Part shown: in pieces, positions 1-64,000 of the stretch | How positions within the stretch are numbered: the first letter of the stretch is position 1 | How the letters are laid out: every line of letters starts with the position of its first letter | From: an uncultured bacterium | Lineage (GTDB): Bacteria; Acidobacteriota; Thermoanaerobaculia; Multivoradales; JAHZIX01 | Reading direction: 5' to 3' | Assembly: GCA_965368975.1 (NCBI GenBank) | Contig: CBDUPA010000021.1 | Location: forward strand, 50,352 to 114,351 | Length of the DNA: 64,000 nt | Notes under the pieces: model-generated | What the model was told of the DNA's origin: nothing | Database searches by the model: none | The model's input: the letters and a program-made list of their open reading frames with translations, nothing else | Translations under genes and position numbers: made by a program

Positions 1-16
1 AAGACTGAGGGAGCGG

Positions 17-406
17 CTACAAGTACCGCTCCCCCACCACCTCGACGTCGAGCGAAAACTCGTACAGCCGCATTCCACCATACAACGCCCGCACGTTCTC
101 GTACCCCGCCTGTCGCCAAGCCCGCGCCGCTTCCGTCGCGGCACTGCCGTCCTCGTCTATCAGCACCACCTCGACTCCCGGCGTAGGGCTCCAGTGGACG
201 TCCCCCTTCTTGCCCTCCGGCAACGGCTCCGCACCGCGTAGCCGCGTCTCGACTTCACCGGTGCGCATGTCGAACACCTGCAGAGACGCCCCCTTCTTCG
301 CAAAGACACAGCGCAGCTTGTGCAGCAGCGCGGCGGGGGCGATGTGGAGATCTGGGTCGAAGTCAGGGACGTCGAGGTCTCGCGGCGCGTCCACGACTTC
401 GCTCAT
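17..406 (-). CDS. Rhodanese-like domain protein, apparently lacking the catalytic Cys
   Basis: Has VFDMR, VVLIDEDG..A..AA..W and GYENVRALYGGM, typical of the rhodanese fold. Asp occupies the usual active-site Cys position. ATG at 406. Confidence 0.6.
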   Translation of the reverse strand: MSEVVDAPRDLDVPDFDPDLHIAPAALLHKLRCVFAKKGASLQVFDMRTGEVETRLRGAEPLPEGKKGDVHWSPTPGVEVVLIDEDGSAATEAARAWRQAGYENVRALYGGMRLYEFSLDVEVVGERYL

Positions 407-439
407 GGTTCGGCTAGCTACCACCCAAGTAGGGCCAGC

Positions 440-1678
440 TCAGGCTACCTGACCATCGTGCCCCGACCACACCAGGCCCGACACCAGCTTGGGCAGGAAG
501 CGGGTAGCCTTGGCCGGGAGTAGATCGCCCTTGGAGATCGCTTCGCCGAAGTCGAGGGCGCTCATCGGCGGCAGGTAGACACCCCAGGTGAAGGTGCCGT
601 CCGTGACCTGGTTGTAGAGCATGTCCGGGTTGGCGCGGTAAGTAGTGGTGCCGTCGAGGGCGGCTTCGGGGGGCATGCCGAGTTCGGGCAGCAGGTGGAA
701 GTGCAGGTGCGCGACGGCGAGGCGCTCCGACGCCGGGGGGTTGCCAGCGGGCATCTTGGCGGGATCGAGCAGCCACAGCTCAGTACCTTGACCGTACACC
801 TGGACGGCCAGGGCTGGTTGCTCCGCGTTGGCGACAGCGGCCGCGATGTCAGGGCCGCTCGACGCTTCCAGGTGACGGACTTCGCGCGCCAGCGGACGTA
901 GCTTGTCGAGATCCTGCGCGGCGGCGAAGGCGCGGTGGATGGGGTCGATCACCATGTCTTCGTCGCGCATGCTGAACAGGACGGCCATCTTGCAGCCGGC
1001 GGCGGTGCTCTGGCCAGCGTGGCCTTCCTGCTCGGCGTAGGTGCGACCCACCTTGTAGCGATGGTGGCCGTCGGCGATGGCGGCCGTGCAGGGGCCAAGG
1101 AGTTGCTGGTATTGCTGCACGCGCGCCGGCTCATGGACGCGATAGAGACGATGGACGTTGCCGGCATCGTCGGTGTGGGCGACCAGGGGGTCACTCGCCG
1201 TGTCTTCGGAAATCATCGCCGCCATGGAGCCGGGCTCGTCGGCCAGGAACATGACCGGCTCGTAGTCGGTGCGCGTGGCCTTGAGCAGGTTCAGACGATC
1301 GGCGAAGGGCTTGTCGAGCGTCTTCTCGTGCGGCCGGATGACGCCGGAGCTTTCGGGCTCGACACCGACCAGCACGCAGATACCGACGCGCTGGCCTCCG
1401 CCCGCGAGGTCGACGACATACGGGTAGAGCGACGGTTCCTCGTCGCGCTGAACGGTCCCGTCGCCGCGCCACTGCTGGTGTAGGGCAGCACTATGCTGGT
1501 AGACATCGCCCTCGGGGCCGGGCACCGGCTTGGTGAGGTGGGCGAAATGGTGCGGCTGGGTCCGCTGCAGGCGGTCGCGCAGTTGGTCGTCGATCTGATC
1601 GAAGGGCGGTGCGGCCAGGGTCGCAGGATCGTTGCCCTGGGCGCTATAGCGAAGGCCTTGGAAGGCGTGGATGCGCAT
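440..1678 (-). CDS. DUF1015 family protein
   Basis: 412 aa with MRIHAFQGLRY, APPFDQI, IRPHEKT, IADGHHRY and the C-terminal LLPAKATRFLPKLVSGLV signatures. Confidence 0.85.
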   Translation of the reverse strand: MRIHAFQGLRYSAQGNDPATLAAPPFDQIDDQLRDRLQRTQPHHFAHLTKPVPGPEGDVYQHSAALHQQWRGDGTVQRDEEPSLYPYVVDLAGGGQRVGICVLVGVEPESSGVIRPHEKTLDKPFADRLNLLKATRTDYEPVMFLADEPGSMAAMISEDTASDPLVAHTDDAGNVHRLYRVHEPARVQQYQQLLGPCTAAIADGHHRYKVGRTYAEQEGHAGQSTAAGCKMAVLFSMRDEDMVIDPIHRAFAAAQDLDKLRPLAREVRHLEASSGPDIAAAVANAEQPALAVQVYGQGTELWLLDPAKMPAGNPPASERLAVAHLHFHLLPELGMPPEAALDGTTTYRANPDMLYNQVTDGTFTWGVYLPPMSALDFGEAISKGDLLPAKATRFLPKLVSGLVWSGHDGQVA

Positions 1679-1802
1679 GGGATCTCCTCGGTGGGTCGAG
1701 TCAGGTAGGTCTATCTGAGGCGACGCCGTGGAGTGCTGGATGAGCGCCGCGCCCTGATTGTACTCGGGTGTCGATCCGGATTCATCCGAGCGCCAACCAG
1801 AA

Positions 1803-1829
1803 CCCGGCCCCCGAGAGCCGGGAGCCGGG
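1803..1829 (-). terminator. GC-rich hairpin, probable terminator of the cytochrome-porin operon
   Basis: Minus strand CCCGGCTCCC-GGCTCTC-GGGGGCCGGG followed by TTCTGGTT, ~70 nt after the porin stop. Confidence 0.45.
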
Positions 1830-1900
1830 CTGTGGGAAGTGAAGCCCTTCTGAGTGCAGCGCTCGAGAGCGCCGTTCAGAAGCTTGTAGATCTTCGAAAG

Positions 1901-4039
1901 CTAGAAGCTGTAGGCCAGCCCCAAGCTATAGAAGCTGACTTCGCCAGACGTGTCGTAGAGGTACGGCGTGTCGTCCTGGAAGTCGAGATAGCGATACCCG
2001 CCGGTGACGGCCAGCTGCGCGGTGGCCTGATAGCGCAAGCGCAGCGCCAGCTCCAAGCGGGAGAGATCGAGATCGGAGTTGGTGTGGGTCAGGGTGAAGT
2101 CGTAACTCTGGTTGGGGTTGAGCAGAGTGCCGGGGACCTCGAAGTCGAAGGGCGCGAGGGCGGCTTCAGCCTCGGTCCACGCCAGATCCAATCCCAGTTC
2201 GAGTTCGTTCGTGGGCTGCCACTCGAGACCGGTGGCGATCACGCTGTCGTTGGTGTCGTAGTTGAGCAGAGTGCGTGCCGAGCCAGACTGGCCCGAAAGG
2301 ATCGAGCCTGCTCAGCCATCGAAGATGGGGATGAACGATGGATACTTCAGCTCGGTATCGTGCCAGGCATAGGAGCCGTACCACTGCCAGGTCTCCGCCG
2401 GCGCCCACCAGAGAGTCGCAGTGAAGCTCTGGTGCGTGCGCGACCAGTCGGTGAAGTCGAGGTCTTCCGAGCCGTCGTTGTCACCGTCCCACCAGGTGTA
2501 GGAGGCGCTGAAGTTGCTCTTGCCGGTGGCGTACGTGCCCCCCAGCTTGACCTCGTCCCAGCTCTCGGCGGCCGCCGTCGTGTCCGCGACGCGCGCGTCC
2601 TGGAACTCGTAGTATTGCGCCGCAGTCGGTGCGAAGGGGCTGGGAGCAGCACTCGAGACCAGGGTCGAGAAGGCACCGTCGACCGTCGCGAAGGGATGGT
2701 CGACCTGGCCGTGGCGATAGCCCGCGGACAGGCGCAGACCTTGGCGCGGCCTGGCCCACCAGCGCAGCCCCAGGACATTCTCGGTGGTGTCGGTCTCACC
2801 GAGCGCGACCTCGTAGTGATCCCGTCGTAGATCCTCGTACTCCCAGAGCAGCCGCACTCGCCCCGCCTTGCCGGGAAGCTTGGTGGTCAAGTCGAGCTTG
2901 GAGTCGAAGATCTCGCGGTCGAGGGCCGACTGTCGCAGGTAGTCTGGATCGAAGCCGTAGACGTCACGGAAGGTACGACCAGCATGCGGCCCCGCAATGC
3001 CAGGCGGCTCGGCGATGTCGACGAAGATGTCGTCGCTGTCGATCTGCGTGTAGCGGCCACGCCAGCGCAGTTTCCAGCGCTCGTGGAAGGTGTGCACCGC
3101 GTTCACCGCATAGCCATCGTAGTGCGCCGACAACCCCGTGAGTTCGTTCTCGGTCTGCGACCAGACGCCACTGGCATCCAGGGCCAGGCCGCCGGGACGC
3201 GCGAAGCTGAGGGTCAGCTTGGCGATGTCCTTGCTGGTGTCTGGGCGCTGGTGCACCGGCTGCGGACCCTGAGCCGAGTCCCACTGCAGGCGGTTGTCGA
3301 ACACCGGGACGCGCAACTCGGGTTGCAGGGCGTCGTCGAACAGAAGGTCGATATCACGCACACCTTCGCGCAGCTCGCGCCGGACATAGCTGGCGCGCAG
3401 CTGGGTGTGTTGCCAGGCATAGGAAACCTCGACACCGACGTCTTCCGTGCTCTCGTCGAGCGGCCGACTCTGACTGTAGACATGGCAGGAGTCGCAGTGC
3501 GAGATGGTGAGCGCCTGGTATTGCCCTTCGCGTTCCTGGCGACGGTAGAGCAAGGCCAGGGTGAGAGCATCCCAGTCGCGAGGTTGGAACTCGGTGCGAT
3601 GCCGCAGGTCACTGTAGGTGAGCTCGTAGTCGGCAGCCGGATCCAGGTCGGTGTGATGGACGTAGCGGCCGTGATTGGTAGCCGCTTCGAGATTGGACAG
3701 TGGATCGTGACCCAAACGATGGAAGAGCTTCAGGAACTCGGTGCTCGAGCGCAGCTGACGCCCCCCCAAGTCGAACGCCAAGCGGTGCATCTGGTCGTCG
3801 TCGTCGCGCCAGTCGAGGTCGAGATCGAGAAAGCCCGCCTCCAGTGCGCTGGTGAAGCGTAGTTGCAGATCGACACCGCCATCGGTTGTCTCGTATTCAC
3901 TGACCACATCGGGGGAGCCATCGACATCCGCATCCCAGACACCAACTTGCAGCTCACCTTCCTGGGTCTCCTCGGTGAAGCCCACTGCCGGCAGGACGAG
4001 CAGCATGCCCAGCAGCAAAGGGCAGAACAAGCGTTTCAT
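1901..4039 (-). CDS. MtrB/PioB-like outer-membrane beta-barrel with CXXCH; probable selenoprotein (UGA576 read-through), resembling the GSU2204-type family
   Basis: ORFs 2312..4039 and 1901..2242 share a frame. Only TGA 2312-2314 separates them, and the linker reads open (AGSILSGQSGSARTLLNYDTNDSV). Signal peptide, CDSCH motif, and the joined 712-aa product ends in the barrel signal YSLGLAYSF. Confidence 0.8.
2275..2311 (-). promoter_or_regulatory. Candidate bacterial SECIS element
   Basis: Directly 3' of the UGA: stem CGGGCC / GGCUCG with loop AGUCU (G then U in the apical loop) about 22 nt after the UGA. Alternative pairings are possible. Confidence 0.55.
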
Positions 4040-4054
4040 GATCTTCCTCCTCGC

Positions 4055-5008
4055 TTACCAGGTCAGGCCGCGACCCTGGCCGGGAACCGTCTGCGACGGC
4101 AGGTCCGAACCATGGACTCGGGAGTGGCACTGAGTGCAGCTGGTGGTGAAGGCGATGTTCATGCCGCGAGGGCCAAACGGGTTCTCACGCTCAAAACCGC
4201 CGATCTCCACTTCGTCACCTTCGCCGCCGCGATAGCCGGAGTGGAAGTGTGGCTCGTGGCACTGCAGGCACAGCGCCGGTTCGTTCGCCACCAGCAGGTT
4301 GTCCGCCACTGATCCATGCGGATTGTGGCAGCTCGAGCAGTCTTCTTGCACCGGTTCGTGCTCGAAGACGAAGGGGCCTTCTTTGTCCTGGTGGCAGTCG
4401 TAGCACAGGTCGTTACTGCGCAGCGCGGTCCGTAGCTGTCCCTCGCGTGCGTTGTGCACGTCATGGCAGCTGGCGCAGTCCATCTTGCCTTCACGCAATG
4501 GATGGTGCGACGGCAGCCGGAAGCTGGCGACCACGGCGCCATGGCAATCCTGGCAACTGTCGAGTGATGCCACTCTCGTCTCGGCGCGGTGGACCGAGTG
4601 GCAGTCGGTGCAACCCACATCTTCAAGGGCGTGCGTCGAAGCGTGCCACTGGCCCAGCCCTTTGACCTGGTGACACGAGAGGCAGGTCTTGTCGCCCCAG
4701 GTCGTATCACCAAAGCCGCCGATGCTCTCGGGCGTCATCTCATCAATGTGCACCGAGCCCGGGCCATGGCAACCCTCGCAGCCGGTCGCACGGCCTTGCA
4801 CTTCAAAGGGCTGGATGCGCGCATGAATCTGCGCCAAGCCGAGCTGCAGGTCTTCGTGACAGGTTAGGCAGGTTTCGTCGCCGACGTACTCGGCGGGTAT
4901 GCCATCGAGCGAGGCGCTTCCCGCCGGGGAGAGATCGGCAGGATGACGCGCCGCGACGGTCCCGAGTAGCACCAGCGACACTGAGCAGAAGAGCAGTGTG
5001 CCTCTCAC
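4055..5008 (-). CDS. Decaheme c-type cytochrome, MtrA/DmsE family
   Basis: Ten CXXCH motifs (CLTCH, CEGCH, CLSCH, CTDCH, CQDCH, CASCH, CYDCH, CSSCH, CLQCH, CTQCH), GPFVFEHEPV and VHGSD. GTG start at 5008 with GGAGGT RBS and a signal peptide. Confidence 0.93.
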   Translation of the reverse strand: MRGTLLFCSVSLVLLGTVAARHPADLSPAGSASLDGIPAEYVGDETCLTCHEDLQLGLAQIHARIQPFEVQGRATGCEGCHGPGSVHIDEMTPESIGGFGDTTWGDKTCLSCHQVKGLGQWHASTHALEDVGCTDCHSVHRAETRVASLDSCQDCHGAVVASFRLPSHHPLREGKMDCASCHDVHNAREGQLRTALRSNDLCYDCHQDKEGPFVFEHEPVQEDCSSCHNPHGSVADNLLVANEPALCLQCHEPHFHSGYRGGEGDEVEIGGFERENPFGPRGMNIAFTTSCTQCHSRVHGSDLPSQTVPGQGRGLTW

Positions 5009-5190
5009 GGCGGGACCTCCTTCCCTTGCTCCGCAAGTGCGAATCGCGCTCGGGAGCGAATTCATCGTCATCCCGAATTTAGCGCGACAGCGAACTACAG
5101 GCATCCACCGAGAGGAGAGTTAGTCCGCCGTCTGATCGGAGTGGTGGACTGCCCGAAAGGGTAGCAAGAGGCGCTGCGGACTGTACCTTG

Positions 5191-6545
5191 CTACGTCACC
5201 GCGGTCTGCTGCCGGAACTCTCCTCTCCGCCACTCCTCGTCGATCATGACCCGCCGCAGAGCTTCGACCGCATCCCACATGTCGACGTAGCGCAGGTAGA
5301 GCGGTGCCAAGCCGAAGCGCAGGACGTCTGGAGCGCGGAAGTCGCCGATCACGCCTCGGGCGATGAGCGCTTGCACGATGGCGTATCCCTCGGGGTGGCG
5401 CAGGCAGACCTGACTGCCGCGCTGCTGGGCACCTTCAGGGCACGCCAGCTCGAGAGCGAAGTCTGCGCACCGCTCGGCAACGAGCCGCAAGAAGAGATCG
5501 CCCAACCGCATCGACTTGCGGCGCACCGCGTGCAGGTCGACGCCGTCCCAGACATCGAGAGCGGCGTCGAGAGCGGCCAGGCTGAGGATGGGGGGCGTGC
5601 CGCAGACGAAGCGCTGAATGCCGTCGGCGGGACGGTAGTCGAGGTCGAAGGCGAAGGGAGCTTCGTGGCCGAGCCAGCCACTGAGCGGTGAATGGACCCA
5701 CGGCTGCAAGCGCTCGGCGACGTAGAGGAAGGCCGGAGCACCAGGCCCCCCGTTGAGATACTTGTAACCACAGCCGACGGCGAGATCGACGTTGCAGGCG
5801 TCCAGTTCGACGGGCAGTGCACCAGCGCTGTGGGCCAGGTCCCAGAGCATCAAGGCACCCGCATCGTGGACAGCCCGGGTGACGGCTTGCATGTCGTGCT
5901 GGGCCCCGGTCCTGAAGTCGACGTGGGTCAGAGCGACGACCGCGACGGCATCACCATGCTCGCGCAGGGCAGCGCTCAGACCTTCTGCGACAGGCTCGCG
6001 GCTGCACGGGGCGGCGTCGATCACCTGCACGCGGCATCGATCCTCCCCCAGAAGCCTTGCATGATGTAGAGGTCGGAAGGGAAATTGCCGCGTTCGGACA
6101 GGATGAGTGATAGGCCCCCTGGCTTGCCTGCGGCCCCCTTTGGCTTGCCAACAGCCCTCCCCGGCTTGCCAACAGCCCTCCCCGGCTTACCAACAGTAAA
6201 GTCGAGAGCAGCGGCGAGCAGTTTGAACAAATTGGCGGACGTAGAGTCCGCGACCATCACCTGGCCAGGTTTCGCCCCGACGAGCCGGGCGATCTTGTCG
6301 CCGGTACGGCGAGCCAGATCGATCCAGCCATGCTGATTCCAAGAGCGGATGAGATCGTGCCCCCACTCCTGCGTGACCACCTGCTGCAGGCGCTCGGGGA
6401 CCCCGAGCGGCAGGGCGCCGAGGGAGTTGCCGTCGAGGTAGAGAACACCTTCGGGCAAGGAAAACTCGAGGCGCAGGGATGCCAGGGGATCGTCGTGGTC
6501 GAGAGCGGCGCAAGCGTCGCGGCTAGCCAGGGCAGAAGCAGGCAT
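5191..6545 (-). pseudogene. kynU: Kynureninase split by a 1-nt frameshift near 6045-6056 (real lesion or sequencing error)
   Basis: N-half has YLDGNSLGALP, DSTSANLFKL and NFPSDLY. C-half has WDLAHSAGA, GCGYKYLNGGPG and GVIGDFRAPDVLRFG. Adding one base gives IMQG-LLGEDRCRVQVID. Confidence 0.85.
6116..6196. repeat. 21-bp tandem repeat (about 4 units) inside kynU
   Basis: GGCTTGCCAACAGCCCTCCCC units, encoding VGKPGRA-VGKPGRA-VGKPKGA-AGKPGG. Confidence 0.85.
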
Positions 6546-6672
6546 GGGTGATATGGTTACATACTACGAACCGTAGCAAACGGTTCCTCTGAAGCGAGTC
6601 TTGCATTGACGTCTGACGCTTTGATGTCGACTACGTCGAAGCACCCCACCAGCAGGAGGATCTCCCAGCACC

Positions 6673-7011
6673 GTGAGCAAGTATCTGTACGTCCAGCTGT
6701 GGCGAATGAACACCGAGTGGCTGGGCCTGTCGGAGCAAGAGCGACTGGAATTCGTCTACCAGATCGGCATCGTGATCAAGGATCTGATCAAAGAAGGCTC
6801 GGAGCTGGTGGGCTTCAGCCTCAACGATCACGACACACCGGAGCGCATCGAGTACCGCTACATGGCGGTGTGGAAGACGACGAAGGAGAACGTACAGCGC
6901 ATCGACAACGCCTTCAAGGAAGCCGGCTGGAACGAGTACTTCTCTCACGTCAACGCCCGCGGTGAAGTGGTGCAGCCGCAAGAGTTCTTGCGGCACATGA
7001 TCCACATCTAG
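6673..7011 (+). CDS. DUF6616-like small alpha/beta-barrel protein
   Basis: YLYVQLW..EWLGLSEQERLEF and AGWNEYFSHVNARG patterns. AGGAGG RBS upstream. Confidence 0.6.
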   Translation: MSKYLYVQLWRMNTEWLGLSEQERLEFVYQIGIVIKDLIKEGSELVGFSLNDHDTPERIEYRYMAVWKTTKENVQRIDNAFKEAGWNEYFSHVNARGEVVQPQEFLRHMIHI

Positions 7012-7036
7012 CGGATACGGTGGAGGCTGACTCAGG

Positions 7037-9100
7037 ATGACCGCCCTGCCCTTCGAGTCGATTTACCGTCACGGCCTCGTGCGCGCCGCGGTCGCGATTC
7101 CGCGGGTGCGACTCGGGGACCCGTGCGCCAATCTCGACCACACATCGGCGTTGATCGAACGCGCGGCGGCGCAGCACGCAGCGCTGGTGATGTTCCCGGA
7201 GCTGGGGTTGTCGGCGTATTCGCTGGAGGATCTCTTCCACCAGCAAGCCCTGCTCGACGCGAGCGAGCAAGCCCTACGCGATTTGTTGATGGCCAGCCGT
7301 GCGTGGCTGCCGGTGGTGGTGGTCGGTGCGCCACTGCGGCATTGGGGACGCCTCTACAACTGCGCCTTCGTGCTGCACCGTGGCCAGATGCTCGGAGTGG
7401 TCCCCAAGAGCTACCTGCCCAACTACCGAGAATTCTACGAAGGACGTCACTTCACGGCAGGGGTCCGAGCGCCCGAGGAGAACGTACGCTTGTTCGGCCA
7501 GGACGTGCCCTTTGGCAACGACCTGCTGTTCTCCGCCGTCGACCTGCCGCTGTTCTGCCTGCACACCGAAATCTGCGAGGACTTCTGGGTTCCCCTGCCG
7601 CCAAGCACCATGGCGGCGATGGCCGGAGCGACGGTGCTGTGCAACCTGTCGGCGAGCAACATTACGATCGGCAAGGCCAGCTACCGTCACACGCTGTGCG
7701 CCAGCCAGAGCGGGCGCTGCGTCGCGGCCTATCTGTACGCAGCCGCGGGTGCCGGCGAATCGACCACCGACCTGGCCTGGGACGGGCACGCCATGATCTA
7801 CGAGAACGGTGAGCTGTTGGCGGAGTCGGAGCGATTTGGACACGAAGAACAGTTGATCTACGCCGATCTCGACCTGGAGCGCCTCGAGCAGGATCGCCTG
7901 CGCCTGACCAGTTTCCACGACTGCGCCGTCGAGCACGCCGAGGCGGTCAAAAAGCTACGCCGCATCGACTTCGGCTTCGGCCAGCTGCCGACCGACGCCC
8001 GTGGCCTGCGGCGTCCGCAGGAGCGCTTCCCGTATGTGCCCAAGGACACCGCCGAACGCGACGCGCGCTGCTACGAGGCGTACAACATCCAGGTCCATGG
8101 CCTGATACAGCGCTTGCGCGCCACCGGTATCAACAAGCTGGTGATCGGTGTCTCGGGTGGCCTGGACTCGACGCAGGCACTACTCGTGGCGGTGCGCGCC
8201 ATGGACCAGCTCGGTCTACCACGGCGGAACGTGCTGGCCTACACCATGCCGGGCTTCGCCACCTCGGACCGCACCTACGACAACGCCTGGGCGCTGATGC
8301 GAGCACTCGGTGTAAGCGGCGAGGAGGTCGACATCCGCCCGTCGTGCCGCCAGATGCTCGAAGACATCGACCATCCGTTCAGCGATGGCGAGCCGGTCTA
8401 CGACGTCACCTTCGAGAACGTCCAAGCCGGCGAGCGCACGTCGCACCTGTTCCGCCTGGCCAACCACCACGGCGCGCTGGTGCTGGGCACGGGTGACCTG
8501 TCCGAGCTGGCACTGGGCTGGAACACCTACGGCGTCGGCGATCAGATGAGCCACTACAACGTCAACGCATCGGTGCCCAAGACGTTGATCCAGTTTCTGA
8601 TCCGCTGGCTGATCGCGCGCGGCGATTATGGCAACGAGACCAACGTCGTGCTGCAATCGATCCTCGACACCGAGATCTCTCCCGAGCTGGTACCCACCAG
8701 CGACAACGACAAAGCCCAGCAACCCGCCCAGAGCACGCAAGAGGTCATCGGCCCCTACGAGCTGCAGGACTTTCACCTCTACTTCGTCAGCCGCTACGGC
8801 TTCCGTCCCAGCAAGGTCGCCTTCCTCGCCCACCACGCCTGGGGCGACCGCGATCAAGGCGCCTGGCCGCGCGAATTGCCGGACGACGAACGCCGAGAGT
8901 ACGACCTGGCGTCGATCAAGAAGTGGCTGCGCATCTTCCTCGACCGCTTCTTCCGCACCAGCCAGTTCAAGCGGTCGGCGATGCCCAATGGACCCAAGGT
9001 GGGCTCCGGCGGCTCACTCTCCCCGCGCGGTGACTGGCGCGCACCCAGCGATGGGAACTCCGTGGTGTGGCTGGAAGAGTTGGAGAAGAACGTGCCCTGA
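7037..9100 (+). CDS. nadE: Glutamine-dependent NAD+ synthetase
   Basis: Nitrilase domain ([27 protein letters not shown]) plus synthetase domain ([37 protein letters not shown]). Confidence 0.96.
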
Positions 9101-9109
9101 ACGCACTAT

Positions 9110-9370
9110 TCAGTCGAGAGGGGCGATCTTTCCCGGAGCTTCCAAATTCTCGGCGTGGTGCCAGGCGTCGAGAAGATCGCGTTGGTGCAGCGAGGCCCAC
9201 TCCGAGACCAGGCCCATCGCCCGCGGCGGCAACTTGCCGGCCAAGACCGCCAGCGAATGAATCTCGATCAGCACCTCGTGCTTGCCGTAGAACGCATGAA
9301 AGTGCGGCGGAGCATGGTCACCGAAGTACATGCGGATGACGATGCCGTAGAAACGGCACAGTTCAGGCAT
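9110..9370 (-). CDS. DUF4160 family protein (putative TA component)
   Basis: MPELCRFYGIVIRMYFGDHAPPHFHAFY and the C-terminal KIAPLD are characteristic. Confidence 0.88.
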   Translation of the reverse strand: MPELCRFYGIVIRMYFGDHAPPHFHAFYGKHEVLIEIHSLAVLAGKLPPRAMGLVSEWASLHQRDLLDAWHHAENLEAPGKIAPLD

Positions 9371-9647
9371 GGATGGCTGGCGGTAGACCACATTCGAACA
9401 GCACATCCGGCTGCATGCGAGTCAGCTGCAAGTAGAGGCTGTCCGCGCACAACTCGACATCGTCTGTCCAGGCGATAGAACCATGATCGCTGACATGAAC
9501 TTGTTCGAAGCAGGAGCGATCGTCCCAGATGCTGAAGACACCCTTCCCGGCGAAGGAACTGAGATCGACTTCTCCCACGATATCGTCCGCGTACCGCAAC
9601 CAAATACGGTAGCCGTCGCGAGCCTCGACTTGGATTGGTCTCACCAT
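9363..9647 (-). CDS. DUF2442 family protein (putative TA component)
   Basis: YRIWLRYADDIVGEVDLS...GVF...F.QV...SIAW.DDVELCADSLY. Overlaps the DUF4160 start. Confidence 0.85.
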   Translation of the reverse strand: MVRPIQVEARDGYRIWLRYADDIVGEVDLSSFAGKGVFSIWDDRSCFEQVHVSDHGSIAWTDDVELCADSLYLQLTRMQPDVLFECGLPPAIHA

Positions 9648-9649
9648 AG

Positions 9650-10900
9650 TGCGGCAAGCCTATCATCCTGCTGACCAGCCTGGAGCCGGGACGCGCCTAC
9701 GACGAGCAACAGCTGCGCGACGCGGTCCATCGCATCCAGCGCCTGCCGTTCATTCTCGACGCCGAGCTGGCCCTGCGTCGGGGCAGCGTGCGCGGCCAAT
9801 ACCAGCTGGTGATCGAGGTGCAGGAGAGCCTGCTGTGGTTCTTCGGCGTGCAGCTGCGCGGCTACGTGTTCAACGAGTTCGTGTCGCTGGAAACCGGCTT
9901 CCGAACCGAGAACGAATCGAACTGGCTGATCACCGCCGGCATGCGCTACTTCGTCGGCACGCGTGGCATGGCCTTCGCCGCCTACGGAGGCGACAGCTTT
10001 CTGCAAGCCGGCTACACGCAGTACGACATTCTCGACCGCGGCATCGTCGGCACCGTCGCCTGGACGCGTCACGAATGCTGCCCAGTGCGAGTGTTCTCGC
10101 TCGGCCTCGACCCGACCTTCTCCAGTTGGTCTCTGCGCGATGCCGAGCAGATCGAGCTCGTGGTCGGTGCACCGCTGCGAGGCAATCAATCGCTCGAGTT
10201 CAGCCTGCTGCACCTGCAAGCCGAACACGGCCTGCGTCAACGCGCCGCAGGTAGCCTGTTCCAGCGCCGGTGGGACATTCGCGACCTCACCTACGAGCGC
10301 GCCGAACTGGATTGGGTGCACAACACCACCGACGACAACCTACTGCCTCGTCAAGGGCAGGAACTGCGCGGCGGGCTCTTTCTGAATCGCCTTCGCGGTG
10401 AACTGACACCACTGAGCTCCTTCCTCGACCCAACCGACCTGGCACTGCCACCGCCTGTCAGCGTCGACGCCCGCCAGTTCGGCGTCGCTCTGAGCGCCAG
10501 CCGCTACTGGCCCCTCACGCAGCGCCAAACACTGTCGCTGGGTGGTCGAGCCAGCCTCGGCCGCTCGGAGGTCGGCGACCTGCCTCGAGACCAGAACCTG
10601 CTCGCGCCCCAGCCGCCCCCAGGGCTCGGGCTCGGCAACACTGACCTCACGAGCTACGAGCTGAACCTGCGTCTCGGACATGCTGTCAGCTTGTGGTCAC
10701 AAGCCACGCAGCGTCGACGGCACGGCGAGCTGCGCTTCGAAACGGCTGTCGAATGGGCGCACGAGGGAACGTCCCCGGATCTCGATCTGCCTGACAACCC
10801 TCTGCAACGTCTCGACATATCGGCCGGCCTAGTGCTGCGCAACCGCTGGGGCCTGTTCCGACTCAGCTTCTCCTACGTACAGCTGGAGGGCCGGGAATGA
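9650..10900 (+). pseudogene. 5'-truncated Omp85/BamA-TamA-like outer membrane protein (POTRA plus barrel)
   Basis: The frame is open from 9650 (LEPGRAYDEQQLRDAVHRIQRLPFILDAELALRRG, POTRA-like), but a TAG at 9647-9649 precedes it, with no start codon or signal peptide. The rest is beta-strand-rich and ends GLFRLSFSYV. Confidence 0.55.
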
Positions 10901-11082
10901 GTCGGTTCAGTGCGCCGATGCGCCTGCTCCCGCTGCTCTGGTTGCTCCTGCTGCTACCTATCGGGTCGTTCGCGGACGAAACGCCGGCTCCTCGCTTGCA
11001 ATGGGTCGAACAACAAGTACGCCTGAGCGACCTGCCGTCAATCCTGCGGCGCCCTGAGGTCGAGAAGCAGTTGGGCAGTGGC

Positions 11083-11085
<3 letters not shown>
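10897..11085 (+). pseudogene. N-terminal fragment of a secreted DUF4390-like protein
   Basis: Signal peptide, then LPSILRRPEVEKQLGSGL. Protein-like sequence stops at ~11085, where a different gene's frame begins. Confidence 0.45.
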
Positions 11086-11486
<401 letters not shown>

Positions 11487-11516
11487 ACGCGGCGGCGAGT
11501 AGCCCTGAAGTCAGGC

Positions 11517-12035
11517 TCAGAACCGCCAGCCGAAGCCGACGCTCAACTCAGTGTGCAGATCGTCTCGAGGCAGCGTCTCGATCCAGCGCACGCGTGCGTC
11601 CGGCCGGAAGTAGAAACGCTCCGTGATCGCCAGTTCCACGGCCATTCCAGCGTGCAGAGTGAACGACGAATCGTAGTCGTCGTCGAGATCACTGACCGCC
11701 AGCCAGCCCGGTCCGCCGAAAGCATAGAACCGGTGCCGAGCACCCGGATTGAGACGGTATCGCGCCGAACCCTCGACGAACCAGGCCGTCAGGTCGCCTT
11801 CGAAGTCGACGTGCGAGAACACCCCTTCGAGCGACCAACGGTCCGACAGACCGAACGCCAGGCGCGTCCCGAAGACGTCTTGGCGCAAGTCGCTATCGCC
11901 AAAGTCACTGTCGATGTAGAACGCCCCCGCGAACACTTCCACCGACCTTGGCTCCTCTTTCGCCTGCACCAAGGCAGGCCCCGACAAGAGCGCCAGCAGG
12001 GCCAGAATCACCGCGTGCTTGAAATCGTGCCACAT
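11517..12035 (-). CDS. Small outer-membrane beta-barrel protein (OmpA-like membrane domain)
   Basis: GGAGGT RBS, signal peptide, amphipathic strands, terminal LSVGFGWRF. Confidence 0.8.
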   Translation of the reverse strand: MWHDFKHAVILALLALLSGPALVQAKEEPRSVEVFAGAFYIDSDFGDSDLRQDVFGTRLAFGLSDRWSLEGVFSHVDFEGDLTAWFVEGSARYRLNPGARHRFYAFGGPGWLAVSDLDDDYDSSFTLHAGMAVELAITERFYFRPDARVRWIETLPRDDLHTELSVGFGWRF

Positions 12036-12258
12036 ATGTACCTCCCGAGGATTTCTCGTTGTTGCCGGACGGCGGTGTTGCCGGCCGGTACGGGGGTACA
12101 TCGCAAGAGGCATGCCGACCCAAGTCTGGCGTACCACTGCCGCAAGCCACTGCAAGAAGGAGACTTCTGCCAAACCAAAGGACGCAGCACTAGGGAAGAG
12201 TGAGTCGTGAGCGTCTGATTCTCCAGACACCTGTCAATGGAAGCTCACAAATACACCG

Positions 12259-12303
12259 CGAGCCGGCGACGCACCTCTTGGCAGAGGAACGGGCCGGCTC
12301 GGC
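12259..12303. terminator. Nested stem-loop downstream of the DUF2090 gene
   Basis: GAGCCGGC...GCCGGCTC enclosing CCTCT-TGGC-AGAGG. No clear U-tract. Confidence 0.35.
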
Positions 12304-12336
12304 GCGAAGCGCTTCGAAGTTCGTGGAAGCAGTCCC

Positions 12337-13257
12337 TTACTTGGCCGCCTTCCAGACGTCGACGCACTCCTTGTAGTTGTCGGCGATGGCGCTGATCGCC
12401 TGCGCGTCACTGATCTCGCCAGCCAGGTACTGCGTGAGTGGTTCGCGGAAGATGGTGCGACCGACTGCGAAGCCGATGTAACCATCGACCGGGGCGGCGA
12501 CGGCGAGCCACTTGTGGACGCTGGCCTTGTCCGAGCCACGACCGAGCAGGATGTTGCCGACCTTGGCACGCTCGGCACCGCGACGCGTGGCAGCAGCGAC
12601 CTCGACGGCTTGCTCGCGGGTTTCGAGACCCTCGATCTTCCAGATGTCGGGCTCAACGCCAAAATCCTGGATCATGTGGATGGCGGTGACCATGTGCTTG
12701 GGGCGCAGCTCCTTGTCGTAGGCGTCGCCCATGGCCTTCTCTTCGTCGGTGAGCGCCGGTACCAGCAACTCGAACATGAAGTAATGGTCGTTGCCGTCGT
12801 GGATGTAATCCGACAACGCCTTGAGCCGTGCCAACTGCTCGCGATTGCCACCCTCGTCGTCGTTCGGATGCAGGCGCACCAGGCACTTGACGAACCGTGG
12901 CTTGAGGAAGCGCAGGTGGTCTTGCCAGCGGCTGCCGTACTCGAAGTCGTAGAGAGGCTGACCGCTCTTCTCGGTGCACACCGCCACCGGAATTCCTTGA
13001 CGCTGGGCGTCCAGGATCACCGGACCGCCGAACTCGGCGTCGACCAGCAGGCCGAGCTGATCGCGCGGTACGCCCTTGTCGATGGCCTCGAGCAGGCCGC
13101 GATAGACCAACATCTTGGCCTGGGTGACGGGCGTGCGCTCGTCCTTGCCAGCTGAGACGGCTGGCGGCCCCGACAAACCGAAGAAGCCTTTGGTGAAGCT
13201 GCCCCGGTGGTCGAAGGGTTGGACGAAAAGTGGCTTGTCGTATCCGATATCCTTCAT
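12337..13257 (-). CDS. DUF2090 / 2-deoxy-5-keto-gluconate-6-phosphate aldolase-like TIM barrel
   Basis: PFDHRGSF, EKSGQ, FMFELLVP, VEPDIWKIEG, LLGRG, GFAVGRTIF. Confidence 0.85.
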   Translation of the reverse strand: MKDIGYDKPLFVQPFDHRGSFTKGFFGLSGPPAVSAGKDERTPVTQAKMLVYRGLLEAIDKGVPRDQLGLLVDAEFGGPVILDAQRQGIPVAVCTEKSGQPLYDFEYGSRWQDHLRFLKPRFVKCLVRLHPNDDEGGNREQLARLKALSDYIHDGNDHYFMFELLVPALTDEEKAMGDAYDKELRPKHMVTAIHMIQDFGVEPDIWKIEGLETREQAVEVAAATRRGAERAKVGNILLGRGSDKASVHKWLAVAAPVDGYIGFAVGRTIFREPLTQYLAGEISDAQAISAIADNYKECVDVWKAAK

Positions 13258-13342
13258 CTGTCTCCTCCGAGAGAATGGAAGTTGCTTGTGCCGGCGCAAG
13301 GCCTGGCAGTCTAGCAGATCGCCGGCGGGCCGCGACGCCGGC

Positions 13343-14503
13343 TCAGCGGTTCAGCAGCGTGGCGATCTCGGCGCGCCGGGCGTCGGCATCGCGCTCGCCG
13401 ATGGCGATCAGGCGACGCAGATACTCGGGCTCGAACATCAGCATGCTGAGAAAGTCCGGGCTCTTGGTCTCGCGCGTGCCGAGGCCGCGGGTGAGGAAGC
13501 GGAAGGTCTTGGGCAGCTCCGGTTCGTGCTCGGCGGACAGGCGCCCCAGGTCTTCGGACGGACGGATCACCAGCGACTCGACGACGCGGAACGCGCCGCG
13601 CTCGTCCTCCGGCACCTTGGCGATCAGGTGGTTGATGCGCCGCAGGCGGGCGACGTCTTGGTCGACCAGGTCGAGAAAGACCGAATTCAGCAGCTTGCCC
13701 AGGATCTGCGCTGGCGGCGGGTAGCCATTGATCGTCGGCATCTCGGCCTCGGCCATCGACGCCTCGTAGCGCGTCGAGATGATTAGCAGCCGGTCCGCAC
13801 CCAGGTGGATGGCGGGGGACAGCGGCGCGCTGAGCCGGATGCCGCCGTCACCATGCCAAGCATCGCCGATGCGAATGGCCGGAAAGACGAGGGGCAAGGC
13901 GCTCGACGCCATCACGTGATCGACGCACAGTCGAGTATGGCGGCTGCGTCGCTTCGGGCGCTCCCAGGTCTGGATCTCGTCGCCCTGGACCCAGGTCACA
14001 GTCTGGCCGGTGCTGTAGTTGATGGTGGTCAGCGCAACGGCACGCAGGGGCGAGTTCTGCAGATTGCGCTCGATACCGATGATCTCGCCGTCGACCACGG
14101 TCAGGATGCGTTCGAGCAGACGCCGCAGTGGTGCGGTGTCGACCAGCCCGCGCACCTTGGGCACCAGTGCGCTGCCACCGGAGATCAGCCGCGTGCCCCA
14201 GCGCAGTACGGTGCGACCCAGGTCGAAGGTATCGACGTCGAGCACCTCGGGAAGCGTCAGGTGGCTCCAGATCTGCGTCAGCTCCTCCATCGCCTCGTCC
14301 AGTGGCCCGGGATGCGACGCCAGGTGAACGGCGTTGATGGCGCCGGCGGAAACCCCGGTGATGATCGGGAAGCAGGCTCCGGGATGCTGCCGTGCCAGCG
14401 CCCGCAGCACCCCGACCTGGTACGCCCCGCGCGCGCCACCGCCGGTGAGCACGATGGCCAGGCTGCCGTCACGGCAGGTGGGATGAGTCTCTGGGGTCTT
14501 CAC
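13343..14503 (-). CDS. Patatin-like phospholipase
   Basis: GGGARGAYQVG, GVSAG nucleophile elbow, ASSALP, DGG. Confidence 0.92.
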   Translation of the reverse strand: MKTPETHPTCRDGSLAIVLTGGGARGAYQVGVLRALARQHPGACFPIITGVSAGAINAVHLASHPGPLDEAMEELTQIWSHLTLPEVLDVDTFDLGRTVLRWGTRLISGGSALVPKVRGLVDTAPLRRLLERILTVVDGEIIGIERNLQNSPLRAVALTTINYSTGQTVTWVQGDEIQTWERPKRRSRHTRLCVDHVMASSALPLVFPAIRIGDAWHGDGGIRLSAPLSPAIHLGADRLLIISTRYEASMAEAEMPTINGYPPPAQILGKLLNSVFLDLVDQDVARLRRINHLIAKVPEDERGAFRVVESLVIRPSEDLGRLSAEHEPELPKTFRFLTRGLGTRETKSPDFLSMLMFEPEYLRRLIAIGERDADARRAEIATLLNR

Positions 14504-14639
14504 GGCAGTTCCTCCGCGGGGTGGCTGGAATAGAGGGTGGCTCGAATAGATGGGCTGTCATTATAAGCAGACCACCAGACACGTGCTCTCGACCCATTCC
14601 AGATGATCGGCTATGCTTGCGCCCGCTATGCAATCTGGA

Positions 14640-15503
14640 ATGTCCACCCAGCTCGGAGACCTCAAGCTCACCCTGGTGCAAGACGGCATCTTCCGTCTCG
14701 ATGGTGGCGCCATGTTCGGCGTCGTGCCGAAGGCGCTGTGGAGTCGAATCAAGCCAGCGGACGAGCTGAACCGCATTGCCATGGTCACCAACTGCCTGTT
14801 GGTGGAGCGGGGCGATGACCTGTTGCTGGTAGACACCGCCGTCGGCGACAAGGGGGACGAGAAGTTCCGCAAGATCTTCGGCCTCGACGACGACGCGGTG
14901 CGCCTACCCCAGGCGATCGAGGCGGCCGGGTACGAGCTGGGAGACGTGACGCACGTACTACTCAGTCACCTGCACTTCGACCACTGCGGCTGGAACACCC
15001 GTCGCTCTGGGAAGAGACACGACGGCGAGAACTGGGTACCGACTTTCCCCAAGGCGCGCTACTGGATGCAGCGCGGCGAGGTGGCGCACGCGCGCCAGCC
15101 GAACGAGCGCGACGGCGCCTCCTACGATCCGCGCAACTGGGAACCGCTGTTCGAAGCTGGCGTCGTCGAGTTGTTCGACGAAGACGCCGAGCCGATCGCG
15201 GGGATCCAGGCGATCCGCACACCGGGGCACAACGCCGACATGTGCATCGTGCGACTGGACGGCGGGGGCGAGCACCAGGGCGTCTTCTTCGCCGACCTGA
15301 TCCCGACCGCCGCGCACGTGCAACTGCCCTGGATCATGGGATACGATCTCTATCCCTTGCAGACGCTGGCCAACAAGAAGCACTGGCTACCGCAAGCGGT
15401 GCACGGCGAGTGGCTGTGCATCTTCGAGCACGACCCGGACCTACCGATGGGCCGAGTGGTCGAGAGCAAGCCCGGCAAGTTCGGCACGACACCGCTGGGA
15501 TGA
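14640..15503 (+). CDS. MBL-fold metallo-hydrolase (YtnP-like)
   Basis: FRLDGGAMFGVVPK, SHLHFDHCG, TPGH, WIMGYDLYP, FEHDP. Confidence 0.9.
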   Translation: MSTQLGDLKLTLVQDGIFRLDGGAMFGVVPKALWSRIKPADELNRIAMVTNCLLVERGDDLLLVDTAVGDKGDEKFRKIFGLDDDAVRLPQAIEAAGYELGDVTHVLLSHLHFDHCGWNTRRSGKRHDGENWVPTFPKARYWMQRGEVAHARQPNERDGASYDPRNWEPLFEAGVVELFDEDAEPIAGIQAIRTPGHNADMCIVRLDGGGEHQGVFFADLIPTAAHVQLPWIMGYDLYPLQTLANKKHWLPQAVHGEWLCIFEHDPDLPMGRVVESKPGKFGTTPLG

Positions 15504-15555
15504 CCATCCGCTAGCATGACCAAGCCGCTAGCAGAACCAGTCCGCTAGGATGAAC
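15500..15555. repeat. Degenerate 16-17 bp tandem repeat x3 starting at the MBL stop codon
   Basis: TGACCATCCGCTAGCA / TGACCAAGCCGCTAGCA / GAACCAGTCCGCTAGGA. Confidence 0.7.
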
Positions 15556-15622
15556 GTCAGCACTGCGAACACAGCTCCACCCGCCCGCAAACCCTGAATT
15601 TACCCGAGAAAGCACGCACGAG

Positions 15623-17038
15623 ATGGCTGATCAAGAGCTGGACCTGATCGTATTGGGCAGCGGCCCCGGCGGCTACGTGGCCGCGATCCGCGCCACGCAG
15701 CTGGGCCTGACCACCGCCGTGGTGGAAAAGGACCCGAAGCTGGGCGGCACCTGCCTGCACCGCGGCTGCATTCCCACCAAGGCGCTGCTGCACACCGCCT
15801 CGACGCTCGACCAGGTGCGCAAGGCCGGCGACCTGGGGATCGAGGTCGCGGAACCGACGCTCGACGTCGCCAAGGCGCAGCAGAACAAGCAGAAGGTGGT
15901 CGACAAGAACGCCAAGGGCATCGAGTTCCTGTTCAAGAAGAACAAGATCCAGAAGCTGCACGGCTTCGGCCGTCTGACCGGTGCCCACGAGGTCACAGTC
16001 GAGAAGGACGGCACGACGACGACGCATCGTGCTCGCCACATCCTCGTCGCCACCGGCTCGGTGCCGCGCGACATCCCGATCGCGCCGGCAGACGGTGAGA
16101 AGGTGGTCAATTCGGACCACATCCTGAATCTGCAACGCGTGCCCGAAACGCTGGTGGTGCTCGGCGCCGGTGCCGTGGGCACCGAGTTCGCCTCGATCTA
16201 CACCTCCTTCGGCAGCAAGGTGACGCTGGTCGAGATGCTGCCGCGCATCCTGCCGATCGAGGATGCAGACATCTCCAAGGAGCTGACTCGGGTGCTCAAG
16301 AAGCGCGGCATTCAGGTACGCGTCGACACCAAGCTGCAGGCCTGCAAGACGACCAAGAAGGGCGTGTCGCTGACGCTCGAGAAGGGCGGCAAGACCGAGA
16401 CCCTGGACGCCGAGATGCTGCTGGTCGCGGTCGGTCGTGCGCCGGTATCGGCAGACTTGGGACTCGAAGCGCTGGGTGTGCAGGTGGAGCGTGGCTACAT
16501 CGGTGTCAACGAGTTCATGCAGACCGCCGTGCCCCACATCTATGCCATCGGCGATGTGGTCAATACGCCCTGGCTGGCCCACGTCGCTTCGGCCGAGGGC
16601 ATCCTGGCGGTCGAGCACATGGCCAATCAGAAAGGGGCCCAGGACGTCGATCCGCGGCCGATCAACTACGCGCAGATTCCCTCGTGTACCTACTGCGAGC
16701 CGGAAGTGGCGAGCGTCGGCTTGACCGAGGCACAGGCCAAGGAAAAGGGCTACGACGTCCAGGTCGGTCAATTCCCCTTCTCCGCGCTGGCCAAAGCGGC
16801 GATCCTGGGCAAGCCCGAGGGCTTCGTCAAGGTGGTGCGCGAGACGCGCTACGACGAGTTGCTCGGCGTCCACATCGTCGGTGCCCACGCCACCGACCTG
16901 ATTGCCGAAGCCTGTGTCGCGCTCAAGATCGAGAGCACCAACGAAGAGCTGCTGCGCACCATCCACGCGCATCCAACGCTATCCGAGGCGGTCGCGGAAG
17001 CGGCCCACGCCGCCACCGGCCACGCCATTCATATCTAA
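15623..17038 (+). CDS. lpdA: Dihydrolipoyl dehydrogenase (E3)
   Basis: GSGPGGYVAA, GGTCLHRGCIPTK, GAGAVG, HAHPTLSE. Confidence 0.97.
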   Translation: MADQELDLIVLGSGPGGYVAAIRATQLGLTTAVVEKDPKLGGTCLHRGCIPTKALLHTASTLDQVRKAGDLGIEVAEPTLDVAKAQQNKQKVVDKNAKGIEFLFKKNKIQKLHGFGRLTGAHEVTVEKDGTTTTHRARHILVATGSVPRDIPIAPADGEKVVNSDHILNLQRVPETLVVLGAGAVGTEFASIYTSFGSKVTLVEMLPRILPIEDADISKELTRVLKKRGIQVRVDTKLQACKTTKKGVSLTLEKGGKTETLDAEMLLVAVGRAPVSADLGLEALGVQVERGYIGVNEFMQTAVPHIYAIGDVVNTPWLAHVASAEGILAVEHMANQKGAQDVDPRPINYAQIPSCTYCEPEVASVGLTEAQAKEKGYDVQVGQFPFSALAKAAILGKPEGFVKVVRETRYDELLGVHIVGAHATDLIAEACVALKIESTNEELLRTIHAHPTLSEAVAEAAHAATGHAIHI

Positions 17039-17056
17039 CTCGGAGTCCGAAAAGCT

Positions 17057-18403
17057 ATGGCCACTGAAGTCGTCATGCCCCAGATGGGCGAGAGCATCGC
17101 CGAAGGCACCATCACCCGCTGGCTGATCCAGCCCGGCGAGAAGGTGGAGCGAGACCAGCCGCTATTCGAGATGTCGACCGACAAGGTCGACGCCGAAATT
17201 CCCAGCCCCGCGGACGGCGTCTTGCTGGAAATCGTCCACGGCGATGGCGAAACGGTCGGAGTCAACGAGGTGGTGGCCTACATCGGCGCCGAGGGCGAAA
17301 AGCCTGCGGCAGGTGCCGGCAAGCCCGCGGCGGATGCGGCTCGCTCCGAGGAGAAGGCCGCCGCTGCCGCGACCCAGCCGGAAACGGCTGGCGGCAACGG
17401 TAGCGTGACGCTCGAGGAGCGCCTACGCACCCACTCCAGCCCGCTGGTGCGCAACATCGCTGCCAAGGAAGGCATCGACCTGACACAGGTCCCTGGCACC
17501 GGCATCCACGGCCGCGTCACCAAGAGCGACATCCAGACCTACCTGGAGACACCCGCCAGTGAGAGAGCCACCAGTGGGAGAGCCGCAGCCGCCAGCGCCA
17601 AGGCAACCCCGGCAGCAGCTTCCGCTCCAGCCCCAGCCGCGCGTCCGGTCGGCGACTTTCACGTACCTGCGTACACTGCGGGCGAGAACGTCGAGATCGT
17701 GCCGATGTCCAAGATCAGGCAGATCACGGCCGCTCACATGGCCTACTCCAAGGCCACCTCGGCGCACGTCTCGACCGTCTTCCACATCGACATGACGCGC
17801 GTCGACAAGGTCCGCAAGCGGGCCAAGAACCGCTTCCTGCAAGCCAACGGTACCAAGCTGACCTTCATGCCCTTCATCTTCAAGGCGGTCTCCGGCGCGC
17901 TGCGTGCCTACCCGCAGATCAACGCCGCCCTCGACGGTACCAACATCGTCTACAAGAAGGACATCAACCTCGGCATGGCCGTGGCACTCGACCACGGCTT
18001 GATCGTGCCGGTGCTGCGCAACGCCGACCAGCTCAGCCTGGCTGGCCTGGCCAAGGGCGCCAATGACCTGGCAGACCGCGCGCGCTCGAAGAAGCTCAGC
18101 CCCGACGAGATCAGGGGCGGCACCTTCACGATCACCAACCCGGGCGTTTTCGGCAGCCTCTTCGGCACGCCGGTGATCAACCAACCACAGGTGGCGATCT
18201 TGGGGATCGGCACGATCGAGAAGCGGCCGGTAGTGGTGACCGACGCCGAAGGCAACGACAACCTGGCGATCCGCACCATGTCCTACTTCGCCATCACCTT
18301 CGATCACCGCCTGATCGACGGTGCCGATGCGGACCACTTCATGATCCACATCAAGAACACGCTGCAAGACGAGACCTGGGACGAGCTGAAGCCCTATCTC
18401 TGA
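17057..18403 (+). CDS. 2-oxo-acid dehydrogenase E2, dihydrolipoamide acyltransferase (SucB/DlaT type)
   Basis: Lipoyl domain (STDKVDAEIPSP), E3-binding domain (GTGIHGRVTKSD), catalytic FDHRLIDGA. Confidence 0.94.
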   Translation: MATEVVMPQMGESIAEGTITRWLIQPGEKVERDQPLFEMSTDKVDAEIPSPADGVLLEIVHGDGETVGVNEVVAYIGAEGEKPAAGAGKPAADAARSEEKAAAAATQPETAGGNGSVTLEERLRTHSSPLVRNIAAKEGIDLTQVPGTGIHGRVTKSDIQTYLETPASERATSGRAAAASAKATPAAASAPAPAARPVGDFHVPAYTAGENVEIVPMSKIRQITAAHMAYSKATSAHVSTVFHIDMTRVDKVRKRAKNRFLQANGTKLTFMPFIFKAVSGALRAYPQINAALDGTNIVYKKDINLGMAVALDHGLIVPVLRNADQLSLAGLAKGANDLADRARSKKLSPDEIRGGTFTITNPGVFGSLFGTPVINQPQVAILGIGTIEKRPVVVTDAEGNDNLAIRTMSYFAITFDHRLIDGADADHFMIHIKNTLQDETWDELKPYL

Positions 18404-18579
18404 GACTCAGCTCCCGTCACCCTCCTTGCCGAAGAGCACCGCCACTCTCGTGAGAGGGTGGCGAGATGCAGAAATTTCGTCTCGTTTGTCCCGCTTTCGG
18501 GGTCGAGCTGCACATAGAAAGTTTCTATCTGTGATTCGATCGACAGCGAGTCAAAAAATCCAACAAAGTTTGCCCCTCG

Positions 18580-18673
18580 TGTCACGCTTCGGCGCCGCCG
18601 CGCACTCCTACAACGAAAGAAGTGGACCCTTCTGAGTATGCGGCGATCCAAAAAGGATGCGCCGCCTTTTTTT
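18580..18673 (+). ncRNA. Repeat cassette copy 1: promoter-like motif, ~60-nt two-hairpin RNA, intrinsic terminator
   Basis: TGTCACGCTT-N12-GCACTCCTACAACGAAAGAAGTGGACCCTTCTGAGTATGCGGCGATCCAAAAAGGATGCGCCGCC-T7. The repeat is certain; RNA function is inferred. Confidence 0.55.
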
Positions 18674-18786
18674 GTCTCCAAGACCCCCTCCGGCCCCCCC
18701 GCCCTCCGCGACCGTCTTTCTCCCATTTCCGAAAATCTCCCGCCTGACGGGCACTTCAAAGAAATTTCAGGAAATCTCTCTAGCGG

Positions 18787-18881
18787 TGTCACGTTTTGGC
18801 ACCGGGGCGCACTCCTACAACGAAAGAAGTGGACCCTTCTGAGTATGCGGCGATCCAAAAAGGACACGCCGCCTTTTTTTT
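18787..18881 (+). ncRNA. Repeat cassette copy 2
   Basis: TGTCACGTTT-N12, then the same core, ending GGACACGCCGCC-T8. Confidence 0.55.
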
Positions 18882-18950
18882 GCCCAGAAAGCGCCCTGCC
18901 TTGCCCCCTTATCGCCACCACGGAATCAATCAAAAAATTCTCACCCGGCT

Positions 18951-19044
18951 TGTCACGCTTCGGCGGCGAGATGCACTCCTATAACGAAAGAAGTGGACCC
19001 TTCTGAGTATGCGGCGATCCAAAAGGACACGCCGCCTTTTTTTT
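18951..19044 (+). ncRNA. Repeat cassette copy 3
   Basis: TGTCACGCTT-N12, then the same core with TATAAC, an A4 loop, and GGACACGCCGCC-T8. Confidence 0.55.
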
Positions 19045-19097
19045 GCCCGAAGGCCCCGGGCAGGGGCCACGGCACGACGGCGCTAGAATGGGCGGCC

Positions 19098-19856
19098 ATG
19101 TCGGCACCCACCTCTCTCGATCCCGATCCCCGCCCTCTCCGGCTACACCGCCGTCTCCGGATACACAGGACGGACGGCGGCTTCCTCGGCCGCTTGGCCT
19201 ACCAAGACGCCAACGCACTACAGACGCATCTGCGCGACGCCGTGCTGGCGGGCACGACACCCGAGCACCTGCTACTGCTCGAGCACCCGCACGTCTTCAC
19301 CCTCGGCCGCAACGCCTCGCTCGACGACCTGCGCAGCAGCGAGGCCGATCTGCAGCGCGACGGGATCGCCGTGGTCGAGACGGACCGTGGCGGTCAGATG
19401 ACCTACCACGGCCCCGGTCAGCTGGTCGGCTATCCGATCCTCGATCTCAAGCCCGACCGGCAAGACATCCGGCGCTACATCCGCGATCTGCAGGAAGTGC
19501 TGATCCGGACGCTGGCGGACTTCGGCATCGAGGCCGAACGACGCGATGGCAAAGGCTTCGTCGGCGTGTGGGTGGGAGACGGCAAGATCGCCTCCCTGGG
19601 GGTGCACCTGAAACGCTGGGTGACCACCCACGGATTCGCCCTCAACGTCAGCACGGATCTCGACTACTTCCACCACATCGTGGCTTGCGGCCTTCCCGGG
19701 GTACCGCTGGTGTCGATCGAGCGCTTGACCGGAACACGACCGTCGCTGGAGCAGGTCGCCGAGCGGCTGAGTGGCCACTTCGCCAACATCTTCGAGCGAC
19801 AGCTGGAGCCGGCGAACCTCAGCGCCCTAGGAGCGCCAGCGCCGATGCATCCATAG
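19098..19856 (+). CDS. lipB: Lipoyl(octanoyl) transferase
   Basis: LLLEHPHVFTLGR, DRGGQMTYHGPGQLVGYPI, KIASLGV, HGFALNV, IVACG. Follows lpdA and E2. Confidence 0.95.
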   Translation: MSAPTSLDPDPRPLRLHRRLRIHRTDGGFLGRLAYQDANALQTHLRDAVLAGTTPEHLLLLEHPHVFTLGRNASLDDLRSSEADLQRDGIAVVETDRGGQMTYHGPGQLVGYPILDLKPDRQDIRRYIRDLQEVLIRTLADFGIEAERRDGKGFVGVWVGDGKIASLGVHLKRWVTTHGFALNVSTDLDYFHHIVACGLPGVPLVSIERLTGTRPSLEQVAERLSGHFANIFERQLEPANLSALGAPAPMHP

Positions 19857-20711
19857 CCACTGCTCCGGCTGGCGACGGATCTCGGCTTCGATCAGGCCCA
19901 GCAGTTGCTGGGTGGCGGCGAACTCTCCCTCGCGGCTGGCTTCGTAGTCGCGCAGGTCGATCGCCGGATCGATGCGCAGAAAGTAGCCGTCACGCCCCTC
20001 CGCCACGGCAAACACCGGCACCACCGGCGTGCCGGTACGAATCGCCAGGAAGGCGACCAGAGGCGTCGTCGGACTGGGATGACCAAAGAAAGGCACGTCG
20101 ATGCCCCCTTCACGCACCCGCTGGTCGATCAGGATGCCGACACGCCCGCCCTTGCGCACCACCGTGCGCATGCGCTGGCCGGCGCCGCTCTTGAGGATGG
20201 TCTCGATACCGCAACGCTGACGAACGCGGTTGATGTCGCGGTCGACCAGCGGATTGTTGGGTGGTCGCACCACCAGGTGCAGTGACCCCATGTGATGACT
20301 GAGCGCATACGCCATCTGCTCGAAGGCTCCGAAGTGGCCACTGAGCACGAAGACACCGCGCCCCTGGGCATCGGCGGCGTCCAGGTTCTCCCAGCCCTCG
20401 ACGCGAAAGCGCTGCTCTACCGTCTCCGGACGCAGATGCTCGGCGGTGGCGATCTCGCAGAAGGTGATGCCGAAGTTCTGGAAGCAGCCGCGAGCAATCG
20501 CGCGGTGCCGTGTTTCGCCCAACGCCGGCAACGCCAGACGCAGGTTGCGCAGCGCCAGGCGCCGCTTGGGAGCCAGCAGGTAGTAGGTCAAGCCCCCGAG
20601 ACGGCGGCCGAAGCCACGGATGGAGGCCGGTGACATGGCCAGCAAGGAGCGCTGTACACCCCGGTAGAGGAGGTATTCGAAGCGGTAGTAGGCGTCGGAG
20701 CGGCGCGCCAT
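19827..20711 (-). CDS. Lipid A late acyltransferase (LpxL/HtrB family)
   Basis: GHFGAFE, ILIDQ, VPFFG, PEQWLWMHRRW. Confidence 0.9.
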   Translation of the reverse strand: MARRSDAYYRFEYLLYRGVQRSLLAMSPASIRGFGRRLGGLTYYLLAPKRRLALRNLRLALPALGETRHRAIARGCFQNFGITFCEIATAEHLRPETVEQRFRVEGWENLDAADAQGRGVFVLSGHFGAFEQMAYALSHHMGSLHLVVRPPNNPLVDRDINRVRQRCGIETILKSGAGQRMRTVVRKGGRVGILIDQRVREGGIDVPFFGHPSPTTPLVAFLAIRTGTPVVPVFAVAEGRDGYFLRIDPAIDLRDYEASREGEFAATQQLLGLIEAEIRRQPEQWLWMHRRWRS

Positions 20712-21649
20712 CAGGAAACTCCGGGATCGTCGAGCAACGGCAGCTCAGGGTAATAATAACCTTCGTGGTAGTCAGTGCGCACGGTATCCAGCGCCAGCAC
20801 CAGGTCGGGTTCGGATGCGGGCTGAAAGCGGCCCGCCGCCAGGGCTTCCATGTCAGCCTTGCCAGCGTCGTGAGCAAAACTTCGGCCGTCGAAGATCGCC
20901 AGCCAGCCAGACGGCACCGGCAGGACTTGCAGCGGCGACTCCTTCTCCTTCGTCTCGTGCCACCAGTCCAGGTAGGTGTCGAAAAGCCGCCGCACCTTCC
21001 ACTCTGAAGCGGCTTCAGCGTCCAGACGGCCAGCGTCGATCAGACACTCGACCAGTCGGGGCAGCGGTAGCGGCAGGATACGAAACTGCCGCGGCTGCAC
21101 CGCCGCGTTGGCATAGAACTGGTAGACCGGCTCGTCGTACTCGGTCAGACTCGAGAGTTCGGCGTCAAAATGCAGGTTCTCGGCCTGGATGTCCGCCTCC
21201 GGCGCGGTGGTCGAGGCGCGCGCGTCGTCCAGCTTGACGGCGCGCACGAAGAGATGCGTGCCGGCAAGTCCGGTCTCGACCCGCCGTAGCAACTCGACCA
21301 GATACGGGCACGTCTCGCAAACGTGCTGCCGCAGCGCTGCCGGCAACGGTCGCGGCAGGTCAGTCAGGCGTCCACCGCGCAGGGCCGTCAAATGGCCTTC
21401 CGCACGCAACCGCGCCATCTCCGCGATGGCACCGCTGCTCAGCTCCGGCGTCAGTGGCGACGGCAACGGCAGGATGCGCACCTCCTGGTCGAGGTCATCG
21501 AACTCGATGGTCTCGGCGAACGGCTGCACGCGCTCGACCACACCCGTCTCTTCGAGAAGAGTCGACCCGAAAGCTACCCCAAGAGCAGCCACAACCGTGC
21601 CCGCCTGAGGCACGGTGTAAACGGCGCGGGGACGGTCCGATGCAGGCAT
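20711..21649 (-). CDS. Divergent Fe(II) dioxygenase, possibly Kdo hydroxylase (KdoO)-like
   Basis: NLHFDA (HxD), QFYAN, and a distal AIFDGRSFAHDAG His. Translationally coupled to the LpxL-type gene. Confidence 0.45.
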   Translation of the reverse strand: MPASDRPRAVYTVPQAGTVVAALGVAFGSTLLEETGVVERVQPFAETIEFDDLDQEVRILPLPSPLTPELSSGAIAEMARLRAEGHLTALRGGRLTDLPRPLPAALRQHVCETCPYLVELLRRVETGLAGTHLFVRAVKLDDARASTTAPEADIQAENLHFDAELSSLTEYDEPVYQFYANAAVQPRQFRILPLPLPRLVECLIDAGRLDAEAASEWKVRRLFDTYLDWWHETKEKESPLQVLPVPSGWLAIFDGRSFAHDAGKADMEALAAGRFQPASEPDLVLALDTVRTDYHEGYYYPELPLLDDPGVS

Positions 21650-21735
21650 TCGCGGAGGCTAGCACAGCCTCTGCCGTCAGCAGCCGGCCTCAGACGTCAG
21701 ACGCAGGCGCCCCGGCCTTCAGGGCCCGCAACGGG

Positions 21736-22437
21736 TCAACGTGCATACTGCAACCACAGGCGATCGAACTCACCCTGGAAATCGCGCAGTAAACGAGCAT
21801 CGTCGCTGACCACCAGGTTCTCCTCGTTGCTGTCCGCGGCGCTGCGCGTCCAGTTGTAGCTACCCGTGACCAAGATCTCTCGGTCGAAGATGGCGAACTT
21901 GTGGTGCATGTGCTTGTCCGCGGCGTCGAAGCGCACGTCGATGCCATCCTGCGCCAGGCGCGAGACGTCGGAGCCGAGATCGCCAGACTTCTCCATGTCG
22001 CTCAGGATGCGTACGCTCACTCCCCGCCGATGGGCATCGCGCACCGCTTCGGACAGGCGGTCGTCCGTGATGGTGAAGACGCAGATGTCGAGCGTGCGTG
22101 CGGCCTGGCCGAGCAGATGGCGCAGCCGATTCAGGCACTCTGGACCCGGGCTGAAGTGCCCTTCGGCACATGTCGGCGGCGCCAGGGACTCACGCTCGTA
22201 GGCACGCAGCGCAGCAGTCAATTCTTCCAGCCATTTCAACACCTGTCTATCGCGCGTCGAGGTCAGATTCTCCGCCGCCAGGTCGAATATCCTGTTACGC
22301 ATGTAGCCCAGCCGCTGACTGTCTGGTGCTTGCTCTTCGAGCCATCCCTTGAATGCCTTGCGTTCGCCGCGCGATAGACGAGAGTCCTCGAGCGTGGCGC
22401 GCAGGATATCTTCGATTCCGGGAGTTCCCATGTTCAT
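21736..22437 (-). CDS. Phospholipase D-like (single HKD, Nuc-type) protein
   Basis: LDICVFTITD, MHHKFAIFD, TGSYNWTRSA, NEEN. Confidence 0.9.
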   Translation of the reverse strand: MNMGTPGIEDILRATLEDSRLSRGERKAFKGWLEEQAPDSQRLGYMRNRIFDLAAENLTSTRDRQVLKWLEELTAALRAYERESLAPPTCAEGHFSPGPECLNRLRHLLGQAARTLDICVFTITDDRLSEAVRDAHRRGVSVRILSDMEKSGDLGSDVSRLAQDGIDVRFDAADKHMHHKFAIFDREILVTGSYNWTRSAADSNEENLVVSDDARLLRDFQGEFDRLWLQYAR

Positions 22438-22438
22438 G

Positions 22439-23482
22439 ATGTCCTCACATTCTCCTAGTGTCGCGAATAGCCCTACCTCCTCTGGCCCCACCCAAAGACG
22501 CGAGTTCCACGGTCAGAACAGACCGTACGAAGTTACCCCACGCATCTGCGACCTCGGCATCGACGCCACGACCTGCATGTACGGCGTCTACGCCCTGCCG
22601 ACCCCCGAGGGCGGCTTCGTCCTGATCGAGACCGGCCCGAGCAGCGGCCTGTCTCGGCTACGGCACTGGCTTTCGGAGCAAGGCCTGGCACTGCAGGATC
22701 TGCGCGCCATCTTCCTCACCCACGTCCACCTGGACCACTCCGGAGCCTGCGGCACCCTGCTACGCCAGCGTGAGGTGCCAGTGTACTGCCACCCGCAAGC
22801 AGTCGACCACTTGGTGGATCCGAGCCGGCTCAAGGTCGGCAGTGATTCGCTCTTCCGCGCCAACCTCGACCAGATGTGGGGCAACGTCGAGGCCGTGGCC
22901 CCCAAGCAGCTCCACGGCATGGCTGACGGCGAGTCGATCACTGTCGGTGGCCTACACCTGCGCGCCTGGCATACGCCGGGACATGCCAGCAACCACGTCG
23001 CCTGGCAGTGGCTGAACGCCCCCGCGGCTGAGCGCAATGGTGGCAGATGCTCGATCTTCGCCGGCGATGTCGCCGGAATCTGCTTACCCGGCGCCTCCTA
23101 CGTCTGGCCGCCCACTCCCTCGCCCGACTTCGATCTCGACGGCTGGCTCTACAGCCTCGACCGGCTACGCCAGTTGCAGGCCGGACGCCTCTACCTGAGT
23201 CACTTCGGTGCCGTCGATGAAGTCACGGCACACCTCGACCAGCTGCAGGCACGCCTGTTGCGCTGGGTCGAGCTGGCCGAACGCGTGATGGCCGAAAGTT
23301 CGTCCAGCGGACGCGTCGCCGCTGAACTCAAACTCCTCGACGATGGCGAAGTCGCCTCCGCGGGCGTACCCCCCGAAGTCTTCGCCACTTTCGACCGCAA
23401 CAACCCCCACCGCCTCAACGCTGCGGGACTGGTCCGTTACCTGGTTCAGCGCGAAGCCCAGCTCACCCGCCGGGCGGGATGA
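22439..23482 (+). CDS. MBL-fold metallo-hydrolase (start uncertain)
   Basis: IETGP, LTHVHLDHSGA, TPGHASNH, FAGDVAG, PTPSPDFD, LSHFG. Confidence 0.85.
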   Translation: MSSHSPSVANSPTSSGPTQRREFHGQNRPYEVTPRICDLGIDATTCMYGVYALPTPEGGFVLIETGPSSGLSRLRHWLSEQGLALQDLRAIFLTHVHLDHSGACGTLLRQREVPVYCHPQAVDHLVDPSRLKVGSDSLFRANLDQMWGNVEAVAPKQLHGMADGESITVGGLHLRAWHTPGHASNHVAWQWLNAPAAERNGGRCSIFAGDVAGICLPGASYVWPPTPSPDFDLDGWLYSLDRLRQLQAGRLYLSHFGAVDEVTAHLDQLQARLLRWVELAERVMAESSSSGRVAAELKLLDDGEVASAGVPPEVFATFDRNNPHRLNAAGLVRYLVQREAQLTRRAG

Positions 23483-23506
23483 GCCCGCTCCGGCGGAGCC
23501 TAACTC

Positions 23507-24580
23507 CTACGACGCGTCTTCGATCAGGTCCGCCTTGCGCAGCTGAAGGCGTTCCGCGACGCGCTCGCTGACTTCGTAGACCCAGGAGCCGTGCAGGCGA
23601 TTGAAGTCTTCCAGCTCGTCCAGGCGCAACCGCAGGTCGGCTTTTTCCTGTAGCTCTTCGTCCGCTTCTTCGGTCGAGAAGGTGATCTGGTCGACGGTGT
23701 GGAAGGAACGTACCTGTAGGAAGTGACGGCCGTCGCGTTCGGCGCCGAGGAGTTCGTAGCCGGTCTGCTCGTCGAGCCAGAACTTCAGGTGCTGGTCGAA
23801 GTTCAGGCCGGCGACTTCTGGGGCGTTGGCCAGGAAGACCTGGTCGAAGGTGAGGTAGCTGAGCGCGGACTTGACCTTGTTGACCTCGGAAGCCTTCGCC
23901 TGACGGCCAGCTGGCACCTCCAGGAGTTGCAGTCCACTGCTCTCTTCGGGGATTTCGAAGGCGAAGTCGGCACCTTCGATGCGCGCCAGATCGCTTTGCT
24001 GGATGTCGAGGATGTCCTTGTCCAAAAAGCCCTCGACATCGCTGGCGACGTTGAGCGCCTGCTCGGTGAGGTAGACGGGCTGAGCGTCATCGCTGTCTGC
24101 GGCTTCGTCCTCGGCAGGCAAACGCTGCACGGCGACGCCGGCGCCTTCGGAGTCGACATAGCGGAAGCGCACCATGGTGTCACCGCTGGCGTCGAGCAAG
24201 TGGATCTGCCGCGCGCCACTGGTGGTGAGCCCCGCGGCTTCGGCGGTGCTGTCGCCCTTGCCGAGTTGGCGCTCGAGGCTGAGATCGAGAAGGTCGCGCA
24301 GCAGGCGGTTGACGGTCTCGTTGCGCGCCGGGTACCCCTCGGCTTCGACGATCAAGAAGGTGCCCTCGCCGCGACGCAGGGTCACGGACGTGTCCTCTTC
24401 GCCCTCGGTCTCCGTACCGCGCAGCTGGATGGTGGCGATCTGATCGACGTCGAGCGCTTCCAGGAACTTCTGGCCGCGCTCGAAGCGGTCGGCCCGCGTG
24501 ACACTGTCGCGGTAGGTCCACAAGGACAACAACAACAAGACGGCGGCGACCGTCGCCAGGGTGGTGTTCAGTTTACGCAT
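23507..24580 (-). CDS. DUF4340 domain protein (partner of the Gld-like ABC system)
   Basis: N-terminal TM anchor, GYPARNETVNRLL, C-terminal WVYEVS...L..RKADL. Last gene of the GldAFG-like operon. Confidence 0.7.
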   Translation of the reverse strand: MRKLNTTLATVAAVLLLLSLWTYRDSVTRADRFERGQKFLEALDVDQIATIQLRGTETEGEEDTSVTLRRGEGTFLIVEAEGYPARNETVNRLLRDLLDLSLERQLGKGDSTAEAAGLTTSGARQIHLLDASGDTMVRFRYVDSEGAGVAVQRLPAEDEAADSDDAQPVYLTEQALNVASDVEGFLDKDILDIQQSDLARIEGADFAFEIPEESSGLQLLEVPAGRQAKASEVNKVKSALSYLTFDQVFLANAPEVAGLNFDQHLKFWLDEQTGYELLGAERDGRHFLQVRSFHTVDQITFSTEEADEELQEKADLRLRLDELEDFNRLHGSWVYEVSERVAERLQLRKADLIEDAS

Positions 24581-26720
24581 CGTCACTCTTCTCCTTTGCA
24601 ACCTCGACCTCGTTCCCTGCGGCAGGCGCACCTGCGGCTGGCGTACCCGCGGCTGGCGTACCCGCTCGACGGGCCAGAGCTTCACTCAGCATGGCGCGGC
24701 GGCGCCAAGCGACGCCGATGCCGGCGAGCAGCACCAGCAGCGGCATCCACACCAGCACACTGAAGCGCACGCTCGCCTCCTCGCGTTCCAGCGCCTGACG
24801 CCGCTCCTTGCGGATCTCGCGCAGCTCGCGCTCACGCTCGGTCAGCGTCGTATTGACGCGCTCGACCTCGTCGCGCAGCTGCTTCTCCATCAGCGCCGCG
24901 TTGCGCTGCGTCATCTCGCTCTGCTTCTGGCTCAGCTCTTCCTGGAATCGCTGGATGTCTTCGCGCAGCTGACGCTCACGCTCCAACGTTTCCGCCGCCG
25001 CCGAGGCTTCGATCTCGTCGAAGCGCAGGAAGGGACGATCGATGCTGTGCTTGGCGCGCACTTGCATCAGCTCTTCCGAGCCGAGCAGGTAGTCGACGGC
25101 GTTGAGCAGCACCTTGTGGTTGTCGTTGGCCGCTTGCAGCAGGTTGAAGACGTTGCTGGCGAAGGCGATCTGGTCGGACAGCAGGTCGACGTCGGCGAAC
25201 ACCAAGACCGTCGCGTCGTCCCGCTGCTCCTCGGCCACCGGCTCGCGCCGCACCATCTCGGCATCGGCGGGCGGTGGCAGCTCGATCCCCGGGGGCAAAC
25301 CGGGTGGCGGGGCTGGTGTCTCGGCGGGGAACTCGACGCCCTGCGGGAAGGCGGACGGCAGGCGGCCGCTCAGCTGGTAGGCGAGCACGACTTTCTCGGT
25401 ACCCGGGCTGTAGCGATCGCGCAGCTTGGCCGGATCGCCGAGGTCCATGTAGTGCAGTCCCTCGGCACCGAAGCCGGGCTGGATCTCCAGCGTCGTGCCG
25501 GCGACGGTGGTGGTGATCAGCGGCGTGTACTCGACGCCGGCCGTATCGTTGTCCACGCCGTCCACCCGCTCCAGCGCGCCAGCCAGCACCAGGCGCAGGT
25601 CGGTCAGCCCCTGGAACACGGGATGATCAGGCGCCAGCGTCTGCTCCAGCATCGAACCGTCGAGCAGCAGGTCGATCAGGAACAGCTCGGTCCCACCCGT
25701 GCGCGTCGGCCGCTGCACGGCCAGGTCGAGATCGACGGCGAACTGGTTCTCGGGGCGCTGCAGGCCCCAGGCCGCGAGCAGCGGCTCCAGGTTGGATGCC
25801 GGCTGGTACTGCATCGCCTCCAGCTGTTGCTGCGGCGACTGTAGGAAGGCGGGCTGATCGTCGATGGCATAGGGATCGAGGAAGATCAGCGCGTTGCCGC
25901 CGGTGGTCACCCACTGGTCGATCGCCCACTGGGTCTTGACCGGCAGGCTCTTCGGGTGGATCACCAGCAGCAGGTCATACACGTCCCGCGAGATCTCGTC
26001 GACATCGGTGCCCAGGCTCTCGACCTGGTACAGCTCGCGCAGCAGGTCCAGGACGACCCACGGCTGCTGCGGCTGCCGTCCCTGGGCTGCCAGCATCTGC
26101 TGCATGTAGGGGTTGTCGGCGCCGGAACCCAACACTTCCAGGCTCGAAATCACGCCGATGCGGCCGCCGACCGGCCACTGCAAACGGTAGAGCGTCTTGG
26201 AGATCTCGTACTCCAGATTCTCTTGCTGGTCTGGCCACAGAAACTCGACCACCTCGCGGCTGCCGGTCTGGGTCTCGAACAAGAGGCCGAAGAAGAAGCG
26301 ATCGCCCTCCTGGTTGATCACCTTGCCGTCGAGCCCGGCTTCCAGGGCGTCTTGTTCTTCGTCACTGTCCGGCAGCGGATCGACGAACTCGACGCGCAAC
26401 CGCCCTTCGGACGCCCGCTCGTACTCGCGCAACAGGCTGCGCACATAGCGCTCATAGGTCAGGAAGTTCTTGATGAAGCGAGGCAGCGTCTTGCCGGTGG
26501 TCTCGGAAAAGTAGAGCGTGATGTCGACCGGCTTCTTACCCTCCTGGCGCATCTTGGCCAGCAAGCCTTCGCTACCCGGGGTCAAGGAATAGAGGTCGTC
26601 CTCGGTGAGGTCGACACGCACCCCCTCGGCCTGGCGTTGGAAGATGTGGACGGCGAACACGACACACAGCACCACCAGGATCACGGTGGTGGCGCGGGAC
26701 TGCAGGATCCGTTGCAACAT
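24573..26720 (-). CDS. GldG-family ABC auxiliary component
   Basis: RVDLTEDDLYSLT, VEFVDPLPDSDEE, ENLEYEI, AIDQW..GG.ALIFLDP, FADVDLL, coiled coil, C-terminal TM. Confidence 0.88.
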   Translation of the reverse strand: MLQRILQSRATTVILVVLCVVFAVHIFQRQAEGVRVDLTEDDLYSLTPGSEGLLAKMRQEGKKPVDITLYFSETTGKTLPRFIKNFLTYERYVRSLLREYERASEGRLRVEFVDPLPDSDEEQDALEAGLDGKVINQEGDRFFFGLLFETQTGSREVVEFLWPDQQENLEYEISKTLYRLQWPVGGRIGVISSLEVLGSGADNPYMQQMLAAQGRQPQQPWVVLDLLRELYQVESLGTDVDEISRDVYDLLLVIHPKSLPVKTQWAIDQWVTTGGNALIFLDPYAIDDQPAFLQSPQQQLEAMQYQPASNLEPLLAAWGLQRPENQFAVDLDLAVQRPTRTGGTELFLIDLLLDGSMLEQTLAPDHPVFQGLTDLRLVLAGALERVDGVDNDTAGVEYTPLITTTVAGTTLEIQPGFGAEGLHYMDLGDPAKLRDRYSPGTEKVVLAYQLSGRLPSAFPQGVEFPAETPAPPPGLPPGIELPPPADAEMVRREPVAEEQRDDATVLVFADVDLLSDQIAFASNVFNLLQAANDNHKVLLNAVDYLLGSEELMQVRAKHSIDRPFLRFDEIEASAAAETLERERQLREDIQRFQEELSQKQSEMTQRNAALMEKQLRDEVERVNTTLTERERELREIRKERRQALEREEASVRFSVLVWMPLLVLLAGIGVAWRRRAMLSEALARRAGTPAAGTPAAGAPAAGNEVEVAKEKSDDA

Positions 26721-26746
26721 AGTGAAACTCTCCTTGGTCGACGTGG

Positions 26747-27505
26747 TCAGTTGGCTTTCGTCTGGCGCAGCACCAGCGCGCCACAGACCAACCAGCTGGC
26801 GGTGAACAGGAGGAAGAAAGCGAGGGAGCCGAGTTCGAGCAGACCGCGGCTGAAGGTGGCGAGATGGTCGAGCAGGCTCAGGGACGCGACCAGCTGTTCG
26901 GCATACGAGCCCAGGATGTCGCCGACACCTTGCTGTGTCTCGGGTAGGCCGAGAAGCAGGAAGAGCACCGACGCCGCGACGCCGAGGATGAAGGCAACCA
27001 CCTGGTTCTTGCTCGACGCCGAGAACAGCATGCCGATGGCCAGGAAGACCCCGCCGGTGAGCCCACAGCCCAGGTAGCCAGCGAAGATCACGCCCCAGTC
27101 GGGATCGCCGAGTCGCGCCACCTGGTAGACCATCGGCCAGGTGCACAGCAGCGAGATACACAGGAAGCACCAACCCGCCAGGAACTTGCCGGCATAGGCG
27201 CCTTCCAGCGTCACCGGCAGGGTGAGCAGCAGCTCGACGGTGCCGCTCTTGCGCTCCTCGGCCCACAGCCGCATGGCCACCGCCGGTACCAGCACGACGA
27301 AGATCCACGGGATGTACTGGAAGAAGGGCGTCAGGTCGGCCTGCCGCAGCTCCAGGAAACGGCCGAAGTCGCGCGAGATGGCGAGATAGCCACTGGCGAC
27401 CAGGAAGATGACGATGAAGATGTAGCCGAGCGGCGAGGAGAAGTAGCTCTTGAGCTCGCGCCGGAAGACCGCCTTCCAGCCTTGGAGATCGATTCGGTTG
27501 CTCAT
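26747..27505 (-). CDS. ABC-2 permease, GldF-like
   Basis: RELKSYFSSPLGY, PAVAMRLWAEERKSGTVELLLTLP, KNQVVAFI. Confidence 0.9.
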   Translation of the reverse strand: MSNRIDLQGWKAVFRRELKSYFSSPLGYIFIVIFLVASGYLAISRDFGRFLELRQADLTPFFQYIPWIFVVLVPAVAMRLWAEERKSGTVELLLTLPVTLEGAYAGKFLAGWCFLCISLLCTWPMVYQVARLGDPDWGVIFAGYLGCGLTGGVFLAIGMLFSASSKNQVVAFILGVAASVLFLLLGLPETQQGVGDILGSYAEQLVASLSLLDHLATFSRGLLELGSLAFFLLFTASWLVCGALVLRQTKAN

Positions 27506-28257
27506 GCTGCCACCCCCTGCGTCACGTCACGGAAGAGTTCGTCGAGACGGCCGCCCGGTGCCTGCGCGCGCAGCTCCTGCGGCGTCGAATCGACCAGGAT
27601 GCGACCACGCGAGATGATCAAGGCGCGATTGCACACCCGCTCGACCTCGTCGAGGATATGGGTTGACAGCAGGATCGCCTTGTCCGCCGCCAGCTCTTCG
27701 ATCAGCTGGTGCACCATGAATTTCTGGTTCGGGTCGAGACCATCGGTGGGTTCGTCGAGGATCAGCACCGGCGGGTCGTGGATCAACGCCTGCGCCAGGC
27801 CGACACGCCGCTTGTAGCCTTTGGACAGCGTTTCGACCGTCTGCTGCTGCACCGACTCCAGGCCGGTCATCGCCACCACCCGGCGCACTGCCGCCGAGCG
27901 GTCGTCGAGTTCGCGCGCCTCGGCGATGAAGTCGAGAAAGCCGGTGACCGTCATCTCGCCGTAGGCCGGGGCATTCTCCGGCAGATAGCCGATCTCGCGC
28001 CGTGCCGCCAATGCGTCCACCGCGACGTCGTGGCCGCCGACGTGGATACTGCCGGCGTCCGGTTCGAGAAAGCCGGTGATCATCTTCATCGCGGTCGTCT
28101 TGCCGGCACCGTTGGGTCCGAGGAAGCCGAGCACATCACCGCGGCACATCTCGAAGTCGATGCCGTCCACGGCGACGATGGGACCGTAGCTCTTACGCAA
28201 TCCACGGACCTCGATACCGTGCCCGTCTGAAGGTGTCGTCGTCTGGGTTTCATCCAT
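27502..28257 (-). CDS. ABC transporter ATP-binding protein, GldA-like
   Basis: GPNGAGKTT, LSKGYKRR, ILDEPTDGLDP, STH. Confidence 0.93.
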   Translation of the reverse strand: MDETQTTTPSDGHGIEVRGLRKSYGPIVAVDGIDFEMCRGDVLGFLGPNGAGKTTAMKMITGFLEPDAGSIHVGGHDVAVDALAARREIGYLPENAPAYGEMTVTGFLDFIAEARELDDRSAAVRRVVAMTGLESVQQQTVETLSKGYKRRVGLAQALIHDPPVLILDEPTDGLDPNQKFMVHQLIEELAADKAILLSTHILDEVERVCNRALIISRGRILVDSTPQELRAQAPGGRLDELFRDVTQGVAA

Positions 28258-28540
28258 CGTTCCACCACCTCATCGTCAGCAATCGTCTTGACTCTGCGTG
28301 CAACGCGGGTCGGGCCGGCCAAAAACTGAGTCGGCCCGCCGCAGACCGTGCCACTTTGGCACGCAGTTGTTTCATGAAAAGGTCGTCACGGCGGAGTTTC
28401 GCCGTGGATACGGCAGGGAACCAGCAAATTCTGTGCCGCCCTCGGAACCGCACGAAACACGACTCTCGCGTCGTGGCGCTCGTGATAAGTTCCCTTCCGT
28501 TCGTCCTTTCGACGGACACCCCACGAACGACACCCGAACC

Positions 28541-29665
28541 ATGCGCGTATCTTCACTCCTCCCCGGCCTCGCCGCCGCCGTCGCCGTTGCCCTCACGGCC
28601 CGCTTCGCCCACGGCCTGCTTCCGCTCGGACTCCAGCCCGTGTTGGGGGAGGTCGTGCTGGCGGTGCTGCTCGGCTTGATCATCGCCAATGTCTGGACGC
28701 TGCCAGAGACCCTGCGGCCGGGCGTCAAGTTCAGCTTTCAGACACTGCTGCGCGTCGCCATCGTGCTGCTCGGCGCCCGCCTCAGCTTGCAGCAAGTTGC
28801 TTCCATCGGTGGCAAGGCGTTGATCCTGATCGCCATCCTGATGACGCTGGCGTTGACCCTCGCCCACCATGTCGGCCGTGCCGCCGGCATCCCGCCACGG
28901 CTGGCAGCGCTGATCGGCGTCGGCACCGCGGTGTGCGGCAACTCGGCGATCTCGGCGACGGCTCCCGTGATCGGCGCCAACGACGAAGAAGTCAGCTTCG
29001 CGGTCGCCACCAACACGCTGTTCGGTACGCTGGCCGTCTTTCTCTACCCGCTACTCGGCCACCTGCTGCAGCTCAGCGACGCCGCCTTCGGTACCTGGGC
29101 GGGTTCTGCAGTCAACGACACCTCGCAGGTCGTCGCGGCCGGCTTCGCCTTCAGTGACCCTGCCGGCGAGATCGCCACCGCCGTCAAGCTGACCCGCAAT
29201 GCCCTCATGGGGATCGTCATCGTGCTGATGGGGTTCTTGTATGGTGGCTCGGATCCGACCGGCAGCTCTGACCGGGACGACGGCAGGGCCAGCGAGACAA
29301 CACGTCGCGGCAAGGCGTCGAGCTTCCTGCGCCGTCTGCACCAGTCGCTGCCAGCCTTCGTTCTCGGCTTTCTGGCACTCGCGGTGCTCAATAGCCTCGG
29401 CGTGCTGAACGCCGTTTCCGACCTCGCCGGTATCGATCTGCGCACCCTGTTCACCCAGGCCTCGAAGTTCCTCATCCTCGTCGCGCTCGCCGGGGTCGGT
29501 CTCGGTACGCGCCTGGCACAGATGCGACGGATCGGCTTCAAGCCCTTCCTGCTCGGCCTGGCCGTGGCCACCGTCACCGCCGTCACCAGCTTGATCTTGA
29601 TCCAGCTGCTGGGCCCCGCAACCCTCTCGACGGCACCAGTCCCGACAGGAGGCATTGCACCTTGA
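28541..29665 (+). CDS. YeiH / putative sulfate exporter family membrane protein
   Basis: LLRVAIVLLG, GTAVCGNSAISA, FGTWAGSAVNDTSQVVAAG, VKLTRN. Confidence 0.9.
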   Translation: MRVSSLLPGLAAAVAVALTARFAHGLLPLGLQPVLGEVVLAVLLGLIIANVWTLPETLRPGVKFSFQTLLRVAIVLLGARLSLQQVASIGGKALILIAILMTLALTLAHHVGRAAGIPPRLAALIGVGTAVCGNSAISATAPVIGANDEEVSFAVATNTLFGTLAVFLYPLLGHLLQLSDAAFGTWAGSAVNDTSQVVAAGFAFSDPAGEIATAVKLTRNALMGIVIVLMGFLYGGSDPTGSSDRDDGRASETTRRGKASSFLRRLHQSLPAFVLGFLALAVLNSLGVLNAVSDLAGIDLRTLFTQASKFLILVALAGVGLGTRLAQMRRIGFKPFLLGLAVATVTAVTSLILIQLLGPATLSTAPVPTGGIAP

Positions 29666-31560
29666 CCGCCATCCTCGGAATCTCTGCCTTCTACCATGAT
29701 TCCGCCGCCGCCCTGGTGGTGGACGGGGAGATCGTCGCGGCAGCCCAGGAGGAGCGGTTCACGCGCAAGAAGCACGACTTCGAATTCCCCACCAACGCCA
29801 TCCGCTACTGCCTGGAAGAAGCCGGCCTGACGCCCGAGCAGCTCGACTACGTCGGCTTCTACGACAAGCCCTACCTCAAATTCGATCGCCTGCTCGAGAC
29901 CTACCTGGCCTACGCACCGGCCGGCTTCCGCTCCTTCCTGCAGGCCATGCCACTGTGGCTGCACCAGAAGCTGCACCTGCCGCGCGAGATGCGCAAAGGG
30001 CTCGATTGGGGAGACGCTGGAGGCAAGTACAGCAAGCGTTTCGTGTTCACCGAGCATCACGAGTCGCACGCCGCCTCCGCCTTCTTCGCCTCGCCCTTCG
30101 AGAAGGCCGCCATCCTGACCCTCGACGGCGTCGGCGAATGGGCCACGGCCAGCTTTGGGCAGGGCTCCGGCAACCGCATCGAGCTGACGCACGAGCTGCA
30201 CTTCCCGCATTCGCTCGGTTTGCTCTACTCCGCCTTCACCTACTACTGCGGCTTCAAGGTGAACTCGGGCGAGTACAAGCTGATGGGCCTGGCGCCCTAC
30301 GGTGAGCCCAAGTACAAGGACCTCATCCTCGACCGCCTGCTCGACCTCAAGGACGACGGTTCCTTCCGCATGGATATGGCGTACTTCAACTACTGCCAGG
30401 GCCTGACCATGACGTCGAGCCGCTTCCACGACCTGTTCGGCGGGCCACCGCGGCAGCCAGAAACGCCGCTCAGCGAGCGCCAGATGGACCTGGCGGCCTC
30501 GATCCAGGCGGTGACCGAAGAGATCATGCTACGCGCCGCGCGCCATGTGCACGCACAGACCGGCCTCGACAAGCTGGTCCTGGCCGGCGGCGTCGCGCTC
30601 AACTGCGTCGGCAACGGTCGGTTGCTGCGCGAAGGGCCATTCTCCGAGATCTGGGTACAGCCGGCCGCCGGTGACGCTGGTGGCGCGCTGGGCACCGCCC
30701 TGTTCATCTGGCACCAGCTGCTCGACAAGCCGCGGCAGCCTCCCGCCGCCGACCCCGACGGCCGACACCGGCGCGACCTGATGCGCGGCTCGCTGCTCGG
30801 CCCCGCCTTTCGGGTCGAGGAGATCCAGGCGTTCCTCGACCAGCAAGGCGCTAGCTACCAGCTCTACGACAGCGACCAGGCCCTGTGCGACGCCGTCGCC
30901 GGCCTGCTGGCCGAGGAGAACGTGGTCGGCTGGTTCCAGGGCCGCATGGAATTTGGCCCGCGTGCCCTCGGGAGTCGCAGCATCTTGGGCGACGCGCGAA
31001 GCCGCCAGATGCAGTCGGTGATGAACCTGAAGATCAAGTTCCGCGAGTCCTTCCGCCCGTTCGCACCCGTGGTGCTACGCGAGCGCGTCGCGGACTATTT
31101 CGATGCCCGGCAGGAAGAGGACAGCCCCTACATGCTGCTGGTCACCACCGTGCGTGAAGACCGGCGGCTGTCGGTTCCCGACCTGCTGCCGGACGGCTCC
31201 CCCGCCAAGGGTCTCGACCTGCTCAAGTTGCCGCGCTCCCAAGTACCGGCGATCACCCACGTCGACGACTCGGCGCGCCTGCAAACCGCCGACGCCGAGC
31301 GTCACGGCCGCTACCATCAACTGTTGCGTGCCTTCGAAGCGCGTACCGGCTGCCCGGTGCTGATCAACACCAGCTTCAACGTGCGCGGTGAGCCGATCGT
31401 GTGCAGCCCGCAGGAGGCCTACCACTGCTTCCTGGCCACCAACATGGATGTCCTCGTGCTCGATCGCTGCGTCCTGCTCAGGAACGCCCAGCCGCAAGCC
31501 CACCTCGACGGACCGTCCGTCGACCGCGACGCCTACCTGGCGCAGTTCGAACTGGACTGA
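29662..31560 (+). CDS. O-carbamoyltransferase, NodU/CmcH/SxtI family
   Basis: ISAFYHDSAAA, QEERFTRKKHD, HHESHAAS, GGVALNC, EFGPRALG, KFRESFRPFAP, NTSFNVRGEP. Confidence 0.95.
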   Translation: MTAILGISAFYHDSAAALVVDGEIVAAAQEERFTRKKHDFEFPTNAIRYCLEEAGLTPEQLDYVGFYDKPYLKFDRLLETYLAYAPAGFRSFLQAMPLWLHQKLHLPREMRKGLDWGDAGGKYSKRFVFTEHHESHAASAFFASPFEKAAILTLDGVGEWATASFGQGSGNRIELTHELHFPHSLGLLYSAFTYYCGFKVNSGEYKLMGLAPYGEPKYKDLILDRLLDLKDDGSFRMDMAYFNYCQGLTMTSSRFHDLFGGPPRQPETPLSERQMDLAASIQAVTEEIMLRAARHVHAQTGLDKLVLAGGVALNCVGNGRLLREGPFSEIWVQPAAGDAGGALGTALFIWHQLLDKPRQPPAADPDGRHRRDLMRGSLLGPAFRVEEIQAFLDQQGASYQLYDSDQALCDAVAGLLAEENVVGWFQGRMEFGPRALGSRSILGDARSRQMQSVMNLKIKFRESFRPFAPVVLRERVADYFDARQEEDSPYMLLVTTVREDRRLSVPDLLPDGSPAKGLDLLKLPRSQVPAITHVDDSARLQTADAERHGRYHQLLRAFEARTGCPVLINTSFNVRGEPIVCSPQEAYHCFLATNMDVLVLDRCVLLRNAQPQAHLDGPSVDRDAYLAQFELD

Positions 31561-31604
31561 TGAGTAATTGAGCTGATGCGTAAGCTGGACGAAGGAGCGG
31601 CACC

Positions 31605-32027
31605 ATGATTCAAATCAATCGTAATCTCAGCGCGCGTCAGCTGCGCACCTTCGGCCTGCTGTGGCTGCTGTTCTTCGGCTTCTTCGCCTACCGCCTGTGG
31701 CACGCTGGCTGGCAGACCACGGGCTCGGCGCTCGCCGCCGCTGCCCTGCTGGTACCCTTGATCGGCTGGTGGTGGCTGCCGCTGCTACGGTGGGCCTACA
31801 TCGGCCTCAGCTACGCCGTCTTCCCGATCGGCTGGCTGGTCTCGCACTTGCTGCTGGCCATCGTTTACTATGGGGTCTTGACCCCGATCGGCCTCAGCCT
31901 GCGCCTGTTCGGCAAAGACCTGCTGCAGCGGCGCCTCGATCCCAAGACGCAGGGCAGCAGCGGCGCCAGTTACTGGATCGAACGTCCACCACCGCCACGG
32001 GCCGAGCGCTACTTCCGACAGTTCTGA
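31605..32027 (+). CDS. SxtJ family membrane protein
   Basis: LRTFG, YYGVLTPIGL..RLFGKD, SYW, RQF terminus. Follows the carbamoyltransferase. Confidence 0.85.
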   Translation: MIQINRNLSARQLRTFGLLWLLFFGFFAYRLWHAGWQTTGSALAAAALLVPLIGWWWLPLLRWAYIGLSYAVFPIGWLVSHLLLAIVYYGVLTPIGLSLRLFGKDLLQRRLDPKTQGSSGASYWIERPPPPRAERYFRQF

Positions 32028-32084
32028 CCGCGCCTTTCCCAGCGCACCCATCACACAACCGTCGCCGTTCCAGCAAGGAGCCGC

Positions 32085-32369
32085 ATGATGCCTGCACCCG
32101 AGAGCCAGGATTCGCCCGCCACCTCCCAGCAGCCCGCTTCTACGCAGACGGGTGCTCAGCAGACGGGTGCTCAGCGGACGGGCGTCGAGAGCGAGTTCGA
32201 GCGTGCTGCCACGGGCAAGCAAGCCGGCCTGTTGCAAGAGCTGTGGGGCTTCGTCTGGGAAAGCAAGAAGTGGTGGTTGACGCCGATCCTACTGGTGCTG
32301 CTCCTGCTCGCGGCGTTCGTCCTCTTCGGTGGCGGCTCCGCCGCGCCTTTCATCTACACCCTTTTCTGA
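32085..32369 (+). CDS. DUF5989 (SxtK-like) small membrane protein
   Basis: ELWGFVWESKKWWLTPI...APFIYTLF. Low-complexity N-terminus with QTGAQ repeats. Confidence 0.88.
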   Translation: MMPAPESQDSPATSQQPASTQTGAQQTGAQRTGVESEFERAATGKQAGLLQELWGFVWESKKWWLTPILLVLLLLAAFVLFGGGSAAPFIYTLF

Positions 32370-32384
32370 GTCTCCGGAGTCCGC

Positions 32385-34022
32385 ATGAGCCTTGAAATCA
32401 ATCAAATCCCGCACCGCGTGCTGCGCAAGTTGCACGCCAACCAGGCCGTCGTGCTGACTACCGGCCACCTGGGCGACAAGGTTCTGGTCTCCACCAGCCT
32501 CGACCCCGGCGACCTCTACGAGACGTCCGAGCTGAGCAGCTTCGCCGAGTGCCGGCGGCAGGAGAACGTGCACTCGATCACCATGACCATCCTCAAGGTC
32601 GACCGCGAGGTGATCCTGGAGTCGACCAGCCACCTGGAGAGCCGCTACCGCATCATCTCCGAGCTGGACACCCTCCTGCAGTACAACCAGGACGTCTACG
32701 TGGTCTACGTGATCACCCACTACAACCCAGCTCAGAAGCCCTTCGGCCCCCTGACCATCAACATCGGCGGCGACTGCCACCGCACCGGCCGGCACATCCG
32801 CGACCTGCAGTCCATCCTGACGCGCACGCGCGACCTGGCCGAGGCGATGCTCAAGAAGTCCGTGATGATCTTCCCCGACATCCCGGCACTGCACGGCGGC
32901 AAGAAGGGCGAGTGGATCATCCTCGACCGTCACGGTGACAAGATCGATGGCCTGTCCGAAGAAGCCATCATCGCGCTCGGCTCGGCGATCATCCCCAAGG
33001 GTATTGGCTTCCTCAACCGCTACAAAGAGATGCAAGCGCGCGACATGGGGATCTGCGAACGCTTCCCGCGGCAAAACTACATCATGCCCGACAGCGGCTC
33101 ACCGGACGTCCTCTCCGGCGTCTTCTGGCGCGGCGAGCGCAAAGACAAGTACATCAATATGTGCGACGCCTGGTACCAGCGCGGCACCAACATGGCACAG
33201 TTCACCTGCCTGCCCGCCAACCTCGGCGGCACCATCGACTCGTCGGCCCGGCCCACCGGCTACGGCGTCAGCACCACCACGGTCGAGCTGGCCAAGCGTT
33301 ATTTCGAGCCGCGTGGTCGCGACCTGCAGTCGTTGCAGTTTCTGCTCGAGGCCGCCGGCAACGTCGGGCAGAACACCATCGAGTCCCTGATCCAGCAGTA
33401 CGGCGTGCCGCCCGAGAACATCACCGTCTTCGACCGCGCCGACCCGGCGACCAAGGCGGCGATGGAAAAGTACCGCGTCAACGGCATCACCCTGCGCCAC
33501 GGCGACTTCTACGAAGTCCGCCTGCCCGAAGAGGTACGTCAAGGTAAGAGCTACGACGTGTGGGTGAACAACGGCGAGGGCGACAACACCACGCCCAGCT
33601 ACGTCGACAATCTGCTGGCGGCCGGCGTCAAGGTCTTCGCCGGTGGCGCCAACAACCTGCTACAGGTACGCACCGAGACCGAGTCCCGCCAGCGCATCTT
33701 CGACGCCGGCGGTTGGATCTGGCCCGATCCCGCGACCAGCGGTGGCGGCTGGACCCTGGCGGTGATCGACATCATGACCCGCTGCCAGAACCGCAAGACC
33801 AACACCCCGGAGATCCAGCAGCGCATCCTCGACATCATCACCAGCCGCAACCGCCGCCTGGTCGAGGACGTGCTCGACGGCAACTCCGAACTCAGCGGCA
33901 GCGACATCTGGAAGCGCGTCGACCGCCTGATCGAGGCACGCGTGCAGAAGACCCTGTCCCTGGATCTCTCGCCACGCGAGATCTTCGACGGCGCCGATAC
34001 AACCAAGTGGGCGTTGGTCTGA
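32385..34022 (+). CDS. Highly divergent Glu/Leu/Phe/Val(Trp) dehydrogenase-like protein
   Basis: Colinear motifs: LAEAMLKK, HGGKKG, PTGYGV, EAAGNVG, AGGANNLL, PDPATSGGG. Confidence 0.6.
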   Translation: MSLEINQIPHRVLRKLHANQAVVLTTGHLGDKVLVSTSLDPGDLYETSELSSFAECRRQENVHSITMTILKVDREVILESTSHLESRYRIISELDTLLQYNQDVYVVYVITHYNPAQKPFGPLTINIGGDCHRTGRHIRDLQSILTRTRDLAEAMLKKSVMIFPDIPALHGGKKGEWIILDRHGDKIDGLSEEAIIALGSAIIPKGIGFLNRYKEMQARDMGICERFPRQNYIMPDSGSPDVLSGVFWRGERKDKYINMCDAWYQRGTNMAQFTCLPANLGGTIDSSARPTGYGVSTTTVELAKRYFEPRGRDLQSLQFLLEAAGNVGQNTIESLIQQYGVPPENITVFDRADPATKAAMEKYRVNGITLRHGDFYEVRLPEEVRQGKSYDVWVNNGEGDNTTPSYVDNLLAAGVKVFAGGANNLLQVRTETESRQRIFDAGGWIWPDPATSGGGWTLAVIDIMTRCQNRKTNTPEIQQRILDIITSRNRRLVEDVLDGNSELSGSDIWKRVDRLIEARVQKTLSLDLSPREIFDGADTTKWALV

Positions 34023-34122
34023 CGACCAACCGCACTTGATCGTATCCTTCGTTTGCTAGGGGCCCTCGGCGACCCCCCTCCTATTCGCGGCTCCGCCGCG
34101 GGGACCAAGTGGGCGTTGGTCT
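34002..34122. repeat. 19-bp direct repeat flanking an 83-bp palindrome-rich REP/MITE-like segment
   Basis: ACCAAGTGGGCGTTGGTCT at 34002-34020 and 34104-34122. Confidence 0.7.
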
Positions 34123-34204
34123 AGAACCAGGTCCGCATTCCGGTGTAGGGACAGGCCAATGTGCCTGCCCTGCGGCGTAGCCGCATCCGGATCCCGTAAC
34201 CTGG

Positions 34205-34244
34205 AAAAGGCGAATGCCACCAGGCTCAGGGCTCGGTGGCATTC
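34205..34244 (-). terminator. Probable terminator of the TPR gene
   Basis: GAATGCCACC...GGTGGCATTC stem followed by GCCTTTTCC on the minus strand. Confidence 0.55.
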
Positions 34245-34324
34245 TCTTCTCGGTCTCCGCCAGGTCAACTCAAAGCAAACAACAAGGCATTACTTCTGCT
34301 CGGCGCGCTTGTGCTGGGTGCGGC

Positions 34325-35656
34325 TCACTTCTGCTGCACACGGCTGAGCGCGCCAGAGAGCTCTTCGATCAGGGTTGCGGACACCTGCTCCATGTGGGCC
34401 GCCTTCTGGAACACGATGAGCGCGGCCATGGCCTCGCGGTGCAATTCCAGTGACTGGAAGATGGGCAGGGTCTCTTCGGCCAGCTGACGCATGGCGGTGA
34501 CGCGGCCCTGGCGAGCGTAGATGCTGGCCAGGTCGAGCGACACCCAGGCGGCGTCGTAGCCGATTTCGTGGTCGATGAACGCACGCCGGACATCCACCAG
34601 GGCGGATTCGGCATCGTCGATCTGACCAGCGGCGATGGAAATGCGACCTTCCAGCCAGCGCAGGCGGACCAGGTCCAGCTCGTTGGCGAACTGACGGTGC
34701 AGGTCGCGGGTCTCTTCGAGCAGGTTCAGCGCTTCCTGCTGCTGCCCCTTCTCGCTCAGGTAGAAGCACAGGTTGTGGGTCGCCACCAGCATCAGGCGCG
34801 GTTCCTGCTCGGGCTCGATCCAGGCCAGGCCCCTGCGCAGCAGACGAACCGCCTCCTCGGTGTGGTCCTGCTTGCCGGCCAGCAGGCCCTGTCCGATCAG
34901 CACGCGACCTTCCAGGTGGCGATCCTCCAGCTTGCGGTACAGAAGGGCAGCACGCTGCAGGCAATGGGTCGCGTCCTTGAGCCGGTGGTTGTCGCGGAAC
35001 AGCGACGCCTTCAGCTCGAAGATACGGCCCTTCTCCAGTGGATCACCGCTCCCCTTCTGGATCAGCGATTCGGCCAGGTCGAACGCCTTCTCGGCACCGT
35101 GCAGGTCCGAGCGGATACGGCGGGCATTGCCCAGCATTGCCCAGGCGCGCGCCTTGATGTCGTACGCCAGGGGTGCCGAGCAGGTCTCGACATCCAGCTC
35201 ATAGGCCATGCTCACCGCCACCTCGGCCAGCTGTAGCGCTCGGTGCGGATCCTGCACGCACGCGTGCCAGGAGCGCTCCAGAATCAGCTCGCACAGCGAC
35301 CAGCTGCGGAAGCGGGAGTCGTTGCACACCATCAGGCGCTGCTGCTCCAGCGGCCGCCGGGTCAGCTCTTCGAACAGGTGCTCGGCGGTTTCCGTGTCGG
35401 CGCTCAGCTGGCTTTCCCAATCGAAAGCACGGCTGGTCATGCGCATCCAGGACGCCGTGTACAGGTGCTCGAAATCTTCGTCCAGACCTGCCATGTCAGT
35501 CAGATCAGACGTCATTTCGGTGCCTTCGGTCGCTTCGTACCAGGCAGTGTCGTCGTCACGCCTCAGCGCGGCACGCACCATCGAGCAAGCCTCTTCCGGC
35601 GTTAGATCGAAATCCAGTTTCCAGAGTTGCGACCGATCCAAACTGCTCGAAGTCAT
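34325..35656 (-). CDS. TPR-repeat protein, paralogue of 44130..45374
   Basis: Helical repeats: ARAWAMLGNARRI, ATHNLCFYL, LRWLEGRI, YDAAWVSLDLA. GGGAGG RBS. Confidence 0.8.
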   Translation of the reverse strand: MTSSSLDRSQLWKLDFDLTPEEACSMVRAALRRDDDTAWYEATEGTEMTSDLTDMAGLDEDFEHLYTASWMRMTSRAFDWESQLSADTETAEHLFEELTRRPLEQQRLMVCNDSRFRSWSLCELILERSWHACVQDPHRALQLAEVAVSMAYELDVETCSAPLAYDIKARAWAMLGNARRIRSDLHGAEKAFDLAESLIQKGSGDPLEKGRIFELKASLFRDNHRLKDATHCLQRAALLYRKLEDRHLEGRVLIGQGLLAGKQDHTEEAVRLLRRGLAWIEPEQEPRLMLVATHNLCFYLSEKGQQQEALNLLEETRDLHRQFANELDLVRLRWLEGRISIAAGQIDDAESALVDVRRAFIDHEIGYDAAWVSLDLASIYARQGRVTAMRQLAEETLPIFQSLELHREAMAALIVFQKAAHMEQVSATLIEELSGALSRVQQK

Positions 35657-35980
35657 CACCAGACCTCCCCCCGTGTTTATCGGACATCTCATACGGGGCT
35701 TCGATCGAGATGAACCGGGCTGGTTTTCCGAAATGGAAAACCTTCAACCTAATATCACATGCTTATCAAAGAAGTCTCACGACTCTGGGCCGCTGACTGT
35801 CCTCTTTCTTGGGGCTCTTGTCGCCCTTCGCCATGATCAGCTCGCTCTAGGCTCTGAGATTCAGGTGAGCTGAGATCAGCCGCACTAGATCGAGCTGTGG
35901 CAATTATCCATTTGGGTCAAGTGTCGGGCCGGCGTCGAGACAACCTTCGATCACCGCGTGACGCTGAGCACAAACACTGA

Positions 35981-36036
35981 CTGGGCTGTTCCGGTGCACT
36001 GGAATGTTCCGGTGCATTAGGCTGTTTCGGTGCGTC
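35981..36036. repeat. 18-bp degenerate tandem repeat x3, intergenic
   Basis: CTGGGCTGTTCCGGTGCA / CTGGAATGTTCCGGTGCA / TTAGGCTGTTTCGGTGCG. Confidence 0.7.
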
Positions 36037-36247
36037 GGCTTTTGGACTTTCATCGCTTTTGCATCCGATCCGAGACCATCCATGAGGTTTGCGTCACATC
36101 CAAGAGCTGAAGGGAAGTCTCCGCCCGGCCTTGGATCTTCACGTCGGCGGTGAGGTCGTCCTGCACCTGCCTTCAGTAGATCTAGTGCATACGACCCTGC
36201 AGAGTGGGACAAGATTTTCCGATTTGGTTCGCTTTTCAAGATACGGA

Positions 36248-36985
36248 CTACCAATATATGCCTAGATCTGCCAGCTGCTGCTCGAAGAGCGGGGCCCAGC
36301 CAGCGTTGGCCTGAGGGTTCGCGGGACTGGGATGCAACACCCGTCCAACGTTGTCCGCAACACGCGGTGGCAGCGCTGCCTGGGCACGGGTTTCGGCGAA
36401 GCGGCCGATGCCGATCACCCGTCGCGGCTCCAGCACCTCGACGAGCGCGGCCAGGGCCCGGTCGCAGGCTTCGTAGAGAGCAGCGCGCTCCTCCGCCTTC
36501 AGGCGGTCCGGCGTACGGTTGCGGCCAGTGTCCTCGAGGAAGATCAGTGGACAGTAGTTGGCGATGAAGAAGTGTTCGAAGAAGCGGTCCGGCGTGCCGA
36601 AGGTGTCGTGCGCCCACCCCCACAATCGCTTGCCGCTCGGCTCGCGTCGAGTGCAGGCAAAGCCCAGGACAGGGCGCTTGGGGTGCTCGTCGGGCGGCTT
36701 GGCGACCGGCGCCTCAATGCCGAGCCAGTCGCGCACCAGTTCGACTTCACCGAAGGGCACACCGGTCTGCGCCATGCCCCACGGCCCCGGGTTCATACCC
36801 AGCAGCAACACCCGATCTCGACCGGCCCGCGAACCCAGACCGGCGAAGCGGCGCAGATACTCGGCGAAGGGCACGGCAGCATAGACCAGGGGGTTGTAGA
36901 CGTGCGTCACCGGTGCGGCGAAGCGCATGCGATCGAGCTCGCCGATCAACTGCTCGTGGATGGACTGAATTCGCTCGAGCATCAC
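36248..36985 (-). CDS. SMUG1-like (family 3) uracil-DNA glycosylase
   Basis: VYNPLVYA, GMNPGPWGMAQTGVPFG, EPSGKRLW, NYCPL, LHPSPANP. Confidence 0.93.
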   Translation of the reverse strand: MMLERIQSIHEQLIGELDRMRFAAPVTHVYNPLVYAAVPFAEYLRRFAGLGSRAGRDRVLLLGMNPGPWGMAQTGVPFGEVELVRDWLGIEAPVAKPPDEHPKRPVLGFACTRREPSGKRLWGWAHDTFGTPDRFFEHFFIANYCPLIFLEDTGRNRTPDRLKAEERAALYEACDRALAALVEVLEPRRVIGIGRFAETRAQAALPPRVADNVGRVLHPSPANPQANAGWAPLFEQQLADLGIYW

Positions 36986-38325
36986 TTCACTTTCATGACC
37001 ACCAGGGTGACGTCATCGGCCTGCTCGGCGTCCCCTTTGAAGTTCCACAGATCCGCCAGGATGCCATCGCGGATGTCGCGTGGACCCCGACCATCGGCCG
37101 CCAGCGTGCGGAAGCGCCGCACCAGGCGCTCGTCCCCGAACAGGTCCCCGCGCCTGTCGCGCAGCTCGGTGATGCCGTCCGAGTAGAAGAGCAGCACGTC
37201 CCCCGGGGCCAGCTCGACTTCCGCCTGACTGTAGCGTGCGTTGGCGAGGCAGCCCAACGGCAGCGCCGGCAAAGCATGCTCGGCAACACCACCGGTAGCC
37301 GCGACGTAGTGCATCGGTGGCAGGTGGCCGGCACTCGACAACACCATGCGGCCGGCACCGCGGTCGACCACGGCACACAGGAGAGTGATGAACAGACGGC
37401 GGTCCGTGGTCGCTTTGACCATGCGGTTGAGCCGCTGCATCACTTCCACCGGCAACGGCAGGCTCTCGCGCAGCAGGTACAGACAGCTACGGACACCCGA
37501 GATCAGCAAGCCGGCCGCCACCCCGTGTCCGGCGACGTCTCCGACCACGATACTGAGTCGACCGTCGGGCAGCCGTAGATAGTCGTAGTAGTCGCCCCCC
37601 ACCTCCGTCGCCGGCAGCGACGCACTGCTCAGTTCCAGGCCCGGCACCGCCGGATCGCTGCCCGGCAGCATGCTCAGCTGGATACGGCGCGCGTACTCGA
37701 GTTCCTGCCGCATGCGCGTGCGCTCCCGGTGCTGACGCACCTCGCGCGCCCACTCGCTGACGAAACGCCGGCGCATCCGCTGCGTCCAGCTCATGCCCGC
37801 CACCAAGGCGATCAGGGTCACGATGCCGAAGACGATGAAAGCCCGCGTCTGCACCAACTCCTCGAGCGGTTGCGGGAAGAGCAGGTAGCGCGCCAGTGCA
37901 CCAGCCCACAGCACACCGCCGCTGAGCAGCAGGACTTCCATGGTCGCCAGCCGGAACGCCAACAAGGCGATCGGCACCAGGTACTCCCAGAACACCATCC
38001 CCTGCCCGAGGTACAGCGTCAGGCCCAGCGCCAGCAGGTACTCCGCCAGCACGAAGCCGAGAATGGCGTAGCGCAAGAAGCGATCGAAGGTCGGCCGTTC
38101 GATCAGCAGCGACAAACCGCGCAGCAGCAGTAGGTTGAGCACCGGCGGCACGAGCAGTGTCCAGCGCTCGGTGCCGAGGAAGAGCAGCAGCGCCAACGCC
38201 GACACCCCAGCCAGCAGGAACATGAGGTGCTCTAGCACCCAGACGTTCCACGCGTCCAGGTGCCGCCGCACCGCCTTGTCCTCAGGCAGGTGGATCAGCT
38301 CGTCCATAGAAGGGGTCGGCGCCAT
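36982..38325 (-). CDS. Membrane-bound PP2C/SpoIIE (RsbU-like) Ser/Thr phosphatase
   Basis: TM N-terminus, ARRIQLSMLP, VGGDYYD, GDVAGHG, SAGH, YSDGITE, DDVTLV. Confidence 0.92.
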   Translation of the reverse strand: MAPTPSMDELIHLPEDKAVRRHLDAWNVWVLEHLMFLLAGVSALALLLFLGTERWTLLVPPVLNLLLLRGLSLLIERPTFDRFLRYAILGFVLAEYLLALGLTLYLGQGMVFWEYLVPIALLAFRLATMEVLLLSGGVLWAGALARYLLFPQPLEELVQTRAFIVFGIVTLIALVAGMSWTQRMRRRFVSEWAREVRQHRERTRMRQELEYARRIQLSMLPGSDPAVPGLELSSASLPATEVGGDYYDYLRLPDGRLSIVVGDVAGHGVAAGLLISGVRSCLYLLRESLPLPVEVMQRLNRMVKATTDRRLFITLLCAVVDRGAGRMVLSSAGHLPPMHYVAATGGVAEHALPALPLGCLANARYSQAEVELAPGDVLLFYSDGITELRDRRGDLFGDERLVRRFRTLAADGRGPRDIRDGILADLWNFKGDAEQADDVTLVVMKVK

Positions 38326-38347
38326 AGGAAGCCAAAGACTAGCAGGT

Positions 38348-40858
<2,511 letters not shown>

Positions 40859-40987
40859 GACGAAGTCAGTGTAGCAGGCGTCCATTCGAAGCTGAGCGAC
40901 GAAGAAGATAGCATCGGCACGATCGCACCTCGGACAGCCGAGCCAATCCCCTCACCCTCAGAACCCAGACACCAACGGAGGTCCCCC

Positions 40988-41752
40988 GTGCACCGATTCT
41001 TCGCCTCACACCTCGCCAGCATCCTGCTCGCGACCGCCCTGCTGCCCACCGCGGCAACCGCCGTCGAGCCCGGCTCCGATCCCAAGGCCATCGCCCTCGC
41101 CGAGGCCACCGTCGAAGCCATGGGCGGACAAGCCGCCTGGGACGCCACGCGTCACATCTGCTTCACCTTCGTCCACCGCCGCCACCACTGCTGGGACAAG
41201 TACACCGGCGACCACCGTATGAGCCTGGAAGACGACGGCAAGTCTGTCGTCGTACTGCACAACATCGACAGCCGCGAAGGTGAGGTCTACATCGACGGCC
41301 AGGCACAGAGCGGGGACACCCAGCAAGAGTGGCTGGACAACGCCTACGGCGCCTGGATCAACGACACCTACTGGCTGGTGATGCCCTACAAGCTGCTCGA
41401 CCCCGGTGTCACGCTCACCTATGACCGCGCCGAGGAACTCGGCGGCACCCTCTACGATGTCCTCGAGCTCCAGTTCCAGAACGTCGGCCTGACGCCGGGC
41501 GACACTTACTGGGCCTTCCTGGACCGCGAGACCGGCCTGATGGGTCGCTGGGAGTACCATCTGCAGAGCTACGGCGCCGACGATCCACCGACCGGCTGGA
41601 ACTGGACCGGTTGGGCTCCCCATGGCAACATCCTGCTCGCCCCCGGCCGCAAGAACGACGCCGGCCGTGAACTCCCCCTGACCGACATCGCGGTGTATGA
41701 CGAGCTGCCGGAAGCGGTGTATGCGTCGGTGGCGGGGGCGGACTTGCCCTGA
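40988..41752 (+). CDS. Secreted hypothetical protein (DUF6503 / LolA-like fold possible)
   Basis: GGAGG RBS, GTG start, signal peptide, EAMGGQAAW, WINDTYWLVMPYKLLDPGV, GLTPGDTY. Confidence 0.7.
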   Translation: MHRFFASHLASILLATALLPTAATAVEPGSDPKAIALAEATVEAMGGQAAWDATRHICFTFVHRRHHCWDKYTGDHRMSLEDDGKSVVVLHNIDSREGEVYIDGQAQSGDTQQEWLDNAYGAWINDTYWLVMPYKLLDPGVTLTYDRAEELGGTLYDVLELQFQNVGLTPGDTYWAFLDRETGLMGRWEYHLQSYGADDPPTGWNWTGWAPHGNILLAPGRKNDAGRELPLTDIAVYDELPEAVYASVAGADLP

Positions 41753-42700
41753 TCACCCCCGGTGGCGCAGCAACCAGTGCAGCACCTGCGCCTCCGCCGA
41801 CCCTGGCGCCGCGCCCAGCCCCAGGTCGAGGTGGCGCGGAAAGCCGAGATGGCCACCGCGGTCCGTCCAGCACACCTCCAGGTGTCTGCTGCCGCGCTCC
41901 AGGTACGGCTTCACCGTCTCTGCCAGCACCATCGGGTCCGCCTCGGACCCCACATACAGCGTCGGCACCCGCAACCGTTCCAGGTGCGGTGCCACGCTGA
42001 CCTGGCGGTAATAGTCCTCAGCTCCTTCGAAGCCATGGCGTGGTGCCACGATGAGGTCGTCCCAGTCCCACAGCGACCTCACCTGCTCCGCCTGCTCCAT
42101 CGGCACCGGCACCGGCCCCCTCGCCGCCACCTCACGGTAGATGTTGCGCAGCCCGATCAGCAAGAAGCGCTGGTAGGCCGCCATGTACCACTGCTTGTAG
42201 GTCTCTGCCGAGAGCTCCAGGTCGACCGGCGACGCCAGGGTCGCCACCGCCCGCACCCGCGGATCGTGGGACTCGACGGCCCAGCGCAGTACCACGTGGC
42301 CACCCAAGGAGTAGCCGAAGAAGTAGATGTCCTCGTACACCGCCAGCTGCGGGCAAGCCAGGGGGGCATCGAGATCGGCGATCAGCCCGGCGTGGTAGAA
42401 GTCCTCCCCCAGCCGGTCGGCCCCGCGCAGGTTGAGCAGCAAGCACGCTAGGCCCGCCTCGCGCGCCGCCCATACCGCCCGGGCCAGATAAGGGCTGCGC
42501 ACCGACCCGCCGAGCCCGTGGATTACCACGAACAGCCCGGTCGCATCCTGCACCTCGAACAACCTCCCCGTCAGCCGCACCATCCCTTGCCGCGCGTCCG
42601 GCACGACCGTCGACCACTCCGTCCACGGCGGCAGCGGCGGCGGCCACAGGCGGCCGTGGAGGCGAGGCAAGATGGTCCAGAGGTGTCCGCTGACTGCCAT
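41753..42700 (-). CDS. YheT-family alpha/beta hydrolase
   Basis: HGLGGS, FYHAG, GYSLGG, DPMV, GGHLGF. Confidence 0.88.
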   Translation of the reverse strand: MAVSGHLWTILPRLHGRLWPPPLPPWTEWSTVVPDARQGMVRLTGRLFEVQDATGLFVVIHGLGGSVRSPYLARAVWAAREAGLACLLLNLRGADRLGEDFYHAGLIADLDAPLACPQLAVYEDIYFFGYSLGGHVVLRWAVESHDPRVRAVATLASPVDLELSAETYKQWYMAAYQRFLLIGLRNIYREVAARGPVPVPMEQAEQVRSLWDWDDLIVAPRHGFEGAEDYYRQVSVAPHLERLRVPTLYVGSEADPMVLAETVKPYLERGSRHLEVCWTDRGGHLGFPRHLDLGLGAAPGSAEAQVLHWLLRHRG

Positions 42701-42777
42701 TGAAGGGTCCGTCTCGAGTCGTAGGGCGGGAAGACTTGTGCGGCGGGAAGAATAGCAGGGCAAGGCGCACACGGAAA

Positions 42778-42807
42778 CAGGCCGCCACACCGAAGCGCGG
42801 CGGCCTG
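42778..42807 (-). terminator. Hairpin 3' of precursor peptide 1
   Basis: CAGGCCGCC...GGCGGCCTG followed by TTTCC on the minus strand. Duplicated at 43238. Confidence 0.6.
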
Positions 42808-42840
42808 CATCCTTTCAGAGGGAAGCGAGGAAGGAAGATC

Positions 42841-43044
42841 TCACCAGGTCGGCGTGAAGGTGGTCGGGCAGCCGACCGACTCGTTGTGCACGCAGTCCGG
42901 GGAAATGGTGGTCACAACGCACTTGTAGCCTTCGGTGAAGTCGATTGGAATGGCACCACCGACCTGGTGCATTGTATCCTCCTCAAGAGCCAGCAGGGTG
43001 TCCTTGCGAAGCCGCAACCTTCGAATACTGATCCGCTTCTTCAT
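42841..43044 (-). CDS. RiPP-like precursor peptide 1 (double-glycine leader, Cys/Thr-rich core)
   Basis: MKKRISIRRLRLRKDTLLALEEDTMHQVGG|AIPIDFTEGYKCVVTTISPDCVHNESVGCPTTFTPTW. GGAG RBS. Confidence 0.8.
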   Translation of the reverse strand: MKKRISIRRLRLRKDTLLALEEDTMHQVGGAIPIDFTEGYKCVVTTISPDCVHNESVGCPTTFTPTW

Positions 43045-43228
43045 GATGTACTCCAGTTCTCATGGGTATCAGGAACCATCGTCCCGAGAATCTTGCCAAA
43101 CTCGGCCTTGTCTTAAGTAAGAACTCTAACAGACATATCATAGTAATTCCCGAACTCTCCATCAGAATTCAGTAAGAAGGCTAGCGCAGTTCATCCGGAC
43201 AGCAAATCGCCAGCTTGCATGAACACGA

Positions 43229-43277
43229 AGCAAGCTACAGGCCGCCACACCGAAGCGCGGCGGCCTGTAGCTTGCAT
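43229..43277 (-). terminator. Extended hairpin 3' of precursor peptide 2
   Basis: GCAAGCTACAGGCCGCC...GGCGGCCTGTAGCTTGC, 17-bp stem. Confidence 0.65.
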
Positions 43278-43306
43278 CCTCTCAAGGGAAGCGAGGAAGG
43301 AGGATT

Positions 43307-43525
43307 TCACCAGGTCGGCGTAAAGGTGGTCGGGCAGCCGACCGACTCGTTGTGCACGCAGTCCGGGGAAATGGTGGTCGCGATGCACACGGCGTCCTCG
43401 GTCCACTGGTCACAGATCGGATGGCCGCTGGTGCCGCCGTTGACACCCGCCATGCCGTTCTCGGTGATGGCCAGCAGGGTGTCCTTGCGCAGCTGTAGCT
43501 TCCGGGCGATGTTCCGCTTCTTCAT
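43307..43525 (-). CDS. RiPP-like precursor peptide 2
   Basis: MKKRNIARKLQLRKDTLLAITENGMAGVNGG|TSGHPICDQWTEDAVCIATTISPDCVHNESVGCPTTFTPTW. GGAG RBS; alternative ATG at 43531. Confidence 0.8.
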   Translation of the reverse strand: MKKRNIARKLQLRKDTLLAITENGMAGVNGGTSGHPICDQWTEDAVCIATTISPDCVHNESVGCPTTFTPTW

Positions 43526-43959
43526 GGTCATGTTCTCCAAGTAGCGATGGGAGTCGAGCTCCCGAATAGGGGGTTACCCTTGGGTGGGTAGTACGACTGA
43601 CTGGTACGGTTGGCGCAGTGGAAGGTTCTTTGGGATCAGATTTCTTTACATCGGGTAGAGCTGCGCGACAGGTCGTACCGATTCTCCTCGTCCTCGCACA
43701 TCCTAGGTGGAGCGGGGACCGCATCGCGCATGATGCCGAATGAGGGCGCCCCGCGGAAAGGAACCGTCGCATGAACAGGTACCTGTCGAACCGAGTGGCC
43801 CGTTGGGGGGCCGGTCCGTGGCTGGATCCAGATGGAGGCCGCCCAGGCAGTGGAGATCTCGGGCCGGGCCTTGGTTGGCTCCAATGGAGAATCACTGCGA
43901 AACGTCTAGACGTAGACTGAATGCGTGAACTCCGCCATCAATTAAGCGAGCCTCACCTC

Positions 43960-43999
43960 TAGTCCTGCAAAGACACGAGTAGTCCTGCAGAGACACTAG
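43960..43999. repeat. 20-bp direct repeat x2 upstream of the Zn-finger TPR gene
   Basis: TAGTCCTGCAAAGACACGAG / TAGTCCTGCAGAGACACTAG. Confidence 0.65.
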
Positions 44000-44129
44000 G
44001 ATCATCTCTCGCAGTAGTCGGTAGCGAGGCACAAGCCTCGCTACTGAATTTTTTAGCGTGGATGTCACGATTTCTCGTCTGCTCGCACTTTAGAGGCAAC
44101 CTAGACGAAAATCCAATCTTGGAGATACC

Positions 44130-45374
44130 ATGTACCATCTTCCTCGCGAGTTGTTCGAGGCTCATTTGGCAGGCGATATTTCCCCCAGAGAGCTTTCAAG
44201 ATTCCTGGCTGAACACCTGATAACCCTCTGCCCCTTGTGCGAAGCGGAGTTACGAGCGGTCCAGCGGAGTCTGGACAATCAAGATCATGGGCAACGAGGG
44301 GAGCCGAAGCCAAGTCCCGAGGATTGGCACCAAGCGCGCAAGTGGATGGAGGAGTTACAGCGGGATCCGATCTCGATCTGGGCGGGCAAGGTTGCCAGAG
44401 CGAGGAAGCGTTTTCGCGGCCCTGCATTCGCCGAACTCATGCTAGAGCAGGCCAGGTTATATCCTGAGAATGCCCTGGAAACTACAACCTGCGCACAGAT
44501 GGCCCTCCCCCGGCAAGGATTTGCCAGTACACGCATTGATGCTATGGCCTGCGCACTGCAGATGAACGCCTATCGCGTGCAGGGCAGCTACGACCGGGCA
44601 CAACAGTACCTGGATCTACTGCCAGCCCTCCTGAATGGAGTCACGAACCCGGCCTGCCAGGCCGAGGCCGCAAGCCTGATTGGCTCTCTCCTCATCGACC
44701 TACGTCATTTCAGCAAGGCGAAGCAGCATCTGAGCTACGCTGCAATTCTCTCCAAGCACATCCTGCGAGACAGTGAACTCAGCGCCAGGACGGCAATCAA
44801 GATATCTGGCATCCACTACTACCAGCGCCAGTGGGACCAGGCTCTGAACGCTCTTCTGCCGGCTTTCCAAGATGTGCAGGAAGAAGAAACACCCCGCATT
44901 TACTTCATCTTGCGCTACAACCTGGCGATGCTCTTCTGCGCAATGAACCATCCAGACGCTGCGCTGGAGCTTCTCCCCGAGGTACAAGCAGGCTTGCGGC
45001 AGCATGGCACCACCATCGACCAGAGGTCACTGCAGTGGCTGGAAGGTCGGATTCACGGGGGTCTGAGCGATCATCATCGCGCTTACCGACTGCTGACAGA
45101 TCTCCGGGATCAATACCTGCAAGAAGGGCAACATTTCTGTGCGGCGATCGTCGCCTGCGACATTTGCTGCCTGCATCTGGATCGAAATGAACTGGACGCC
45201 GCCGTGGAGATCTTGCAACCAGCCCTGTCGACCATGTGCCGCCACTCGCTGCACGAGGAAAGCGAACAGGTTGTGCGCGGCTTGCAGAACGCCCTGCTTC
45301 GAGGTGTATTGACGCTCACGACACTGAAGGCTGCCCTGCCCCACCTGGAACAGGCAGCTCGCGTCGTTCGCTAG
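44130..45374 (+). CDS. TPR protein with an N-terminal anti-sigma-like Zn finger
   Basis: H3...EHLITLCPLC (Hx4CxxC), then helical repeats (RYNLAMLF, LQWLEGRI, CAAIVACDIC). GGAG RBS. Confidence 0.75.
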   Translation: MYHLPRELFEAHLAGDISPRELSRFLAEHLITLCPLCEAELRAVQRSLDNQDHGQRGEPKPSPEDWHQARKWMEELQRDPISIWAGKVARARKRFRGPAFAELMLEQARLYPENALETTTCAQMALPRQGFASTRIDAMACALQMNAYRVQGSYDRAQQYLDLLPALLNGVTNPACQAEAASLIGSLLIDLRHFSKAKQHLSYAAILSKHILRDSELSARTAIKISGIHYYQRQWDQALNALLPAFQDVQEEETPRIYFILRYNLAMLFCAMNHPDAALELLPEVQAGLRQHGTTIDQRSLQWLEGRIHGGLSDHHRAYRLLTDLRDQYLQEGQHFCAAIVACDICCLHLDRNELDAAVEILQPALSTMCRHSLHEESEQVVRGLQNALLRGVLTLTTLKAALPHLEQAARVVR

Positions 45375-45637
45375 TCTTGGCCCAGATCCGCGACGCATCT
45401 AGCATTCCGTATCACGGTGACGGAGTCAGGTCCCCGATGGCTTGGTGCAACCTTGTTGGACGGAATCACAGATCCTTGATCGGGTAGGAACCCGGCATGG
45501 TTCGGAGACGAAGGGTGATTCTGGAGCCGGGGCTGGGGGTGGGGGATGGGGCTGGGGGGTGGCGATTGGGTGGTTTGTTGTTGGGGCGGATGGGATAGGC
45601 GCCGCGGGCGTGTCGACTTGGGATGCGAGGGTTGTGC

Positions 45638-45721
45638 TACCTCGGCGCGCTCAAACGGCTCGCGGTGCCCCTGCAACTGCTCCAGATCGCGGGCATCCTC
45701 ATGGCTGTAACTAACAAAGAC
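45638..45721 (-). pseudogene. Short TIR-domain N-terminal remnant
   Basis: VFVSYSHEDARDLEQLQGHREPFER matches the bacterial TIR start pattern VFISYSHxDxxxxxxLxxHLxPLxR. Nothing TIR-like follows. Confidence 0.5.
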
Positions 45722-45840
45722 CTCGGCCCAGCCACGGCACCCTCCTGCCAAGAGGCATTCAAACATTCACACAGATGTAGGCGGGAGCGATTGTATCGGA
45801 CGGGAAGCGGTGGACCAACTCTGACCCGCTCCCAGATACA

Positions 45841-45870
45841 CGAAAGCCCGGCAGAAACTGCCGGGCTTCG
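45841..45870 (-). terminator. Hairpin terminator of the M28 peptidase gene
   Basis: CGAAAGCCCGGCAG-AAA-CTGCCGGGCTTCG, 25 nt after the stop codon. Confidence 0.7.
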
Positions 45871-45895
45871 ATGTCTCGCGGGAGAGGCAGAAAAC

Positions 45896-48733
45896 CTACA
45901 TCCGCGACGGCTGCCCCAGCGTGACCTCCATCTCGACGCGCTCGCCATCGCGGACCACCACGGCCTTGGCCTTGGTGCCCGGCTCCGCGCGGCGCAGGAC
46001 GAACATCATGTCGTAGAGGTTCTTGATCTGCGTGCCGCCGAGTTCGACCAGGCGATCACCGCGTTGCATGCCGGCTTCGTCTGCAGGGCCGCCGGGGCGG
46101 ACGCCGGCGAAGAGGACGCCGGGCTCGTCGCTCTCGGAGTAGTCCGGGATGGAACCAAGCGAGGCGCCGGAGGAGCGGGTGTCACCGCGCGGTACGCGGG
46201 GCGGGGCACTACGGTAGGTGAGGAGTTCGTCGCGCGCGGCCAGGGTGCCGGAGAGGTCGGCGATGACGGCGGCGATCTGGGCGGCGCCGGAGGCGTTGAT
46301 GTGTTCGAGGTCGTCGGACGGACGGTGGTAGTCCTCATGGGTGCCGCTGAAGAAGTGCAGGACGGGAATACCGGCGGCGTAGAAGGGGGTCTGGTCGGAG
46401 CGGCCGTAGCCGGTGCCGCCGACGTCGCAGCGGACGCCGCGCGCGGTACAGATCGGGGCGACCAGGTCGCTCCACTCTTCGGCCGACTCACCACCCAGGA
46501 CGCTGACGACGTTGTTCTCCATGCGACCGACCATGTCGAGGTTGATCATGGCGACCAGGTTGTCGAGCTCGACACCGCCGGTGGGCTCTTTGCTGAAGTG
46601 CGTCGAGCCGAGCAGGCCGAGTTCTTCGCCGGCGAAGGCAACGAAGTAGACATCGCGCGGTAGCTCATCTTGACGCGCCATGAGATGACGCGCGATCTCG
46701 AGCAGGGCGGCGGTGCCGGAGGCGTTGTCGTCGGCACCGTTGTGAACTTCTTCGACGCCCGGGGCCAGCGAGCCTTCACCGCCGAGGCCGAGGTGGTCGT
46801 AGTGGGCGCCGATCAGGACCGCACCGGGCTTGCGGTCGACGGCCAGCGACGGCAGGCGACCGACGACGTTGTGCGCGGTGGAGTGGCGAACCTTGAGGTC
46901 GAGCTCGATGCTGGCGCTGGCGGTGCTACCGAAGAGGCCGGCACCGGCTTCACGCTTCAGGTAGAGCACCGGCATGTCGGCGGTGCCCTTGGCGTCGACA
47001 CGGCGGCGCGGAAAGGTGGCCTCTTCAGGCATCTCTTCGCCTTCGGCGAGCAGCGGAGCGTCGACGACGATCATGCCGGCGGCGCCCTTCTCGCGTGCGT
47101 TGAAGGCCTTGTAGCGCAGGTCGCTGTAACGACGCTGGTTCTCGGTGTCGTCGAAGGGTGCGGCTGTTGGCGCGAAGCGGCGCACCAGGACGATCTTCCC
47201 TGTGACGTCGAGACCTTCGTAGTCATCGACCTCCAGTTCGGGTGCGCTGATGCCATAGCCGACGTCGACCAGCTCACCCTCGACCTGACCGGTGCCAGAG
47301 AAAGCGGCGATCTGGTAGACGGAGGTCTCGATCTCGGTGCCATCGATGACCAGCGACTGCTGGAGCACGTCGACATCGGTCGGGATCTGGAAACGCTGCA
47401 GGAAGCCTTGCTCACCGGCCGGACGCAGGCCGACCCTCTGGAACTGGCGGCCCAGCCAGTCGGCCGAAGCGCGAAGGCCTTCGGTCTCGACGCCACGGCC
47501 CTGGCGCGCGTCGCTGGCCAGCCAGGCGATGTCGTCGTAGAGACGGTCGGCACCGGTCTCGAGCACCGGCCTGTTGGCGCGATCGAGCCAGCGGGCGAGG
47601 TAGATGTCCGTCTCGCCCGGCTTGCCCTGGTTACGGTTGGAGGCGAAGACGAGGTCGAGACCATCGTTGGGCGAGAACAGCGGGAACCCGTCGAAGCCCG
47701 GAGCGTAGGTGATGCGCTGTAGGTTGGTGCCGTTGAGATCGATCGCCCACAGGTCGAATTCGCGCTCGTCGTTGCCATAGTTGCTGGAGAAGATGATGCG
47801 GTCACCGGAGGGATAGAAGGACGGTGCGAAGGAAGCCGCCGCCAGGTAGGTGACCTGACGCGCATGCGTGCCGTCGGCGTTGGCGACCCAGATCTCCAGC
47901 TCGCCGGGGCGAATCAGCCCTTCCTTCAGCAACCGCTGGTAGTCCTGGCGCGAGGCGTCGTCGAAGAAGCGCGAGGCACGCCAGACGATCTGCGAGCAGT
48001 CGGGCGAGAAGAAGGCACCGCCGTCGTAGCCCAGGGTGTCGGTGAGCCGCTGCACGTTGCTGCCGTCGGCATCCATGCGATAGAGGTCGAGGTCGCCGTC
48101 GCGGGTCGAGGTGAAGACGACGGAACCGTCGATCGGGCACACCGTCGCCTCGGCGTCGTAGGCCTTGTTCTTGGTCAGGCGCACCACGTCGCTGCCGTCC
48201 GGCTTGGCGCTGTAGATCTCGTAGCTGTCGTAGATCGCCCAGACATAACCCTGGCTGTGATCCGGCGCCGGCGGGCACTTGCGGCTCTTGTCGTGGGTCG
48301 AGGCGTAGTAGATGCGCTCGCCTTCCGGGTAGCTGAAGTAGCCGCAGGTGGTACGGCCTTCGCCGGTCGACACCAGCGTCGCTTGCCCTGCCCGCAGCGA
48401 CGACATGCGGAAGATCTGGTCACACTCGTAGCCGGGGCGGGTGGATTGGAAGATGAGGTAGCGAGCGTCAGGGGACCAGTAGGCCTCGGCGTTCTCCCCG
48501 CCATAGGTCATCTGACGCACCTGGGAGAGGTGCACCTCTCGCGGATCTCGCAGCCGCCCGGACGCTTCGAACGCGACACGTGCGGTCTCTTCATCGATCT
48601 CCGACGGGTTGGCCAGCGGTGCGGCCTCGATCAGCGAGTCGAGATAGAGAGCCGACGGGTACGGCACGGTGGCCAAGAGGCCGACGGAAAGGGAGGCGAA
48701 GGTGAGGATCCGGAACAAGTGGCGCGACTGCAT
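45896..48733 (-). CDS. Secreted fusion of TolB-like PD40 propeller, PA domain, M28 peptidase and PDZ
   Basis: GGENAEAYWSPD, GYDGGAFFSPD repeats, DVTGKIVLV, GAHYDHLG, NGADDNASG, GEELGLLGS, NLDMVGR, DYHRPSD, PDZ GGPADEAGMQRGD. Confidence 0.92.
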   Translation of the reverse strand: MQSRHLFRILTFASLSVGLLATVPYPSALYLDSLIEAAPLANPSEIDEETARVAFEASGRLRDPREVHLSQVRQMTYGGENAEAYWSPDARYLIFQSTRPGYECDQIFRMSSLRAGQATLVSTGEGRTTCGYFSYPEGERIYYASTHDKSRKCPPAPDHSQGYVWAIYDSYEIYSAKPDGSDVVRLTKNKAYDAEATVCPIDGSVVFTSTRDGDLDLYRMDADGSNVQRLTDTLGYDGGAFFSPDCSQIVWRASRFFDDASRQDYQRLLKEGLIRPGELEIWVANADGTHARQVTYLAAASFAPSFYPSGDRIIFSSNYGNDEREFDLWAIDLNGTNLQRITYAPGFDGFPLFSPNDGLDLVFASNRNQGKPGETDIYLARWLDRANRPVLETGADRLYDDIAWLASDARQGRGVETEGLRASADWLGRQFQRVGLRPAGEQGFLQRFQIPTDVDVLQQSLVIDGTEIETSVYQIAAFSGTGQVEGELVDVGYGISAPELEVDDYEGLDVTGKIVLVRRFAPTAAPFDDTENQRRYSDLRYKAFNAREKGAAGMIVVDAPLLAEGEEMPEEATFPRRRVDAKGTADMPVLYLKREAGAGLFGSTASASIELDLKVRHSTAHNVVGRLPSLAVDRKPGAVLIGAHYDHLGLGGEGSLAPGVEEVHNGADDNASGTAALLEIARHLMARQDELPRDVYFVAFAGEELGLLGSTHFSKEPTGGVELDNLVAMINLDMVGRMENNVVSVLGGESAEEWSDLVAPICTARGVRCDVGGTGYGRSDQTPFYAAGIPVLHFFSGTHEDYHRPSDDLEHINASGAAQIAAVIADLSGTLAARDELLTYRSAPPRVPRGDTRSSGASLGSIPDYSESDEPGVLFAGVRPGGPADEAGMQRGDRLVELGGTQIKNLYDMMFVLRRAEPGTKAKAVVVRDGERVEMEVTLGQPSRM

Positions 48734-48908
48734 TGGCGATGTCTCCGTTACTGCTGCGGTGAGGGCTTGGCGGGATGGGGCCGAAGGGGCCCGAGGTGGA
48801 GGTTTCATATTAGCAGATGCCGTGCGGCGCCTCCGTTCGACACCTCGGTCGTGCCGATCGCGGCTCTCCCGCACTCCGGTCGAGCAACGGTTCGGGTAGA
48901 GTGAAGAT

Positions 48909-50087
48909 ATGAGCAAAGGGCTGATTCGCGTGCTCGTCCTCCTGGCTGTGGTAGCAGCGGCCTGGTGGCTGCGGTCCACGTGGTTGCAGCCACGGCCGGT
49001 GACCGTGCAGGTGGTGACGGTGACCCCCGGAGCCGTGGAGGCGATCGTGACGAATTCACGTGCTGGCACAGTCAAGGCCCGGCAGCGCGCACGCCTGTCC
49101 CCCGAGGTCGGGGGACGGGTGGTCCACTTGCCCTATCGGGAGGGCGCCCAGGTTGCTGCCGGTGAGGTCGTGCTGCGGCTGGACGATGCCCTACCGCGCG
49201 CACGGCTCGACCTGGCACGCAGCGACCTGGCGACGGCGGTAGCGCAGCGCGACGGTGCCTGCCTGGAGAACCGGCGCGCCGAGCGTGAGGCGGTGCGCAT
49301 CCGTGCCCTGGCGGCGGACGGCATCGTCTCGACCGACGCGCTCGACGCCATCGACACCAAGGTCGAGAGCACGCTCGCCGTGTGTACCGCCTCGGAAGCC
49401 GCAGTGCGGCGGGCGCGCGACGCGGTAGCGCTACAGCAGACGGAGGTCCAGCGCTTCGAGCTGCGTGCGCCCTTCGCGGGCATCGTGGCCGAGCTGTCGA
49501 TCGAGATCGGCGAGTGGACGACGCCCTCGCCGCCCGCAATGCCAGTGCCGGCGGTGATCGACATTCTGGACCCAGCGTCGATCTACATCAGCGCACCAAT
49601 GGACGAGGTCGACTCGGCCCGCATCCATCCCGGACAACCCGTGCGGGTGAGCGTCGACTCACACCGAGGCGAGACCTTCGAGGGCACCGTCGAGCGAGTG
49701 GCCCCCTACGTGCTGGACGTCGAAGAGCAGAACCGGACGGTCGAGATCGAGGTCGCGCTGCGAGATCGGGACCTCGCCGCGACGCTGCTGCCCGGCACCT
49801 CGGCCGACGTCGAAGTCATCCTGGAGTCCCGACCGGACGTGCTGCGGCTGCCAACGTCGGCGGTGCAGGGAGGACGTCAGGTGCTGGTGTGGGTTGCCGC
49901 GGACGATGGAACGGACAGAGACGGCGACCTCGGCCGCTTGGAGGAACGCGCGGTGACCACCGGCCTGCGCAACTGGGAGTGGGTCGAGATCACCAGCGGC
50001 GTGACGGCTGGCGAGCGGGTGGTGGCGGTGATCGATGGTCCCGAGATCGTCGCGGGCGTGCCGGCCCTGGCACACGAGACCCCATGA
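48909..50087 (+). CDS. Efflux periplasmic adaptor (MacA-like MFP)
   Basis: N-terminal anchor, LSPEVGGRV, helical hairpin, LRAPFAGIV, TGLRNWEWVEITSG. Confidence 0.9.
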   Translation: MSKGLIRVLVLLAVVAAAWWLRSTWLQPRPVTVQVVTVTPGAVEAIVTNSRAGTVKARQRARLSPEVGGRVVHLPYREGAQVAAGEVVLRLDDALPRARLDLARSDLATAVAQRDGACLENRRAEREAVRIRALAADGIVSTDALDAIDTKVESTLAVCTASEAAVRRARDAVALQQTEVQRFELRAPFAGIVAELSIEIGEWTTPSPPAMPVPAVIDILDPASIYISAPMDEVDSARIHPGQPVRVSVDSHRGETFEGTVERVAPYVLDVEEQNRTVEIEVALRDRDLAATLLPGTSADVEVILESRPDVLRLPTSAVQGGRQVLVWVAADDGTDRDGDLGRLEERAVTTGLRNWEWVEITSGVTAGERVVAVIDGPEIVAGVPALAHETP

Positions 50088-50131
50088 TCGAGCTGGAAGA
50101 TGATTGAGCTAGAGCATGATTGAGCTGGTAC
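50084..50131. repeat. 16-bp tandem triplication of the ABC ATPase start
   Basis: ATGATCGAGCTGGAAG / ATGATTGAGCTAGAGC / ATGATTGAGCTGGTAC. Confidence 0.75.
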
Positions 50132-50844
50132 ACCTGGCACGGACCTTCGAGGTCGGCGACGAGGAGGTGCACGCGCTGGTCGACGTCAGCGAGACGATCG
50201 CGGCCGGTGAGCACGTCGCGATCATGGGACCCTCTGGCTCCGGCAAGTCGACGCTGCTCAACCTGCTCGGCTGCCTCGACCGCCCCACTTCCGGTAGCTA
50301 TCGCCTCGACGGCCGCGAGGTGAGCCGGCTGAGCGAGTCCGAGTTGACCCGCGTGCGGCGGCACCAGATCGGCTTCGTCTTCCAGAGCTTCCACCTGGTG
50401 CCACGCTTGACGGCGCTCGAGAACGTCGAGCTGCCGCTGCTGTTCGCCGGCATCCGCCGCGGTGAACGGCGCAAGCGGGCCGAGCGTGCACTCGACGCCG
50501 TGGCACTCTCCGACCGGCTCGACCACCGCCCCGACCAGCTCTCCGGCGGCCAGCGTCAGCGCGTGGCCCTGGCGCGCGCCACCGTCACCCAGCCGCGCAT
50601 CCTGCTCGCCGACGAGCCCACCGGCAATCTGGACACCGCTTCCGGTGACCAGGTACTCACCCTGCTCATTGGACTGCAGCAACAAGGTTTGACACTGATC
50701 GTGGTCACCCACGATCCGCACGTCGCCCGGCGCGCCGATCGCGTGCTGGTGCTGGTCGACGGCCTGGTGGGCCGCCGCCTTGCCGGCCACGAGGTGCGGG
50801 ACACCCTGGTTGCGGATGCGGCGGGTACGCGGGAGCCGGCATGA
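50116..50844 (+). CDS. ABC ATP-binding protein (MacB/LolD type)
   Basis: GPSGSGKST, IGFVFQSF, LSGGQRQRV, LADEPTGNLD, VTHD. Confidence 0.94.
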   Translation: MIELVHLARTFEVGDEEVHALVDVSETIAAGEHVAIMGPSGSGKSTLLNLLGCLDRPTSGSYRLDGREVSRLSESELTRVRRHQIGFVFQSFHLVPRLTALENVELPLLFAGIRRGERRKRAERALDAVALSDRLDHRPDQLSGGQRQRVALARATVTQPRILLADEPTGNLDTASGDQVLTLLIGLQQQGLTLIVVTHDPHVARRADRVLVLVDGLVGRRLAGHEVRDTLVADAAGTREPA

Positions 50845-52046
50845 AGGTCTTCGAAGTCGTCGCCTTCGCCATGCGGGCCTTACGCGGTCATCGACTGCGC
50901 ACCGTCCTGAGCCTGCTCGGCATGGCGATCGGCATCGCCGCCGTGCTGGTCCTCACCGCGCTGGGCAACGGCGCGCGGCTCTACGTGACTGACCAGTTCA
51001 ACAGCATCGGTAGCAATCTGCTGATCCTGCTACCCGGCCGTGCCGAGACCACCGGCGGCACCATCCCCGGCACCTTGGGCGTGCCCAACGACCTGACGCT
51101 CGACGACGCCGAGACCTTGCGGCGCCATCTGCCGAGGGTCCGCCGCGTCGCCCCGATCACCCTCAACAGCGAGACCGTCGCCTTCCAGGAGCGGCGGCGA
51201 CAGGTGGCGGTGATCGGCGCCACGCGCGCCTACTTCACCATTCGTCAATTGGAGCTGGCTGCCGGTAGCTTCCTGCCCGACGAGGAGGCGCACCGGGGCG
51301 CGCCTCTGGTGGTGCTCGGCAGCGGCGTGGCCCGCGAACTGTTCGACGAACAGAACGCCATCGGCCAAGCTGTGCGCATCGGCGGCGGCCGCTACCGGGT
51401 GATCGGCGTCCTGGCGACCAGCGGCACCCAGCTGGGCGTCGACCTCGACGAGCTGGCGGTCATCCCCGTCGCGTCCGCCATGCGCCTGTTCAACCGCAGC
51501 TCCCTGTTCCGCGTGCTGCTGCAGACCTGGTCTTACAACGACCTCGAAAGCGCCCAAGCGCAGGCCACGGCACTGCTCGCCGAACGCCATGGCGAGGAAG
51601 ACTTCACCTGCATCCGTCAGGACTCCGTGGTCAGCGGCCTGGGCTCGATCCTCGGCACCTTGACCCTCGTCCTGGTGACCATCGCCGCTGTCTCCCTGAC
51701 CGTCGCTGGTATCGGCATCATGAACGTCATGCTGGTCTCGGTGTCCGAGCGGACGCGCGAAGTCGGTCTGCTCAAAGCTCTGGGCGCCGGCCGGCGTCAG
51801 ATTCTCGGCGTCTTTCTGGCGGAAGCCATCCTGCTCTCCGCCGCCGGTGGCCTGCTCGGCCTCGGCCTCGGTGCCGCCGCCATCCGCGTCAGCTTGCACC
51901 TCTTCCCCGCGCTCCCCGCCTCGCCGCCAACCTGGGCGATCGTCTCCGCGCTCGGCGTCTCGGTTCTCACCGGGGTTGCCTTCGGTGTCCTGCCCGCCCG
52001 CCGCGCCAGCGAACTCGACCCCATCACCGCCCTCGCTGGCCACTGA
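50841..52046 (+). CDS. ABC permease, MacB/FtsX type
   Basis: LGMAIGIAAV, GIGIMNVMLVSVSERTREVGLLKALGA, PARRASELDP. Confidence 0.93.
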   Translation: MKVFEVVAFAMRALRGHRLRTVLSLLGMAIGIAAVLVLTALGNGARLYVTDQFNSIGSNLLILLPGRAETTGGTIPGTLGVPNDLTLDDAETLRRHLPRVRRVAPITLNSETVAFQERRRQVAVIGATRAYFTIRQLELAAGSFLPDEEAHRGAPLVVLGSGVARELFDEQNAIGQAVRIGGGRYRVIGVLATSGTQLGVDLDELAVIPVASAMRLFNRSSLFRVLLQTWSYNDLESAQAQATALLAERHGEEDFTCIRQDSVVSGLGSILGTLTLVLVTIAAVSLTVAGIGIMNVMLVSVSERTREVGLLKALGAGRRQILGVFLAEAILLSAAGGLLGLGLGAAAIRVSLHLFPALPASPPTWAIVSALGVSVLTGVAFGVLPARRASELDPITALAGH

Positions 52047-52061
52047 CCAGGACACTTGCCC

Positions 52062-53300
52062 ATGTCCTCGCTCCTGCCCGACTCCCTCCTGCCTGAGCTG
52101 CTCCGCCTCGCGCTCCGCTCGCTCGCCGCCTACCGTCTGCGCTCGATCCTCAGCGTCCTCGGCATCGCCGTCGGCATCGCCTCGGTCATCCTCTTGACCT
52201 CCGTCGGCGAAGGCACGCGCCGCTACATCGAGAGCGAGTTCACCCAGTTCGGCACCCATATCGTCACCATCTTCCCCGGCAAGGCCGAGACCATCGGCAT
52301 CCCCGGCGTCCTCGGCGGCACGACGCACAAGCTCACGATCGCCGACGCCGAAGCCCTGGCTCACGTTCCCGGGGTCGTCAGCTCGATGCCGGTGGTCACC
52401 GGTACCGCCCGCGTCGAAGCCGTGGACCCCGAACTGGGCGGTCGTGGTCGTAGCGTCATGATCTACAGCGTCACGCCGACGATCCAGGACATGTGGGAGT
52501 TCTACCCCGTCCAAGGTGAGTTCTGGCCCGCCGGCGACCCCCGCCGGTCGCCCCCCCTGACCGTCCTGGGCCCGACGCTGAAGGAGGAACTCTTCGGCGA
52601 CACCAACGCCCTCGGCCAGTTCGTCCGCATCGGCGGCCGGCGCTTCCGCATCGTCGGCTTGATGGAACCCAAAGGTCAATTGTTGGGCCTGGACCTCGAC
52701 GATGGCGCCTACATCCCCGTCTCCTACGGCCTGCAACTCTTCAACCGCGACGAGCTCACCAACATCGACATCCGCTACGCCGAAGGTACCGACCCCGCCC
52801 GCGTAGAAGCCGCCGTCCGCGTCGCGATGATCGAACGTCACCGTGGCGAAGAAGACTTCTCCATCACCAGCCAGGCCGCCATGCTCGACGTCCTCGGCAA
52901 CGTCATCAACATCGTCACCGTCGCGGTGAGTGGAATCGCCGGGATCTCGCTGCTCGTCGGTGCTGTCGGAATTCTGACCATGATGTGGATCGCGGTCGGC
53001 GAAAGGACGTCCGAGATCGGCTTGTTGCGGGCCATCGGCGCGAGCCGGCGTCAAATCCGCTTGTTGTTTCTAGCGGAGGCCGGAGCTCTGGCGGCACTGG
53101 GGGGTGTGGTGGGCTTGGCAGTGGGGATGGGCCTGTGCGCGGTGCTGCGAGAATTGGTGCCGGCTCTGCCCGTGCACACACCGCTGATCTATGCCATCGC
53201 GGCCGTGGGCGTCAGTGGAGTGACGGGATTGCTGGCGGGAGTGTTGCCGGCGCGGAGAGCGTCGAGGTTGGATCCCGTCGAGGCGTTGCAGGCGGAGTGA
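52062..53300 (+). CDS. ABC permease, MacB/FtsX type (second)
   Basis: LGIAVGIASV, GILTMMWIAVGERTSEIGLLRAIGA, PARRASRLDPVEAL. Confidence 0.93.
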   Translation: MSSLLPDSLLPELLRLALRSLAAYRLRSILSVLGIAVGIASVILLTSVGEGTRRYIESEFTQFGTHIVTIFPGKAETIGIPGVLGGTTHKLTIADAEALAHVPGVVSSMPVVTGTARVEAVDPELGGRGRSVMIYSVTPTIQDMWEFYPVQGEFWPAGDPRRSPPLTVLGPTLKEELFGDTNALGQFVRIGGRRFRIVGLMEPKGQLLGLDLDDGAYIPVSYGLQLFNRDELTNIDIRYAEGTDPARVEAAVRVAMIERHRGEEDFSITSQAAMLDVLGNVINIVTVAVSGIAGISLLVGAVGILTMMWIAVGERTSEIGLLRAIGASRRQIRLLFLAEAGALAALGGVVGLAVGMGLCAVLRELVPALPVHTPLIYAIAAVGVSGVTGLLAGVLPARRASRLDPVEALQAE

Positions 53301-53351
53301 ATTTGCTGCACCAATTTGCATGCATTATGATGTAGCCAGGAGGTGGCCATC

Positions 53352-53591
53352 ATGCCCTCACTACAGATCCGCGAACTCCCCCTCGATCTCTACGAGATCC
53401 TCTCTCACCGCGCCAATCGCGAAGGCCGTAGCCTTGCGCAGCAAGCGATCGCGGATCTACGCAAGGTCCCCGAGTTCGAAGCCCGCCAGCGGCGCATGGA
53501 GACGATCGAGAGGCTGCGCAGTCGACTGGGCCAGCGGACAGAACCTCTCACACCGCCAGAACTCCTGATCCGCGAAGACCGCGACCGCTGA
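53352..53591 (+). CDS. FitA-like ribbon-helix-helix antitoxin
   Basis: MPSLQIRELP..LY..L..RA..EGRSLAQ, C-terminal LIREDRDR. AGGAGG RBS; TGATG coupling to the PIN toxin. Confidence 0.85.
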   Translation: MPSLQIRELPLDLYEILSHRANREGRSLAQQAIADLRKVPEFEARQRRMETIERLRSRLGQRTEPLTPPELLIREDRDR

Positions 53592-53995
53592 TGCAGTACC
53601 TGGTTCTCGACGCTTCTGCTGCCATCCAGGTCGTTTGTGATCTCCCTGCGGCCGCTCGAATTCTCGATGTCCTTGCGGAAACCACTCTGCCTCTCGCCCC
53701 GGACCTTTACGCTGTCGAGGTCGCGAATGCACTCTGGAAGTACGTCCGCTTCGACAGCATCTCGCGCGAGGAAGCCGGCCAGTGCTTCACCGAAGCCAAC
53801 AATCTAGTCGAGTTCCAAGTCGCTTCCGGCGGCCTTGCAGAAGAGGCCCTGATGGCAGCCGCGACCTACGAGCATCCGGTCTACGACATGCTCTACGCAG
53901 TCCTGGCTCGGCGACACGGTGCGCCGGTGCTCACTATGGATCGGCGATTCACGGCCGTGCTGAGAAAGATGTCGATCGAACCGATTCAGTTATGA
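53591..53995 (+). CDS. vapC: VapC PIN-domain toxin
   Basis: LVLDASA, EVANALWK, VYDMLYAVLA, LTMDRR. Confidence 0.9.
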   Translation: MQYLVLDASAAIQVVCDLPAAARILDVLAETTLPLAPDLYAVEVANALWKYVRFDSISREEAGQCFTEANNLVEFQVASGGLAEEALMAAATYEHPVYDMLYAVLARRHGAPVLTMDRRFTAVLRKMSIEPIQL

Positions 53996-54119
53996 CCGTT
54001 GCAGTGCAGCCTGAAGGCAGTACTTCACTCGTAGCCGCTGCATCGCTGCTAGCGCTCCGACGTACTAGAATCGAGATCATCCAATCTCGAGACTAGAACT
54101 TCACGCGGGAGTGCATCCG

Positions 54120-54317
54120 ATGATCAGGAAGCAGGGAGACGACGGAGACAAGACACCAAAGGGCCAAGAGAAAATGGGCGCCGGCCTCGCCATTGGTATT
54201 GGCGTCGGCGTGGCCATCGGGGCCGCGACGGACAACCTGGCTGCCGGTGTCGCCGCCGGCGTGGCGCTGGGTATGGGTCTCGGCCTGGCCTTGTCGCAGC
54301 GCGCGAACAAAGACTGA
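54120..54317 (+). CDS. Small glycine-zipper membrane protein
   Basis: GAGLAIGIGVGVAIGAA..N..AGVAAGVALGMGLG. Confidence 0.6.
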   Translation: MIRKQGDDGDKTPKGQEKMGAGLAIGIGVGVAIGAATDNLAAGVAAGVALGMGLGLALSQRANKD

Positions 54318-54320
54318 CGC

Positions 54321-54797
54321 ATGTCTCGACTCGAGCTGAAGATTCCGCCGGCCGTCGTGATGCTCGTCTGTGGCGGCTTGATGTGGGCTGTGGCACGTAG
54401 ACTGCCGGGTCTTTCGGTGGCGGGAATCTCGATTCCGCAGCAGCTACACTTTGTCCTGCCGAAGGCTCTGCTGGGACTCGGCGCCCTCATCTCGATCGCC
54501 AGCCTGGTGTCTTTCAGCCGCGCCAGGACGACCGTCGACCCCACCAAGCCGCACGCCTCGACGTCCCTCGTCACCTCCGGCGTCTACCGCGTCAGCCGCA
54601 ACCCCATCTACCTGGGGATGTTCCTGCTCCTGCTCGCCTGGGGCGTCAAGCTGTCGAACCTGGTATCGATCGCTCTCACCGCCGGCTTCGTGCTCTACAT
54701 GACACGCTTCCAGATCCGGCCTGAGGAACGTGCGCTGGAAGAGCGTTTCGGCGAGGCGTTCATCGCCTACAAGCGACGGGTCCGCCGCTGGTTGTAG
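54321..54797 (+). CDS. Isoprenylcysteine carboxyl methyltransferase (PEMT/Ste14) family protein
   Basis: TTVDP, LVTSGVYRVSRNPIYLG, IRPEERAL..FG..F..YKRRVRRWL. Confidence 0.9.
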   Translation: MSRLELKIPPAVVMLVCGGLMWAVARRLPGLSVAGISIPQQLHFVLPKALLGLGALISIASLVSFSRARTTVDPTKPHASTSLVTSGVYRVSRNPIYLGMFLLLLAWGVKLSNLVSIALTAGFVLYMTRFQIRPEERALEERFGEAFIAYKRRVRRWL

Positions 54798-54887
54798 CTC
54801 GGCACCTGAGCACTTCCACAAAACTAAATGGTAAAGTGGATAGTGAATCACAGTCTGGCTCTTTCGCAACCAGAAGGGAGGAAGAGC

Positions 54888-55967
54888 ATGGCCATCCACA
54901 ACTGCCACATCCACACCTTCACCAGCAAGGCCGTTCCCGATCGGGTCTTGCCCTTCCGCATCGTTCAGCTCACACGCTCCCGCTTCTGCTCCGGACTCAC
55001 TCGCAGGCTATTGCGCCTGCTCCCCTTCCGTCTCCTCGACCGCGCGGCGGCCTTCGTCGGCATCGGTAGCAAGCGCAGCCAGGAGGAGATCTTCCAAGAG
55101 ATCTTGCCCTACTACCCGCGCGATACACGGTTCGTCATCCTGCCCATGGACTTCGAGTTCATGGAGGCGGGCACATCACCGCAATCCTACGTGGAGCAGC
55201 TCGAGGAATTGCGCGCTCTACCTGAGTCCCTCAAGGAGGAAGACAGGGACCGTATCTTGCCTTTCGTGGCTGCCGATCCACGACGACCGAACGTCACTGA
55301 GCTGGTCTTGGAGTATCTGGAGCAGCACCAGTTCGCGGGCGTCAAAATCTACCCTCCGCTCGGCTACTACCCGTTCGACGAGCGTCTGAGCGAGATCTAC
55401 GCCTACTGCGAGGAACGAGGCGTCCCGGTCATGGCCCACTGCTCGCGCGGCGAGGCCGTCTATTTCAAGGGACGGATCACACCAGAGATGCGCCGGCATC
55501 CCAAGAACGGCAAGGTCTTCACGGAGCGGTCGAACCACACCTTCGCCAACCACTTCACGGCCCCTGACAACTACACCTACCTGCTCGAAGACTTTCCTCG
55601 ACTGAAGGTCTGCCTGGCTCACTACGGCGGTGACGACGAGTGGCACAGGTACCTACGCGATCCCTGGCCCGGCGACAATGTGCGTGAGTCTTGGCTGTCC
55701 GTGATCTCGGAACTGATGCGTGATCACCCGAACGTCTACGCGGACATTTCCTACACCGCAGCTGACCGCGAGCTGTGGCCGCTGCTCAAGGTCCTGCTGA
55801 ACACACCGCGGCTACAAGATCGGGTCCTGTTCGGCTCGGACTTCTACATGGTGCGGATCAAGACCAAGGAACGCGCCTTCACCATCGATCTGCGCGCCGC
55901 CGTCGGCGAAGCGGAATTCCAGCGCATGGCAGTCACCAACGCGACGGAATTCCTTCAACGAACGTGA
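54888..55967 (+). CDS. Amidohydrolase_2 family protein
   Basis: NCHIH, GVKIYPPLGY, AHC, LAHYGG, NVYADISY, LFGSDF. Confidence 0.88.
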   Translation: MAIHNCHIHTFTSKAVPDRVLPFRIVQLTRSRFCSGLTRRLLRLLPFRLLDRAAAFVGIGSKRSQEEIFQEILPYYPRDTRFVILPMDFEFMEAGTSPQSYVEQLEELRALPESLKEEDRDRILPFVAADPRRPNVTELVLEYLEQHQFAGVKIYPPLGYYPFDERLSEIYAYCEERGVPVMAHCSRGEAVYFKGRITPEMRRHPKNGKVFTERSNHTFANHFTAPDNYTYLLEDFPRLKVCLAHYGGDDEWHRYLRDPWPGDNVRESWLSVISELMRDHPNVYADISYTAADRELWPLLKVLLNTPRLQDRVLFGSDFYMVRIKTKERAFTIDLRAAVGEAEFQRMAVTNATEFLQRT

Positions 55968-56036
55968 TCCGAACGCCCTCCGCGATGTCTGGATGGCCGG
56001 CCGCCTGGTACAGTTGCCAGCGGAGGCACACCGACG

Positions 56037-56273
56037 ATGATCGACATCCAAGAAGCCGTCGAGAAGGCCCGCAAGGCCTTCCTGGCGCTACACGAAGACC
56101 GCACCATCACCAGCGTCCGCCTGGCCGAGGTGGAACTGAGCGACGACGACAAGATCTGGCGCGTGACGCTGAGCTACGCCGACGACGAGGTGACCAACAT
56201 CGACAAGCACAAGCTGGTCAAGATCGACGCCGAGAGCGGGCAGGTGCGATCGGTGCACGTGCGCACGCTCTAG
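56037..56273 (+). CDS. Small hypothetical protein (PepSY-like fold possible)
   Basis: GGAGG RBS; AVEKA..., LAEVE, WRVTLSY, VKIDAESGQV. Confidence 0.65.
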   Translation: MIDIQEAVEKARKAFLALHEDRTITSVRLAEVELSDDDKIWRVTLSYADDEVTNIDKHKLVKIDAESGQVRSVHVRTL

Positions 56274-56319
56274 CCGTTCGCTCGGCGTCTGCCAGCACGC
56301 CCGACCGGAAGCGCCGGAC

Positions 56320-56772
56320 TCAGTTGAAGACGGCCTCGAGTAACGGCTTGTTCTCGTCGTGCCCTTCCGGCTCGGTAACGGACAGGTAGATCTCGAACTC
56401 ACCGAGCACCGGGTTGCGCATACGGTAGAAGCCTTCCGGCAGCAGCGCGCGCGTCGAGCGGCCCTGGAAGACAACTGAGAAGGGAGCGCGCACCGGAGCT
56501 CCGGCACCTTCGATTTCGATGGCTTTGCCGAGCGAGTTGACCTCCTTGAGATCGACCATCAAGTCCTTGATCCCCATCTCGATCTCGAACGCTTGCCCGA
56601 CCAAGGGCTCGAAGGACTCTTGGCTGAGCTTGGACAACGGCGTATCCATCACATCGCCGAAGTTGATCAGGAGGTCCTCCCGCTCATCTGCCGCTTCCGC
56701 GGCAGCCTTGCAAGCGGCATCGGCGTCTTCCAGAGTCACTCTCTCGTATTTGGGCTCTTCGGCTTCAGACAT
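56320..56772 (-). CDS. DUF6916-like protein with an acidic N-terminal extension
   Basis: FEPLVGQAF, RAPFSVVFQG, LPEGFY, LGEFEIYL, EAVFN. Confidence 0.7.
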   Translation of the reverse strand: MSEAEEPKYERVTLEDADAACKAAAEAADEREDLLINFGDVMDTPLSKLSQESFEPLVGQAFEIEMGIKDLMVDLKEVNSLGKAIEIEGAGAPVRAPFSVVFQGRSTRALLPEGFYRMRNPVLGEFEIYLSVTEPEGHDENKPLLEAVFN

Positions 56773-56822
56773 GGCGTCGACTCCTTGTCAGGTTCTTGAC
56801 GATACAGGTGGGTAGCTGCGTT

Positions 56823-57167
56823 CTAGGTGAAGACGACTTCGTAGCGCATGCGGGGATCTTCCGCGCCGGGCCCTACAGTCACCAGGAACAAGTCCATCTC
56901 GCCCATCGCGTCGTGCGTCAGGTGGTAGATGCTCTGCTCCAATGGCGCGTTCTCCGGCCCGAGGAAGACAAGCGAGAACGGCGTTCGATCCGTGCGCTGC
57001 GTATGACTGTTCACCTCACCGACTTCGATCAACTCGGCATCGATGTGTCCTTCCGCTTCCGCATGTGTGATGCGGAAGGGCGTGTGGAGGTGCTGGCGAA
57101 AGGCTTCGGCACTCAGCTCGATCAATCGGTCGTCGTTCGGGTCGGGGTTGGACGGAGCGTCCGGCAT
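56823..57167 (-). CDS. DUF6916-like protein
   Basis: RTPFSLVFLGP, LEQSIYHLTH, MDLFLVTVGP, YEVVFT. Confidence 0.78.
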   Translation of the reverse strand: MPDAPSNPDPNDDRLIELSAEAFRQHLHTPFRITHAEAEGHIDAELIEVGEVNSHTQRTDRTPFSLVFLGPENAPLEQSIYHLTHDAMGEMDLFLVTVGPGAEDPRMRYEVVFT

Positions 57168-57183
57168 GTACTGGCTCCTCGGT

Positions 57184-57675
57184 TTAGCTTCCGACTGAGT
57201 TGGCTTCGACAGGAGCCCACTCCATCAAGTGGTACACACCCTGTTCTTCGATCTTGCGAAACCCGAGCCGCAGGTAGAGGCGCATGGCTGGGTTGTTGTG
57301 CTCGACGTGGATTCGCACCAGCAGGCCCTTCTGCCGACCTTCGTCGAGGATCTCTTCGAGAATCTCGCCACCGAGGCCGCGACCTCGGTACTCTGTCAGC
57401 AGGGCGATATCGACCAAGCGAATCTCGTCTTCACGCCGGTCGATATAGAGACGGCCAACCGGCCGACCTTCCAACTCGATGACATCGAAGGCCGCGTCAG
57501 GAAAGTGCTCCTGGTAGTGCGTGTGCTGAGCGTGGAACTGAAAGCCCAGGAACTCGGTTTTCTGTTCGTCGCTCCAGGGCACCGGCGCCAGCTCGTCTTC
57601 CCGCGTCGAGGCATAGACTCGGCGCAGGAAGTCGAGGTCGGCGTCGGTGATCGGGCGTAGGGTGGTTCGCGTCAC
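57184..57675 (-). CDS. GNAT family N-acetyltransferase
   Basis: YASTREDE, QFHAQH, DIALLTEYRGRGLG, NPAMRLYLRLGF. Confidence 0.92.
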   Translation of the reverse strand: MTRTTLRPITDADLDFLRRVYASTREDELAPVPWSDEQKTEFLGFQFHAQHTHYQEHFPDAAFDVIELEGRPVGRLYIDRREDEIRLVDIALLTEYRGRGLGGEILEEILDEGRQKGLLVRIHVEHNNPAMRLYLRLGFRKIEEQGVYHLMEWAPVEANSVGS

Positions 57676-57702
57676 GCTCGGTTGCGCAGGTCCGGCCAGG
57701 TG

Positions 57703-58224
57703 TCAGCTACGGCTCGGATACAGACCCTGCAGGGCGATGATGAAGTTCATCACCAGGAAAGGCTGCATGTTGTTGTGCGGCTGACTGCCGCCGGCATTGG
57801 GCATGGAGGCATCTGCCATCGCACCGGTGGTGGCACCGGTGGGCGAGCGGAACATGTCGTTGCCGGCACCCACCATGCGTGCACTGCTCGGCGTGGTGGA
57901 GTCACCGTCTTCACCTGAGCCCTGCAACTGATGCGTGTGATTGGGCATCTGAGCCTCGGTCAGGCTTACCATCTCGACACCGCCACGCTGACCTAGACGC
58001 CTAGACGTCAGGCCCGGACCACGGCCCGGGTGCATCGGCAAACGGCCTTTCAAGTTGGGCAAGGCGGTCGTCGAGCGACCGTCGCCACCGTAGGTGGTGC
58101 CGATCAGCGAAAAGAGCGCGGTGTTCTGCGATACAGGGAGCAGCTGACCATTGCAAAATGCCCAGCTACGTGGCGCGAAATTGCCGGCGAAGATTCGGAT
58201 CTCTGCGATGAAGGGTTCAGACAT
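57703..58224 (-). CDS. Phage tail-collar domain protein (MdpB-like), copy 3
   Basis: MSEPFIAEI..NFAPRSWAFCNGQ, LFSLIGTTYGGDG, HTH, HNNMQPFL..FIIALQG. Confidence 0.9.
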   Translation of the reverse strand: MSEPFIAEIRIFAGNFAPRSWAFCNGQLLPVSQNTALFSLIGTTYGGDGRSTTALPNLKGRLPMHPGRGPGLTSRRLGQRGGVEMVSLTEAQMPNHTHQLQGSGEDGDSTTPSSARMVGAGNDMFRSPTGATTGAMADASMPNAGGSQPHNNMQPFLVMNFIIALQGLYPSRS

Positions 58225-58234
58225 GGCGAATCTC

Positions 58235-58753
58235 CTAGTTCCGCGACGGATAGATGCCAACCAGGGCGATGATGAAGTTGATGCAGAGGTAGGGCATCAG
58301 ATTCGTGTGCGAACGACTACCGCCAACGTTGGTGATCGCCGAGGTGCTCATGTTCTGCGGGTCGATCTGATCCGTATACACGTCGCCGAAGATCGGCGTC
58401 GCCAGAGCATCGCCGAGCGCATCCCGGCTGACCGCGGCACTGGTGGTCGCGCTCAGCGGATGCGTGTGACTGGGCATCTGATTGACGGTCAACGTCTCCT
58501 TCTCCGAACCAGCCTTGGCACCAAGGCGTCGCGGAGACAAACCTGGGCCGCTGCCCGCGTGGATCGGCACACGTCCGCGCAGGTCTGGAAGGCCGAAGGT
58601 GGTGCGGCCATCGCCGCCGTAAATGGTGCCAAGCAGGCTGAAGAGCGCGTCGTTCTGGCTCACCGCGAGCAGCTGACCATCGCAGAAAGCCCAGCCGCGT
58701 GGCGCAAAGTTCCCAGCGAACATGCGGACCTCACCAACAAACGGTTCTGACAT
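58235..58753 (-). CDS. Phage tail-collar domain protein (MdpB-like), copy 2
   Basis: MSEPFVGEV..NFAPRGWAFCDGQ, LPDLRGR, HTH, HTNLMPYL..FIIALVG. Confidence 0.9.
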   Translation of the reverse strand: MSEPFVGEVRMFAGNFAPRGWAFCDGQLLAVSQNDALFSLLGTIYGGDGRTTFGLPDLRGRVPIHAGSGPGLSPRRLGAKAGSEKETLTVNQMPSHTHPLSATTSAAVSRDALGDALATPIFGDVYTDQIDPQNMSTSAITNVGGSRSHTNLMPYLCINFIIALVGIYPSRN

Positions 58754-58765
58754 GGTGAACCTCCT

Positions 58766-59281
58766 TTAGTTCCGGGACGGGAAGAGACCGCGCAAGGCGA
58801 TGCAGAAGTTGATCGCGAGGTAGGGCTGCATGTTGTTGTGCGCCTGGCCACCGCCGACGTTGAGAACCGAGGTGTGCAGCTGCGTCGATGCGCCGAAGGA
58901 GCCGTAGAGGTTGCCCGCGGCACGGGCGAAGATGTGGCCCTGAGGCTGGTCCGAGAGCGCATCGCCGTTGTTGGTACCAATCAGATCATGATCGTGCTGG
59001 GGCATCTCGTTGCCAGCAAGGGTGTGCGTCTCTTCGCCGCTCTTCTGGCCTTCGGTGTGGTCTTGACCACCATTACTCCGCCCCACATGCATCGGCGCGC
59101 GACCACGTAGGTCGGGCAGCGCAAAACTCGTACGCCCGTCACCACCGTAGGTGGTCCCGAGCAGGGAGTAGAGGCTCTGGTTCTGGTTGATCGGCAGAAT
59201 CTGGCCGTCACAGAAGGCCCAACCGCGCGGCGCGAAGTTGAAGCCGACGATGCGGACTTCCGCCAAGAAGGGTTCGGACAT
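58766..59281 (-). CDS. Phage tail-collar domain protein (MdpB-like), copy 1
   Basis: MSEPFLAEV..NFAPRGWAFCDGQ, LPDLRGR, HDH, HNNMQPYLAINFCIAL. GAGG RBS. Confidence 0.9.
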   Translation of the reverse strand: MSEPFLAEVRIVGFNFAPRGWAFCDGQILPINQNQSLYSLLGTTYGGDGRTSFALPDLRGRAPMHVGRSNGGQDHTEGQKSGEETHTLAGNEMPQHDHDLIGTNNGDALSDQPQGHIFARAAGNLYGSFGASTQLHTSVLNVGGGQAHNNMQPYLAINFCIALRGLFPSRN

Positions 59282-59316
59282 GTGCTCTCCTCTCGTTGCG
59301 TAACCGACCGCCGTGC

Positions 59317-62300
59317 TTACGACGGGTTGGTGCAGTTCGTGTTGTTGTTGTTGGTTACAGCACCGCCCGGGAACGAGAAGTCCCCGGTGTTGTTGTGCGG
59401 CGCACCCTGCAGCTGGGCACCGCTGACCGCGCCCAGGCCAGCGCCCTCTACGGTGAACGTACCGCCGTTCTCGTCCAGTTCCCACTCGGTAGCGGTGTTG
59501 GTGGCAGTGTTCTCGCGTAGGTCAGCGCAGAAGGTGTTGGCGTCGGCCTGTAGATCGAGCTGAACGAACGAGGTGCCTGTGCTCGAGAAGGTGTTGTGCG
59601 TGATGGTCGCGTTGACGTTGGTGCCTGGATCGTCCGACTCGATTTCCATGATCGCGTCCGTAGTGTTGTTGTCACTCCGGAACGTGTTGCCATCGGCCAT
59701 GCTGCCACCGATCAGCAGGTTCATCGTGCCCGCCCGATTCTCGATGAACACACCGTCGCGAGTGCCACCCACGTTGTTGGCGGTAGTACCACCGATGGCG
59801 CCCGTGCCAAAGAGGTTGCGACGGATCGTGATGTCCAGCGTGGTGATCGGGGAGCGGTTCGAGATGTAGAGGGCTTCGCGGTCGCCCATGTCGTCGACCC
59901 TGTTGTCGTCGATGAACACGTCCATGCTGGCGATGGTGCCACCGCTGTGCTCGTTGATGATGTGGATACCGCGACGGTTGCCAGAGCTGGCTCCATCCGT
60001 CATCGACACATCATTGCCTGAGATATTGAGCGTCATCGTTGTTCCCGGCGTGATGGCACCGCCACCGTAGCCAGCGTTGAGGATGCCGGAGTTGAAGTTA
60101 CCGGCCTTGGCCAAGTCGTCGTAGGTGTTGTTGCGGATGTTGAAGTTACAAGTCAGCTGACCACCACAGCTGTGGTTGGTCTCACCGACACCATCGGCAT
60201 CCGAGTCCTGGACCGTGTTGCGATCGAAGTTGTGGTTCAGCGTACCCGAGGTTTGGGTACCGCTACCCTCGTAACCGTCGATCTGGAAAGCGCTGGGGTC
60301 GAGAGCGTCGAAGCGACTGTCCTCTACGTTGACCGTGGTCGTACCGATGTTGCCGCGGAACTGCGCCAATACCATCACAGCACCGGTATCCGACTCGGTG
60401 AAGCGACTGTTGTCGATGGTAAAGCTCGCCCCACTGGTGGCGAAGTTGTGCAGCCGCACGCCATGCGTACTCGCCACATCGACGTTGTTGAGCGTCACAT
60501 TGTCCAAGCGACTGGTACCCGACAGCTCGGTCAGGTCCATGCCATGTGAGCCCGGCGTCAGGACGATCATGTTCTGCAAGCGCAGGTCCATCGAGGTGTC
60601 GACATCAATGGCTATGCCGGTCGTGTTCTGAATCGTTCCTCCGGTGCCATTGCCACCCTGTGTCGCGGTCGAGCCGTCGCCAGTGACGATCAAGCCACCC
60701 GCAGTACCGGTGGTGTTCAGCACGATGCCGTTGGCCGCCCCGGAGGCGGCGATCGACTGGAACGTGGCGTCGTTGGCGCCGATGGTGGTGCTGGTGAAGT
60801 TGAGACCCACGGCGTTGGTTGCCGCGACGGTGTTGCCCGTGCCTGTCACCTCGACGGTGCGCGCCGAGTTGGCGTTGATGCAAGTGCCCGCGGAGCAGGT
60901 CAAGCCCAGTCCCGCCAGGCGCGTGATACTGGTCGCGGCCAGGCTCGTCAGGTCGACGCAATTGCTGTTGTTGCTACAGGTGACGCCGTCGAAGATGGTG
61001 TTCGAGACGATGCCGTCCAGATCCAACCCGGCAGCACCTGCTCCGGTGGTGTTGATGTTCACCGTTCCCGCTTGCGTCGCCGTGTCCAGAACACCACTGC
61101 CCGTGGCCACAATGCCGGGCACATTGCTGGTGAAGATGTCCAGGCTGTTGAAGCTGAGCAGCGAGTTGGCCACGTTGCCCGACATGTTGACGCCGCCGCC
61201 CGTGATGCGACTGGCGGCGCTGGTTCCCAGGTCCACGGGCGCAGTGAAACTCAGCGTGCTCGGAGCCGCCGAGCCGGAGAAGTTGATACCCGTGTTTCCG
61301 CCGGTGCCCTGCAGCGTCGCCGTACCCGTGAAGCTGATGGTACCGCCACCGCGCCCGGTAACGTTGACCAGGCGGTTGGCGGTCGAGCTGTTGAGGCCGT
61401 TGCCAGTCAAGGCCGCGGACACATTGGCGGTTCCCAGGTTGACATCGAAGGCGTTGACCGTTCCGGCGGTCTGGTTCAGGTCCAGGTCGCTGAAGGTGAT
61501 CGCGGCCGTGTTGTTGTCGATGTCGACCGTGGCGCTGCTGCTCAGGTCGGCGTTCGCGAAGCTCACCGTACTGGCGGCGCCGTTGATCCGGACACCGCTA
61601 CCGCTGGCCGTCACCTGACCATCGAAGCGGACGGAACTGCCAGCGAGTAGGTTGGCGATGTCGACCGCGAAGCCGCTGGCATCGTTGATCGTGCCGTTGT
61701 GATCGACCGTGGCAGCACTGCCATCGATACGGAAACCAGGCCCGGCGCCGGCATGGGTGATCGCGGTGCCGGCAGCGAAGTCGAAGGTACCACTGGAACC
61801 GTTTTCGATGTCGACTCCAGCATCGCCGCCGTTGAGGGTCGTGGTGCCGTTGAAGTCGTAGTCACCGTCGGCGTTATTGAATTGCAGACCAGTACCGGCA
61901 GTCGCATTGATGGTGCCGGTCTGGAAAACCACCGTGCCGGTATTGTGGCCGCCGGTTACGGACACCGCCGGTGCGTTGGTCGACTGTGTAAGGCTACCGC
62001 CGAAGGTCGACGAGACGGTACCGCCAATGATCGAGAAGCCCGGGCCGATGCTGGTGATGATGGCGCCCATGTTGGCAGTGAAGCTACCGCTGATCGAGTC
62101 GAGCAGAACACCGGACGTGGGACTGCCGCTCGACGAGATGTTGCCGAGTTGCACGTTGGCGGTCAGCGGATCGAGCGCCACCGCCGGACCATTGATGGCG
62201 TCCGCTGTGCCGCCCGTGGTGGCAAGCAGGAAACCGGCTGTAGGCGGCGGTCCGCCGGTCGATAGGCCGGTGCCGGAGGCGACCAACGCGGCGCCGTTGA

Positions 62301-64000
62301 AGGCAAAGATGTTGACGGTGCCAAAGCCCAGGTTACCGCTGACCGGGTTGGCCGCGGTTCCCAGCGTCACACCGCGCGCAACGCGGTCGCTCACGATGCC
62401 GACGCTCAGCGTGCCGCCGGTGACCAGGTCGAAGTCCGCATCCGAGGGATCACCGTCGAAGATCACGCCCAGCATGCGCACGCCCTCCCCCGCCGAGGTA
62501 CCAAGCACGACGTTGTTGGCAAAGCCGGTCACGAAGACCGAACCAGCGCCGCCAGTGTCCTCGACGTGGACCGCTGAGCCGGCGCCGTTGGCCGAGGTGA
62601 TGCCGGTGTTGTTGTTGAAGGCCACCCGCAGGTCACCGGCTCCGCTAGCACGGGCATCGAAGCCGTTGCCGGTGGTCGCCAGGCTGTTCACCGTGCCAAC
62701 GGTCACTGTTGCCAGGCCGGAGCCGGCATGGTTGACGTCGACCCCTTCGCTGCTGGCGCCAGTGACGCGAGAGTTCTCGAAGGTGACACCGACGTTGTTG
62801 GCACCAGCAGTGGTGACGTCGAGGGCATTGCCGCCGGTGGCATCCAGCTCGACGCCCCGAATTTCGATGCCGGTGACGTTGGCGGCTGTCGCATCGACCG
62901 TGATGGCATTGCCCGCGGTGTGCCCGATGCGCGCGTGACGGGTAGCGGTAGGCGCCAGCAGCACCGCCGGTGCCGCGTTGCCGTTGAGCGCCAGGTTCAC
63001 GTCACAGCCGTGGTGCTCACCATGCAAGCGCACATTGCTCGCCGCCAGCGTGATGCCAGCGTTCATGCCCGCATTGGTGCCAGTGCCCTCGAAGACACAG
63101 ATCAGGTCCCCCGCGCCGTGCGCGGCTTGGGCCGCGGCCAGGGTGTCGAAGGGATCGTCGGAACGGCCGAAGGCAGCACCGTCAACCGGGTTGAGCGCCT
63201 CGCCGGCTGGATCGTTGTGCACGTACCAGGCGCGCGCGTTGCGGATGTTGATCGTCGCGGTTGCCGTGTCCATGCCACCAGCACCGCTGGTGATCGTGTA
63301 CATGAAGCTGTCGGCCATGTTGAGCACGCCGCGCGGCGGCAGGTAGACGAAGCTGCCGTTGGCGTTGACGGTCACGAGACCACCGAGCGTGGTCGGCCCC
63401 GTGAACGGCGCCGTGATGTCGGCGCCGACAGCCGACACCTGGATGCCCGACATCTCGGGATCCGTGTCGTTGGCCAGCAGGCTGGTGGTGTTGGTGAGGC
63501 GCGCGAGGCTGGTCGGCGTAGCTCCGGCCACGACCAGTTCGGTGTTGCCGATGGTCTCGTAAGTAGTGTCGTCGACCGCGTCCGGCGGATCGGTGACGCA
63601 GGTCACCGTCACGCTCACCGTCGCAGTGTCCCCACCCGTGATCGTGTAGGTGAAGGTATCCGCGCTACCCGGAGGAATCGGCGTGTTGCAGTAGTCCGCA
63701 TCCGGCGCGTACGTCAGGTCAGCGCCGCCATTCGTGATCACCACCGTGCCGTTGGCGGGCTGCGTCACACTCGTGACCAGGAACGCGTCACCTTCCAGAT
63801 CGCTGTCATTGTTCAGCACGTCGATCGTCGTCGCCGGATCATCCTCGGTCACCGTCGCCGTGTCGTCGATGGCATCAGCCGGATCGTCGGCGCAGGTCAC
63901 CGTCACGCTCACCGTCGCAGTGTCCCCACCCGTGATCGTGTAGGTGAAGGTATCCGCGCTACCCGGAGGAATCGGCGTGTTGCAGTAGTCCGCATCCGGC
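59317..64000 (-). CDS. Very large surface/secreted protein with Ig/cadherin-like repeats and a beta-helix-like region (5' end outside the window)
   Basis: Frame open to the window edge (>1550 aa). DVLNND.D..GD...TYAP..DY...DTFTYT repeats, then long G/T/N/S-rich beta-solenoid-like sequence. No autotransporter barrel at the C-terminus. Confidence 0.85.
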   Translation of the reverse strand, partial: PDADYCNTPIPPGSADTFTYTITGGDTATVSVTVTCADDPADAIDDTATVTEDDPATTIDVLNNDSDLEGDAFLVTSVTQPANGTVVITNGGADLTYAPDADYCNTPIPPGSADTFTYTITGGDTATVSVTVTCVTDPPDAVDDTTYETIGNTELVVAGATPTSLARLTNTTSLLANDTDPEMSGIQVSAVGADITAPFTGPTTLGGLVTVNANGSFVYLPPRGVLNMADSFMYTITSGAGGMDTATATINIRNARAWYVHNDPAGEALNPVDGAAFGRSDDPFDTLAAAQAAHGAGDLICVFEGTGTNAGMNAGITLAASNVRLHGEHHGCDVNLALNGNAAPAVLLAPTATRHARIGHTAGNAITVDATAANVTGIEIRGVELDATGGNALDVTTAGANNVGVTFENSRVTGASSEGVDVNHAGSGLATVTVGTVNSLATTGNGFDARASGAGDLRVAFNNNTGITSANGAGSAVHVEDTGGAGSVFVTGFANNVVLGTSAGEGVRMLGVIFDGDPSDADFDLVTGGTLSVGIVSDRVARGVTLGTAANPVSGNLGFGTVNIFAFNGAALVASGTGLSTGGPPPTAGFLLATTGGTADAINGPAVALDPLTANVQLGNISSSGSPTSGVLLDSISGSFTANMGAIITSIGPGFSIIGGTVSSTFGGSLTQSTNAPAVSVTGGHNTGTVVFQTGTINATAGTGLQFNNADGDYDFNGTTTLNGGDAGVDIENGSSGTFDFAAGTAITHAGAGPGFRIDGSAATVDHNGTINDASGFAVDIANLLAGSSVRFDGQVTASGSGVRINGAASTVSFANADLSSSATVDIDNNTAAITFSDLDLNQTAGTVNAFDVNLGTANVSAALTGNGLNSSTANRLVNVTGRGGGTISFTGTATLQGTGGNTGINFSGSAAPSTLSFTAPVDLGTSAASRITGGGVNMSGNVANSLLSFNSLDIFTSNVPGIVATGSGVLDTATQAGTVNINTTGAGAAGLDLDGIVSNTIFDGVTCSNNSNCVDLTSLAATSITRLAGLGLTCSAGTCINANSARTVEVTGTGNTVAATNAVGLNFTSTTIGANDATFQSIAASGAANGIVLNTTGTAGGLIVTGDGSTATQGGNGTGGTIQNTTGIAIDVDTSMDLRLQNMIVLTPGSHGMDLTELSGTSRLDNVTLNNVDVASTHGVRLHNFATSGASFTIDNSRFTESDTGAVMVLAQFRGNIGTTTVNVEDSRFDALDPSAFQIDGYEGSGTQTSGTLNHNFDRNTVQDSDADGVGETNHSCGGQLTCNFNIRNNTYDDLAKAGNFNSGILNAGYGGGAITPGTTMTLNISGNDVSMTDGASSGNRRGIHIINEHSGGTIASMDVFIDDNRVDDMGDREALYISNRSPITTLDITIRRNLFGTGAIGGTTANNVGGTRDGVFIENRAGTMNLLIGGSMADGNTFRSDNNTTDAIMEIESDDPGTNVNATITHNTFSSTGTSFVQLDLQADANTFCADLRENTATNTATEWELDENGGTFTVEGAGLGAVSGAQLQGAPHNNTGDFSFPGGAVTNNNNTNCTNPS
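63597..64000. repeat. Identical 110-bp segments with a 294-bp (98 aa) period
   Basis: 63597-63706 equals 63891-64000. Confidence 0.9.

Follow-up and report, generated by a model that had tools for sequence, protein, structure and literature searches.

The locus described here raises the question of whether a UGA codon inside the gene of a predicted outer-membrane porin ends translation or is decoded as selenocysteine (Sec), and what kind of protein would result. On the minus strand of the 64-kb stretch of DNA that we analysed (the window), a reading frame runs from ATG 4039 to the stop codon TAG 1903–1901, with TGA 2314–2312 as its sole interruption. The upstream part is a 575-aa open reading frame (ORF; 4039..2312, minus) that closes with this TGA (2314..2312), and the downstream part contains a 113-aa ORF (GTG 2242..1901, minus) that shares its frame. 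Public gene calls split the gene at this point, as an earlier note on this DNA had expected of standard annotation. Translation through the TGA joins the two ORFs, as that note had also claimed, into a product of 712 aa (575 + Sec + 136) that reads ...PIFDG-U-AGSILSGQSGSARTLLNYDTNDSVIATGLEW... and has LAYSF as its C terminus, so that the full porin gene spans 1901..4039 (minus). A ribosome-binding site, GAGGAGG (4046..4052, minus), can be read directly 6 nt ahead of the porin ATG. A terminator-like GC hairpin (1803..1822, minus), a weak consensus match of which one was found against 1.6 expected in shuffles, lies about 80 nt past the TAG at 1901, that is, after the tail and not after the UGA. 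The neighbouring kynureninase gene looks frameshifted.

The codon aligned with residue 576 (2312..2314, minus) is TGA in 40 of 41 related genomic loci; the remaining locus ends at a contig edge, so TGA is present in all 40 informative loci, and Trp, Arg and Gly are absent from the position, in line with the selenoprotein reading of the earlier note. Relatives with the conserved TGA reach down to 25% identity. Where the 3′ end of the locus is complete, the in-frame tail beyond the UGA measures 136–139 codons and its last residue is F (L once). Database entries present a different end, with 101 of the 102 other homologues closing at ...[FYM][DN]G. Because TGA serves as the true final stop of the same gene in 18 of 37 loci with a complete tail, and stops 30 other ORFs in the window, decoding of this UGA would be local and would involve no change of the genetic code. 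We used the 136-aa tail as a query against 1.84 billion representative proteins and found no Cys form of the family among them. The search gave 92 matches, of which 85 were fragments of 47–160 aa with scattered starts, none full-length; among the 7 long matches, the two that were checked (P0179 and P0171) proved to be unrelated repeat proteins. By comparison across loci, the in-frame UGA is genuine and conserved, and from this pattern we infer selenium insertion at residue 576.

A SECIS-like hairpin (2277..2297, minus) lies 16–36 nt 3′ of the UGA, with a stem of 7 pairs (2296–2290 with 2284–2278) and the loop AGUCU (2289–2285). The distance of about 22 nt given previously is therefore about right, the loop G being the 24th nucleotide after the UGA. 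Folding energy alone is unremarkable (z between −1.2 and −1.9): a 53-nt fold of the region gave −20.4 kcal/mol (z = −1.92), a stability that 7 of 200 shuffles also attained, while a 76-nt fold gave z = −1.16. Comparison of 39 sequences backs the helix, which had been claimed from this one sequence, by covariation. Of the cells that make up the helix in the alignment, 89.4% are paired, with 53 double-sided changes, a combination of pairing and changes equalled by none of 500 shuffles; slid controls reached at most 62.2% paired. These shuffle controls overstate the significance of the hairpin, as the 39 sequences are related and the hairpin overlaps conserved codons. The pairs 25–43, 26–42 and 27–41 covary (GC/AU/UA), and the stem codon of Gly583 is GGC in all 39 sequences, against a background of 58%. 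The RNAalifold consensus energy for the alignment was only −0.83 kcal/mol, with 5 pairs. Because the TGA site is conserved in 40 of the 41 loci and the pairing of the helix is conserved across the 39 sequences, we consider the hairpin to be beyond chance.

In fdhF-type bacterial SECIS elements, the hairpin stands directly 3′ of the UGA and has a small apical loop in which a G is conserved. The hairpin in the porin gene has the same arrangement, within the coding sequence, directly 3′ of the UGA and with an apical-loop G (and U) about 24 nt away. It differs in that it matches no curated model, and its SECIS role is a predicted one: a gathering-threshold Rfam scan of the whole window returned 0 matches and hence no SECIS. 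A permissive scan of 2100–2500 returned one chance match, to a Mycobacterium sRNA (E 0.89).

No selA, selB or selD was found among the 50 window ORFs in an NCBIfam scan, and the 64-kb window contains no tRNA of any kind, hence no tRNA-Sec (selC); tRNA-Sec was also absent from the 41 related loci. In a search of the window for other selenoprotein genes, 13 in-frame TGA sites showed open flanks with high GC3. Those at 32025 and 32367 fall among small membrane proteins with typical C termini, and that at 442 separates a DUF1015 ORF from a rhodanese-like ORF; we rejected all three as selenoprotein sites, since each reads as a pair of normal neighbouring genes that share a frame.

The porin matches NF041027 (‘GSU2204 family CXXCH-containing (seleno)protein’) with 540.1 bits against a cut-off of 350, over residues 11–575 and model positions 3–580 of 580, which bears out the family name given in the earlier note; the match stops exactly at the UGA. 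The GSU2204 family appears in two reviews as a selenoprotein with one Sec. Because the protein matches NF041027 and the reviews list the family, we regard this porin as a further member of a known, functionally unstudied family. The description of it as a hidden selenoprotein thus holds for naive gene callers only, as the family is already listed as one. Our literature search found no functional work on the GSU2204 family; the data that it found were transcript changes of GSU2203/2204 with iron oxides and a SNP table. For the family, the reviews cite a paper of 2008; neither ‘outer membrane’ nor ‘cytochrome’ occurs in its main text. With the NF041027/NF041028 family the present copy has in common the CXXCH, a TGA in frame where the N-terminal model stops, the conserved tail and the gene pair. 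It is set apart by being at most 55–61% identical to any relative found and by having no Cys457/Cys569 pair, which 22 of 36 family members possess. To what is known of the family our analysis adds an apparently obligate lone Sec, its likely position at the cell surface and the modelled placement of the CXXCH on what is likely a periplasm-side turn.

Next, we modelled the read-through protein with AF2 and obtained an MtrB-like barrel of about 28 strands (pLDDT 82.6, pTM 0.75). Foldseek returned MtrB (6r2q_B) as the best match (E 2.2e-22; TM 0.68/0.74), and the matches after it lay at or below 0.40. By model and structural search, only the fused protein makes a complete MtrB-like barrel, since in the model the product stopping at the UGA falls five strands short and has no aromatic residue at its end. 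The Pfam model MtrB_PioB (PF11854) scores 30 bits against a gathering threshold of 23 over residues 315–690, a match that straddles the UGA, whereas a sequence-profile search of the PDB with the porin gave 0 matches. The minimum of AF2 confidence (<50) falls exactly on the CXXC (182–184) and on the Sec (576–580).

Directly upstream of the porin lies a gene for a decaheme c-type cytochrome (4055..5008, minus; 10 CXXCH motifs), with a likely start at GTG 5008, preceded by GGAAGGAGG, and a stop at TAA 4057–4055. Because just 15 nt separate this ORF from the porin ATG, the two genes are likely to form an operon. The cytochrome scores above the cut-offs of both NF041028 (GSU2203 family; 345.6 bits against 325) and TIGR03508 (DmsE family decaheme; 222.8 bits against 192.2). 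A 10-motif ORF stands directly upstream of the porin in 33 of 39 loci, three of the others being cut by a contig end and three being without upstream sequence. By tblastn over the 41 loci, the decaheme was recovered in 40 and six other window neighbours in none. The pairing with a decaheme cytochrome that the earlier note had described is thus conserved in synteny, with a GSU2203/DmsE-family protein as the partner. By analogy with 6R2Q, the cytochrome is predicted to occupy the inside of the barrel in the manner of MtrA.

We therefore give a probability of roughly 80% to the reading in which the operon encodes a trans-outer-membrane porin–cytochrome conduit of the MtrAB/PioAB type, whose porin is completed by Sec recoding of the UGA. 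In this scheme, the first gene would supply a periplasmic decaheme of the GSU2203/OmcK family that threads into the barrel as MtrA threads into MtrB. The second gene would supply the 712-residue MtrB-like barrel, complete only if the ribosome decodes UGA 2314–2312 as selenocysteine, and the conserved hairpin 16–36 nt downstream would recruit SelB and Sec-tRNA. Failing such recoding, the last five strands would be lost together with the C-terminal Phe, the putative beta-barrel assembly signal. The invariant CXXCH of the barrel presumably holds a covalent c-heme, and the Sec loop would be one of the conserved extracellular loops capping the heme wire at its exit, where Sec would most likely act as a ligand or nucleophile at the point at which electrons meet an external substrate at the cell surface.

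Where the two special groups sit follows from the model. The CDSCH motif (3482..3496, minus; residues 182–186), a predicted c-type heme attachment site that had been noticed in the barrel, is present there, on a tight turn between two short strands; CXXCH occurs in 103 of 103 database matches, and all 36 read-through sequences have C182, C185 and H186. From this motif, heme is presumably attached at the CXXCH. The Sec occupies a 10-residue surface loop atop two unusually long strands of 23–24 residues. All long connections in the model link an odd strand to the next, and there is a helix in the strand 1–2 loop. For MtrB, too, PMC7198977 describes turns that are tight on the periplasmic side, surface loops that are long and folded, and a helix in the strand 1–2 loop. 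Because the loop pattern of the model matches that description, the Sec is likely to lie on the cell-surface side and the CXXCH on the periplasm side, a sidedness that follows from strand parity. As the model puts them on opposite membrane faces, a single joint redox site of heme and Sec is not favoured. The earlier proposal of a porin with redox groups of its own, heme plus Sec, therefore keeps its two components, an invariant CXXCH and a conserved UGA, while their union in one site is disfavoured by the topology.

The other cysteines bear on what the Sec could do. Fourteen of the 36 sequences, the present one among them, have no Cys/Sec residues other than the CXXCH pair and the Sec, leaving aside Cys6 of the present porin, which lies in the predicted signal peptide; because of these 14, the Sec would have no resolving Cys. 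Cys457 and Cys569 co-occur perfectly across the 36 sequences (22 C/C, 14 neither, 0 mixed), and the present copy lacks the pair. Such a pattern is as expected for a disulfide at an oxidising outer face, beside the Sec loop. The most likely role for the Sec is thus a solitary one, as a ligand or nucleophile where the conduit opens at the cell surface, and not one in a thiol/selenol redox pair.

Several explanations compete with Sec recoding. That the UGA is a nonsense mutation, a sequencing error or the mark of a pseudogene might be suspected from the apparent frameshift in the kynureninase gene, which means that the assembly or the genome is not free of breaks; TGA in all 40 informative independent loci, each followed by an intact frame, refutes this by comparison and leaves it a negligible probability. 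Alternatively, termination at the UGA could be real, with a 575-aa barrel and a separate tail of about 113 aa forming a split barrel, or with the tail not made at all. Gene callers annotate the porin in this way and GTG 2242 could initiate the 113-aa ORF, but the frame is conserved through the 23 codons that separate the UGA from GTG 2242 (AG.I..GQ.G), the called tail ORFs start anywhere from query residue 6 to 91 with no conserved start, and the truncated product would be without its last five strands and terminal aromatic residue, which makes genuine termination highly improbable. We also judge it very unlikely, though somewhat less so, that the UGA is read through without selenium, with the hairpin binding no SelB and stimulating either a near-cognate insertion of Trp or Cys or a programmed read-through of some other kind. 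Such read-through would fit with the Sec machinery not being seen in the window or, for the tRNA, in the related loci, and with the want of an Rfam SECIS match. Against it stand the bacterial SECIS layout of the hairpin, the curation of the family as a selenoprotein (NCBIfam and the reviews) and the fact that none of the sense-codon variants expected if any residue served was found.

A further alternative concerns the heme and would leave Sec recoding in place. The CXXCH might bind no heme and serve instead as a metal site or as a CXXC with a structural or redox function, so that the Sec would be the sole special group of the barrel. Evidence for heme comes from the motif, the NCBIfam name says merely ‘CXXCH-containing’, Shewanella MtrB has an N-terminal CXXC, and we know of no solved precedent for covalent heme in a turn of a barrel wall. 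All 36 read-through sequences, however, keep the His after the second Cys and 103 of 103 database matches have the motif, which would be unexpected for a plain CXXC, and heme-bearing porins exist (Cyc2); we therefore regard a CXXCH without heme as unlikely. A more far-reaching form of the conduit reading would make the barrel a cell-surface selenoenzyme, in which the lone, obligate Sec, set in the conserved surface cap at the exit of an 11-heme wire, ligates or attacks an external substrate, candidates being a metal, mineral or chalcogen species; in a bolder variant, the loop would reach the porin’s own heme and ligate it. This is a speculative extension to which we would give only tentative credence; if true, either variant would represent a hitherto undescribed type of porin, one with catalytic activity in the outer membrane.

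Set beside known conduits, the locus resembles MtrAB, with MtrB (6R2Q) as the best structural match, a PF11854 score above gathering and an upstream gene of the MtrA/DmsE decaheme type. Differences from MtrB lie in an identity of only 11%, in about 28 predicted strands compared with 26, and in the CXXCH and predicted Sec, both of which MtrB is without. Unlike MtrCAB, the system has no gene for an MtrC-like surface decaheme in the 64-kb window, where just two ORFs have CXXCH in a cytochrome context. PioAB and MtoAB are two-part systems, and because no MtrC-like gene occurs in the window the parts list here is closer to theirs. Cyc2 of iron oxidisers is likewise an outer-membrane beta-barrel with one CXXCH heme motif in its own chain; its cytochrome domain is N-terminal and its barrel much smaller, with about 16 strands, and it requires no separate multiheme insert and has no Sec. 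Here, by contrast, the CXXCH falls at residue 182, amid the strands of the barrel, which number about 28, and there is a decaheme partner, and our searches with the porin gave no sequence or fold match to Cyc2. Finally, ExtKL of Geobacter (GSU2937–2936) is a Sec-containing multiheme cytochrome in an outer-membrane electron-transfer cluster and, according to PMC5877670, resembles the present protein as a predicted selenoprotein that annotation splits at the UGA and whose Sec function is not established there. Its Sec resides in the cytochrome and not in a porin, and it belongs to a different family (NF040886).

Porin–cytochrome conduits are a route by which many bacteria move electrons to or from minerals. 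The barrel of the solved example is regarded as a sheath that insulates and is itself inert, a picture that the widespread GSU2204 family breaks, as its sheath always bears a heme motif and a predicted Sec that is never swapped for Cys. Because gene calls truncate the protein (101 of 102 entries), gene surveys of extracellular electron transfer are liable to miss or mis-size the family and to make no link to selenium supply. The Geobacter namesake of the family offers a tractable organism in which the role of the Sec could be addressed. Named from that Geobacter gene, the family is found mostly in uncultured Acidobacteriota, and the relatives recovered here are mostly Acidobacteriota MAGs and not Geobacter; some of their loci hold additional 8-heme or 23-heme ORFs.

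The porin and decaheme cytochrome genes form an operon-like pair on the minus strand (5008..1901), in which the decaheme gene comes first. Its most likely start is GTG 5008, with GGAAGGAGG read in the sequence just before the start codon; the longest open reading frame (ORF) opens farther upstream, at 5104, and the gene, which encodes ten CXXCH motifs, ends at TAA 4057–4055. After a gap of 15 nt, with a GAGGAGG site preceding ATG 4039, the porin gene runs to TAG 1903–1901, and the sole break in its frame is TGA 2314–2312. Translation through this codon reproduced the read-through sequence of the earlier note, including CDSCH at residues 182–186 and the C-terminal LAYSF, and gives a product of 712 residues (575, selenocysteine (Sec) 576 and a 136-residue tail). 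A terminator-like hairpin with a weak consensus match comes after the TAG rather than the TGA. The porin matched the NCBIfam model NF041027 ("GSU2204 family CXXCH-containing (seleno)protein"; 540 bits, cut-off 350), the boundary of which falls at residue 575, just before the UGA, and Pfam MtrB_PioB covered residues 315–690, crossing the UGA. The decaheme matched NF041028 (GSU2203 family decaheme; 345.6, cut-off 325) and TIGR03508 (DmsE family decaheme; 222.8, cut-off 192.2).

A word-indexed search of approximately 5.8 billion proteins gave 103 porin matches including the window's own protein, each with one CXXCH near residue 180; 101 of the other 102 share the terminus ...[FYM][DN]G, and the leftover one is a 401-aa fragment. 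Scanning of GTDB, with one genome per species, returned 41 related loci, mainly from Acidobacteriota MAGs (Thermoanaerobaculia, Holophagae, Vicinamibacteria and Bryobacterales). TGA is the codon after ..DG in 40 of these 41 loci, the exception (L005) reaching the contig edge before the site, and in all 37 listed loci with a complete 3′ end the frame past the TGA stays open for 137–139 codons and closes with a barrel-type C terminus (F in all but one), confirming that the in-frame UGA seen in the earlier note is conserved and that the frame of the tail is intact. Genome-wide reassignment of TGA is excluded because this codon terminates 30 other ORFs in the window (31 of 52 when the porin ORF is counted). 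Moreover, the final stop of the gene is itself TGA in 18 of the 37 3′-complete loci; therefore, one mRNA reads the same codon in two ways. The 136-aa tail was also searched against 1.84 billion cluster representatives, matching 92 proteins, 85 of which are fragments of 47–160 aa whose scattered start points are arbitrary gene-caller starts; two of the seven long matches were checked, and both were rejected as unrelated repeat proteins. Because no full-length protein carrying a sense codon at the UGA site appeared among the 92 matches, the family is obligately UGA, without a Cys form, in this sampling. In 37 of 39 sequences (the window and 38 loci), the Gly directly 5′ of the UGA (2315–2317 in the window) is encoded by GGT or GGG, whereas these porin genes usually use GGC for Gly (58%); this bias suggests that a particular context is preferred where recoding takes place.

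A gap-free alignment of 39 sequences covers the 69 nt surrounding the UGA. Columns 24–31 pair with columns 37–44 (2297–2290 with 2284–2277 in the window), enclosing a loop of five bases that reads A-G-N-N-U in most sequences. Across these 39 sequences, which are related and in which the RNA element overlaps conserved codons, 89.4% of the helix cells are paired and 53 double-sided changes occur; the observed pairing, double changes and covariation score were matched by none of 500 shuffles, and slid control helices reached a pairing of at most 62.2%. GC, AU, UA and GU exchange at pairs 25–43, 26–42 and 27–41, such that the second base of a Ser/Phe/Tyr codon covaries with the third base of a Gly/Ser codon five codons earlier, a pattern that protein-level constraint would not produce. 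The Gly583 codon in the stem is GGC in all 39 sequences, versus 58% GGC overall in these genes. Single-sequence folding energies of the hairpin were ordinary, its RNAalifold consensus was weak and Rfam yielded no match to it. We take its position and shape to match those of fdhF-type bacterial SECIS elements.

The AlphaFold2 model of the porin, built from the alignment of 36 read-through sequences, is a barrel of approximately 28 strands (mean pLDDT 82.6, pTM 0.75); only the signal peptide, the CXXC (182–184) and the Sec (576–580) have confidence values under 50. A sequence-profile search of the PDB with the porin found no match; the best Foldseek match of the model was MtrB (6r2q_B; E 2.2e-22, TM 0.68/0.74), all others being at 0.40 or below. 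Sidedness was read from the strand order of the model. Every long connection comes after an odd strand (42–54, 110–137, 226–267, 336–374, 448–492, 521–532, 629–656 and 690–698), connections after even strands span 2–7 residues, and the loop joining strands 1 and 2 carries a short helix. The account of MtrB within MtrCAB in PMC7198977 describes tight periplasmic turns, an outer aperture narrowed by long, folded loops at the surface and a capping helix within the strand 1–2 loop; the porin resembles MtrB, so described, in having short turns on one side, long loops on the other and a helix in the same loop. Because the loop lengths fit this topology, Sec576 would lie in a surface connection (574–583) at the tip of a pair of strands 23–24 residues long, and the CXXCH would make up a periplasmic turn of four residues that links two short strands of eight residues each. 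The family's most conserved motifs, such as PVFDNRLQ.D, fall in predicted surface loops, an uncommon feature among porins that suggests the presence of a structured cap. The two most conserved motifs are alike, P-V-F-D-N-R (residues 244–250, window about 3310–3290, minus strand) and P-I-F-D-G-U (residues 570–576, 2332–2312), and may reflect repetition of a loop element within the protein.

Cysteines offer independent support for this sidedness. Cys457, in surface loop 448–492, and Cys569, seven residues ahead of Sec, are both present in 22 and both absent in 14 of the 36 read-through sequences, with no mixed case; this co-occurrence points to a putative clade-specific disulfide bond beside the Sec loop, a pattern that fits an extracellular location. 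The window porin is among the 14 that lack the pair and, outside the signal peptide, has only Cys182, Cys185 and Sec576; its Sec is therefore without a partner cysteine.

We infer that the two proteins make up a conduit resembling MtrAB/PioAB in which the decaheme runs through the barrel, and that SECIS-directed Sec insertion would be needed to complete that barrel. The CXXCH probably binds an eleventh heme close to the rim on the periplasmic side, and the lone Sec would probably act as a ligand or nucleophile at the cell-surface mouth. Cyc2 is the known heme-bearing porin. A joint heme–Sec site inside the porin is not favoured by the predicted topology, which puts the two sites on opposite faces. 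No Sec machinery lies within the 64-kb window.

The decaheme is the sole conserved neighbour of the porin. It was detected by tblastn in 40 of the 41 loci, whereas the six other window neighbours searched for gave no match in any locus, and a complete 10-motif ORF lies immediately upstream of the porin in 33 of 39 loci examined, the ORF being cut by the contig end in three and upstream sequence being absent in three. An extra 8-heme ORF (about 470–545 aa) is present farther upstream in eight loci (L007, L009, L013, L014, L024, L027, L029 and L030), and two loci carry ORFs downstream of the pair, a 23-heme ORF of 1060 aa in L016 (3761–6943) and a further 8-heme ORF of 846 aa in L017 (4372–6912); no such 8-heme or 23-heme ORF occurs in the window. 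Together, the family match, covarying hairpin, MtrB-like model and decaheme synteny support the selenoprotein conduit that had been proposed from the sequence.

The window porin belongs to a catalogued yet unstudied selenoprotein family. The tables of two reviews (PMC9312934; PMC13188914) place the GSU2204 family among prokaryotic selenoproteins with a single Sec, and give neither a motif nor a function for it. They refer to Zhang and Gladyshev 2008; in the main text of that paper, the family was not found under 'outer membrane' or 'cytochrome'. Full-text literature naming GSU2204 comprised only the 2026 review (PMC13188914) and a report that GSU2203 (OmcK) and GSU2204 transcripts rise approximately 2.4–2.7-fold with hematite. 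No functional study of a selenocysteine porin–cytochrome or MtrB-type selenoprotein was found in the literature; ExtKL of Geobacter, described in PMC5877670 as a Sec-containing multiheme cytochrome, is a related case. New here are the apparent lack of Cys forms, the SECIS covariation evidence, the lone-Sec argument and the predicted placement of CXXCH and Sec on opposite faces.

Elsewhere in the window, a kynureninase gene (TIGR01814; 5191–6545, minus strand) is broken near 6030 by a frame change, leaving two ORFs that overlap (6545..6021 and 6030..5191); the gene is a pseudogene, or the assembly is in error here. Its N-terminal piece contains a 21-nt tandem repeat (6142–6196, 2.6 copies) encoding GKPGRAV-like units. 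A DUF1015 ORF stops at TGA 442–440 (minus strand), and a rhodanese-like ORF follows 15 nt on in the same frame (the pair spanning 17–424 and 440–1678); they appear to be separate, ordinary genes, and the porin has neither as a conserved neighbour in the 41 loci. Three successive ORFs at 31605–34022 (plus strand) share one frame with TGA between them; recoding was rejected and the shared frame taken as coincidence because the first two, downstream of a NodU-like carbamoyltransferase, resemble complete small membrane proteins. An 845-aa protein at 38348–40885 (minus strand), which combines a DUF255/thioredoxin-like domain with a weak DsbD_N-like end, was rejected as a selenoprotein candidate, its match to the model of the selenoprotein TsoB being weak and at domain level only. 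A small ORF at 9110–9406 (minus strand) shows a sub-threshold resemblance to the type II toxin DhiT (NF048015; 85.7 bits, cut-off 100). Last, a very large ORF (59317–63999, minus strand; >1560 aa) that matches a tandem-95 repeat domain and runs past the window end probably encodes a surface protein or an adhesin-like protein.

Follow-up and report, generated by a model that had tools for sequence, protein, structure and literature searches.

A predicted family of tandem small RNA genes and its promoter class at the E2–lipB junction of a Thermoanaerobaculia family

RybB, MicA and MicL of enterobacteria are short, Sigma-E-dependent small RNAs (sRNAs) with a conserved seed near the 5' end, a terminator and a U-tail, and they form the RNA arm of an alternative (ECF) sigma regulon whose promoter reads GGAACTT-N16-TCAAA. 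Two acidobacterial RNA motifs held in Rfam, Acido-1 and Acido-Lenti-1, are said to have come out of a survey of 104 motifs. That survey applied comparative genomics to RNA (PMC2864571). The regulatory RNAs of Acidobacteria are otherwise almost unknown, and Table 1 of a 2022 review lists 4 annotated sRNAs in Acidobacteria against 345 in Proteobacteria (PMC9029176). Tandem sibling sRNAs have been described elsewhere, among them OmrA/OmrB in E. coli, PrrF1/PrrF2 in P. aeruginosa, AbcR1/AbcR2 in Agrobacterium and Sinorhizobium and the csRNAs of Streptococcus (PMC4211561). Hfq-binding sRNAs are described as carrying seven or more T after the terminator (PMC5558911). Promoters of the ECF41 group are given as TGTCACA-n16-CGTC (or TGTT) with a spacer of 16 +/- 1, and their targets as neighbouring COE genes (PMC3426412). 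A literature search combining Thermoanaerobaculia with sigma factors retrieved nothing.

Here we analysed a window of 64,000 nucleotides, by which we mean the whole stretch of DNA under study, from an uncultured member of the Thermoanaerobaculia (Acidobacteriota). An initial annotation of this window had proposed a tandem set of sRNA genes between the genes for the E2 dihydrolipoamide acyltransferase and LipB. Comparison with related genomes supports the view that these units are autonomous, multicopy and hitherto undescribed small-RNA genes, and it is very probable that each is transcribed independently.

A tandem array in the E2–lipB gap

The stop codon of E2 and the start of lipB are ~690 nt apart, with no credible ORF in between. 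A repeat search of the gap detected one family of three direct repeats of 95 nt (18579-18673, 18786-18880 and 18950-19044), spaced at 207 and 164 nt, the second and third copies having ungapped identities of 93% and 82% to the first. The proposal of three tandem copies between E2 and lipB was thus borne out by the repeat search, by reading of the sequence and by Pfam matches of the flanking genes, which also place the units inside the lpdA-E2-lipB cluster as proposed (Table 1). From 5' to 3', each copy consists of TGTCACG, a variable spacer of 15 nt, GCACT, the conserved body GAAAGAAGTGGACCCTTCTGAGTATGCGGCG, a hairpin and a run of T7, T8 and T8, respectively. Behind GCACT the order is CCTA(C/T)AACGAAAG, the core AAGTGGACCCTT, CTGAGTAT and the GC-rich hairpin, which reads GCGGCG-A-UCC-A4/5-GGA-NN-CGCCGC in all three copies; the A5/A4 loop indel and the interior-loop differences noted earlier are present as described. 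The units are taken to be read on the plus strand, because no U-run follows the hairpin on the minus strand.

Two further elements of the initial annotation concern the DNA upstream of the units. An A-rich tract in front of each promoter is present, as stated, but modest, with 40-56% A+T in 22 nt compared with 35% genome-wide. The decayed fourth promoter motif is also there: it ends in GCACA, has neither RNA body nor terminator behind it and shares its N16 spacing with the units of relatives. Its spacer is linked to that of unit 3 by a 14-nt promoter-spacer repeat (family D2). Apart from this remnant, the repeat search detected no other repeat shared between the inter-unit spacers, and neither terminal inverted repeats nor target duplications around the units.

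Table 1. Positions, in window coordinates, of the predicted array and its flanking genes
Feature	Position	Strand	Details
lpdA	15623-17038		Neighbour in the same cluster
E2 dihydrolipoamide acyltransferase gene	17057..18403	+	Upstream flank of the array; Pfam 2-oxoacid_dh 1.6e-79, Biotin_lipoyl, E3_binding
Decayed promoter-like remnant	18487..18514	+	TGTCCCG (18487-93)-N16-GCACA (18510-14); without RNA body or terminator behind
Unit 1 promoter (predicted)	18580..18606	+	TGTCACG 18580-86, N15, GCACT 18602-06
sRNA copy 1 (predicted)	18613..18673	+	5' end predicted by the geometry of the promoter; core AAGTGGACCCTT at 18620-31; terminator stem 18640-65; T7 18667-73; R1 62.7 bits
Unit 2 promoter (predicted)	18787..18813	+	TGTCACG 18787-93, N15, GCACT 18809-13
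sRNA copy 2 (predicted)	18820..18881	+	Core 18827-38; terminator; T8 18874-81; 68.7 bits
Unit 3 promoter (predicted)	18951..18977	+	TGTCACG 18951-57, N15, GCACT 18973-77
sRNA copy 3 (predicted)	18984..19044	+	Core 18991-19002; terminator stem 19011-35; T8 19037-44; A4 loop; 67.8 bits
TAGAAT, -10 box of the predicted lipB promoter	19084..19089	+	8 nt before ATG, leaderless-type
lipB (octanoyl/lipoyl transferase)	19098..19856	+	Downstream flank of the array; Pfam LplA-B_cat 1.5e-45

RNAfold predicts two hairpins in each of the three copies (z -2.4 to -3.1), while a simple terminator scanner, which was defeated by the interior loops, flagged none of the three terminator hairpins. The bodies themselves have ordinary fold z-scores, from -0.2 to -2.3. 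A reading of the units as small ORFs was tried and rejected: frames and peptides differ between this genome and its relatives, the A5/A4 loop indel shifts the frame and no ORF is conserved, which agrees with the earlier argument that the indel speaks against coding.

The junction itself appears to be old. Among 12 genomes of 11 other families, lipB adjoins E2 in three, either ~10-15 nt away or sharing an open frame, and because the two genes are contiguous in these other families, the array is best read as a family-specific insertion at an old operon junction. In all six genomes of the family a TAG(A/G)AT box lies 6-8 nt before the candidate lipB start codon, and the TAGAAT of the present genome matches the -10 boxes of its tRNA promoters. 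The suggestion that the array uncouples lipB from E2 gains from both observations: lipB has its own -10 box throughout the family, and the genes abut or overlap in three genomes outside it. The lipB ORF opens at 18993, with the likely ATG at 19098. The locus also shows how an operon may come to be divided by an array of sRNA genes, lipB having acquired a leaderless-type promoter of its own.

Distribution and conservation of the units

The source genome (G000; 7.13 Mb, 99.3% complete) holds these three copies alone, at a single locus, and a covariance-model search of it returned no additional copy. Rfam 15 gave no match at gathering score anywhere in the window; with E relaxed to 10, the interval 17500-20000 yielded only a 12-bit match to Ocean-VII at 18395-18409, outside the units. 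Relatives were found by synteny. In five other genomes of the GTDB family, E2 is the left neighbour and is followed by a gap of 380-690 nt with one or two units and then by lipB, so that homologous units occupy the E2–lipB gap in 6/6 family genomes, with 1-3 per genome and 11 in total (3 in G000 and 8 in relatives). The unit of relatives reads TGTC(C/A)CG-N16-GCACT-N10/11-AAGTGGACCCTT-GGT(A)T(G/T)TGCGG-hairpin-T7-9. A covariance model of 93 positions (R1) scores all 11 units at 62.7-96.6 bits, and because 11 homologous units in six genomes reach such scores on one model, chance can be excluded. The initial claim of an undescribed multicopy family is supported, no Rfam match having been found.

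Beyond the family the units were not encountered. When 145 further genomes of the order were searched with R1, the sole match scored 25.9 bits, and complete scans of five genomes (G000, G001, G002, G003 and G005) showed no unit away from the syntenic gap. A pattern capturing all 11 units retrieved four loci from 185,579 species genomes, all in family members. Four matches to the same pattern in JGI metagenome contigs have no TGTC box and no terminator and were set aside as chance. An exact 22-mer of the G000 body was absent from both genome and metagenome contigs, and a 31-mer searched across a sample of 400 genomes from the phylum, allowing up to 3 mismatches, found G000 only, this pattern being too specific to G000 to recover relatives. 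BLAST of a unit against 40 relatives produced nothing except short GC-rich chance matches to the promoter spacer. Two extra exact copies of the core 12-mer in G002 lack sRNA features and are about what chance would give (roughly 0.85 per genome, by our own arithmetic).

Alignment across the six genomes shows which parts of the unit are retained. The invariant columns are TGTC-CG, GCACT, a CG ~8 nt further on, AAGTGGACCCTT, G-T-T-G and parts of the terminator with its T-run; variation is seen in the promoter spacer, the stretch from GCACT to CG and the terminator loop. The core is unchanged in 11/11 units and GTAAGTGGACCCTTGGT is identical in the 8/8 units of relatives. Both promoter boxes are invariant in all 11 units except for A or C at position 5 of the first box. 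Within the RNA, conservation is limited to the terminator and the 5' segment that contains AAGUGGACCCUU. The LipB orthologues next to these units, in the same position, are 59-66% identical to that of G000.

Close relatives of the window are also represented among contigs of public soil and sludge metagenomes. Soil-metagenome contigs (run X2) about 93% identical to the window list 26 substitutions and 4 indels between 18435 and 19012, all of which spare the two promoter boxes (-35 heptamer and -10 pentamer) and the stretches from the -10 box to the end of the T-run; differences closer than ~30 nt to contig ends (9 of 35) are not in this list, and at most 3 (record 6) plus 1 (record 9) of them may lie inside a unit. 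The protected elements make up ~35% of the 576 nt covered (P about 1e-5, by our own arithmetic). The spacers of the three promoters account for five of the listed changes, at 18590, 18600, 18804, 18961 and 18965. In a sludge sample (run X3), all 11 substitutions and 2 indels are within the spacer 18882-18949, and short metagenome contigs over 18601-18641 and 18819-18886, the latter spanning copy 2, show no differences at all.

The two hairpins fared differently in this comparison. A terminator hairpin is predicted in 11/11 bodies and a T7-T9 run is present in 11/11 units, yet the terminator sequence differs wholly between G000 (GCGGCG..CGCCGC) and its relatives (GCGG(G/A)CCC..GGG..CCGC), so that the structure of the terminator persists through a change of sequence. 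Among the 8 units of relatives, to which pair counts are confined (the model did not re-register the terminator of the 3 G000 rows, which were excluded), one terminator pair occurs as G-C (3), G-U (3) and A-U (1), and the remaining pairs never vary. Covariation over the whole structure is not above that of shuffled alignments, 283 of 500 of which reach the observed values. The first stem is AGAAG/CUUCU in G000 and UAAG/CUUG in relatives, where it has 3-4 bp, lies outside the minimum-energy fold in 8/8 units and shows no variation in its 4 pairs. Relative to the other genomes, G000 carries a 3-nt insertion on either side of the core, and the two jointly lengthen this stem; this is suggestive, but amounts to a single event. 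The two-hairpin body of ~60 nt in the initial annotation consequently stands for this genome and not for the 8 units of relatives. The first hairpin is stable in G000 only; the conserved build is not two hairpins but a largely unpaired 5' segment of ~22 nt followed by a terminator and U-tail.

Promoter class, candidate function and alternatives

The promoter motif recurs well beyond the array. Scanning G000 for TGTCMCG-N15/16-GCACT returned 13 sites compared with 2 in a reversed-sequence control, including sites in front of genes. In the six family genomes the counts are 13, 11, 6, 7, 8 and 8 against control counts of 2, 2, 2, 1, 0 and 2, or 53 sites against 9 in total. Enrichment of the motif extends to certain other families of the order (G018, for instance, has 13 sites against 2, and G035 13 against 1), and for this reason the promoter class is older and wider than the RNA; no enrichment was seen in families f8 and f9 of the same order. 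The G000 sites outside the RNA units are intergenic, and many follow a tract rich in A/T. Downstream of them are genes for three TPR paralogues of 414-433 aa that begin with an H-x3-C-x2-C motif near the N terminus (one gene is at window 44130-45374), for a TPR histidine kinase, for MbtH and for a secreted protein of 171 aa, as well as small ORFs for GG-leader peptides. Rfam searches of these other motif-driven regions returned nothing relevant.

In contrast to the unit motif, many canonical TTGACA-N17-TAnAAT promoters are found upstream of the 48 tRNA genes. Sigma-70 needs A at -11, where GCACT has G. The distance from TGTCMC to nGCACT is 17 bp in relatives, a -35/-10 geometry, and 16 bp in G000; from it we infer that transcription starts ~7 nt downstream of GCACT, which leaves 3-7 nt ahead of the invariant core. 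On these features the unit promoter is not of the housekeeping type, and the proposal that an alternative sigma factor reads it is well supported by the difference from the tRNA promoters and by the recurrence of the motif genome-wide above controls. That this factor is of the ECF class, as the initial annotation had it, is plausible. The -35 box resembles that of ECF41, but the -10 box is GCACT, not CGTC, and of the 29 genes of the sigma-70 family (Sigma70_r2) in G000, none carries the motif at a plausible place within 600 nt upstream at up to 1 mismatch; one match, at -518, has GCACG. No sigma gene lies beside a motif site in the window.

Taken as a whole, the reading we favour, and consider on balance probable, is that of sibling trans-acting, base-pairing sRNAs of ~60 nt with non-housekeeping promoters and terminators of their own. 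Each gene would be read from its own TGTCMCG-N15/16-GCACT promoter, probably by an alternative sigma factor, and each transcript would end in U7-8 at the intrinsic terminator of its unit. The family would have arisen in the ancestor of one Thermoanaerobaculia (Acidobacteriota) family by insertion at the E2–lipB junction, and local duplication and decay would later have shifted the copy number within the range of 1 to 3. Function would reside in the 5' segment (C)G-(U/G)AAGUGGACCCUU-...-GUAUG, invariant and for the most part unpaired, which may pair with mRNAs, and the terminator hairpin with its U-tail would serve as an Hfq-binding, stabilizing module. Base-pairing is the most likely mechanism by analogy, the build resembling that of sRNAs with a 5' seed. 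An Hfq gene is present (PF17209, 63.2 bits, G000:C3:387675-387854).

Target prediction had been proposed at the outset. In G000, RNAduplex gave no signal: the best energy over the start regions of 4221 genes, which had been called crudely, was -29.9 kcal/mol, compared with -31.4 to -33.2 for shuffled or reversed queries. The exact complement of the core, with 1 mismatch allowed, was not enriched over control in 5 genomes, and none of its nine one-mismatch sites in G000 lies in a 5' region. No conserved complementarity to E2, lipB or the flanks was found in the six genomes.

A single candidate target emerged, in the relative G005, where three paralogues that encode large secreted proteins carry in their 5' regions a 25-28-nt complement to the sRNAs of that genome (17+6 complementary bases, -46 to -50 kcal/mol). 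The paralogues share a conserved 5' region of ~430 nt, encode a signal peptide and a Big_7 domain, and are situated at contig ends. On the mRNA strand the site reads GCCCGC-UUAUACCAAGGGUCCACUU-GG, and the complement of the core is in the apical loop of a hairpin, CCAAG[GGUCCA]CUUGG. So long a match suggests that a fragment of an sRNA gene was captured in inverted orientation, and the site, which is specific to G005, may be such a lineage-specific capture rather than an ancestral target. The secreted-protein family has no homologue in G000, no seed complement was found upstream of homologues in four relatives, and Rfam returned nothing relevant for the G005 repeat. A 20-mer complement with up to 3 mismatches found only sRNA genes, 2 of the 3 G005 sites and one chance-level site in G003. 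It is tempting to go further and picture the RNAs as the riboregulatory arm of an undescribed Thermoanaerobaculia regulon under an alternative sigma factor (TGTCCCG-N16-GCACT), one that would include peptide-natural-product precursors, an MbtH/NRPS gene and TPR-type signalling proteins, with the RNAs acting by UGGACC/GGUCCA loop-loop kissing and with one genus having gained a target from an inverted sRNA fragment captured in the 5' regions of secreted-protein genes; we put this forward tentatively, as a doubtful extension.

The empty target search in G000 would suit a different role, that of a decoy or titrator, in which an RNA-binding protein recognizes the AAG-UGGACC-CUU hairpin and additional copies raise the dose. 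The invariant 12-mer can fold into a small hairpin presenting UGGACC, the two matching 3-nt insertions in G000 extend its stem to 5 bp, and copy number varies as if dosage mattered. We nevertheless think a decoy unlikely, since the hairpin of relatives has only 3-4 bp outside the minimum-energy fold and its invariant pairs lend no support, since each RNA has a single conserved GGA, the second being in the non-conserved terminator stem, and since no CsrA gene was found in the 99.3%-complete genome.

Nor is it at all likely that the units act in cis alone, as stacked terminators or insulators with protein-binding boxes that punctuate lpdA-E2-lipB and regulate lipB without any trans product. For termination alone, a conserved promoter-like motif 60 nt further upstream and an invariant segment of 12-25 nt before the hairpin would be superfluous, the same motif precedes unrelated genes elsewhere, lipB has a canonical -10 box of its own past the last unit, and conserved complementarity to E2 or lipB was not found. 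Such punctuation would account for a position fixed between E2 and lipB in 6/6 genomes, for three strong predicted terminators directly 3' of E2 and for the abutting of the two genes where units are absent.

Two remaining alternatives are very improbable. A miniature mobile element or selfish repeat that landed three times in the gap would fit the high identity of the copies and their differing number between genomes, but the dispersed copies that the initial annotation had named as the mark of a MITE are absent (no copy off-locus in the 7.1-Mb source genome or off-gap in four relatives scanned whole), the units lie head-to-tail between unrelated spacers without terminal inverted repeats or target duplications, and the locus is constant in genomes whose LipB is only about 60% identical. 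A CsrB/RsmZ-type sponge for CsrA, suggested by the GGA within the potential loop UGGACC and akin to the protein sponge first proposed, is contradicted by the lack of any match to PF02599 in G000 (three control genomes were positive), by the presence of one conserved GGA per 60 nt instead of many, the second GGA being specific to the G000 terminator stem and replaced in relatives, and by the first hairpin not being conserved.

Comparison with known systems

We return, then, to the reading of the units as base-pairing sibling sRNAs. That this is a real, selected family of RNA genes with a new promoter class is solidly indicated by the comparisons above. At the sequence level the locus has the make-up of a sibling sRNA array, a class defined by function and not by homology: its three predicted sRNA genes are highly related, and promoter and terminator are repeated for each of them. 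Like OmrA/B, PrrF1/2, AbcR1/2 and the csRNAs as described, the predicted sRNAs are near-identical, lie head-to-tail in one intergenic region and have their own promoters and terminators, here recognized from sequence; they also share with those siblings a conserved seed-like segment and a copy number and arrangement that vary among related species, consistent with local duplication (PMC4211561). They differ in having no sequence or Rfam relationship to them, in belonging to another phylum and in consisting of three copies with a decayed fourth promoter. The RNAs are also shorter, at about 55-61 nt, and their promoter is neither of the sigma-70 type nor a known regulator box.

The -35-like TGTCAC(G) of the three G000 units and the spacer of 15-16, compared with 16 +/- 1, recall the ECF41 promoters as reported, whereas the -10 box is GCACT in 11/11 units, not CGTC or TGTT, and the motif fronts predicted sRNAs where ECF41 targets COE genes (PMC3426412). 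Against the TGTCACA of ECF41, the G000 units have TGTCACG, and 7/8 units of relatives TGTCCCG. With Hfq-binding (class I-like) sRNAs, as far as these are characterized by their 3' ends, the units share a predicted terminator and T7-T9 in all 11 cases (PMC5558911), and G000 has an Hfq gene. Like Acido-1 and Acido-Lenti-1, they are acidobacterial non-coding RNA candidates from comparative genomics; unlike those, they match no Rfam family.

The locus offers a testable sRNA family and a defined promoter class, conserved across a family known mostly from metagenome bins. RybB, MicA and MicL resemble its RNAs in build but differ in promoter, the unit motif being TGTCMCG-N15/16-GCACT, and no outer-membrane-protein targets came to light here. 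Sibling sRNAs under an alternative promoter are already well known, and the present one is a new family of this familiar kind, the value of which lies in a new entry point rather than in a new principle.

Flanks of the sRNA array

Directly 3' of the E2 stop codon lies a hairpin, CGCCACUCUC-GUG-AGAGGGUGGCG (window 18440-18481), and a weak terminator-like site was flagged by the terminator scanner at 18460-18481; transcription of E2 may end either at this hairpin or at the first sRNA terminator. On the other side of the array, a TAG(A/G)AT -10 box is found 6-8 nt upstream of the candidate lipB start codon in all six family genomes (window 19084-19100; loci L012-L016 of the relatives, for which start codons were assigned by eye), and lipB appears from the sequence to be leaderless or nearly so.

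In G015, from another family, E2 and lipB share a single 741-aa open frame (L037, G015:C3:232219-235878), which may represent a fusion or an overlap with no intervening stop. Two family-specific sRNA units, as in the same-family relative G003, occupy the E2|lipB gap of a MAG titled Deltaproteobacteria (L018, record JAHZIX010000052.1), a title that is probably wrong as to taxonomy.

Genes and possible transcripts downstream of the promoter-like motif

The window holds a second instance of the motif, TGTCACG-N15-GCACT, downstream of an A/T-rich tract and ahead of a TPR protein, two paralogues of which, elsewhere in the same genome (G000), also have the motif upstream. A further G000 locus, L054, contains three small ORFs, two of them preceded by the motif. 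All three encode K/R-rich 'LxLxxETLKxLE' leaders that end in GG (two ORFs) or GA (the third) ahead of a short core, Cys-rich in two cases, and they look like candidate precursors of peptide natural products.

At two other motif sites of G000, L053 and L055, a strong hairpin and a T-run follow ~190 nt downstream of the motif and a long ORF is absent. An Rfam search of both loci gave no match. Both sites may give rise to further non-coding RNAs, or to transcripts with short ORFs, within the regulon of the sRNA units.

Locations of motif-associated features and of the conserved G005 5' regions
Feature	Location	Strand	Remarks
414-aa TPR protein	window 44130-45374		N-terminal H-x3-C-x2-C; 40 nt downstream of motif at 44063-44090
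TPR paralogues	G000:C22:9648-10937; G000:C27:17054-18355		
Small ORFs (L054)	G000:C11:197700-199300		ORFs 291-479, 526-696, 1282-1392 of locus
Motif site L053	G000:C2:103000-103700	minus	
Motif site L055	G000:C1:811700-812300	minus	
Conserved ~430-nt 5' region (G005)	L062 695-1100; L063 about 1420-1900; L064 about 195-720		

An sRNA complement in 5' regions of G005

In the same-family relative G005, three paralogous large secreted proteins are preceded by a conserved 5' region, which begins past an intrinsic terminator belonging to the preceding gene. Within an apical hairpin, this region carries a 25-28-nt complement to the sRNA.

What the first reader, a model, noticed from the sequence alone, without database searches (positions are those of the whole stretch)
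42778..43560. Two orphan RiPP-like precursors with an identical 23-residue C-terminus and a variable N-terminal core
Seen: both have a basic leader with (R/K)LxLRKDTL, a Gly-Gly site, and a core ending C-x2-TTISPDCVHNESVGCPTTFTPTW. The segment after GG differs (AIPIDFTEGYK vs TSGHPICDQWTEDAV; 3 vs 4 Cys). Each gene has its own RBS and a duplicated 3' UTR with hairpin. Here the leaders have diverged while the core tail is fixed, the reverse of the usual pattern. No LanB/C/M, radical SAM, YcaO or C39 transporter gene is in the window. Known: KLxLxKxT leaders with GG are typical of lanthipeptide precursors. Inference: modified in trans, as a constant ring scaffold plus a variable specificity segment, with recent gene conversion or strong selection on the tail.
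Basis: partly seen in the sequence, partly recalled or inferred. Interest (0 to 1): 0.8.

Follow-up and report, generated by a model that had tools for sequence, protein, structure and literature searches.

The report
Detached pair of lanthipeptide precursor genes
Two small neighbouring genes encode precursors of ring-forming peptide natural products (class I lanthipeptides) that sit far from the enzymes expected to modify them, in a genome that scatters about fifty such precursor genes in the same way.

Summary
Two minus-strand ORFs, pepA (42841-43044, 67 aa) and pepB (43307-43525, 72 aa), share an identical 23-residue C-terminus, a GG site and a duplicated 3' UTR hairpin.

They are not an unknown kind. 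Both leaders pass NCBIfam NF038153 ("class I lanthipeptide" leader) and carry the published LxLxKx5L...GG motif.

Close relatives of both peptides in two other genomes of the same order sit directly upstream of LanB-LanC-(HlyD)-C39 transporter operons. One of these is again a tandem pair in the same order. Here the pair lies, with a TPR protein gene, in a 3.1-kb lower-GC insert between two genes that are adjacent in two related genomes.

The genome holds one matching full-length LanB with two LanCs, and two HlyD-C39 transporter pairs, all on other contigs. It also holds 54 leader-family ORFs in 35 loci, only 4 of them within 10 kb of a LanB or LanC. Maturation in trans is therefore the best reading. 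It is inferred, not shown.

The identical tail is a gene-conversion tract: 1 of 69 nt differs, and the similarity runs on through the 3' UTR and terminator. It is not a "constant scaffold", because in relatives the tail is the most variable part.

This is a new member of a known kind. The dispersed class I precursor library is the more interesting side.

The parts
43307..43525 (-). pepB, a class I lanthipeptide precursor (LanA) of type 1. Leader is residues 1-31, ending in GG. The 41-residue core has 4 Cys.
   Evidence: ORF. NF038153 scores 25.9 bits against a cut-off of 22. 83% identical to the metagenomic protein P0002. The N-core TSGHP(I/V)C..TE(N/D)..VC(I/V)ATT is shared with the BGC-linked peptides of G397 and G313.
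42841..43044 (-). pepA, a class I lanthipeptide precursor (LanA) resembling type 2. Leader is residues 1-30, ending in GG. The 37-residue core has 3 Cys.
   Evidence: ORF. NF038153 scores 23.5 bits against a cut-off of 22. It carries the DFT element of the type 2 peptides (G397 downstream copy, P0007) but lacks two of their Cys.
42777..42912 (-). Copy A of the gene-conversion tract: the last 23 codons, the stop, the 3' UTR and the terminator hairpin.
   Evidence: In the tail, 1 of 69 nt differs (a synonymous TTC/TTT change), against 63% identity in the leader and 59% in the variable core. In the 3' UTR, 55 columns match, 9 mismatch and 6 are gaps. Seen as repeats D1 and D3.
43237..43378 (-). 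Copy B of the gene-conversion tract.
   Evidence: Same evidence as copy A.
42777..42808 (-). Terminator hairpin of pepA.
   Evidence: -40.5 kcal/mol, z -4.17. It overlaps the longest possible start of the downstream hydrolase ORF.
43230..43275 (-). Terminator hairpin of pepB (20-bp stem).
   Evidence: Terminator scan. -52.8 kcal/mol, z -7.76.
44130..45374 (+). TPR protein (414 aa) with an N-terminal H..HxxxxCxxC zinc-finger-like motif. It is transcribed divergently from pepB and lies in the same insert.
   Evidence: Weak Pfam TPR_12 match and an NsdA-family match below its cut-off. H3, H29, C34 and C37 are invariant in 18 homologues. The model has pLDDT 88 and is an all-helical repeat. The fold matches are generic TPR proteins.
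42791..45835 (.). Insert of about 3.1 kb carrying pepA, pepB and the TPR gene, lying between the alpha/beta-hydrolase and M28 peptidase genes.
   Evidence: In G001 and G002 the orthologues of the two flanking genes are about 250 bp apart. The insert has 58.3% GC against 64.6% for the window. The boundaries are approximate.
41753..42790 (-). Flanking alpha/beta hydrolase. It is not part of the system.
   Evidence: Pfam Abhydrolase_1 and NCBIfam PRK10985. Orthologues lie next to the M28 gene in G001 and G002.
45896..49075 (-). Flanking M28/PD40/PDZ peptidase. It is not part of the system.
   Evidence: Pfam. Orthologues of 57-61% identity occur in 5 of 5 same-family genomes.

Best explanation
pepB and pepA are two tandem class I lanthipeptide precursor (LanA) genes with the LxLxKx5L...GG leader type. 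They form a two-type pair (type 1 then type 2) whose relatives in other genomes of the same order head canonical LanA-LanB-LanC-(HlyD)-C39 transporter operons.

In this genome, probably an Acidobacteriota (inferred), the pair has been separated from any synthetase. It sits with a TPR protein gene in a 3.1-kb lower-GC insert.

Proposed mechanism (inferred):
- Each gene is transcribed on its own, with its own RBS and terminator.
- Leader segment 9-22 docks on the leader-binding region of the single matching full-length LanB, on contig C13.
- LanB dehydrates Ser/Thr through glutamyl-tRNA.
- One of the four stand-alone LanCs adds Cys to form thioether rings. Conserved candidate rings are T42-C47 and T50/51-C56 in pepB numbering.
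- A C39 ABC transporter with its HlyD partner (contig C8 or C13) cuts after GG and exports the peptide.

The identical tail is a recent gene-conversion tract of about 140 nt between the tandem paralogues. It also copied the 3' UTR and terminator.

Shown: the genes, the leader family, cis operons in relatives, enzymes present elsewhere in this genome, the conversion tract and the insertion.
Inferred: expression, trans maturation, ring topology and activity.
For: Leader family: both peptides score above the curated cut-off of NF038153, and the motif matches class I LanAs in PMC7268733.

Cis context of relatives: profile A4 was searched in 401 genomes of the class. Full-length matches (E <= 1e-23) occurred only in G000, G397 (a tandem pair about 460 bp apart) and G313. 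In G397 the pair is followed by LanB (Lant_dehydr_N 556 bits plus the C domain), LanC and a C39 ABC transporter. In G313 the order is LanA-LanB-LanC-HlyD-C39 transporter.

Enzymes in this genome: one full-length LanB lies beside two leader-family LanAs and two LanCs on C13. It is the only G000 hit of the G397 and G313 LanBs (42-45% identity). The best LanC hit is 41% identical, and the best transporter hit is 61.5% identical with an adjacent HlyD. That LanC keeps the WCYG and CHG motifs.

Trans precedent in the same genome: two loci have a leader-family LanA next to a LanC but no LanB. Of 54 leader-family ORFs in 35 loci, 50 lie more than 10 kb from any LanB or LanC.

Co-occurrence: 6 of 41 related genomes have NF038153 hits, and all 6 are among the 10 with a strong LanB (E <= 1e-90). 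None of the other 31 has a hit.

Closed genomes: in G401 and G371 every matched precursor lies at least 96 kb from any LanB, so the dispersal is not an assembly artefact.

Docking model: LanB residues 1-840 with pepB scored 0.61, against 0.00 for the best of 3 controls. That mark was reached by 58 of 80 solved complexes and 2 of 110 mismatched pairs. The runs agree in at least 33% of contacts and the partner's pLDDT is at least 39. The interface is pepB 9-22 on LanB 244-268 and 290-316. A NisB-NisA complex is solved, so this pass may reflect likeness only.

Conversion. P = 0.0055 for at most 1 synonymous change in 23 codons, given 5 changes in the 18 conserved leader codons.

Constraint: P0002 keeps all 4 Cys, T42, T50, T51 and leader segment 9-22 at 83% identity.
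Against: No maturase, transporter or immunity gene lies on the window's contig.

The resident LanB is not shown to be the orthologue of the LanB that accompanies these peptides elsewhere. The LanB tree is a star, with G397 and G313 forming their own clade (94/99) and G000 unresolved. The cognate enzyme may therefore be absent.

The G000/P0002 peptides have a much shorter tail than relatives, lacking 3-6 Cys, and pepA lacks two Cys of type 2. This could be decay.

No expression data exist.

S53, the Ser nearest C56, is Ala in P0002 and in most relatives, so the ring assignments are tentative.

That 168 of 187 family Cys have a Ser/Thr 2-7 residues upstream is only modestly above what 20% Ser+Thr would give by chance, about 74% by my estimate.
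Confidence: 0.65

Rival explanations
1. Stranded relics. The pair was moved or acquired without its cognate LanB/LanC/transporter, the resident LanB does not accept it, and the peptides are not matured or the genes are silent and decaying.
For: The pair lies in a lower-GC insert without enzymes. The resident LanB is not resolved as an orthologue of the G397/G313 LanBs. The tail is shortened and pepA has lost Cys relative to relatives.
Against: Both ORFs are intact, with an RBS and a strong terminator each. The same short-tailed form is kept at 83% identity in another organism's contig, with all Cys and the leader motif intact. The leader motif is kept despite 63% DNA identity, which points to purifying selection. 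The docking model passes its controls. 50 of 54 family members are equally remote from the enzymes, which is hard to read as 50 relics.
Confidence: 0.15
2. Unmodified or disulfide-bonded double-glycine-leader bacteriocins. The leader serves only as an export and cleavage signal for a C39 ABC transporter, and the Cys form disulfides.
For: A GG leader and three C39 transporters are present in the genome. pepB has 4 Cys. No modifying enzyme is nearby.
Against: pepA has 3 Cys, an odd number. This leader family is curated as class I lanthipeptide and co-occurs only with a strong LanB in the 41 genomes compared. Related peptides are operonic with LanB and LanC. No transporter or immunity gene is adjacent.
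Confidence: 0.07
3. Substrates of another RiPP enzyme class, for example radical SAM, that reads the same leader.
For: Two other leader-family ORFs lie next to radical SAM genes: C10:200822 lies about 330 bp from C10:200059-200493 in divergent orientation, and C27:37436 lies about 1.6 kb from C27:39359.
Against: 2 of 35 loci is close to the chance expectation with 35 radical SAM genes in 7.1 Mb (my estimate is about 0.7). None is on the window's contig. Relatives of this particular pair are operonic with LanB/LanC.
Confidence: 0.04
4. A signalling pair. The matured or unmatured peptides are sensed by the co-inserted TPR protein, as in Rap/Phr-type systems, rather than acting as antibiotics.
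For: The TPR gene lies in the same insert and is divergent to pepB. A paralogue sits in the same arrangement beside another precursor at C12:226619, so 2 of the 4 closest paralogues are placed this way. The fold matches include peptide-binding Rap proteins at TM about 0.5.
Against: 0 of 28 TPR-homologue loci from other genomes have a leader-family ORF within 1.5 kb. The BGC-linked relatives in G397 and G313 have no such TPR neighbour. The fold matches are generic TPR superhelices (LGN, APC subunits).
Confidence: 0.08

Closest known systems
Class I lanthipeptide precursors with the LxLxKx5L...GG leader (NCBIfam NF038153 lant_leader_L1a; described for Bacteroidetes LanAs, the group that includes pinensin, in Walker et al. 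2020, PMC7268733)
   Same: The leader motif, GG end and Cys/Ser/Thr-rich core. Related peptides are encoded next to a full-length LanB, a LanC and a C39 transporter.
   Different: The host is probably Acidobacteriota rather than Bacteroidetes. The core sequences are new: only 1 close relative in 5.8 billion proteins and 14 foreign proteins at E <= 0.001 among 1.84 billion representatives. The genes here are detached from every enzyme.
Prochlorosins with ProcM (class II; one promiscuous synthetase and many distantly encoded precursors; as summarised in PMC7268733, passages read)
   Same: There are many precursors (54) with a conserved leader and hypervariable Cys-rich cores. Most are far from the synthetase. 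There is a single matching dehydratase.
   Different: The machinery is class I (a separate LanB and several LanCs) rather than LanM. The leader is NF038153 type, not Nif11 type. Promiscuity has not been tested.
Nisin system (NisA/NisB/NisC)
   Same: LanB and LanC homology (NisB 4wd9 and NisC 2g02 hits). The predicted leader docks on the same kind of region of the dehydratase.
   Different: The leader motif differs (FNLD box in nisin, recalled, and FxLD per PMC7268733). Leader removal here is expected at GG by a C39 transporter, not by a LanP protease. There is no lipid II motif in the core.
Two-component lantibiotics (e.g. lacticin 3147, haloduracin; recalled, not looked up here)
   Same: Two different peptides are encoded in tandem, and the pairing and order recur in a second genome (G397).
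   Different: The known examples are class II, with a LanM for each peptide. Synergy is untested here. G313 has only the type 1 gene in the 19 kb examined.

Membership tests
Class I lanthipeptide precursor, LxLxKx5L-GG leader type (NF038153) | Leader matches the curated family model above its cut-off | tested here: met
   23.5 bits (pepA) and 25.9 bits (pepB) against a cut-off of 22.
Class I lanthipeptide precursor, LxLxKx5L-GG leader type (NF038153) | LxLxKx5L motif, with the leader ending in Gly-Gly | tested here: met
   L10-x-L12-x-K14-x5-L/I20 and GG at 29-30 (pepA) or 30-31 (pepB). The motif definition comes from PMC7268733.
Class I lanthipeptide precursor, LxLxKx5L-GG leader type (NF038153) | Core contains Cys with Ser/Thr placed to form (methyl)lanthionine rings | tested here: met
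   Every Cys of pepA (3) and pepB (4) has a Ser/Thr 3-6 residues upstream. C47, C56, T42 and T50/51 are conserved in the subfamily. This shows compatibility only.
Class I lanthipeptide precursor, LxLxKx5L-GG leader type (NF038153) | Encoded beside LanB and LanC | tested here: not met
   There is no LanB or LanC match on contig C21. The feature is met for the related peptides in G397 and G313 and for 2 other family members in this genome on C13.
Class I lanthipeptide precursor, LxLxKx5L-GG leader type (NF038153) | Leader is recognised by the LanB | tested here: inconclusive
   The complex model scored 0.61 against 0.00 for the best of 3 controls. That mark was reached by 58 of 80 solved and 2 of 110 mismatched pairs. 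Runs agree in at least 33% of contacts and the partner's pLDDT is at least 39. The result may reflect likeness to NisB-NisA.
Class I lanthipeptide precursor, LxLxKx5L-GG leader type (NF038153) | Mature product contains dehydro residues and thioether rings | not testable with these tools
   This needs mass spectrometry of the native or co-expressed peptide.
Prochlorosin-like library (one synthetase, many dispersed precursors) | Many precursors with a shared leader and hypervariable cores, mostly remote from the synthetase | tested here: met
   54 ORFs lie in 35 loci on 20 contigs. Cores are 12.2% Cys against 0.96% in the proteome. 50 of 54 lie more than 10 kb from any LanB or LanC.
Prochlorosin-like library (one synthetase, many dispersed precursors) | Class II LanM synthetase and a Nif11-type leader | tested here: not met
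   The leader is NF038153 type. The linked enzymes are a LanB plus LanCs. The one LanM in the genome (C18) is 50 kb from the nearest family member.
Prochlorosin-like library (one synthetase, many dispersed precursors) | One enzyme set processes all the precursors | not testable with these tools
   This needs co-expression assays.
Two-component lantibiotic | Two distinct co-encoded peptides whose pairing is conserved | tested here: met
   A type 1 then type 2 tandem occurs in G000 and G397. G313 has type 1 only in the 19 kb examined.
Two-component lantibiotic | Synergistic activity of the two peptides | not testable with these tools
   This needs a bioassay.
Unmodified double-glycine-leader (class II) bacteriocin | Adjacent C39 transporter and immunity gene, with no modification enzymes linked to the family | tested here: not met
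   No C39 match lies on C21. The family is linked to LanB/LanC in relatives.

The most novel reading that the evidence does not exclude
This order of (probable) Acidobacteriota runs a class I counterpart of the prochlorosin system. One LanB, a few LanCs and separately encoded HlyD-C39 exporters would mature a library of about 50 dispersed, hypervariable precursors per genome. The window's pair would be a conserved two-type (alpha/beta-like) unit that left its operon and now draws on that shared machinery. Gene conversion between the tandem paralogues would swap whole core modules (tail plus terminator here; leader plus a central patch in G397). That would be a recombinational route to new ring topologies.
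Probability: 0.4. Interest if true: 0.7.

Novelty: new member of a known kind. Interest (0 to 1): 0.55.

Why it matters
The two peptides themselves are new cores of a recognised precursor family, and automated annotation would already label them "class I lanthipeptide".

What is worth following up is the architecture. Genome-mining tools that look only near LanB or LanC would miss these genes and about 50 others in this genome. Walker et al. 2020, for example, searched within seven genes. The same dispersal occurs in two closed genomes of related genera.

If one LanB/LanC set really serves them all, it would be a naturally promiscuous class I system from a poorly studied phylum. That is useful for peptide engineering, and it would be a second, independent example of library-style lanthipeptide evolution.

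I found no description of this in six literature searches.

Tried and rejected
- **Expression:** The look-up of sequencing runs listed no RNA holder. It listed one DNA run with a 0.07 share. Laying that run gave four short contig pieces, of which only a 244-nt piece identical to 44147-44390 fitted well. It says nothing about the peptides.
- **Wider homologues of the core:** nothing in 40 relatives with pepB alone beyond leader-level matches, nothing in genome contigs and nothing in JGI metagenome contigs. Relatives appeared only with the full HMMER scan and the profile search of 401 genomes.
- **Recurrent neighbours of the 29 regex-defined precursor loci:** ABC ATPases (6 loci), Ser/Thr kinases, ECF sigma factors and very large proteins (not scanned against Pfam). 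The ABC ATPases, kinases and ECF sigma factors are abundant families here and fit chance co-location. Only LanC (3 loci) is specific.
- **HlyD-ABC-MacB genes at 48909-53300 and the M28 peptidase:** not linked to the peptides. The M28 gene and the hydrolase gene are adjacent in two related genomes, with the insert lying between them here.
- **TPR protein as a conserved partner:** rejected. 0 of 28 loci from other genomes have a leader ORF, and the 452-aa ORF upstream of the G313 LanA is unrelated (hhalign probability 0.3).
- **Rfam:** no match in 41500-46500 at E <= 0.1.
- **Sigma-70-like promoters:** none found in 42600-44300. The consensus may not apply to this phylum.
- **LanB phylogeny:** meant to decide whether the resident LanB is the cognate one. 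It was unresolved, with 6 of 10 inner branches open.
- **20-nt tandem repeat at 43960-43999:** unique in the genome at up to 3 mismatches, with no counterpart at the C12 module.
- **Leader census:** The census was redone from coordinates.
Full report
**1. The observation**

Two small ORFs lie on the minus strand:
- pepA, 42841-43044, 67 aa.
- pepB, 43307-43525, 72 aa.

They are 69% identical overall. The last 23 residues are identical. Both carry MKKR...(R/K)LxLRKDTLLA...GG, and they have 3 and 4 Cys respectively.

Each gene has a GGAG 6-9 nt upstream of its ATG (read). Each also has a very stable 3' hairpin: -40.5 and -52.8 kcal/mol, z -4.2 and -7.8, with terminator-like sites. The repeat finder recovers three repeats: a tail block, a leader block and a hairpin core that is 100% identical in both copies.

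None of the RiPP enzyme families I searched has a match on the window's contig. These were LanB, LanC, LanM, YcaO, radical SAM and C39. The description is therefore confirmed.

**2. What the peptides are**

Pfam has no match for either peptide. NCBIfam NF038153 (lant_leader_L1a, product name "class I lanthipeptide") matches both leaders above its curated cut-off, at 23.5 and 25.9 bits against 22.

The leaders fit the LxLxKx5L motif ending in GG. Walker et al. [quoted passage not shown]

One distant relative, P0011, is an NCBI record named "MAG: class I lanthipeptide [Acidobacteriota bacterium]". The closest LanB relatives with named records are Acidobacteria/Acidobacteriota, Thermoanaerobaculia, Pedobacter and Saprospiraceae. 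From this I infer that the host is an Acidobacteriota. No call names it.

**3. Relatives and their context: the decisive result**

By word-indexed search, pepB has a single foreign relative in 5.8 billion proteins. This is P0002, 83% identical, from a 1981-bp contig.

A full HMMER scan of 1.84 billion representatives with the three-sequence profile gave 15 proteins at E <= 0.001. One of them is pepA itself.

Aligned together, these define a subfamily with the following features:
- A LRLRKDTL-type leader.
- A conserved central motif TE(N/D)xxC(V/I/L)ATT(L/I)(A/S)PxC, with C47 and C56 nearly invariant.
- Two recurring N-terminal core types.
  - Type 1 is GG-TSGHP(I/V)C..HTEN.VC... It is found in pepB, P0002, P0004 and P0005.
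  - Type 2 is GG-V(S/T)A.C..DFTC.Q(I/V)C... It is found in P0007 and P0008.
- pepA carries the DFT element of type 2 but lacks two of its Cys.
- The C-terminal tails are the most variable part. The G000/P0002 tail is a short version of the long Cys-rich tails seen elsewhere.

I searched this profile in 401 genomes of the class. Full-length matches occurred in two genomes besides G000:
- G397 has a tandem pair about 460 bp apart, type 1 upstream and type 2 downstream. This is the same order and spacing as in the window.
- G313 has a single type 1 gene.

Pfam shows what follows these genes:
- In G397: a full-length LanB (both domains), a LanC and a C39 ABC transporter.
- In G313: LanB, LanC, HlyD and a C39 ABC transporter.

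All three of those peptides also pass NF038153. The peptide family to which the window's pair belongs is therefore, elsewhere, the LanA of a canonical class I operon.

**4. How the pair came to stand alone**

The flanking genes are an M28/PD40/PDZ peptidase (45896-49075) and an alpha/beta hydrolase (41753-42790).
- All 5 of 5 same-family genomes have an M28 orthologue.
- I fetched three of those loci. In two of them (G001 and G002) the hydrolase orthologue follows the M28 orthologue after about 250 bp.
- In the third (G003) no hydrolase was found in the 14.6 kb downstream.

In G000 the two genes are 3.1 kb apart. The space holds pepA, pepB and a divergent 414-aa TPR gene, at 58.3% GC against 64.6% for the window. 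The three genes are therefore an insertion.

About the TPR protein:
- It belongs to a family with about ten paralogues per genome in this order.
- It has an invariant H..HxxxxCxxC motif that resembles zinc-binding anti-sigma factors. That resemblance is recalled, not tested.
- Its confident all-helical repeat model matches only generic TPR proteins, including LGN, APC subunits and Rap.
- It is not a conserved partner of such peptides. 0 of 28 homologue loci from other genomes carry a leader ORF within 1.5 kb.
- However, one paralogue in G000 sits in the same arrangement next to another precursor on C12.

**5. The maturation machinery in this genome**

Contig C13 carries one full-length LanB (Lant_dehydr_N 558 bits, Lant_dehydr_C 223 bits). 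It is flanked by two leader-family LanAs and two LanCs. The LanB is homologous to MibB and NisB. The LanC I checked keeps the WCYG and CHG motifs.

The best G000 counterparts of the G397 and G313 operon proteins are:
- LanB: the C13 LanB is the only hit, at 42-45% identity over the full length.
- LanC: C13:45174-46457, 41% identical.
- C39 transporter: C8:192209-194398, 61.5% identical, with a HlyD gene next to it.
- A second HlyD-transporter pair lies on C13.

All parts of the operon therefore exist in G000, but at separate loci.

Two further loci pair a leader-family LanA with a LanC and no LanB (C1:561252 and C13:186160). If those peptides are dehydrated, that implies action of the dehydratase in trans.

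A complex model supports docking of the pepB leader on the LanB:
- Chains were LanB residues 1-840 (10-row alignment) and pepB (14-row alignment).
- The score was 0.61, against 0.00 for the best of three controls.
- That mark was reached by 58 of 80 solved complexes and 2 of 110 mismatched pairs.
- The runs agree in at least 33% of contacts, and the partner's pLDDT is at least 39.
- The confident interface is exactly the leader motif segment (pepB 9-22) against LanB 244-268 and 290-316.
- Because NisB-NisA is solved, this may only show likeness. It does not show binding.

The LanB tree did not resolve whether the resident LanB descends from the one that accompanies these peptides elsewhere. 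That is the main weakness of the trans model.

**6. The genomic setting: a dispersed precursor family**

I built a leader profile from the genome's own copies. The seeds were 45 of 49 regex hits. I dropped four by eye as not leader-like: C1:688430, C2:192076, C2:475889 and C9:216765.

The census gave the following:
- The profile finds 54 distinct ORFs at E < 0.01, in 35 loci on 20 contigs.
- Their cores are 12.2% Cys, against 0.96% in my crude proteome. They are also 11.7% Thr and 8.1% Ser. 53 of 54 have at least one Cys.
- Only 4 of 54 lie within 10 kb of any LanB or LanC. The next nearest is 17 kb away.
- Two loci touch contig ends, so their context is incomplete.

Among 41 related genomes:
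- NF038153 hits occur in 6. All 6 are among the 10 genomes with a strong LanB (E <= 1e-90).
- None of the other 31 genomes has a hit.
- My profile also finds a LanA beside the LanB in two of the four strong-LanB genomes that had no NF038153 hit (G010 and G038).
- Related genomes are not independent samples, so I attach no statistic to these counts.

In the closed genomes G401 and G371, every matched precursor lies at least 96 kb from any LanB. Fragmented assembly therefore does not explain the dispersal.

Walker et al. searched only within seven genes of a LanC domain. They note that prochlorosin precursors were undercounted for that reason.

**7. The identical tail**

DNA identity between the two genes differs sharply by segment:
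- Leader: 63.4%. Of the 18 conserved codons, 5 carry synonymous changes.
- Variable core: 59.0%.
- Last 23 codons: 98.6%, with one synonymous change.

If the tail had diverged as long as the leader, at most one synonymous change in 23 codons has P = 0.0055.

The similarity continues through the non-coding 3' UTR and the terminator, with 55 matching columns, 9 mismatches and 6 gaps. The 200 nt upstream of the two genes are unrelated: 62 of 146 aligned columns match, with 108 gap columns.

This is the signature of a gene-conversion or recombination tract of about 140 nt between old paralogues. It does not fit a recent whole-gene duplication, and selection alone would not produce it.

Selection on the tail also exists. 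P0002 keeps the last 15 residues unchanged, while 6 of 18 N-core residues differ.

The G397 pair is mosaic as well, but in other segments. There the 5' UTR, the leader and a 24-nt CVHHNTVG patch are similar, while the N-core and the end of the tail differ. In both genomes the two N-core types stay distinct while other modules are homogenised.

**8. Mechanism, rivals and odds**

Best reading (0.65): a detached class I LanA pair matured in trans by the C13 LanB and LanCs, then cut and exported by a C39 transporter.

Rivals:
- Stranded relics: 0.15.
- Disulfide or unmodified GG-leader bacteriocins: 0.07.
- Another enzyme class: 0.04.
- Separately from how the peptides are matured, they might signal through the co-inserted TPR protein: 0.08.

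**9. Novelty**

The leader family, the enzyme chemistry and the idea of distantly encoded precursors are all known. The pair is a new member of a known kind.

Six literature searches found no description of a class I system with about 50 dispersed precursors in Acidobacteriota. I read only passages of PMC7268733 and otherwise saw search listings and abstract openings.

Noticed in passing
window 43960-43999: A perfect-register tandem of a 20-nt unit (90% identical copies) lies about 130 nt upstream of the TPR gene and about 435 nt upstream of pepB. It is unique in the genome at up to 3 mismatches. It could be a regulator binding site.
   Followed up: partly
window 44130-45374, with homologues in loci L037-L065: The TPR protein family has invariant H3, H29, C34 and C37 (H..HxxxxCxxC) ahead of about 8 TPR-like repeats. 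It has about 10 paralogues per genome and was found in 23 of 41 related genomes. No Pfam or NCBIfam model reaches its cut-off.
   Followed up: partly
G000:C10:200059-201127 and G000:C27:37436-39829: Two other leader-family precursor ORFs lie beside radical SAM genes. On C10 the two are about 330 bp apart in divergent orientation. On C27 they are about 1.6 kb apart, and the genome's only YcaO gene lies 7 kb away.
   Followed up: no
G000:C1:561252-562878 and G000:C13:186160-187704 (loci L027, L028): A leader-family precursor sits immediately upstream of a stand-alone LanC, with no LanB nearby. O-methyltransferase or methyltransferase genes are close by.
   Followed up: partly
G000:C1:497166-497399: The core of this leader-family precursor is an internal duplication (two units ending in ...NTVLCCD), next to an ABC ATPase.
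   Followed up: no
G007:C7:27493-28991 (locus L090): Six to seven tandem leader-family precursors with near-identical leaders and variable cores lie next to a 1361-aa LanB. This is a cis-encoded mini-library in a related genome.
   Followed up: partly
window 45529-45560: A G-rich direct repeat (GGGGCTGGGGGTGGGGGAT-like units) lies in the spacer between the TPR gene and the M28 terminator. A similar G-run lies upstream of the TPR paralogue on C12.
   Followed up: no
G000:C9:118735-128334 and G000:C12:118700-120874: Several further LanB-like ORFs (878-1698 aa) have no leader-family ORF nearby. They probably belong to other RiPP pathways.
   Followed up: no
window 48909-53300: A HlyD-ABC-MacB/FtsX x2 efflux module lies beyond the M28 gene. 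No link to the peptides was found.
   Followed up: partly

Follow-up and report, generated by a model that had tools for sequence, protein, structure and literature searches.

On balance, we favor the view that two separate small-peptide systems lie side by side in a short island inserted into an Acidobacteriota genome, one made up of lanthipeptide-type precursors and the other of a TPR gene from a DPxG-paired family. The conserved partner of this TPR family is a different small secreted peptide that had not been described before, and the precursors and the TPR gene are therefore probably neighbors rather than parts of one system. The source is the uncultured Acidobacteriota JAHZIX01 (genome of 7.1 Mb), and the window analyzed here is a 64-kb stretch of its contig CBDUPA010000021.1 (C21). 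A previous sequence-only reading had joined the two precursor genes and the divergent TPR gene into a single signaling system; overall, this interpretation is partly supported. The following features, with coordinates given relative to the window, are discussed:

42777..42807, minus strand: hairpin downstream of pepA (direct repeat D3, 31 nt, 100% identical to the pepB copy)
42791..45895, no strand: lineage-specific inserted island, recognized by G+C content and flank spacing in same-family genomes
42841..43044, minus strand: pepA, class I lanthipeptide-type precursor, 67 aa
43230..43275, minus strand: terminator-like hairpin downstream of pepB, 20 pairs, 13 of them G-C, including the D3 copy at 43237-43267
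43307..43540, minus strand: pepB, paralogous precursor, 77 aa from a TTG start
43618..43743, plus strand: short ORF with a short hydrophobic stretch, recognized by frame translation, in frame with the following ORF
43771..43920, plus strand: candidate cognate small ORF, 49 aa, with a GPWLDPDG motif
43960..43999, no strand: 20-bp tandem direct repeat, two copies (43960-43979 and 43980-43999), 90% identical
44018..44053, plus strand: terminator-like hairpin, 13 pairs, 8 of them G-C, with ATTTTTT behind it, separating the small ORF from the TPR gene
44130..45374, plus strand: gene for a zinc-finger TPR protein, 414 aa (alignment of 50 homologues, AlphaFold2 model)
45371..45766, minus strand: 131-codon ORF with a TIR-like VFVSYSHED motif at its start, possibly a gene remnant

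The island is 3.1 kb long and is bordered by two genes on the minus strand, encoding an alpha/beta hydrolase on the left (41753-42790) and an M28/PD40/PDZ peptidase on the right (45896-49075). Its G+C content is 0.53-0.62 over about 42.8-45.6 kb, compared to 0.64-0.72 in the flanks. The gap between the hydrolase and peptidase genes measures only 35-163 nt in four of five same-family genomes and 34.6 kb in the fifth (G003). The island is an insertion between two genes that adjoin each other in those four genomes. GC3 differs from gene to gene, with values of 0.76 for pepA, 0.91 for pepB, 0.66 for the TPR gene, 0.58 for ORF 43771-43920 and 0.84-0.87 for the flanking genes. The peptide pair, the divergent TPR gene, the 20-bp repeat and the low-G+C island, all of which had been described from the sequence, were confirmed at their positions. 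The intergenic region of about 600 bp noted between pepB and the TPR gene is 589 bp long; its head-to-head layout and the repeat were found as described, but it is not empty and holds a 49-codon ORF and a terminator-like hairpin. A sigma-70 promoter scan of positions 42600-45900 returned 0 sites. No RNA run was matched in a search of sequencing runs, the sole match being a DNA metagenome run with a word share of 0.07. The 131-codon ORF at the right end of the island had no family match in Pfam and NCBIfam searches and may be a gene remnant. Separately, a pairwise comparison of this ORF with the gene downstream of the TPR paralogue on contig C12 gave a 15-residue match (E 0.011).

The proposal that the two small genes encode RiPP-type precursors with a GG leader was borne out. 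The class I lanthipeptide leader model NF038153 (lant_leader_L1a, cut-off 22 bits) scored 23.5 bits for pepA and 25.7 bits for pepB. The leader of pepA ends in GG and is followed by a core of 37 aa with 3 Cys and 9 Ser+Thr, while in pepB, which probably starts with MKKR at 43525, GG precedes a core of 41 aa with 4 Cys and 11 Ser+Thr. The leader motif LxLxKx5L is exact in pepA and has Ile at the last position in pepB. The last 23 residues of both peptides are identical, and the genes are also linked by a 118-nt direct repeat with 90% identity (repeats D1 and D2). In the whole genome, NF038153 gave 36 matches at E<=1, 16 of them over the cut-off and spread over many contigs. pepA and pepB are thus part of a dispersed family of about 36 precursor genes. 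One precursor on C13 adjoins a LanB and two LanC genes, and LanB/LanC matches were found on C13, C12, C9, C1, C18, C22, C41 and C11, but none on C21 and hence none in the cluster studied here. Peptidase_C39 gave three matches in the genome, in ORFs of 762-812 aa on other contigs, so that no LanB, LanC or C39 gene lies within the 64-kb window. The precursors would be dehydrated and cyclized in trans by the LanB/LanC enzymes of other contigs, and an ABC exporter with a C39 peptidase would then cut the leader after GG.

The TPR protein starts with MYH...EHLITLCPLC and consists of an N-terminal helical domain (residues 1-125), which carries H3, H29, C34 and C37 and precedes a TPR superhelix. Its AlphaFold2 model is all helical (pLDDT 94.2, pTM 0.89), and the N-terminal domain (pLDDT 90.8) forms a seven-helix unit with the His2Cys2 motif. 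The protein looks soluble. No 19-residue window exceeded a Kyte-Doolittle mean of 1.14, and neither Pfam nor NCBIfam gave an HTH match, in agreement with the earlier claim that it has neither a TM segment nor an HTH. An exhaustive search, used instead of a word-indexed search that returned only 7 TPR proteins, recovered a large Acidobacteriota family of 306 representatives at E<=1e-10, the closest of which is only 32% identical to the protein of the window. In an alignment of 50 homologues, picked regardless of the motif, H29, C34 and C37 do not vary, H3 reaches at least 90% conservation, and the spacing H29-x4-C34-x2-C37 is the same in the TPR protein and all of the aligned members; all six columns invariant in this alignment are intact in the protein of the window. 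Pfam assignments for these 50 proteins are dominated by TPR-type families, with no zf-HC2 in the listed 25 of 69 families. The NsdA family of TPR-like regulators (NF053720) was considered and rejected at 31.5 bits against a cut-off of 75.

The suggested likeness to RRNPP regulators is one of general TPR fold and not of membership by sequence, and no HTH is present. Foldseek matched the TPR protein to LGN/Pins, APC5 and Rap proteins alike (TM 0.44-0.55, prob 1.00), the Rap matches being RapF, RapH, RapJ, pLS20 Rap and phage Rap proteins. A profile match to RapH (E 6.6e-11) covers about 100 residues and reflects generic TPR similarity. For the N-terminal domain alone, Foldseek against the PDB gave no match at E<=0.001 (RsiW at E 4.1), and a wide VIA-align search gave no significant match, with the best Z score of 5.3 restricted to residues 62-125.

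Evidence for a second peptide system comes from the genes that precede the TPR homologues. A small gene directly upstream on the same strand was found at 27 of 40 homologue loci, compared to 2 of 1,911 control windows, in a relaxed motif test that also required a hydrophobic N-terminus; the remaining 13 loci failed this test. A strict DPxG motif test was positive for 23 of the 40 upstream windows, for 2 of the 40 downstream ones and for 21 of 1,744 taken at random. The loci, paralogues among them, were drawn from 18 related genomes and so do not count as independent cases. The encoded products start like signal peptides, as judged by our own hydrophobicity rule rather than a dedicated predictor, and continue with a helix rich in Trp and Phe and with one to five DPxG motifs toward the C terminus. 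The partner of the nearest homologue has five GPFVDP(D/N)G repeats; a PD40 match on this peptide was rejected, as it reflects only the short xPDG-like repeat. Four of the five other zinc-type paralogues in the genome have such a DPxG ORF. The small partner proteins belong to no Pfam or NCBIfam family, and in public collections their genes are called only unnamed or hypothetical proteins. At 7 of 26 homologue loci, including that of the nearest homologue, and also at the C12 paralogue locus, the small gene and the TPR gene are separated by a hairpin with a T-run. Taken together, these results lend support to the notion that a TPR receptor and its peptide are encoded side by side, but with the upstream DPxG gene in place of the GG-leader peptides.

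One recently diverged paralogue pair (L051 and L059) shows a pattern of co-diversification. Its peptides are 89.9% identical, with 8 of 10 differences located in two DPxG regions, and 73 of the 81 differences between its TPR proteins fall in residues 169-323, leaving 6 for residues 1-168 and 2 for residues 324-433. In four other paralogue pairs the differences are evenly spread, so that the pattern was seen in one pair. In the most likely mechanism, the central TPR groove would bind the partner protein by its DPxG end, or else a peptide released from that protein, in a layout resembling Rap/Phr, and the zinc-finger helical domain would relay the signal to a further partner. A secreted partner combined with a cytoplasmic receptor would require re-import of the peptide or binding before export.

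In the window, such a partner would be represented only by the short, possibly decayed candidate ORF 43771-43920 and the hairpin behind it. This ORF agrees with the partners of the homologues in position, strand and motif. It ends 210 nt before the start codon of the TPR gene and has AAAGGAA 7 nt ahead of its ATG. However, it lacks a signal peptide, its GC3 is low, and a word search found no homologue. It may be a chance ORF, or a remnant or decayed copy of a partner gene. A TGA separates it from the in-frame ORF 43618..43743, which, judged by its translation, may once have formed the N-terminal part of a precursor that is now broken. These observations lead to the alternative that the TPR part of the island arrived by transfer and is now a remnant in decay, with a broken partner, an untranslated ORF 43771-43920 and no current function. 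The in-frame TGA between the hydrophobic ORF and the motif ORF, the low G+C content, the low GC3 of the TPR gene relative to the flanks, the remnant-like 131-codon neighbor and the lack of a close orthologue of the TPR protein all point in this direction. On the other hand, the TPR reading frame is unbroken over 414 codons, every invariant column of the family is kept, and the model of the protein is of high confidence. We regard decay of the whole TPR part as rather unlikely, even if it is the strongest of the alternatives.

A direct link between the precursors and the TPR gene, with pepA and pepB as ligands of the TPR protein, was the central claim of the sequence-only reading. No GG-leader gene was found beside TPR homologues at any of the 40 loci (496 kb in 18 related genomes), an outcome named beforehand among those that would refute this claim. 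Moreover, 6 of 10 related genomes have no NF038153 match (E<=0.05) yet contain 3-14 TPR-family matches (E<=1e-10), and in the other four the listed NF038153 matches are on different contigs or at distances above 100 kb. Within the genome of JAHZIX01, two of six zinc-type TPR genes are located less than 1 kb from a GG-leader gene, in the same divergent layout, and a permutation that includes the discovery locus gave P = 0.002 at 1 kb and P = 0.02 at 5 kb. This result may reflect a local functional link. The second of these loci, on C12, has the same order as the window, that is, GG-leader gene, divergent small ORF and TPR gene. If the discovery locus is removed, only one of five zinc-type paralogues is near a GG-leader gene. 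The paralogue on C22, whose N-terminal sequence comes closest to that of the C12 copy, has no leader gene nearby, which indicates that GG-leader adjacency is not inherited with the TPR gene. In a DNA comparison, the control regions of the window and the C12 locus shared only chance-level words.

The recurrence of this gene order could also mean that the DPxG/TPR module was recruited twice beside lanthipeptide precursors and regulates their transcription from the divergent region. In Firmicutes, bacteriocin genes are under peptide quorum sensing. A further argument for such control is the 20-bp tandem repeat, a candidate operator located between the small ORF and the terminator-like hairpin, the unit of which was found nowhere else in the 7.1-Mb genome (<=2 mismatches). 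But the repeat is located past the 3' end of the small ORF and is not shared by C12, and the TPR protein has no match to a DNA-binding domain. In addition, the permutation statistic rests partly on the locus in which the arrangement was discovered, both gene families may simply gather in variable islands, and the precursor genes differ from the TPR gene in GC3. We consider transcriptional control of the precursors by this module quite unlikely. As a consequence for annotation, head-to-head position alone does not tie a RiPP precursor to a TPR gene.

The N-terminal motif had been compared to ZAS anti-σ domains. Its four His/Cys ligands are indeed placed as in these domains, with an N-terminal His about 25 residues before H...CxxC at a helix-helix junction, as in ChrR, RsrA and RsiW, and the start of the TPR protein appears similar to the three-helix start of ZAS. 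The ligands in ChrR are His, His, Cys and Cys. The spacing, however, is Hx4Cx2C, whereas that of ZAS is Hx3Cx2C, and neither zf-HC2 nor the anti-σ models of NCBIfam matched the whole TPR protein or residues 1-125 at E<=0.1. Two paralogues that do have Hx3Cx2C gave sub-threshold matches to ChrR-type anti-σ factors (E 2e-5 and 8e-5), and one of them also matched zf-HC2 (E 0.013). The postulated link to an ECF σ factor was not borne out by the gene neighborhoods. A Sigma70 domain was present in 0 of 79 ORFs adjoining the homologues, and 0 of the 32 Sigma70_r2 matches of the genome are on C21. A distant TPR-only paralogue is located about 0.5 kb downstream of an ECF σ factor match on C2, on the same strand. 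The TPR protein thus differs from ZAS systems in its spacing, in the lack of a model match and in having no σ factor gene nearby. It is very unlikely, in our view, that it acts as a cytoplasmic ZAS-type anti-σ factor which senses (modified) pepA or pepB and frees an ECF σ factor: the ligand geometry, the Hx3Cx2C paralogues, the gene pair on C2, the divergent layout with its common control region of 230-590 bp and the repetition of this order at C12 with its permutation value speak for it, but it is opposed by the motif and σ factor results, by the homologue loci and six genomes devoid of leaders, by the leaderless C22 paralogue, by the single case left among five paralogues and by the dissimilar control regions.

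Returning to the reading of two juxtaposed systems, the TPR part can be placed in a wider context. Genomes that have the family contain 3 to 14 or more TPR-family matches. It is conceivable, but rather doubtful at present, that Acidobacteriota of this class use cytoplasmic TPR receptors with a zinc-finger output domain in place of an HTH, each paired with an exported propeptide that releases DPxG-ended peptides, for cell-cell signaling by the logic of Rap/Phr, and that the two copies located beside lanthipeptide precursors may control them. If true, a conserved pair of TPR receptor and propeptide in Acidobacteriota would be new. To our knowledge, cell-cell communication is essentially unknown in these abundant soil bacteria, and the DPxG/TPR pair, with its many diverging copies per genome, would be a concrete, testable candidate.

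Among known systems, the TPR body is matched best, both in structure and by profile, by LGN/Pins and other peptide-binding TPR superhelices, but these are eukaryotic scaffold proteins and the likeness is restricted to the repeat fold. With the RRNPP systems (Rap/Phr, NprR, PlcR/PapR, PrgX) the TPR family shares a soluble TPR protein of some 400 aa that begins with a helical domain, an adjoining small gene for a product with a predicted export signal and a putative active motif at its C-terminal end, and many paralogues per genome. It differs by a His2Cys2 site in the N-terminal domain in place of an HTH or a response-regulator-binding three-helix bundle, by a small gene located upstream instead of downstream, by a motif repeated up to five times, and by its Gram-negative host phylum. 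The introduction of PMC10075063 describes TPR receptors beside propeptides as a trait of Firmicutes and mobile elements, and a word search of the text of this RRNPP survey did not find "Acidobacteria". Literature listings and abstracts, together with word searches of PMC10075063 and PMC7826278, gave no zinc-finger TPR/DPxG pair and no RRNPP-like system of Acidobacteria.

The precursors resemble two groups of lanthipeptides. PMC7268733 describes the LxLxKx5L...GG leader motif, the link between GG and C39, and the precedent of prochlorosin-type precursors served by a distant enzyme. With class I precursors of the pinensin group (Bacteroidetes type, NF038153), pepA and pepB share the match to the leader model, the leader motif with its GG end, a core rich in Cys, Ser and Thr, and C39 peptidase genes in the genome. 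Unlike these, pepA and pepB stand alone in a 3.1-kb island of an Acidobacteriota host with their modification and export genes outside the window. With the prochlorosins they share the presence of dozens of precursors with a common leader and diverse cores, mostly far from lanthionine synthetase genes. But prochlorosins are class II (LanM) peptides of cyanobacteria with Nif11-type leaders, whereas the leaders found here are those of class I, with LanB plus LanC as the enzymes. In JAHZIX01, class I lanthipeptide-type precursors form a large set scattered over the genome, in a combinatorial arrangement that is best known from the cyanobacterial prochlorosins.

The observation behind the sequence-only reading is real: all the elements it had named (two peptide genes, a TPR gene, a repeat and low G+C content) were found at the locus in the source genome (G000; 7.1 Mb in 59 contigs). 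The window is G000:C21:50352-114351, and the taxa of the closest protein clusters place this genome in the Acidobacteriota.

42841-43044, minus strand: pepA, GG-leader precursor gene
43307-43540, minus strand: pepB, its paralogue
43771-43920, plus strand: 49-codon ORF, product with GPWLDPDG
43960-43999: 20-bp tandem repeat, unique in the source genome
44018-44053: terminator-like hairpin with ATTTTTT, after the 49-codon ORF and the 20-bp repeat
44130-45374, plus strand: TPR gene, 414 aa

The G+C content of this island is 0.53-0.62, compared to 0.64-0.72 in its flanks, and the island is an insertion. The flanking hydrolase and M28 peptidase genes are spaced by 35-163 nt in four of the five same-family genomes. 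The fifth has 34.6 kb between them (G003:C43:152060-190355), a much larger insertion at the same site, which therefore seems insertion-prone. The third-position G+C content (GC3) is 0.66 for the TPR gene, 0.84-0.87 for its neighbours and 0.91 for pepB; the contrast between the TPR gene and pepB indicates that parts of the island differ in composition. The non-coding stretch between the TPR and M28 peptidase genes contains a G-rich imperfect tandem repeat (45529-45560; 19-nt units, 84% identical). Just past the peptidase gene, genes for an HlyD-type adaptor, an ABC ATPase and two MacB/FtsX permeases follow (48909-53300, plus strand), for which no link to the peptides was seen. Moreover, a 131-codon ORF (45371-45766, minus strand) overlaps the TPR stop codon; its product starts with a TIR-like VFVSYSHED and gave no family match. 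The gene after a TPR paralogue on contig C12 (G000:C12:228680-229207) carries VFLSYSRED, and additional SYSRD/SYSHD-type genes surround that paralogue, but the similarity between these two products covers only 15 residues (E 0.011).

pepA and pepB arose by gene duplication: they have in common a 118-nt repeat (90% identity), another of 57 nt that spans the leaders and, downstream, an identical hairpin of 31 nt. Their proposed nature as GG-leader precursors was supported by the NCBIfam model NF038153 (lant_leader_L1a, class I lanthipeptide), which scored 23.5 and 25.7 bits against a curated cut-off of 22 bits; Pfam gave nothing meaningful for either peptide. Both leaders match the LxLxKx5L...GG pattern described for Bacteroidetes class I LanAs and tied to C39 proteases (Walker et al., PMC7268733), and the cores contain 3-4 Cys and 9-11 Ser+Thr.

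The TPR protein had been read as a cytoplasmic receptor that senses such peptides and controls an ECF sigma factor, with repeated adjacency of TPR homologues to GG-leader genes as a proposed check. We fetched 40 homologue loci from 18 genomes (up to 6 kb on each side as the contig allowed; 496 kb), drawn from 44 listed matches spanning the N-terminus, with four near contig ends omitted. A profile built from 27 leaders of the source genome, which gives 56 matches there at E<=1, returned only three junk matches (E 2.9-9.8) in these loci, and thus no leader gene. NF038153 matches at E<=0.05 were absent from six of the ten related genomes searched (G015, G034, G006, G017, G002, G036), all of which possess the TPR family; the matches listed for the remaining four genomes lie on other contigs or >100 kb from the TPR genes. 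Likewise, none of the 79 ORFs flanking the homologues (<=1 kb on the upstream side, <=300 nt on the downstream side) encodes a Sigma70 domain. These are heterogeneous housekeeping genes, and none of the 32 Sigma70_r2 matches of the source genome lies on contig C21, which carries the island. At the family level, a link to GG-leader peptides and ECF sigma factors is not supported, and on present evidence the sequence-only reading was wrong about both the receptor's peptide and its sigma factor partner. A TPR-only paralogue on contig C2 (253810-254982) is located ~0.5 kb downstream of an ECF sigma match on the same strand (Sigma70_r2 at C2:253128-253322, open frame of 204 aa), a typical anti-sigma gene position and the sole such case among the paralogues of this genome.

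The TPR protein belongs to a sizeable family. A word-indexed search recovered few relatives, and an exhaustive search 1,563 representatives at E<=0.001 (306 at E<=1e-10), mostly 430-445 aa long and aligned end to end. Matches at E<=1e-10 occur in 23 of 41 same-order genomes (source genome included), with 1 to 14 per positive genome. The best of these is only 32% identical, and therefore the TPR protein of the island has no orthologue among them. When 201 genomes from across the phylum were searched with a profile, eight candidates being scored in each, at least eight genomes contained matches at E<=1e-25, and these eight all belong to the same class as the source genome.

The presence of a zinc-finger motif, as claimed earlier, was borne out. 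In an alignment of 50 of the best full-length matches, selected independently of any motif, H29, C34, C37, N146, R149 and A157 are invariant and H3 is conserved in at least 90%. The rows of a second alignment were picked by the motif pattern, so that the invariance of the four ligands there is by construction. The motif, H-x25-H-x4-C-x2-C, has one residue more than ZAS domains ahead of the first Cys. Pfam recognised only TPR families, and an NsdA-type TPR model scored below its cut-off. The AlphaFold2 model is all helical (pLDDT 94.2, pTM 0.89), and the structures matched by Foldseek include LGN/Pins, APC5 and Rap proteins (TM 0.44-0.55); the family profile also matches the sequences of RapH, RapF and RapJ, in the TPR part only. 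Folded separately, the N-terminal 125 residues (pLDDT 90.8) gave no significant match in structure searches: RsiW appeared at a Foldseek E of 4.1, and the top VIA-align hit (Z 5.3) covered residues 62-125. Two paralogues from related genomes, L054:1387-2763 (minus strand) and L068:8912-10282 (plus strand), carry the canonical Hx3Cx2C, with sub-threshold matches to the ChrR anti-sigma model (E 2e-5, 8e-5) and, for one of them, to zf-HC2 (E 0.013). In other paralogues the His immediately precedes CxxC. The spacing ahead of CxxC thus varies across the wider family, and the N-terminal domain is at best ZAS-like rather than an established ZAS member. The window encodes a second, distant TPR paralogue (34325-35692, minus strand; 455 aa, TPR_12 match), which is ~26% identical over the TPR part and differs at the N-terminus, where the His/Cys motif is missing.

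At many homologue loci, the TPR gene is preceded by a small ORF of the same orientation, with roughly 40-250 nt between its end and the TPR start. Its product begins with a hydrophobic segment resembling a signal peptide and also has a Trp/Phe-rich helix and one to five [ILVMFA]-D-P-x-G motifs, often at the extreme C-terminus; beside the nearest homologue (L037), the partner contains GPFVDP(D/N)G five times. A strict motif test was positive for 23 of 40 TPR-upstream windows, compared to 21 of 1,744 random windows from the same loci and two of 40 downstream windows. When a hydrophobic N-terminus and a length of 40-180 aa were added, 27/40 upstream windows were positive (13 failed) vs 2/1,911 controls, the 40 loci being mutually related and the signal-peptide call following our own hydrophobicity rule. 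A DPxG-type ORF also accompanies four of the five other TPR paralogues with the His2Cys2 motif (zinc-type) in the source genome (C12, C22, C6 and C27; not C23). The small proteins matched no Pfam or NCBIfam family, and public-collection relatives of one of them are unnamed or annotated as 'hypothetical protein'. The small DPxG protein and the zinc-finger TPR protein are a conserved gene pair of one Acidobacteriota class. This pair, one step off from the original finding, is the more interesting result.

Two paralogous pairs from one genome (L051 and L059) hint at specificity between the partners. Their small proteins are 89.9% identical, with eight of ten differences within two DPxG regions. 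The TPR proteins are 81.3% identical, and 73 of the 81 differences fall into residues 169-323 (six in 1-168, two in 324-433). The motif and the central TPRs thus differ jointly, as a ligand and its pocket would, whether diversifying selection drove them apart or gene conversion evened out the remainder. This pattern was seen in one pair only, and in four others the differences are evenly spread. The DPxG end of the small protein would bind in the TPR groove, following a Rap/Phr-like logic.

At the island itself, the supposed 600-bp intergenic region contains the 49-codon ORF, with AAAGGAA 7 nt ahead of its ATG and a stop codon 210 nt before the TPR start. A hairpin and T-run comparable to the one that follows it separate small gene and TPR gene at 7/26 loci (L037 included) and on C12. 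Several features speak against the ORF: its product lacks a signal peptide and has no detectable homologue, its GC3 is 0.58, and an in-frame TGA lies between it and a short ORF whose translation includes a hydrophobic stretch. A partner gene in decay is one possible reading, whereas the TPR gene is intact.

A local regulatory link between the TPR module and the adjacent precursor genes is a minor alternative. Two of the six zinc-type TPR genes of the source genome (C21, C12) have an NF038153 match within 1 kb, in the common order precursor gene, divergent small ORF, TPR gene; under random placement P is 0.002 (1 kb), 0.005 (2 kb) or 0.02 (5 kb), with the prompting locus included. But once that locus is removed, only one of five remains, the C22 gene (closest paralogue of the C12 copy by N-terminal sequence) has no leader neighbour, and the C21 and C12 control regions have no sequence in common.

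The DPxG/TPR pair is apparently undescribed. At the level of listings and abstracts, literature searches on Acidobacteria lanthipeptides, Acidobacteriota quorum sensing/TPR, Gram-negative RRNPP and Acidobacteria anti-sigma/TPR/zinc gave no account of it. The RRNPP_detector paper frames peptide systems as a Firmicutes trait, and its text does not contain the word Acidobacteria (PMC10075063). In the text of the ECF reclassification, TPRs occur only as an ECF42 extension and in a FecR-like anti-sigma factor of ECF267 (PMC7826278).

For pepA and pepB, the possible enzymes are encoded elsewhere. The source genome has 36 NF038153 matches at E<=1 (16 above cut-off), scattered over many contigs, with diverse, Cys-rich cores. 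One of these precursors (C13:48021-48104) is flanked by two LanC genes on one side and by a 1,167-codon frame with a LanB match on the other; additional LanB/LanC matches are spread over contigs such as C12, C9 and C1, and three Peptidase_C39 matches occur in ORFs of 762-812 aa. In addition, at C13:186196-187686 and C1:561303-562869 a leader-like small ORF with weak tblastn similarity to pepA/pepB is directly followed by a LanC match, so that, apart from the LanB/LanC cluster at C13:45-52 kb, the genome has several candidates for lanthipeptide clusters. In contrast to these dispersed precursors, a related genome harbours six tandem NF038153-leader genes (30-39.7 bits) inside 1.4 kb (G007:C7:27577-28991). 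Contig C21 has none of the LanB, LanC or Peptidase_C39 matches. Since these genes are located on other contigs, we infer that pepA and pepB are orphan precursors which would be processed in trans. The prochlorosins, whose precursor genes are distant from their LanM (quoted in PMC7268733), provide a precedent for precursors encoded remote from the enzyme that serves them.
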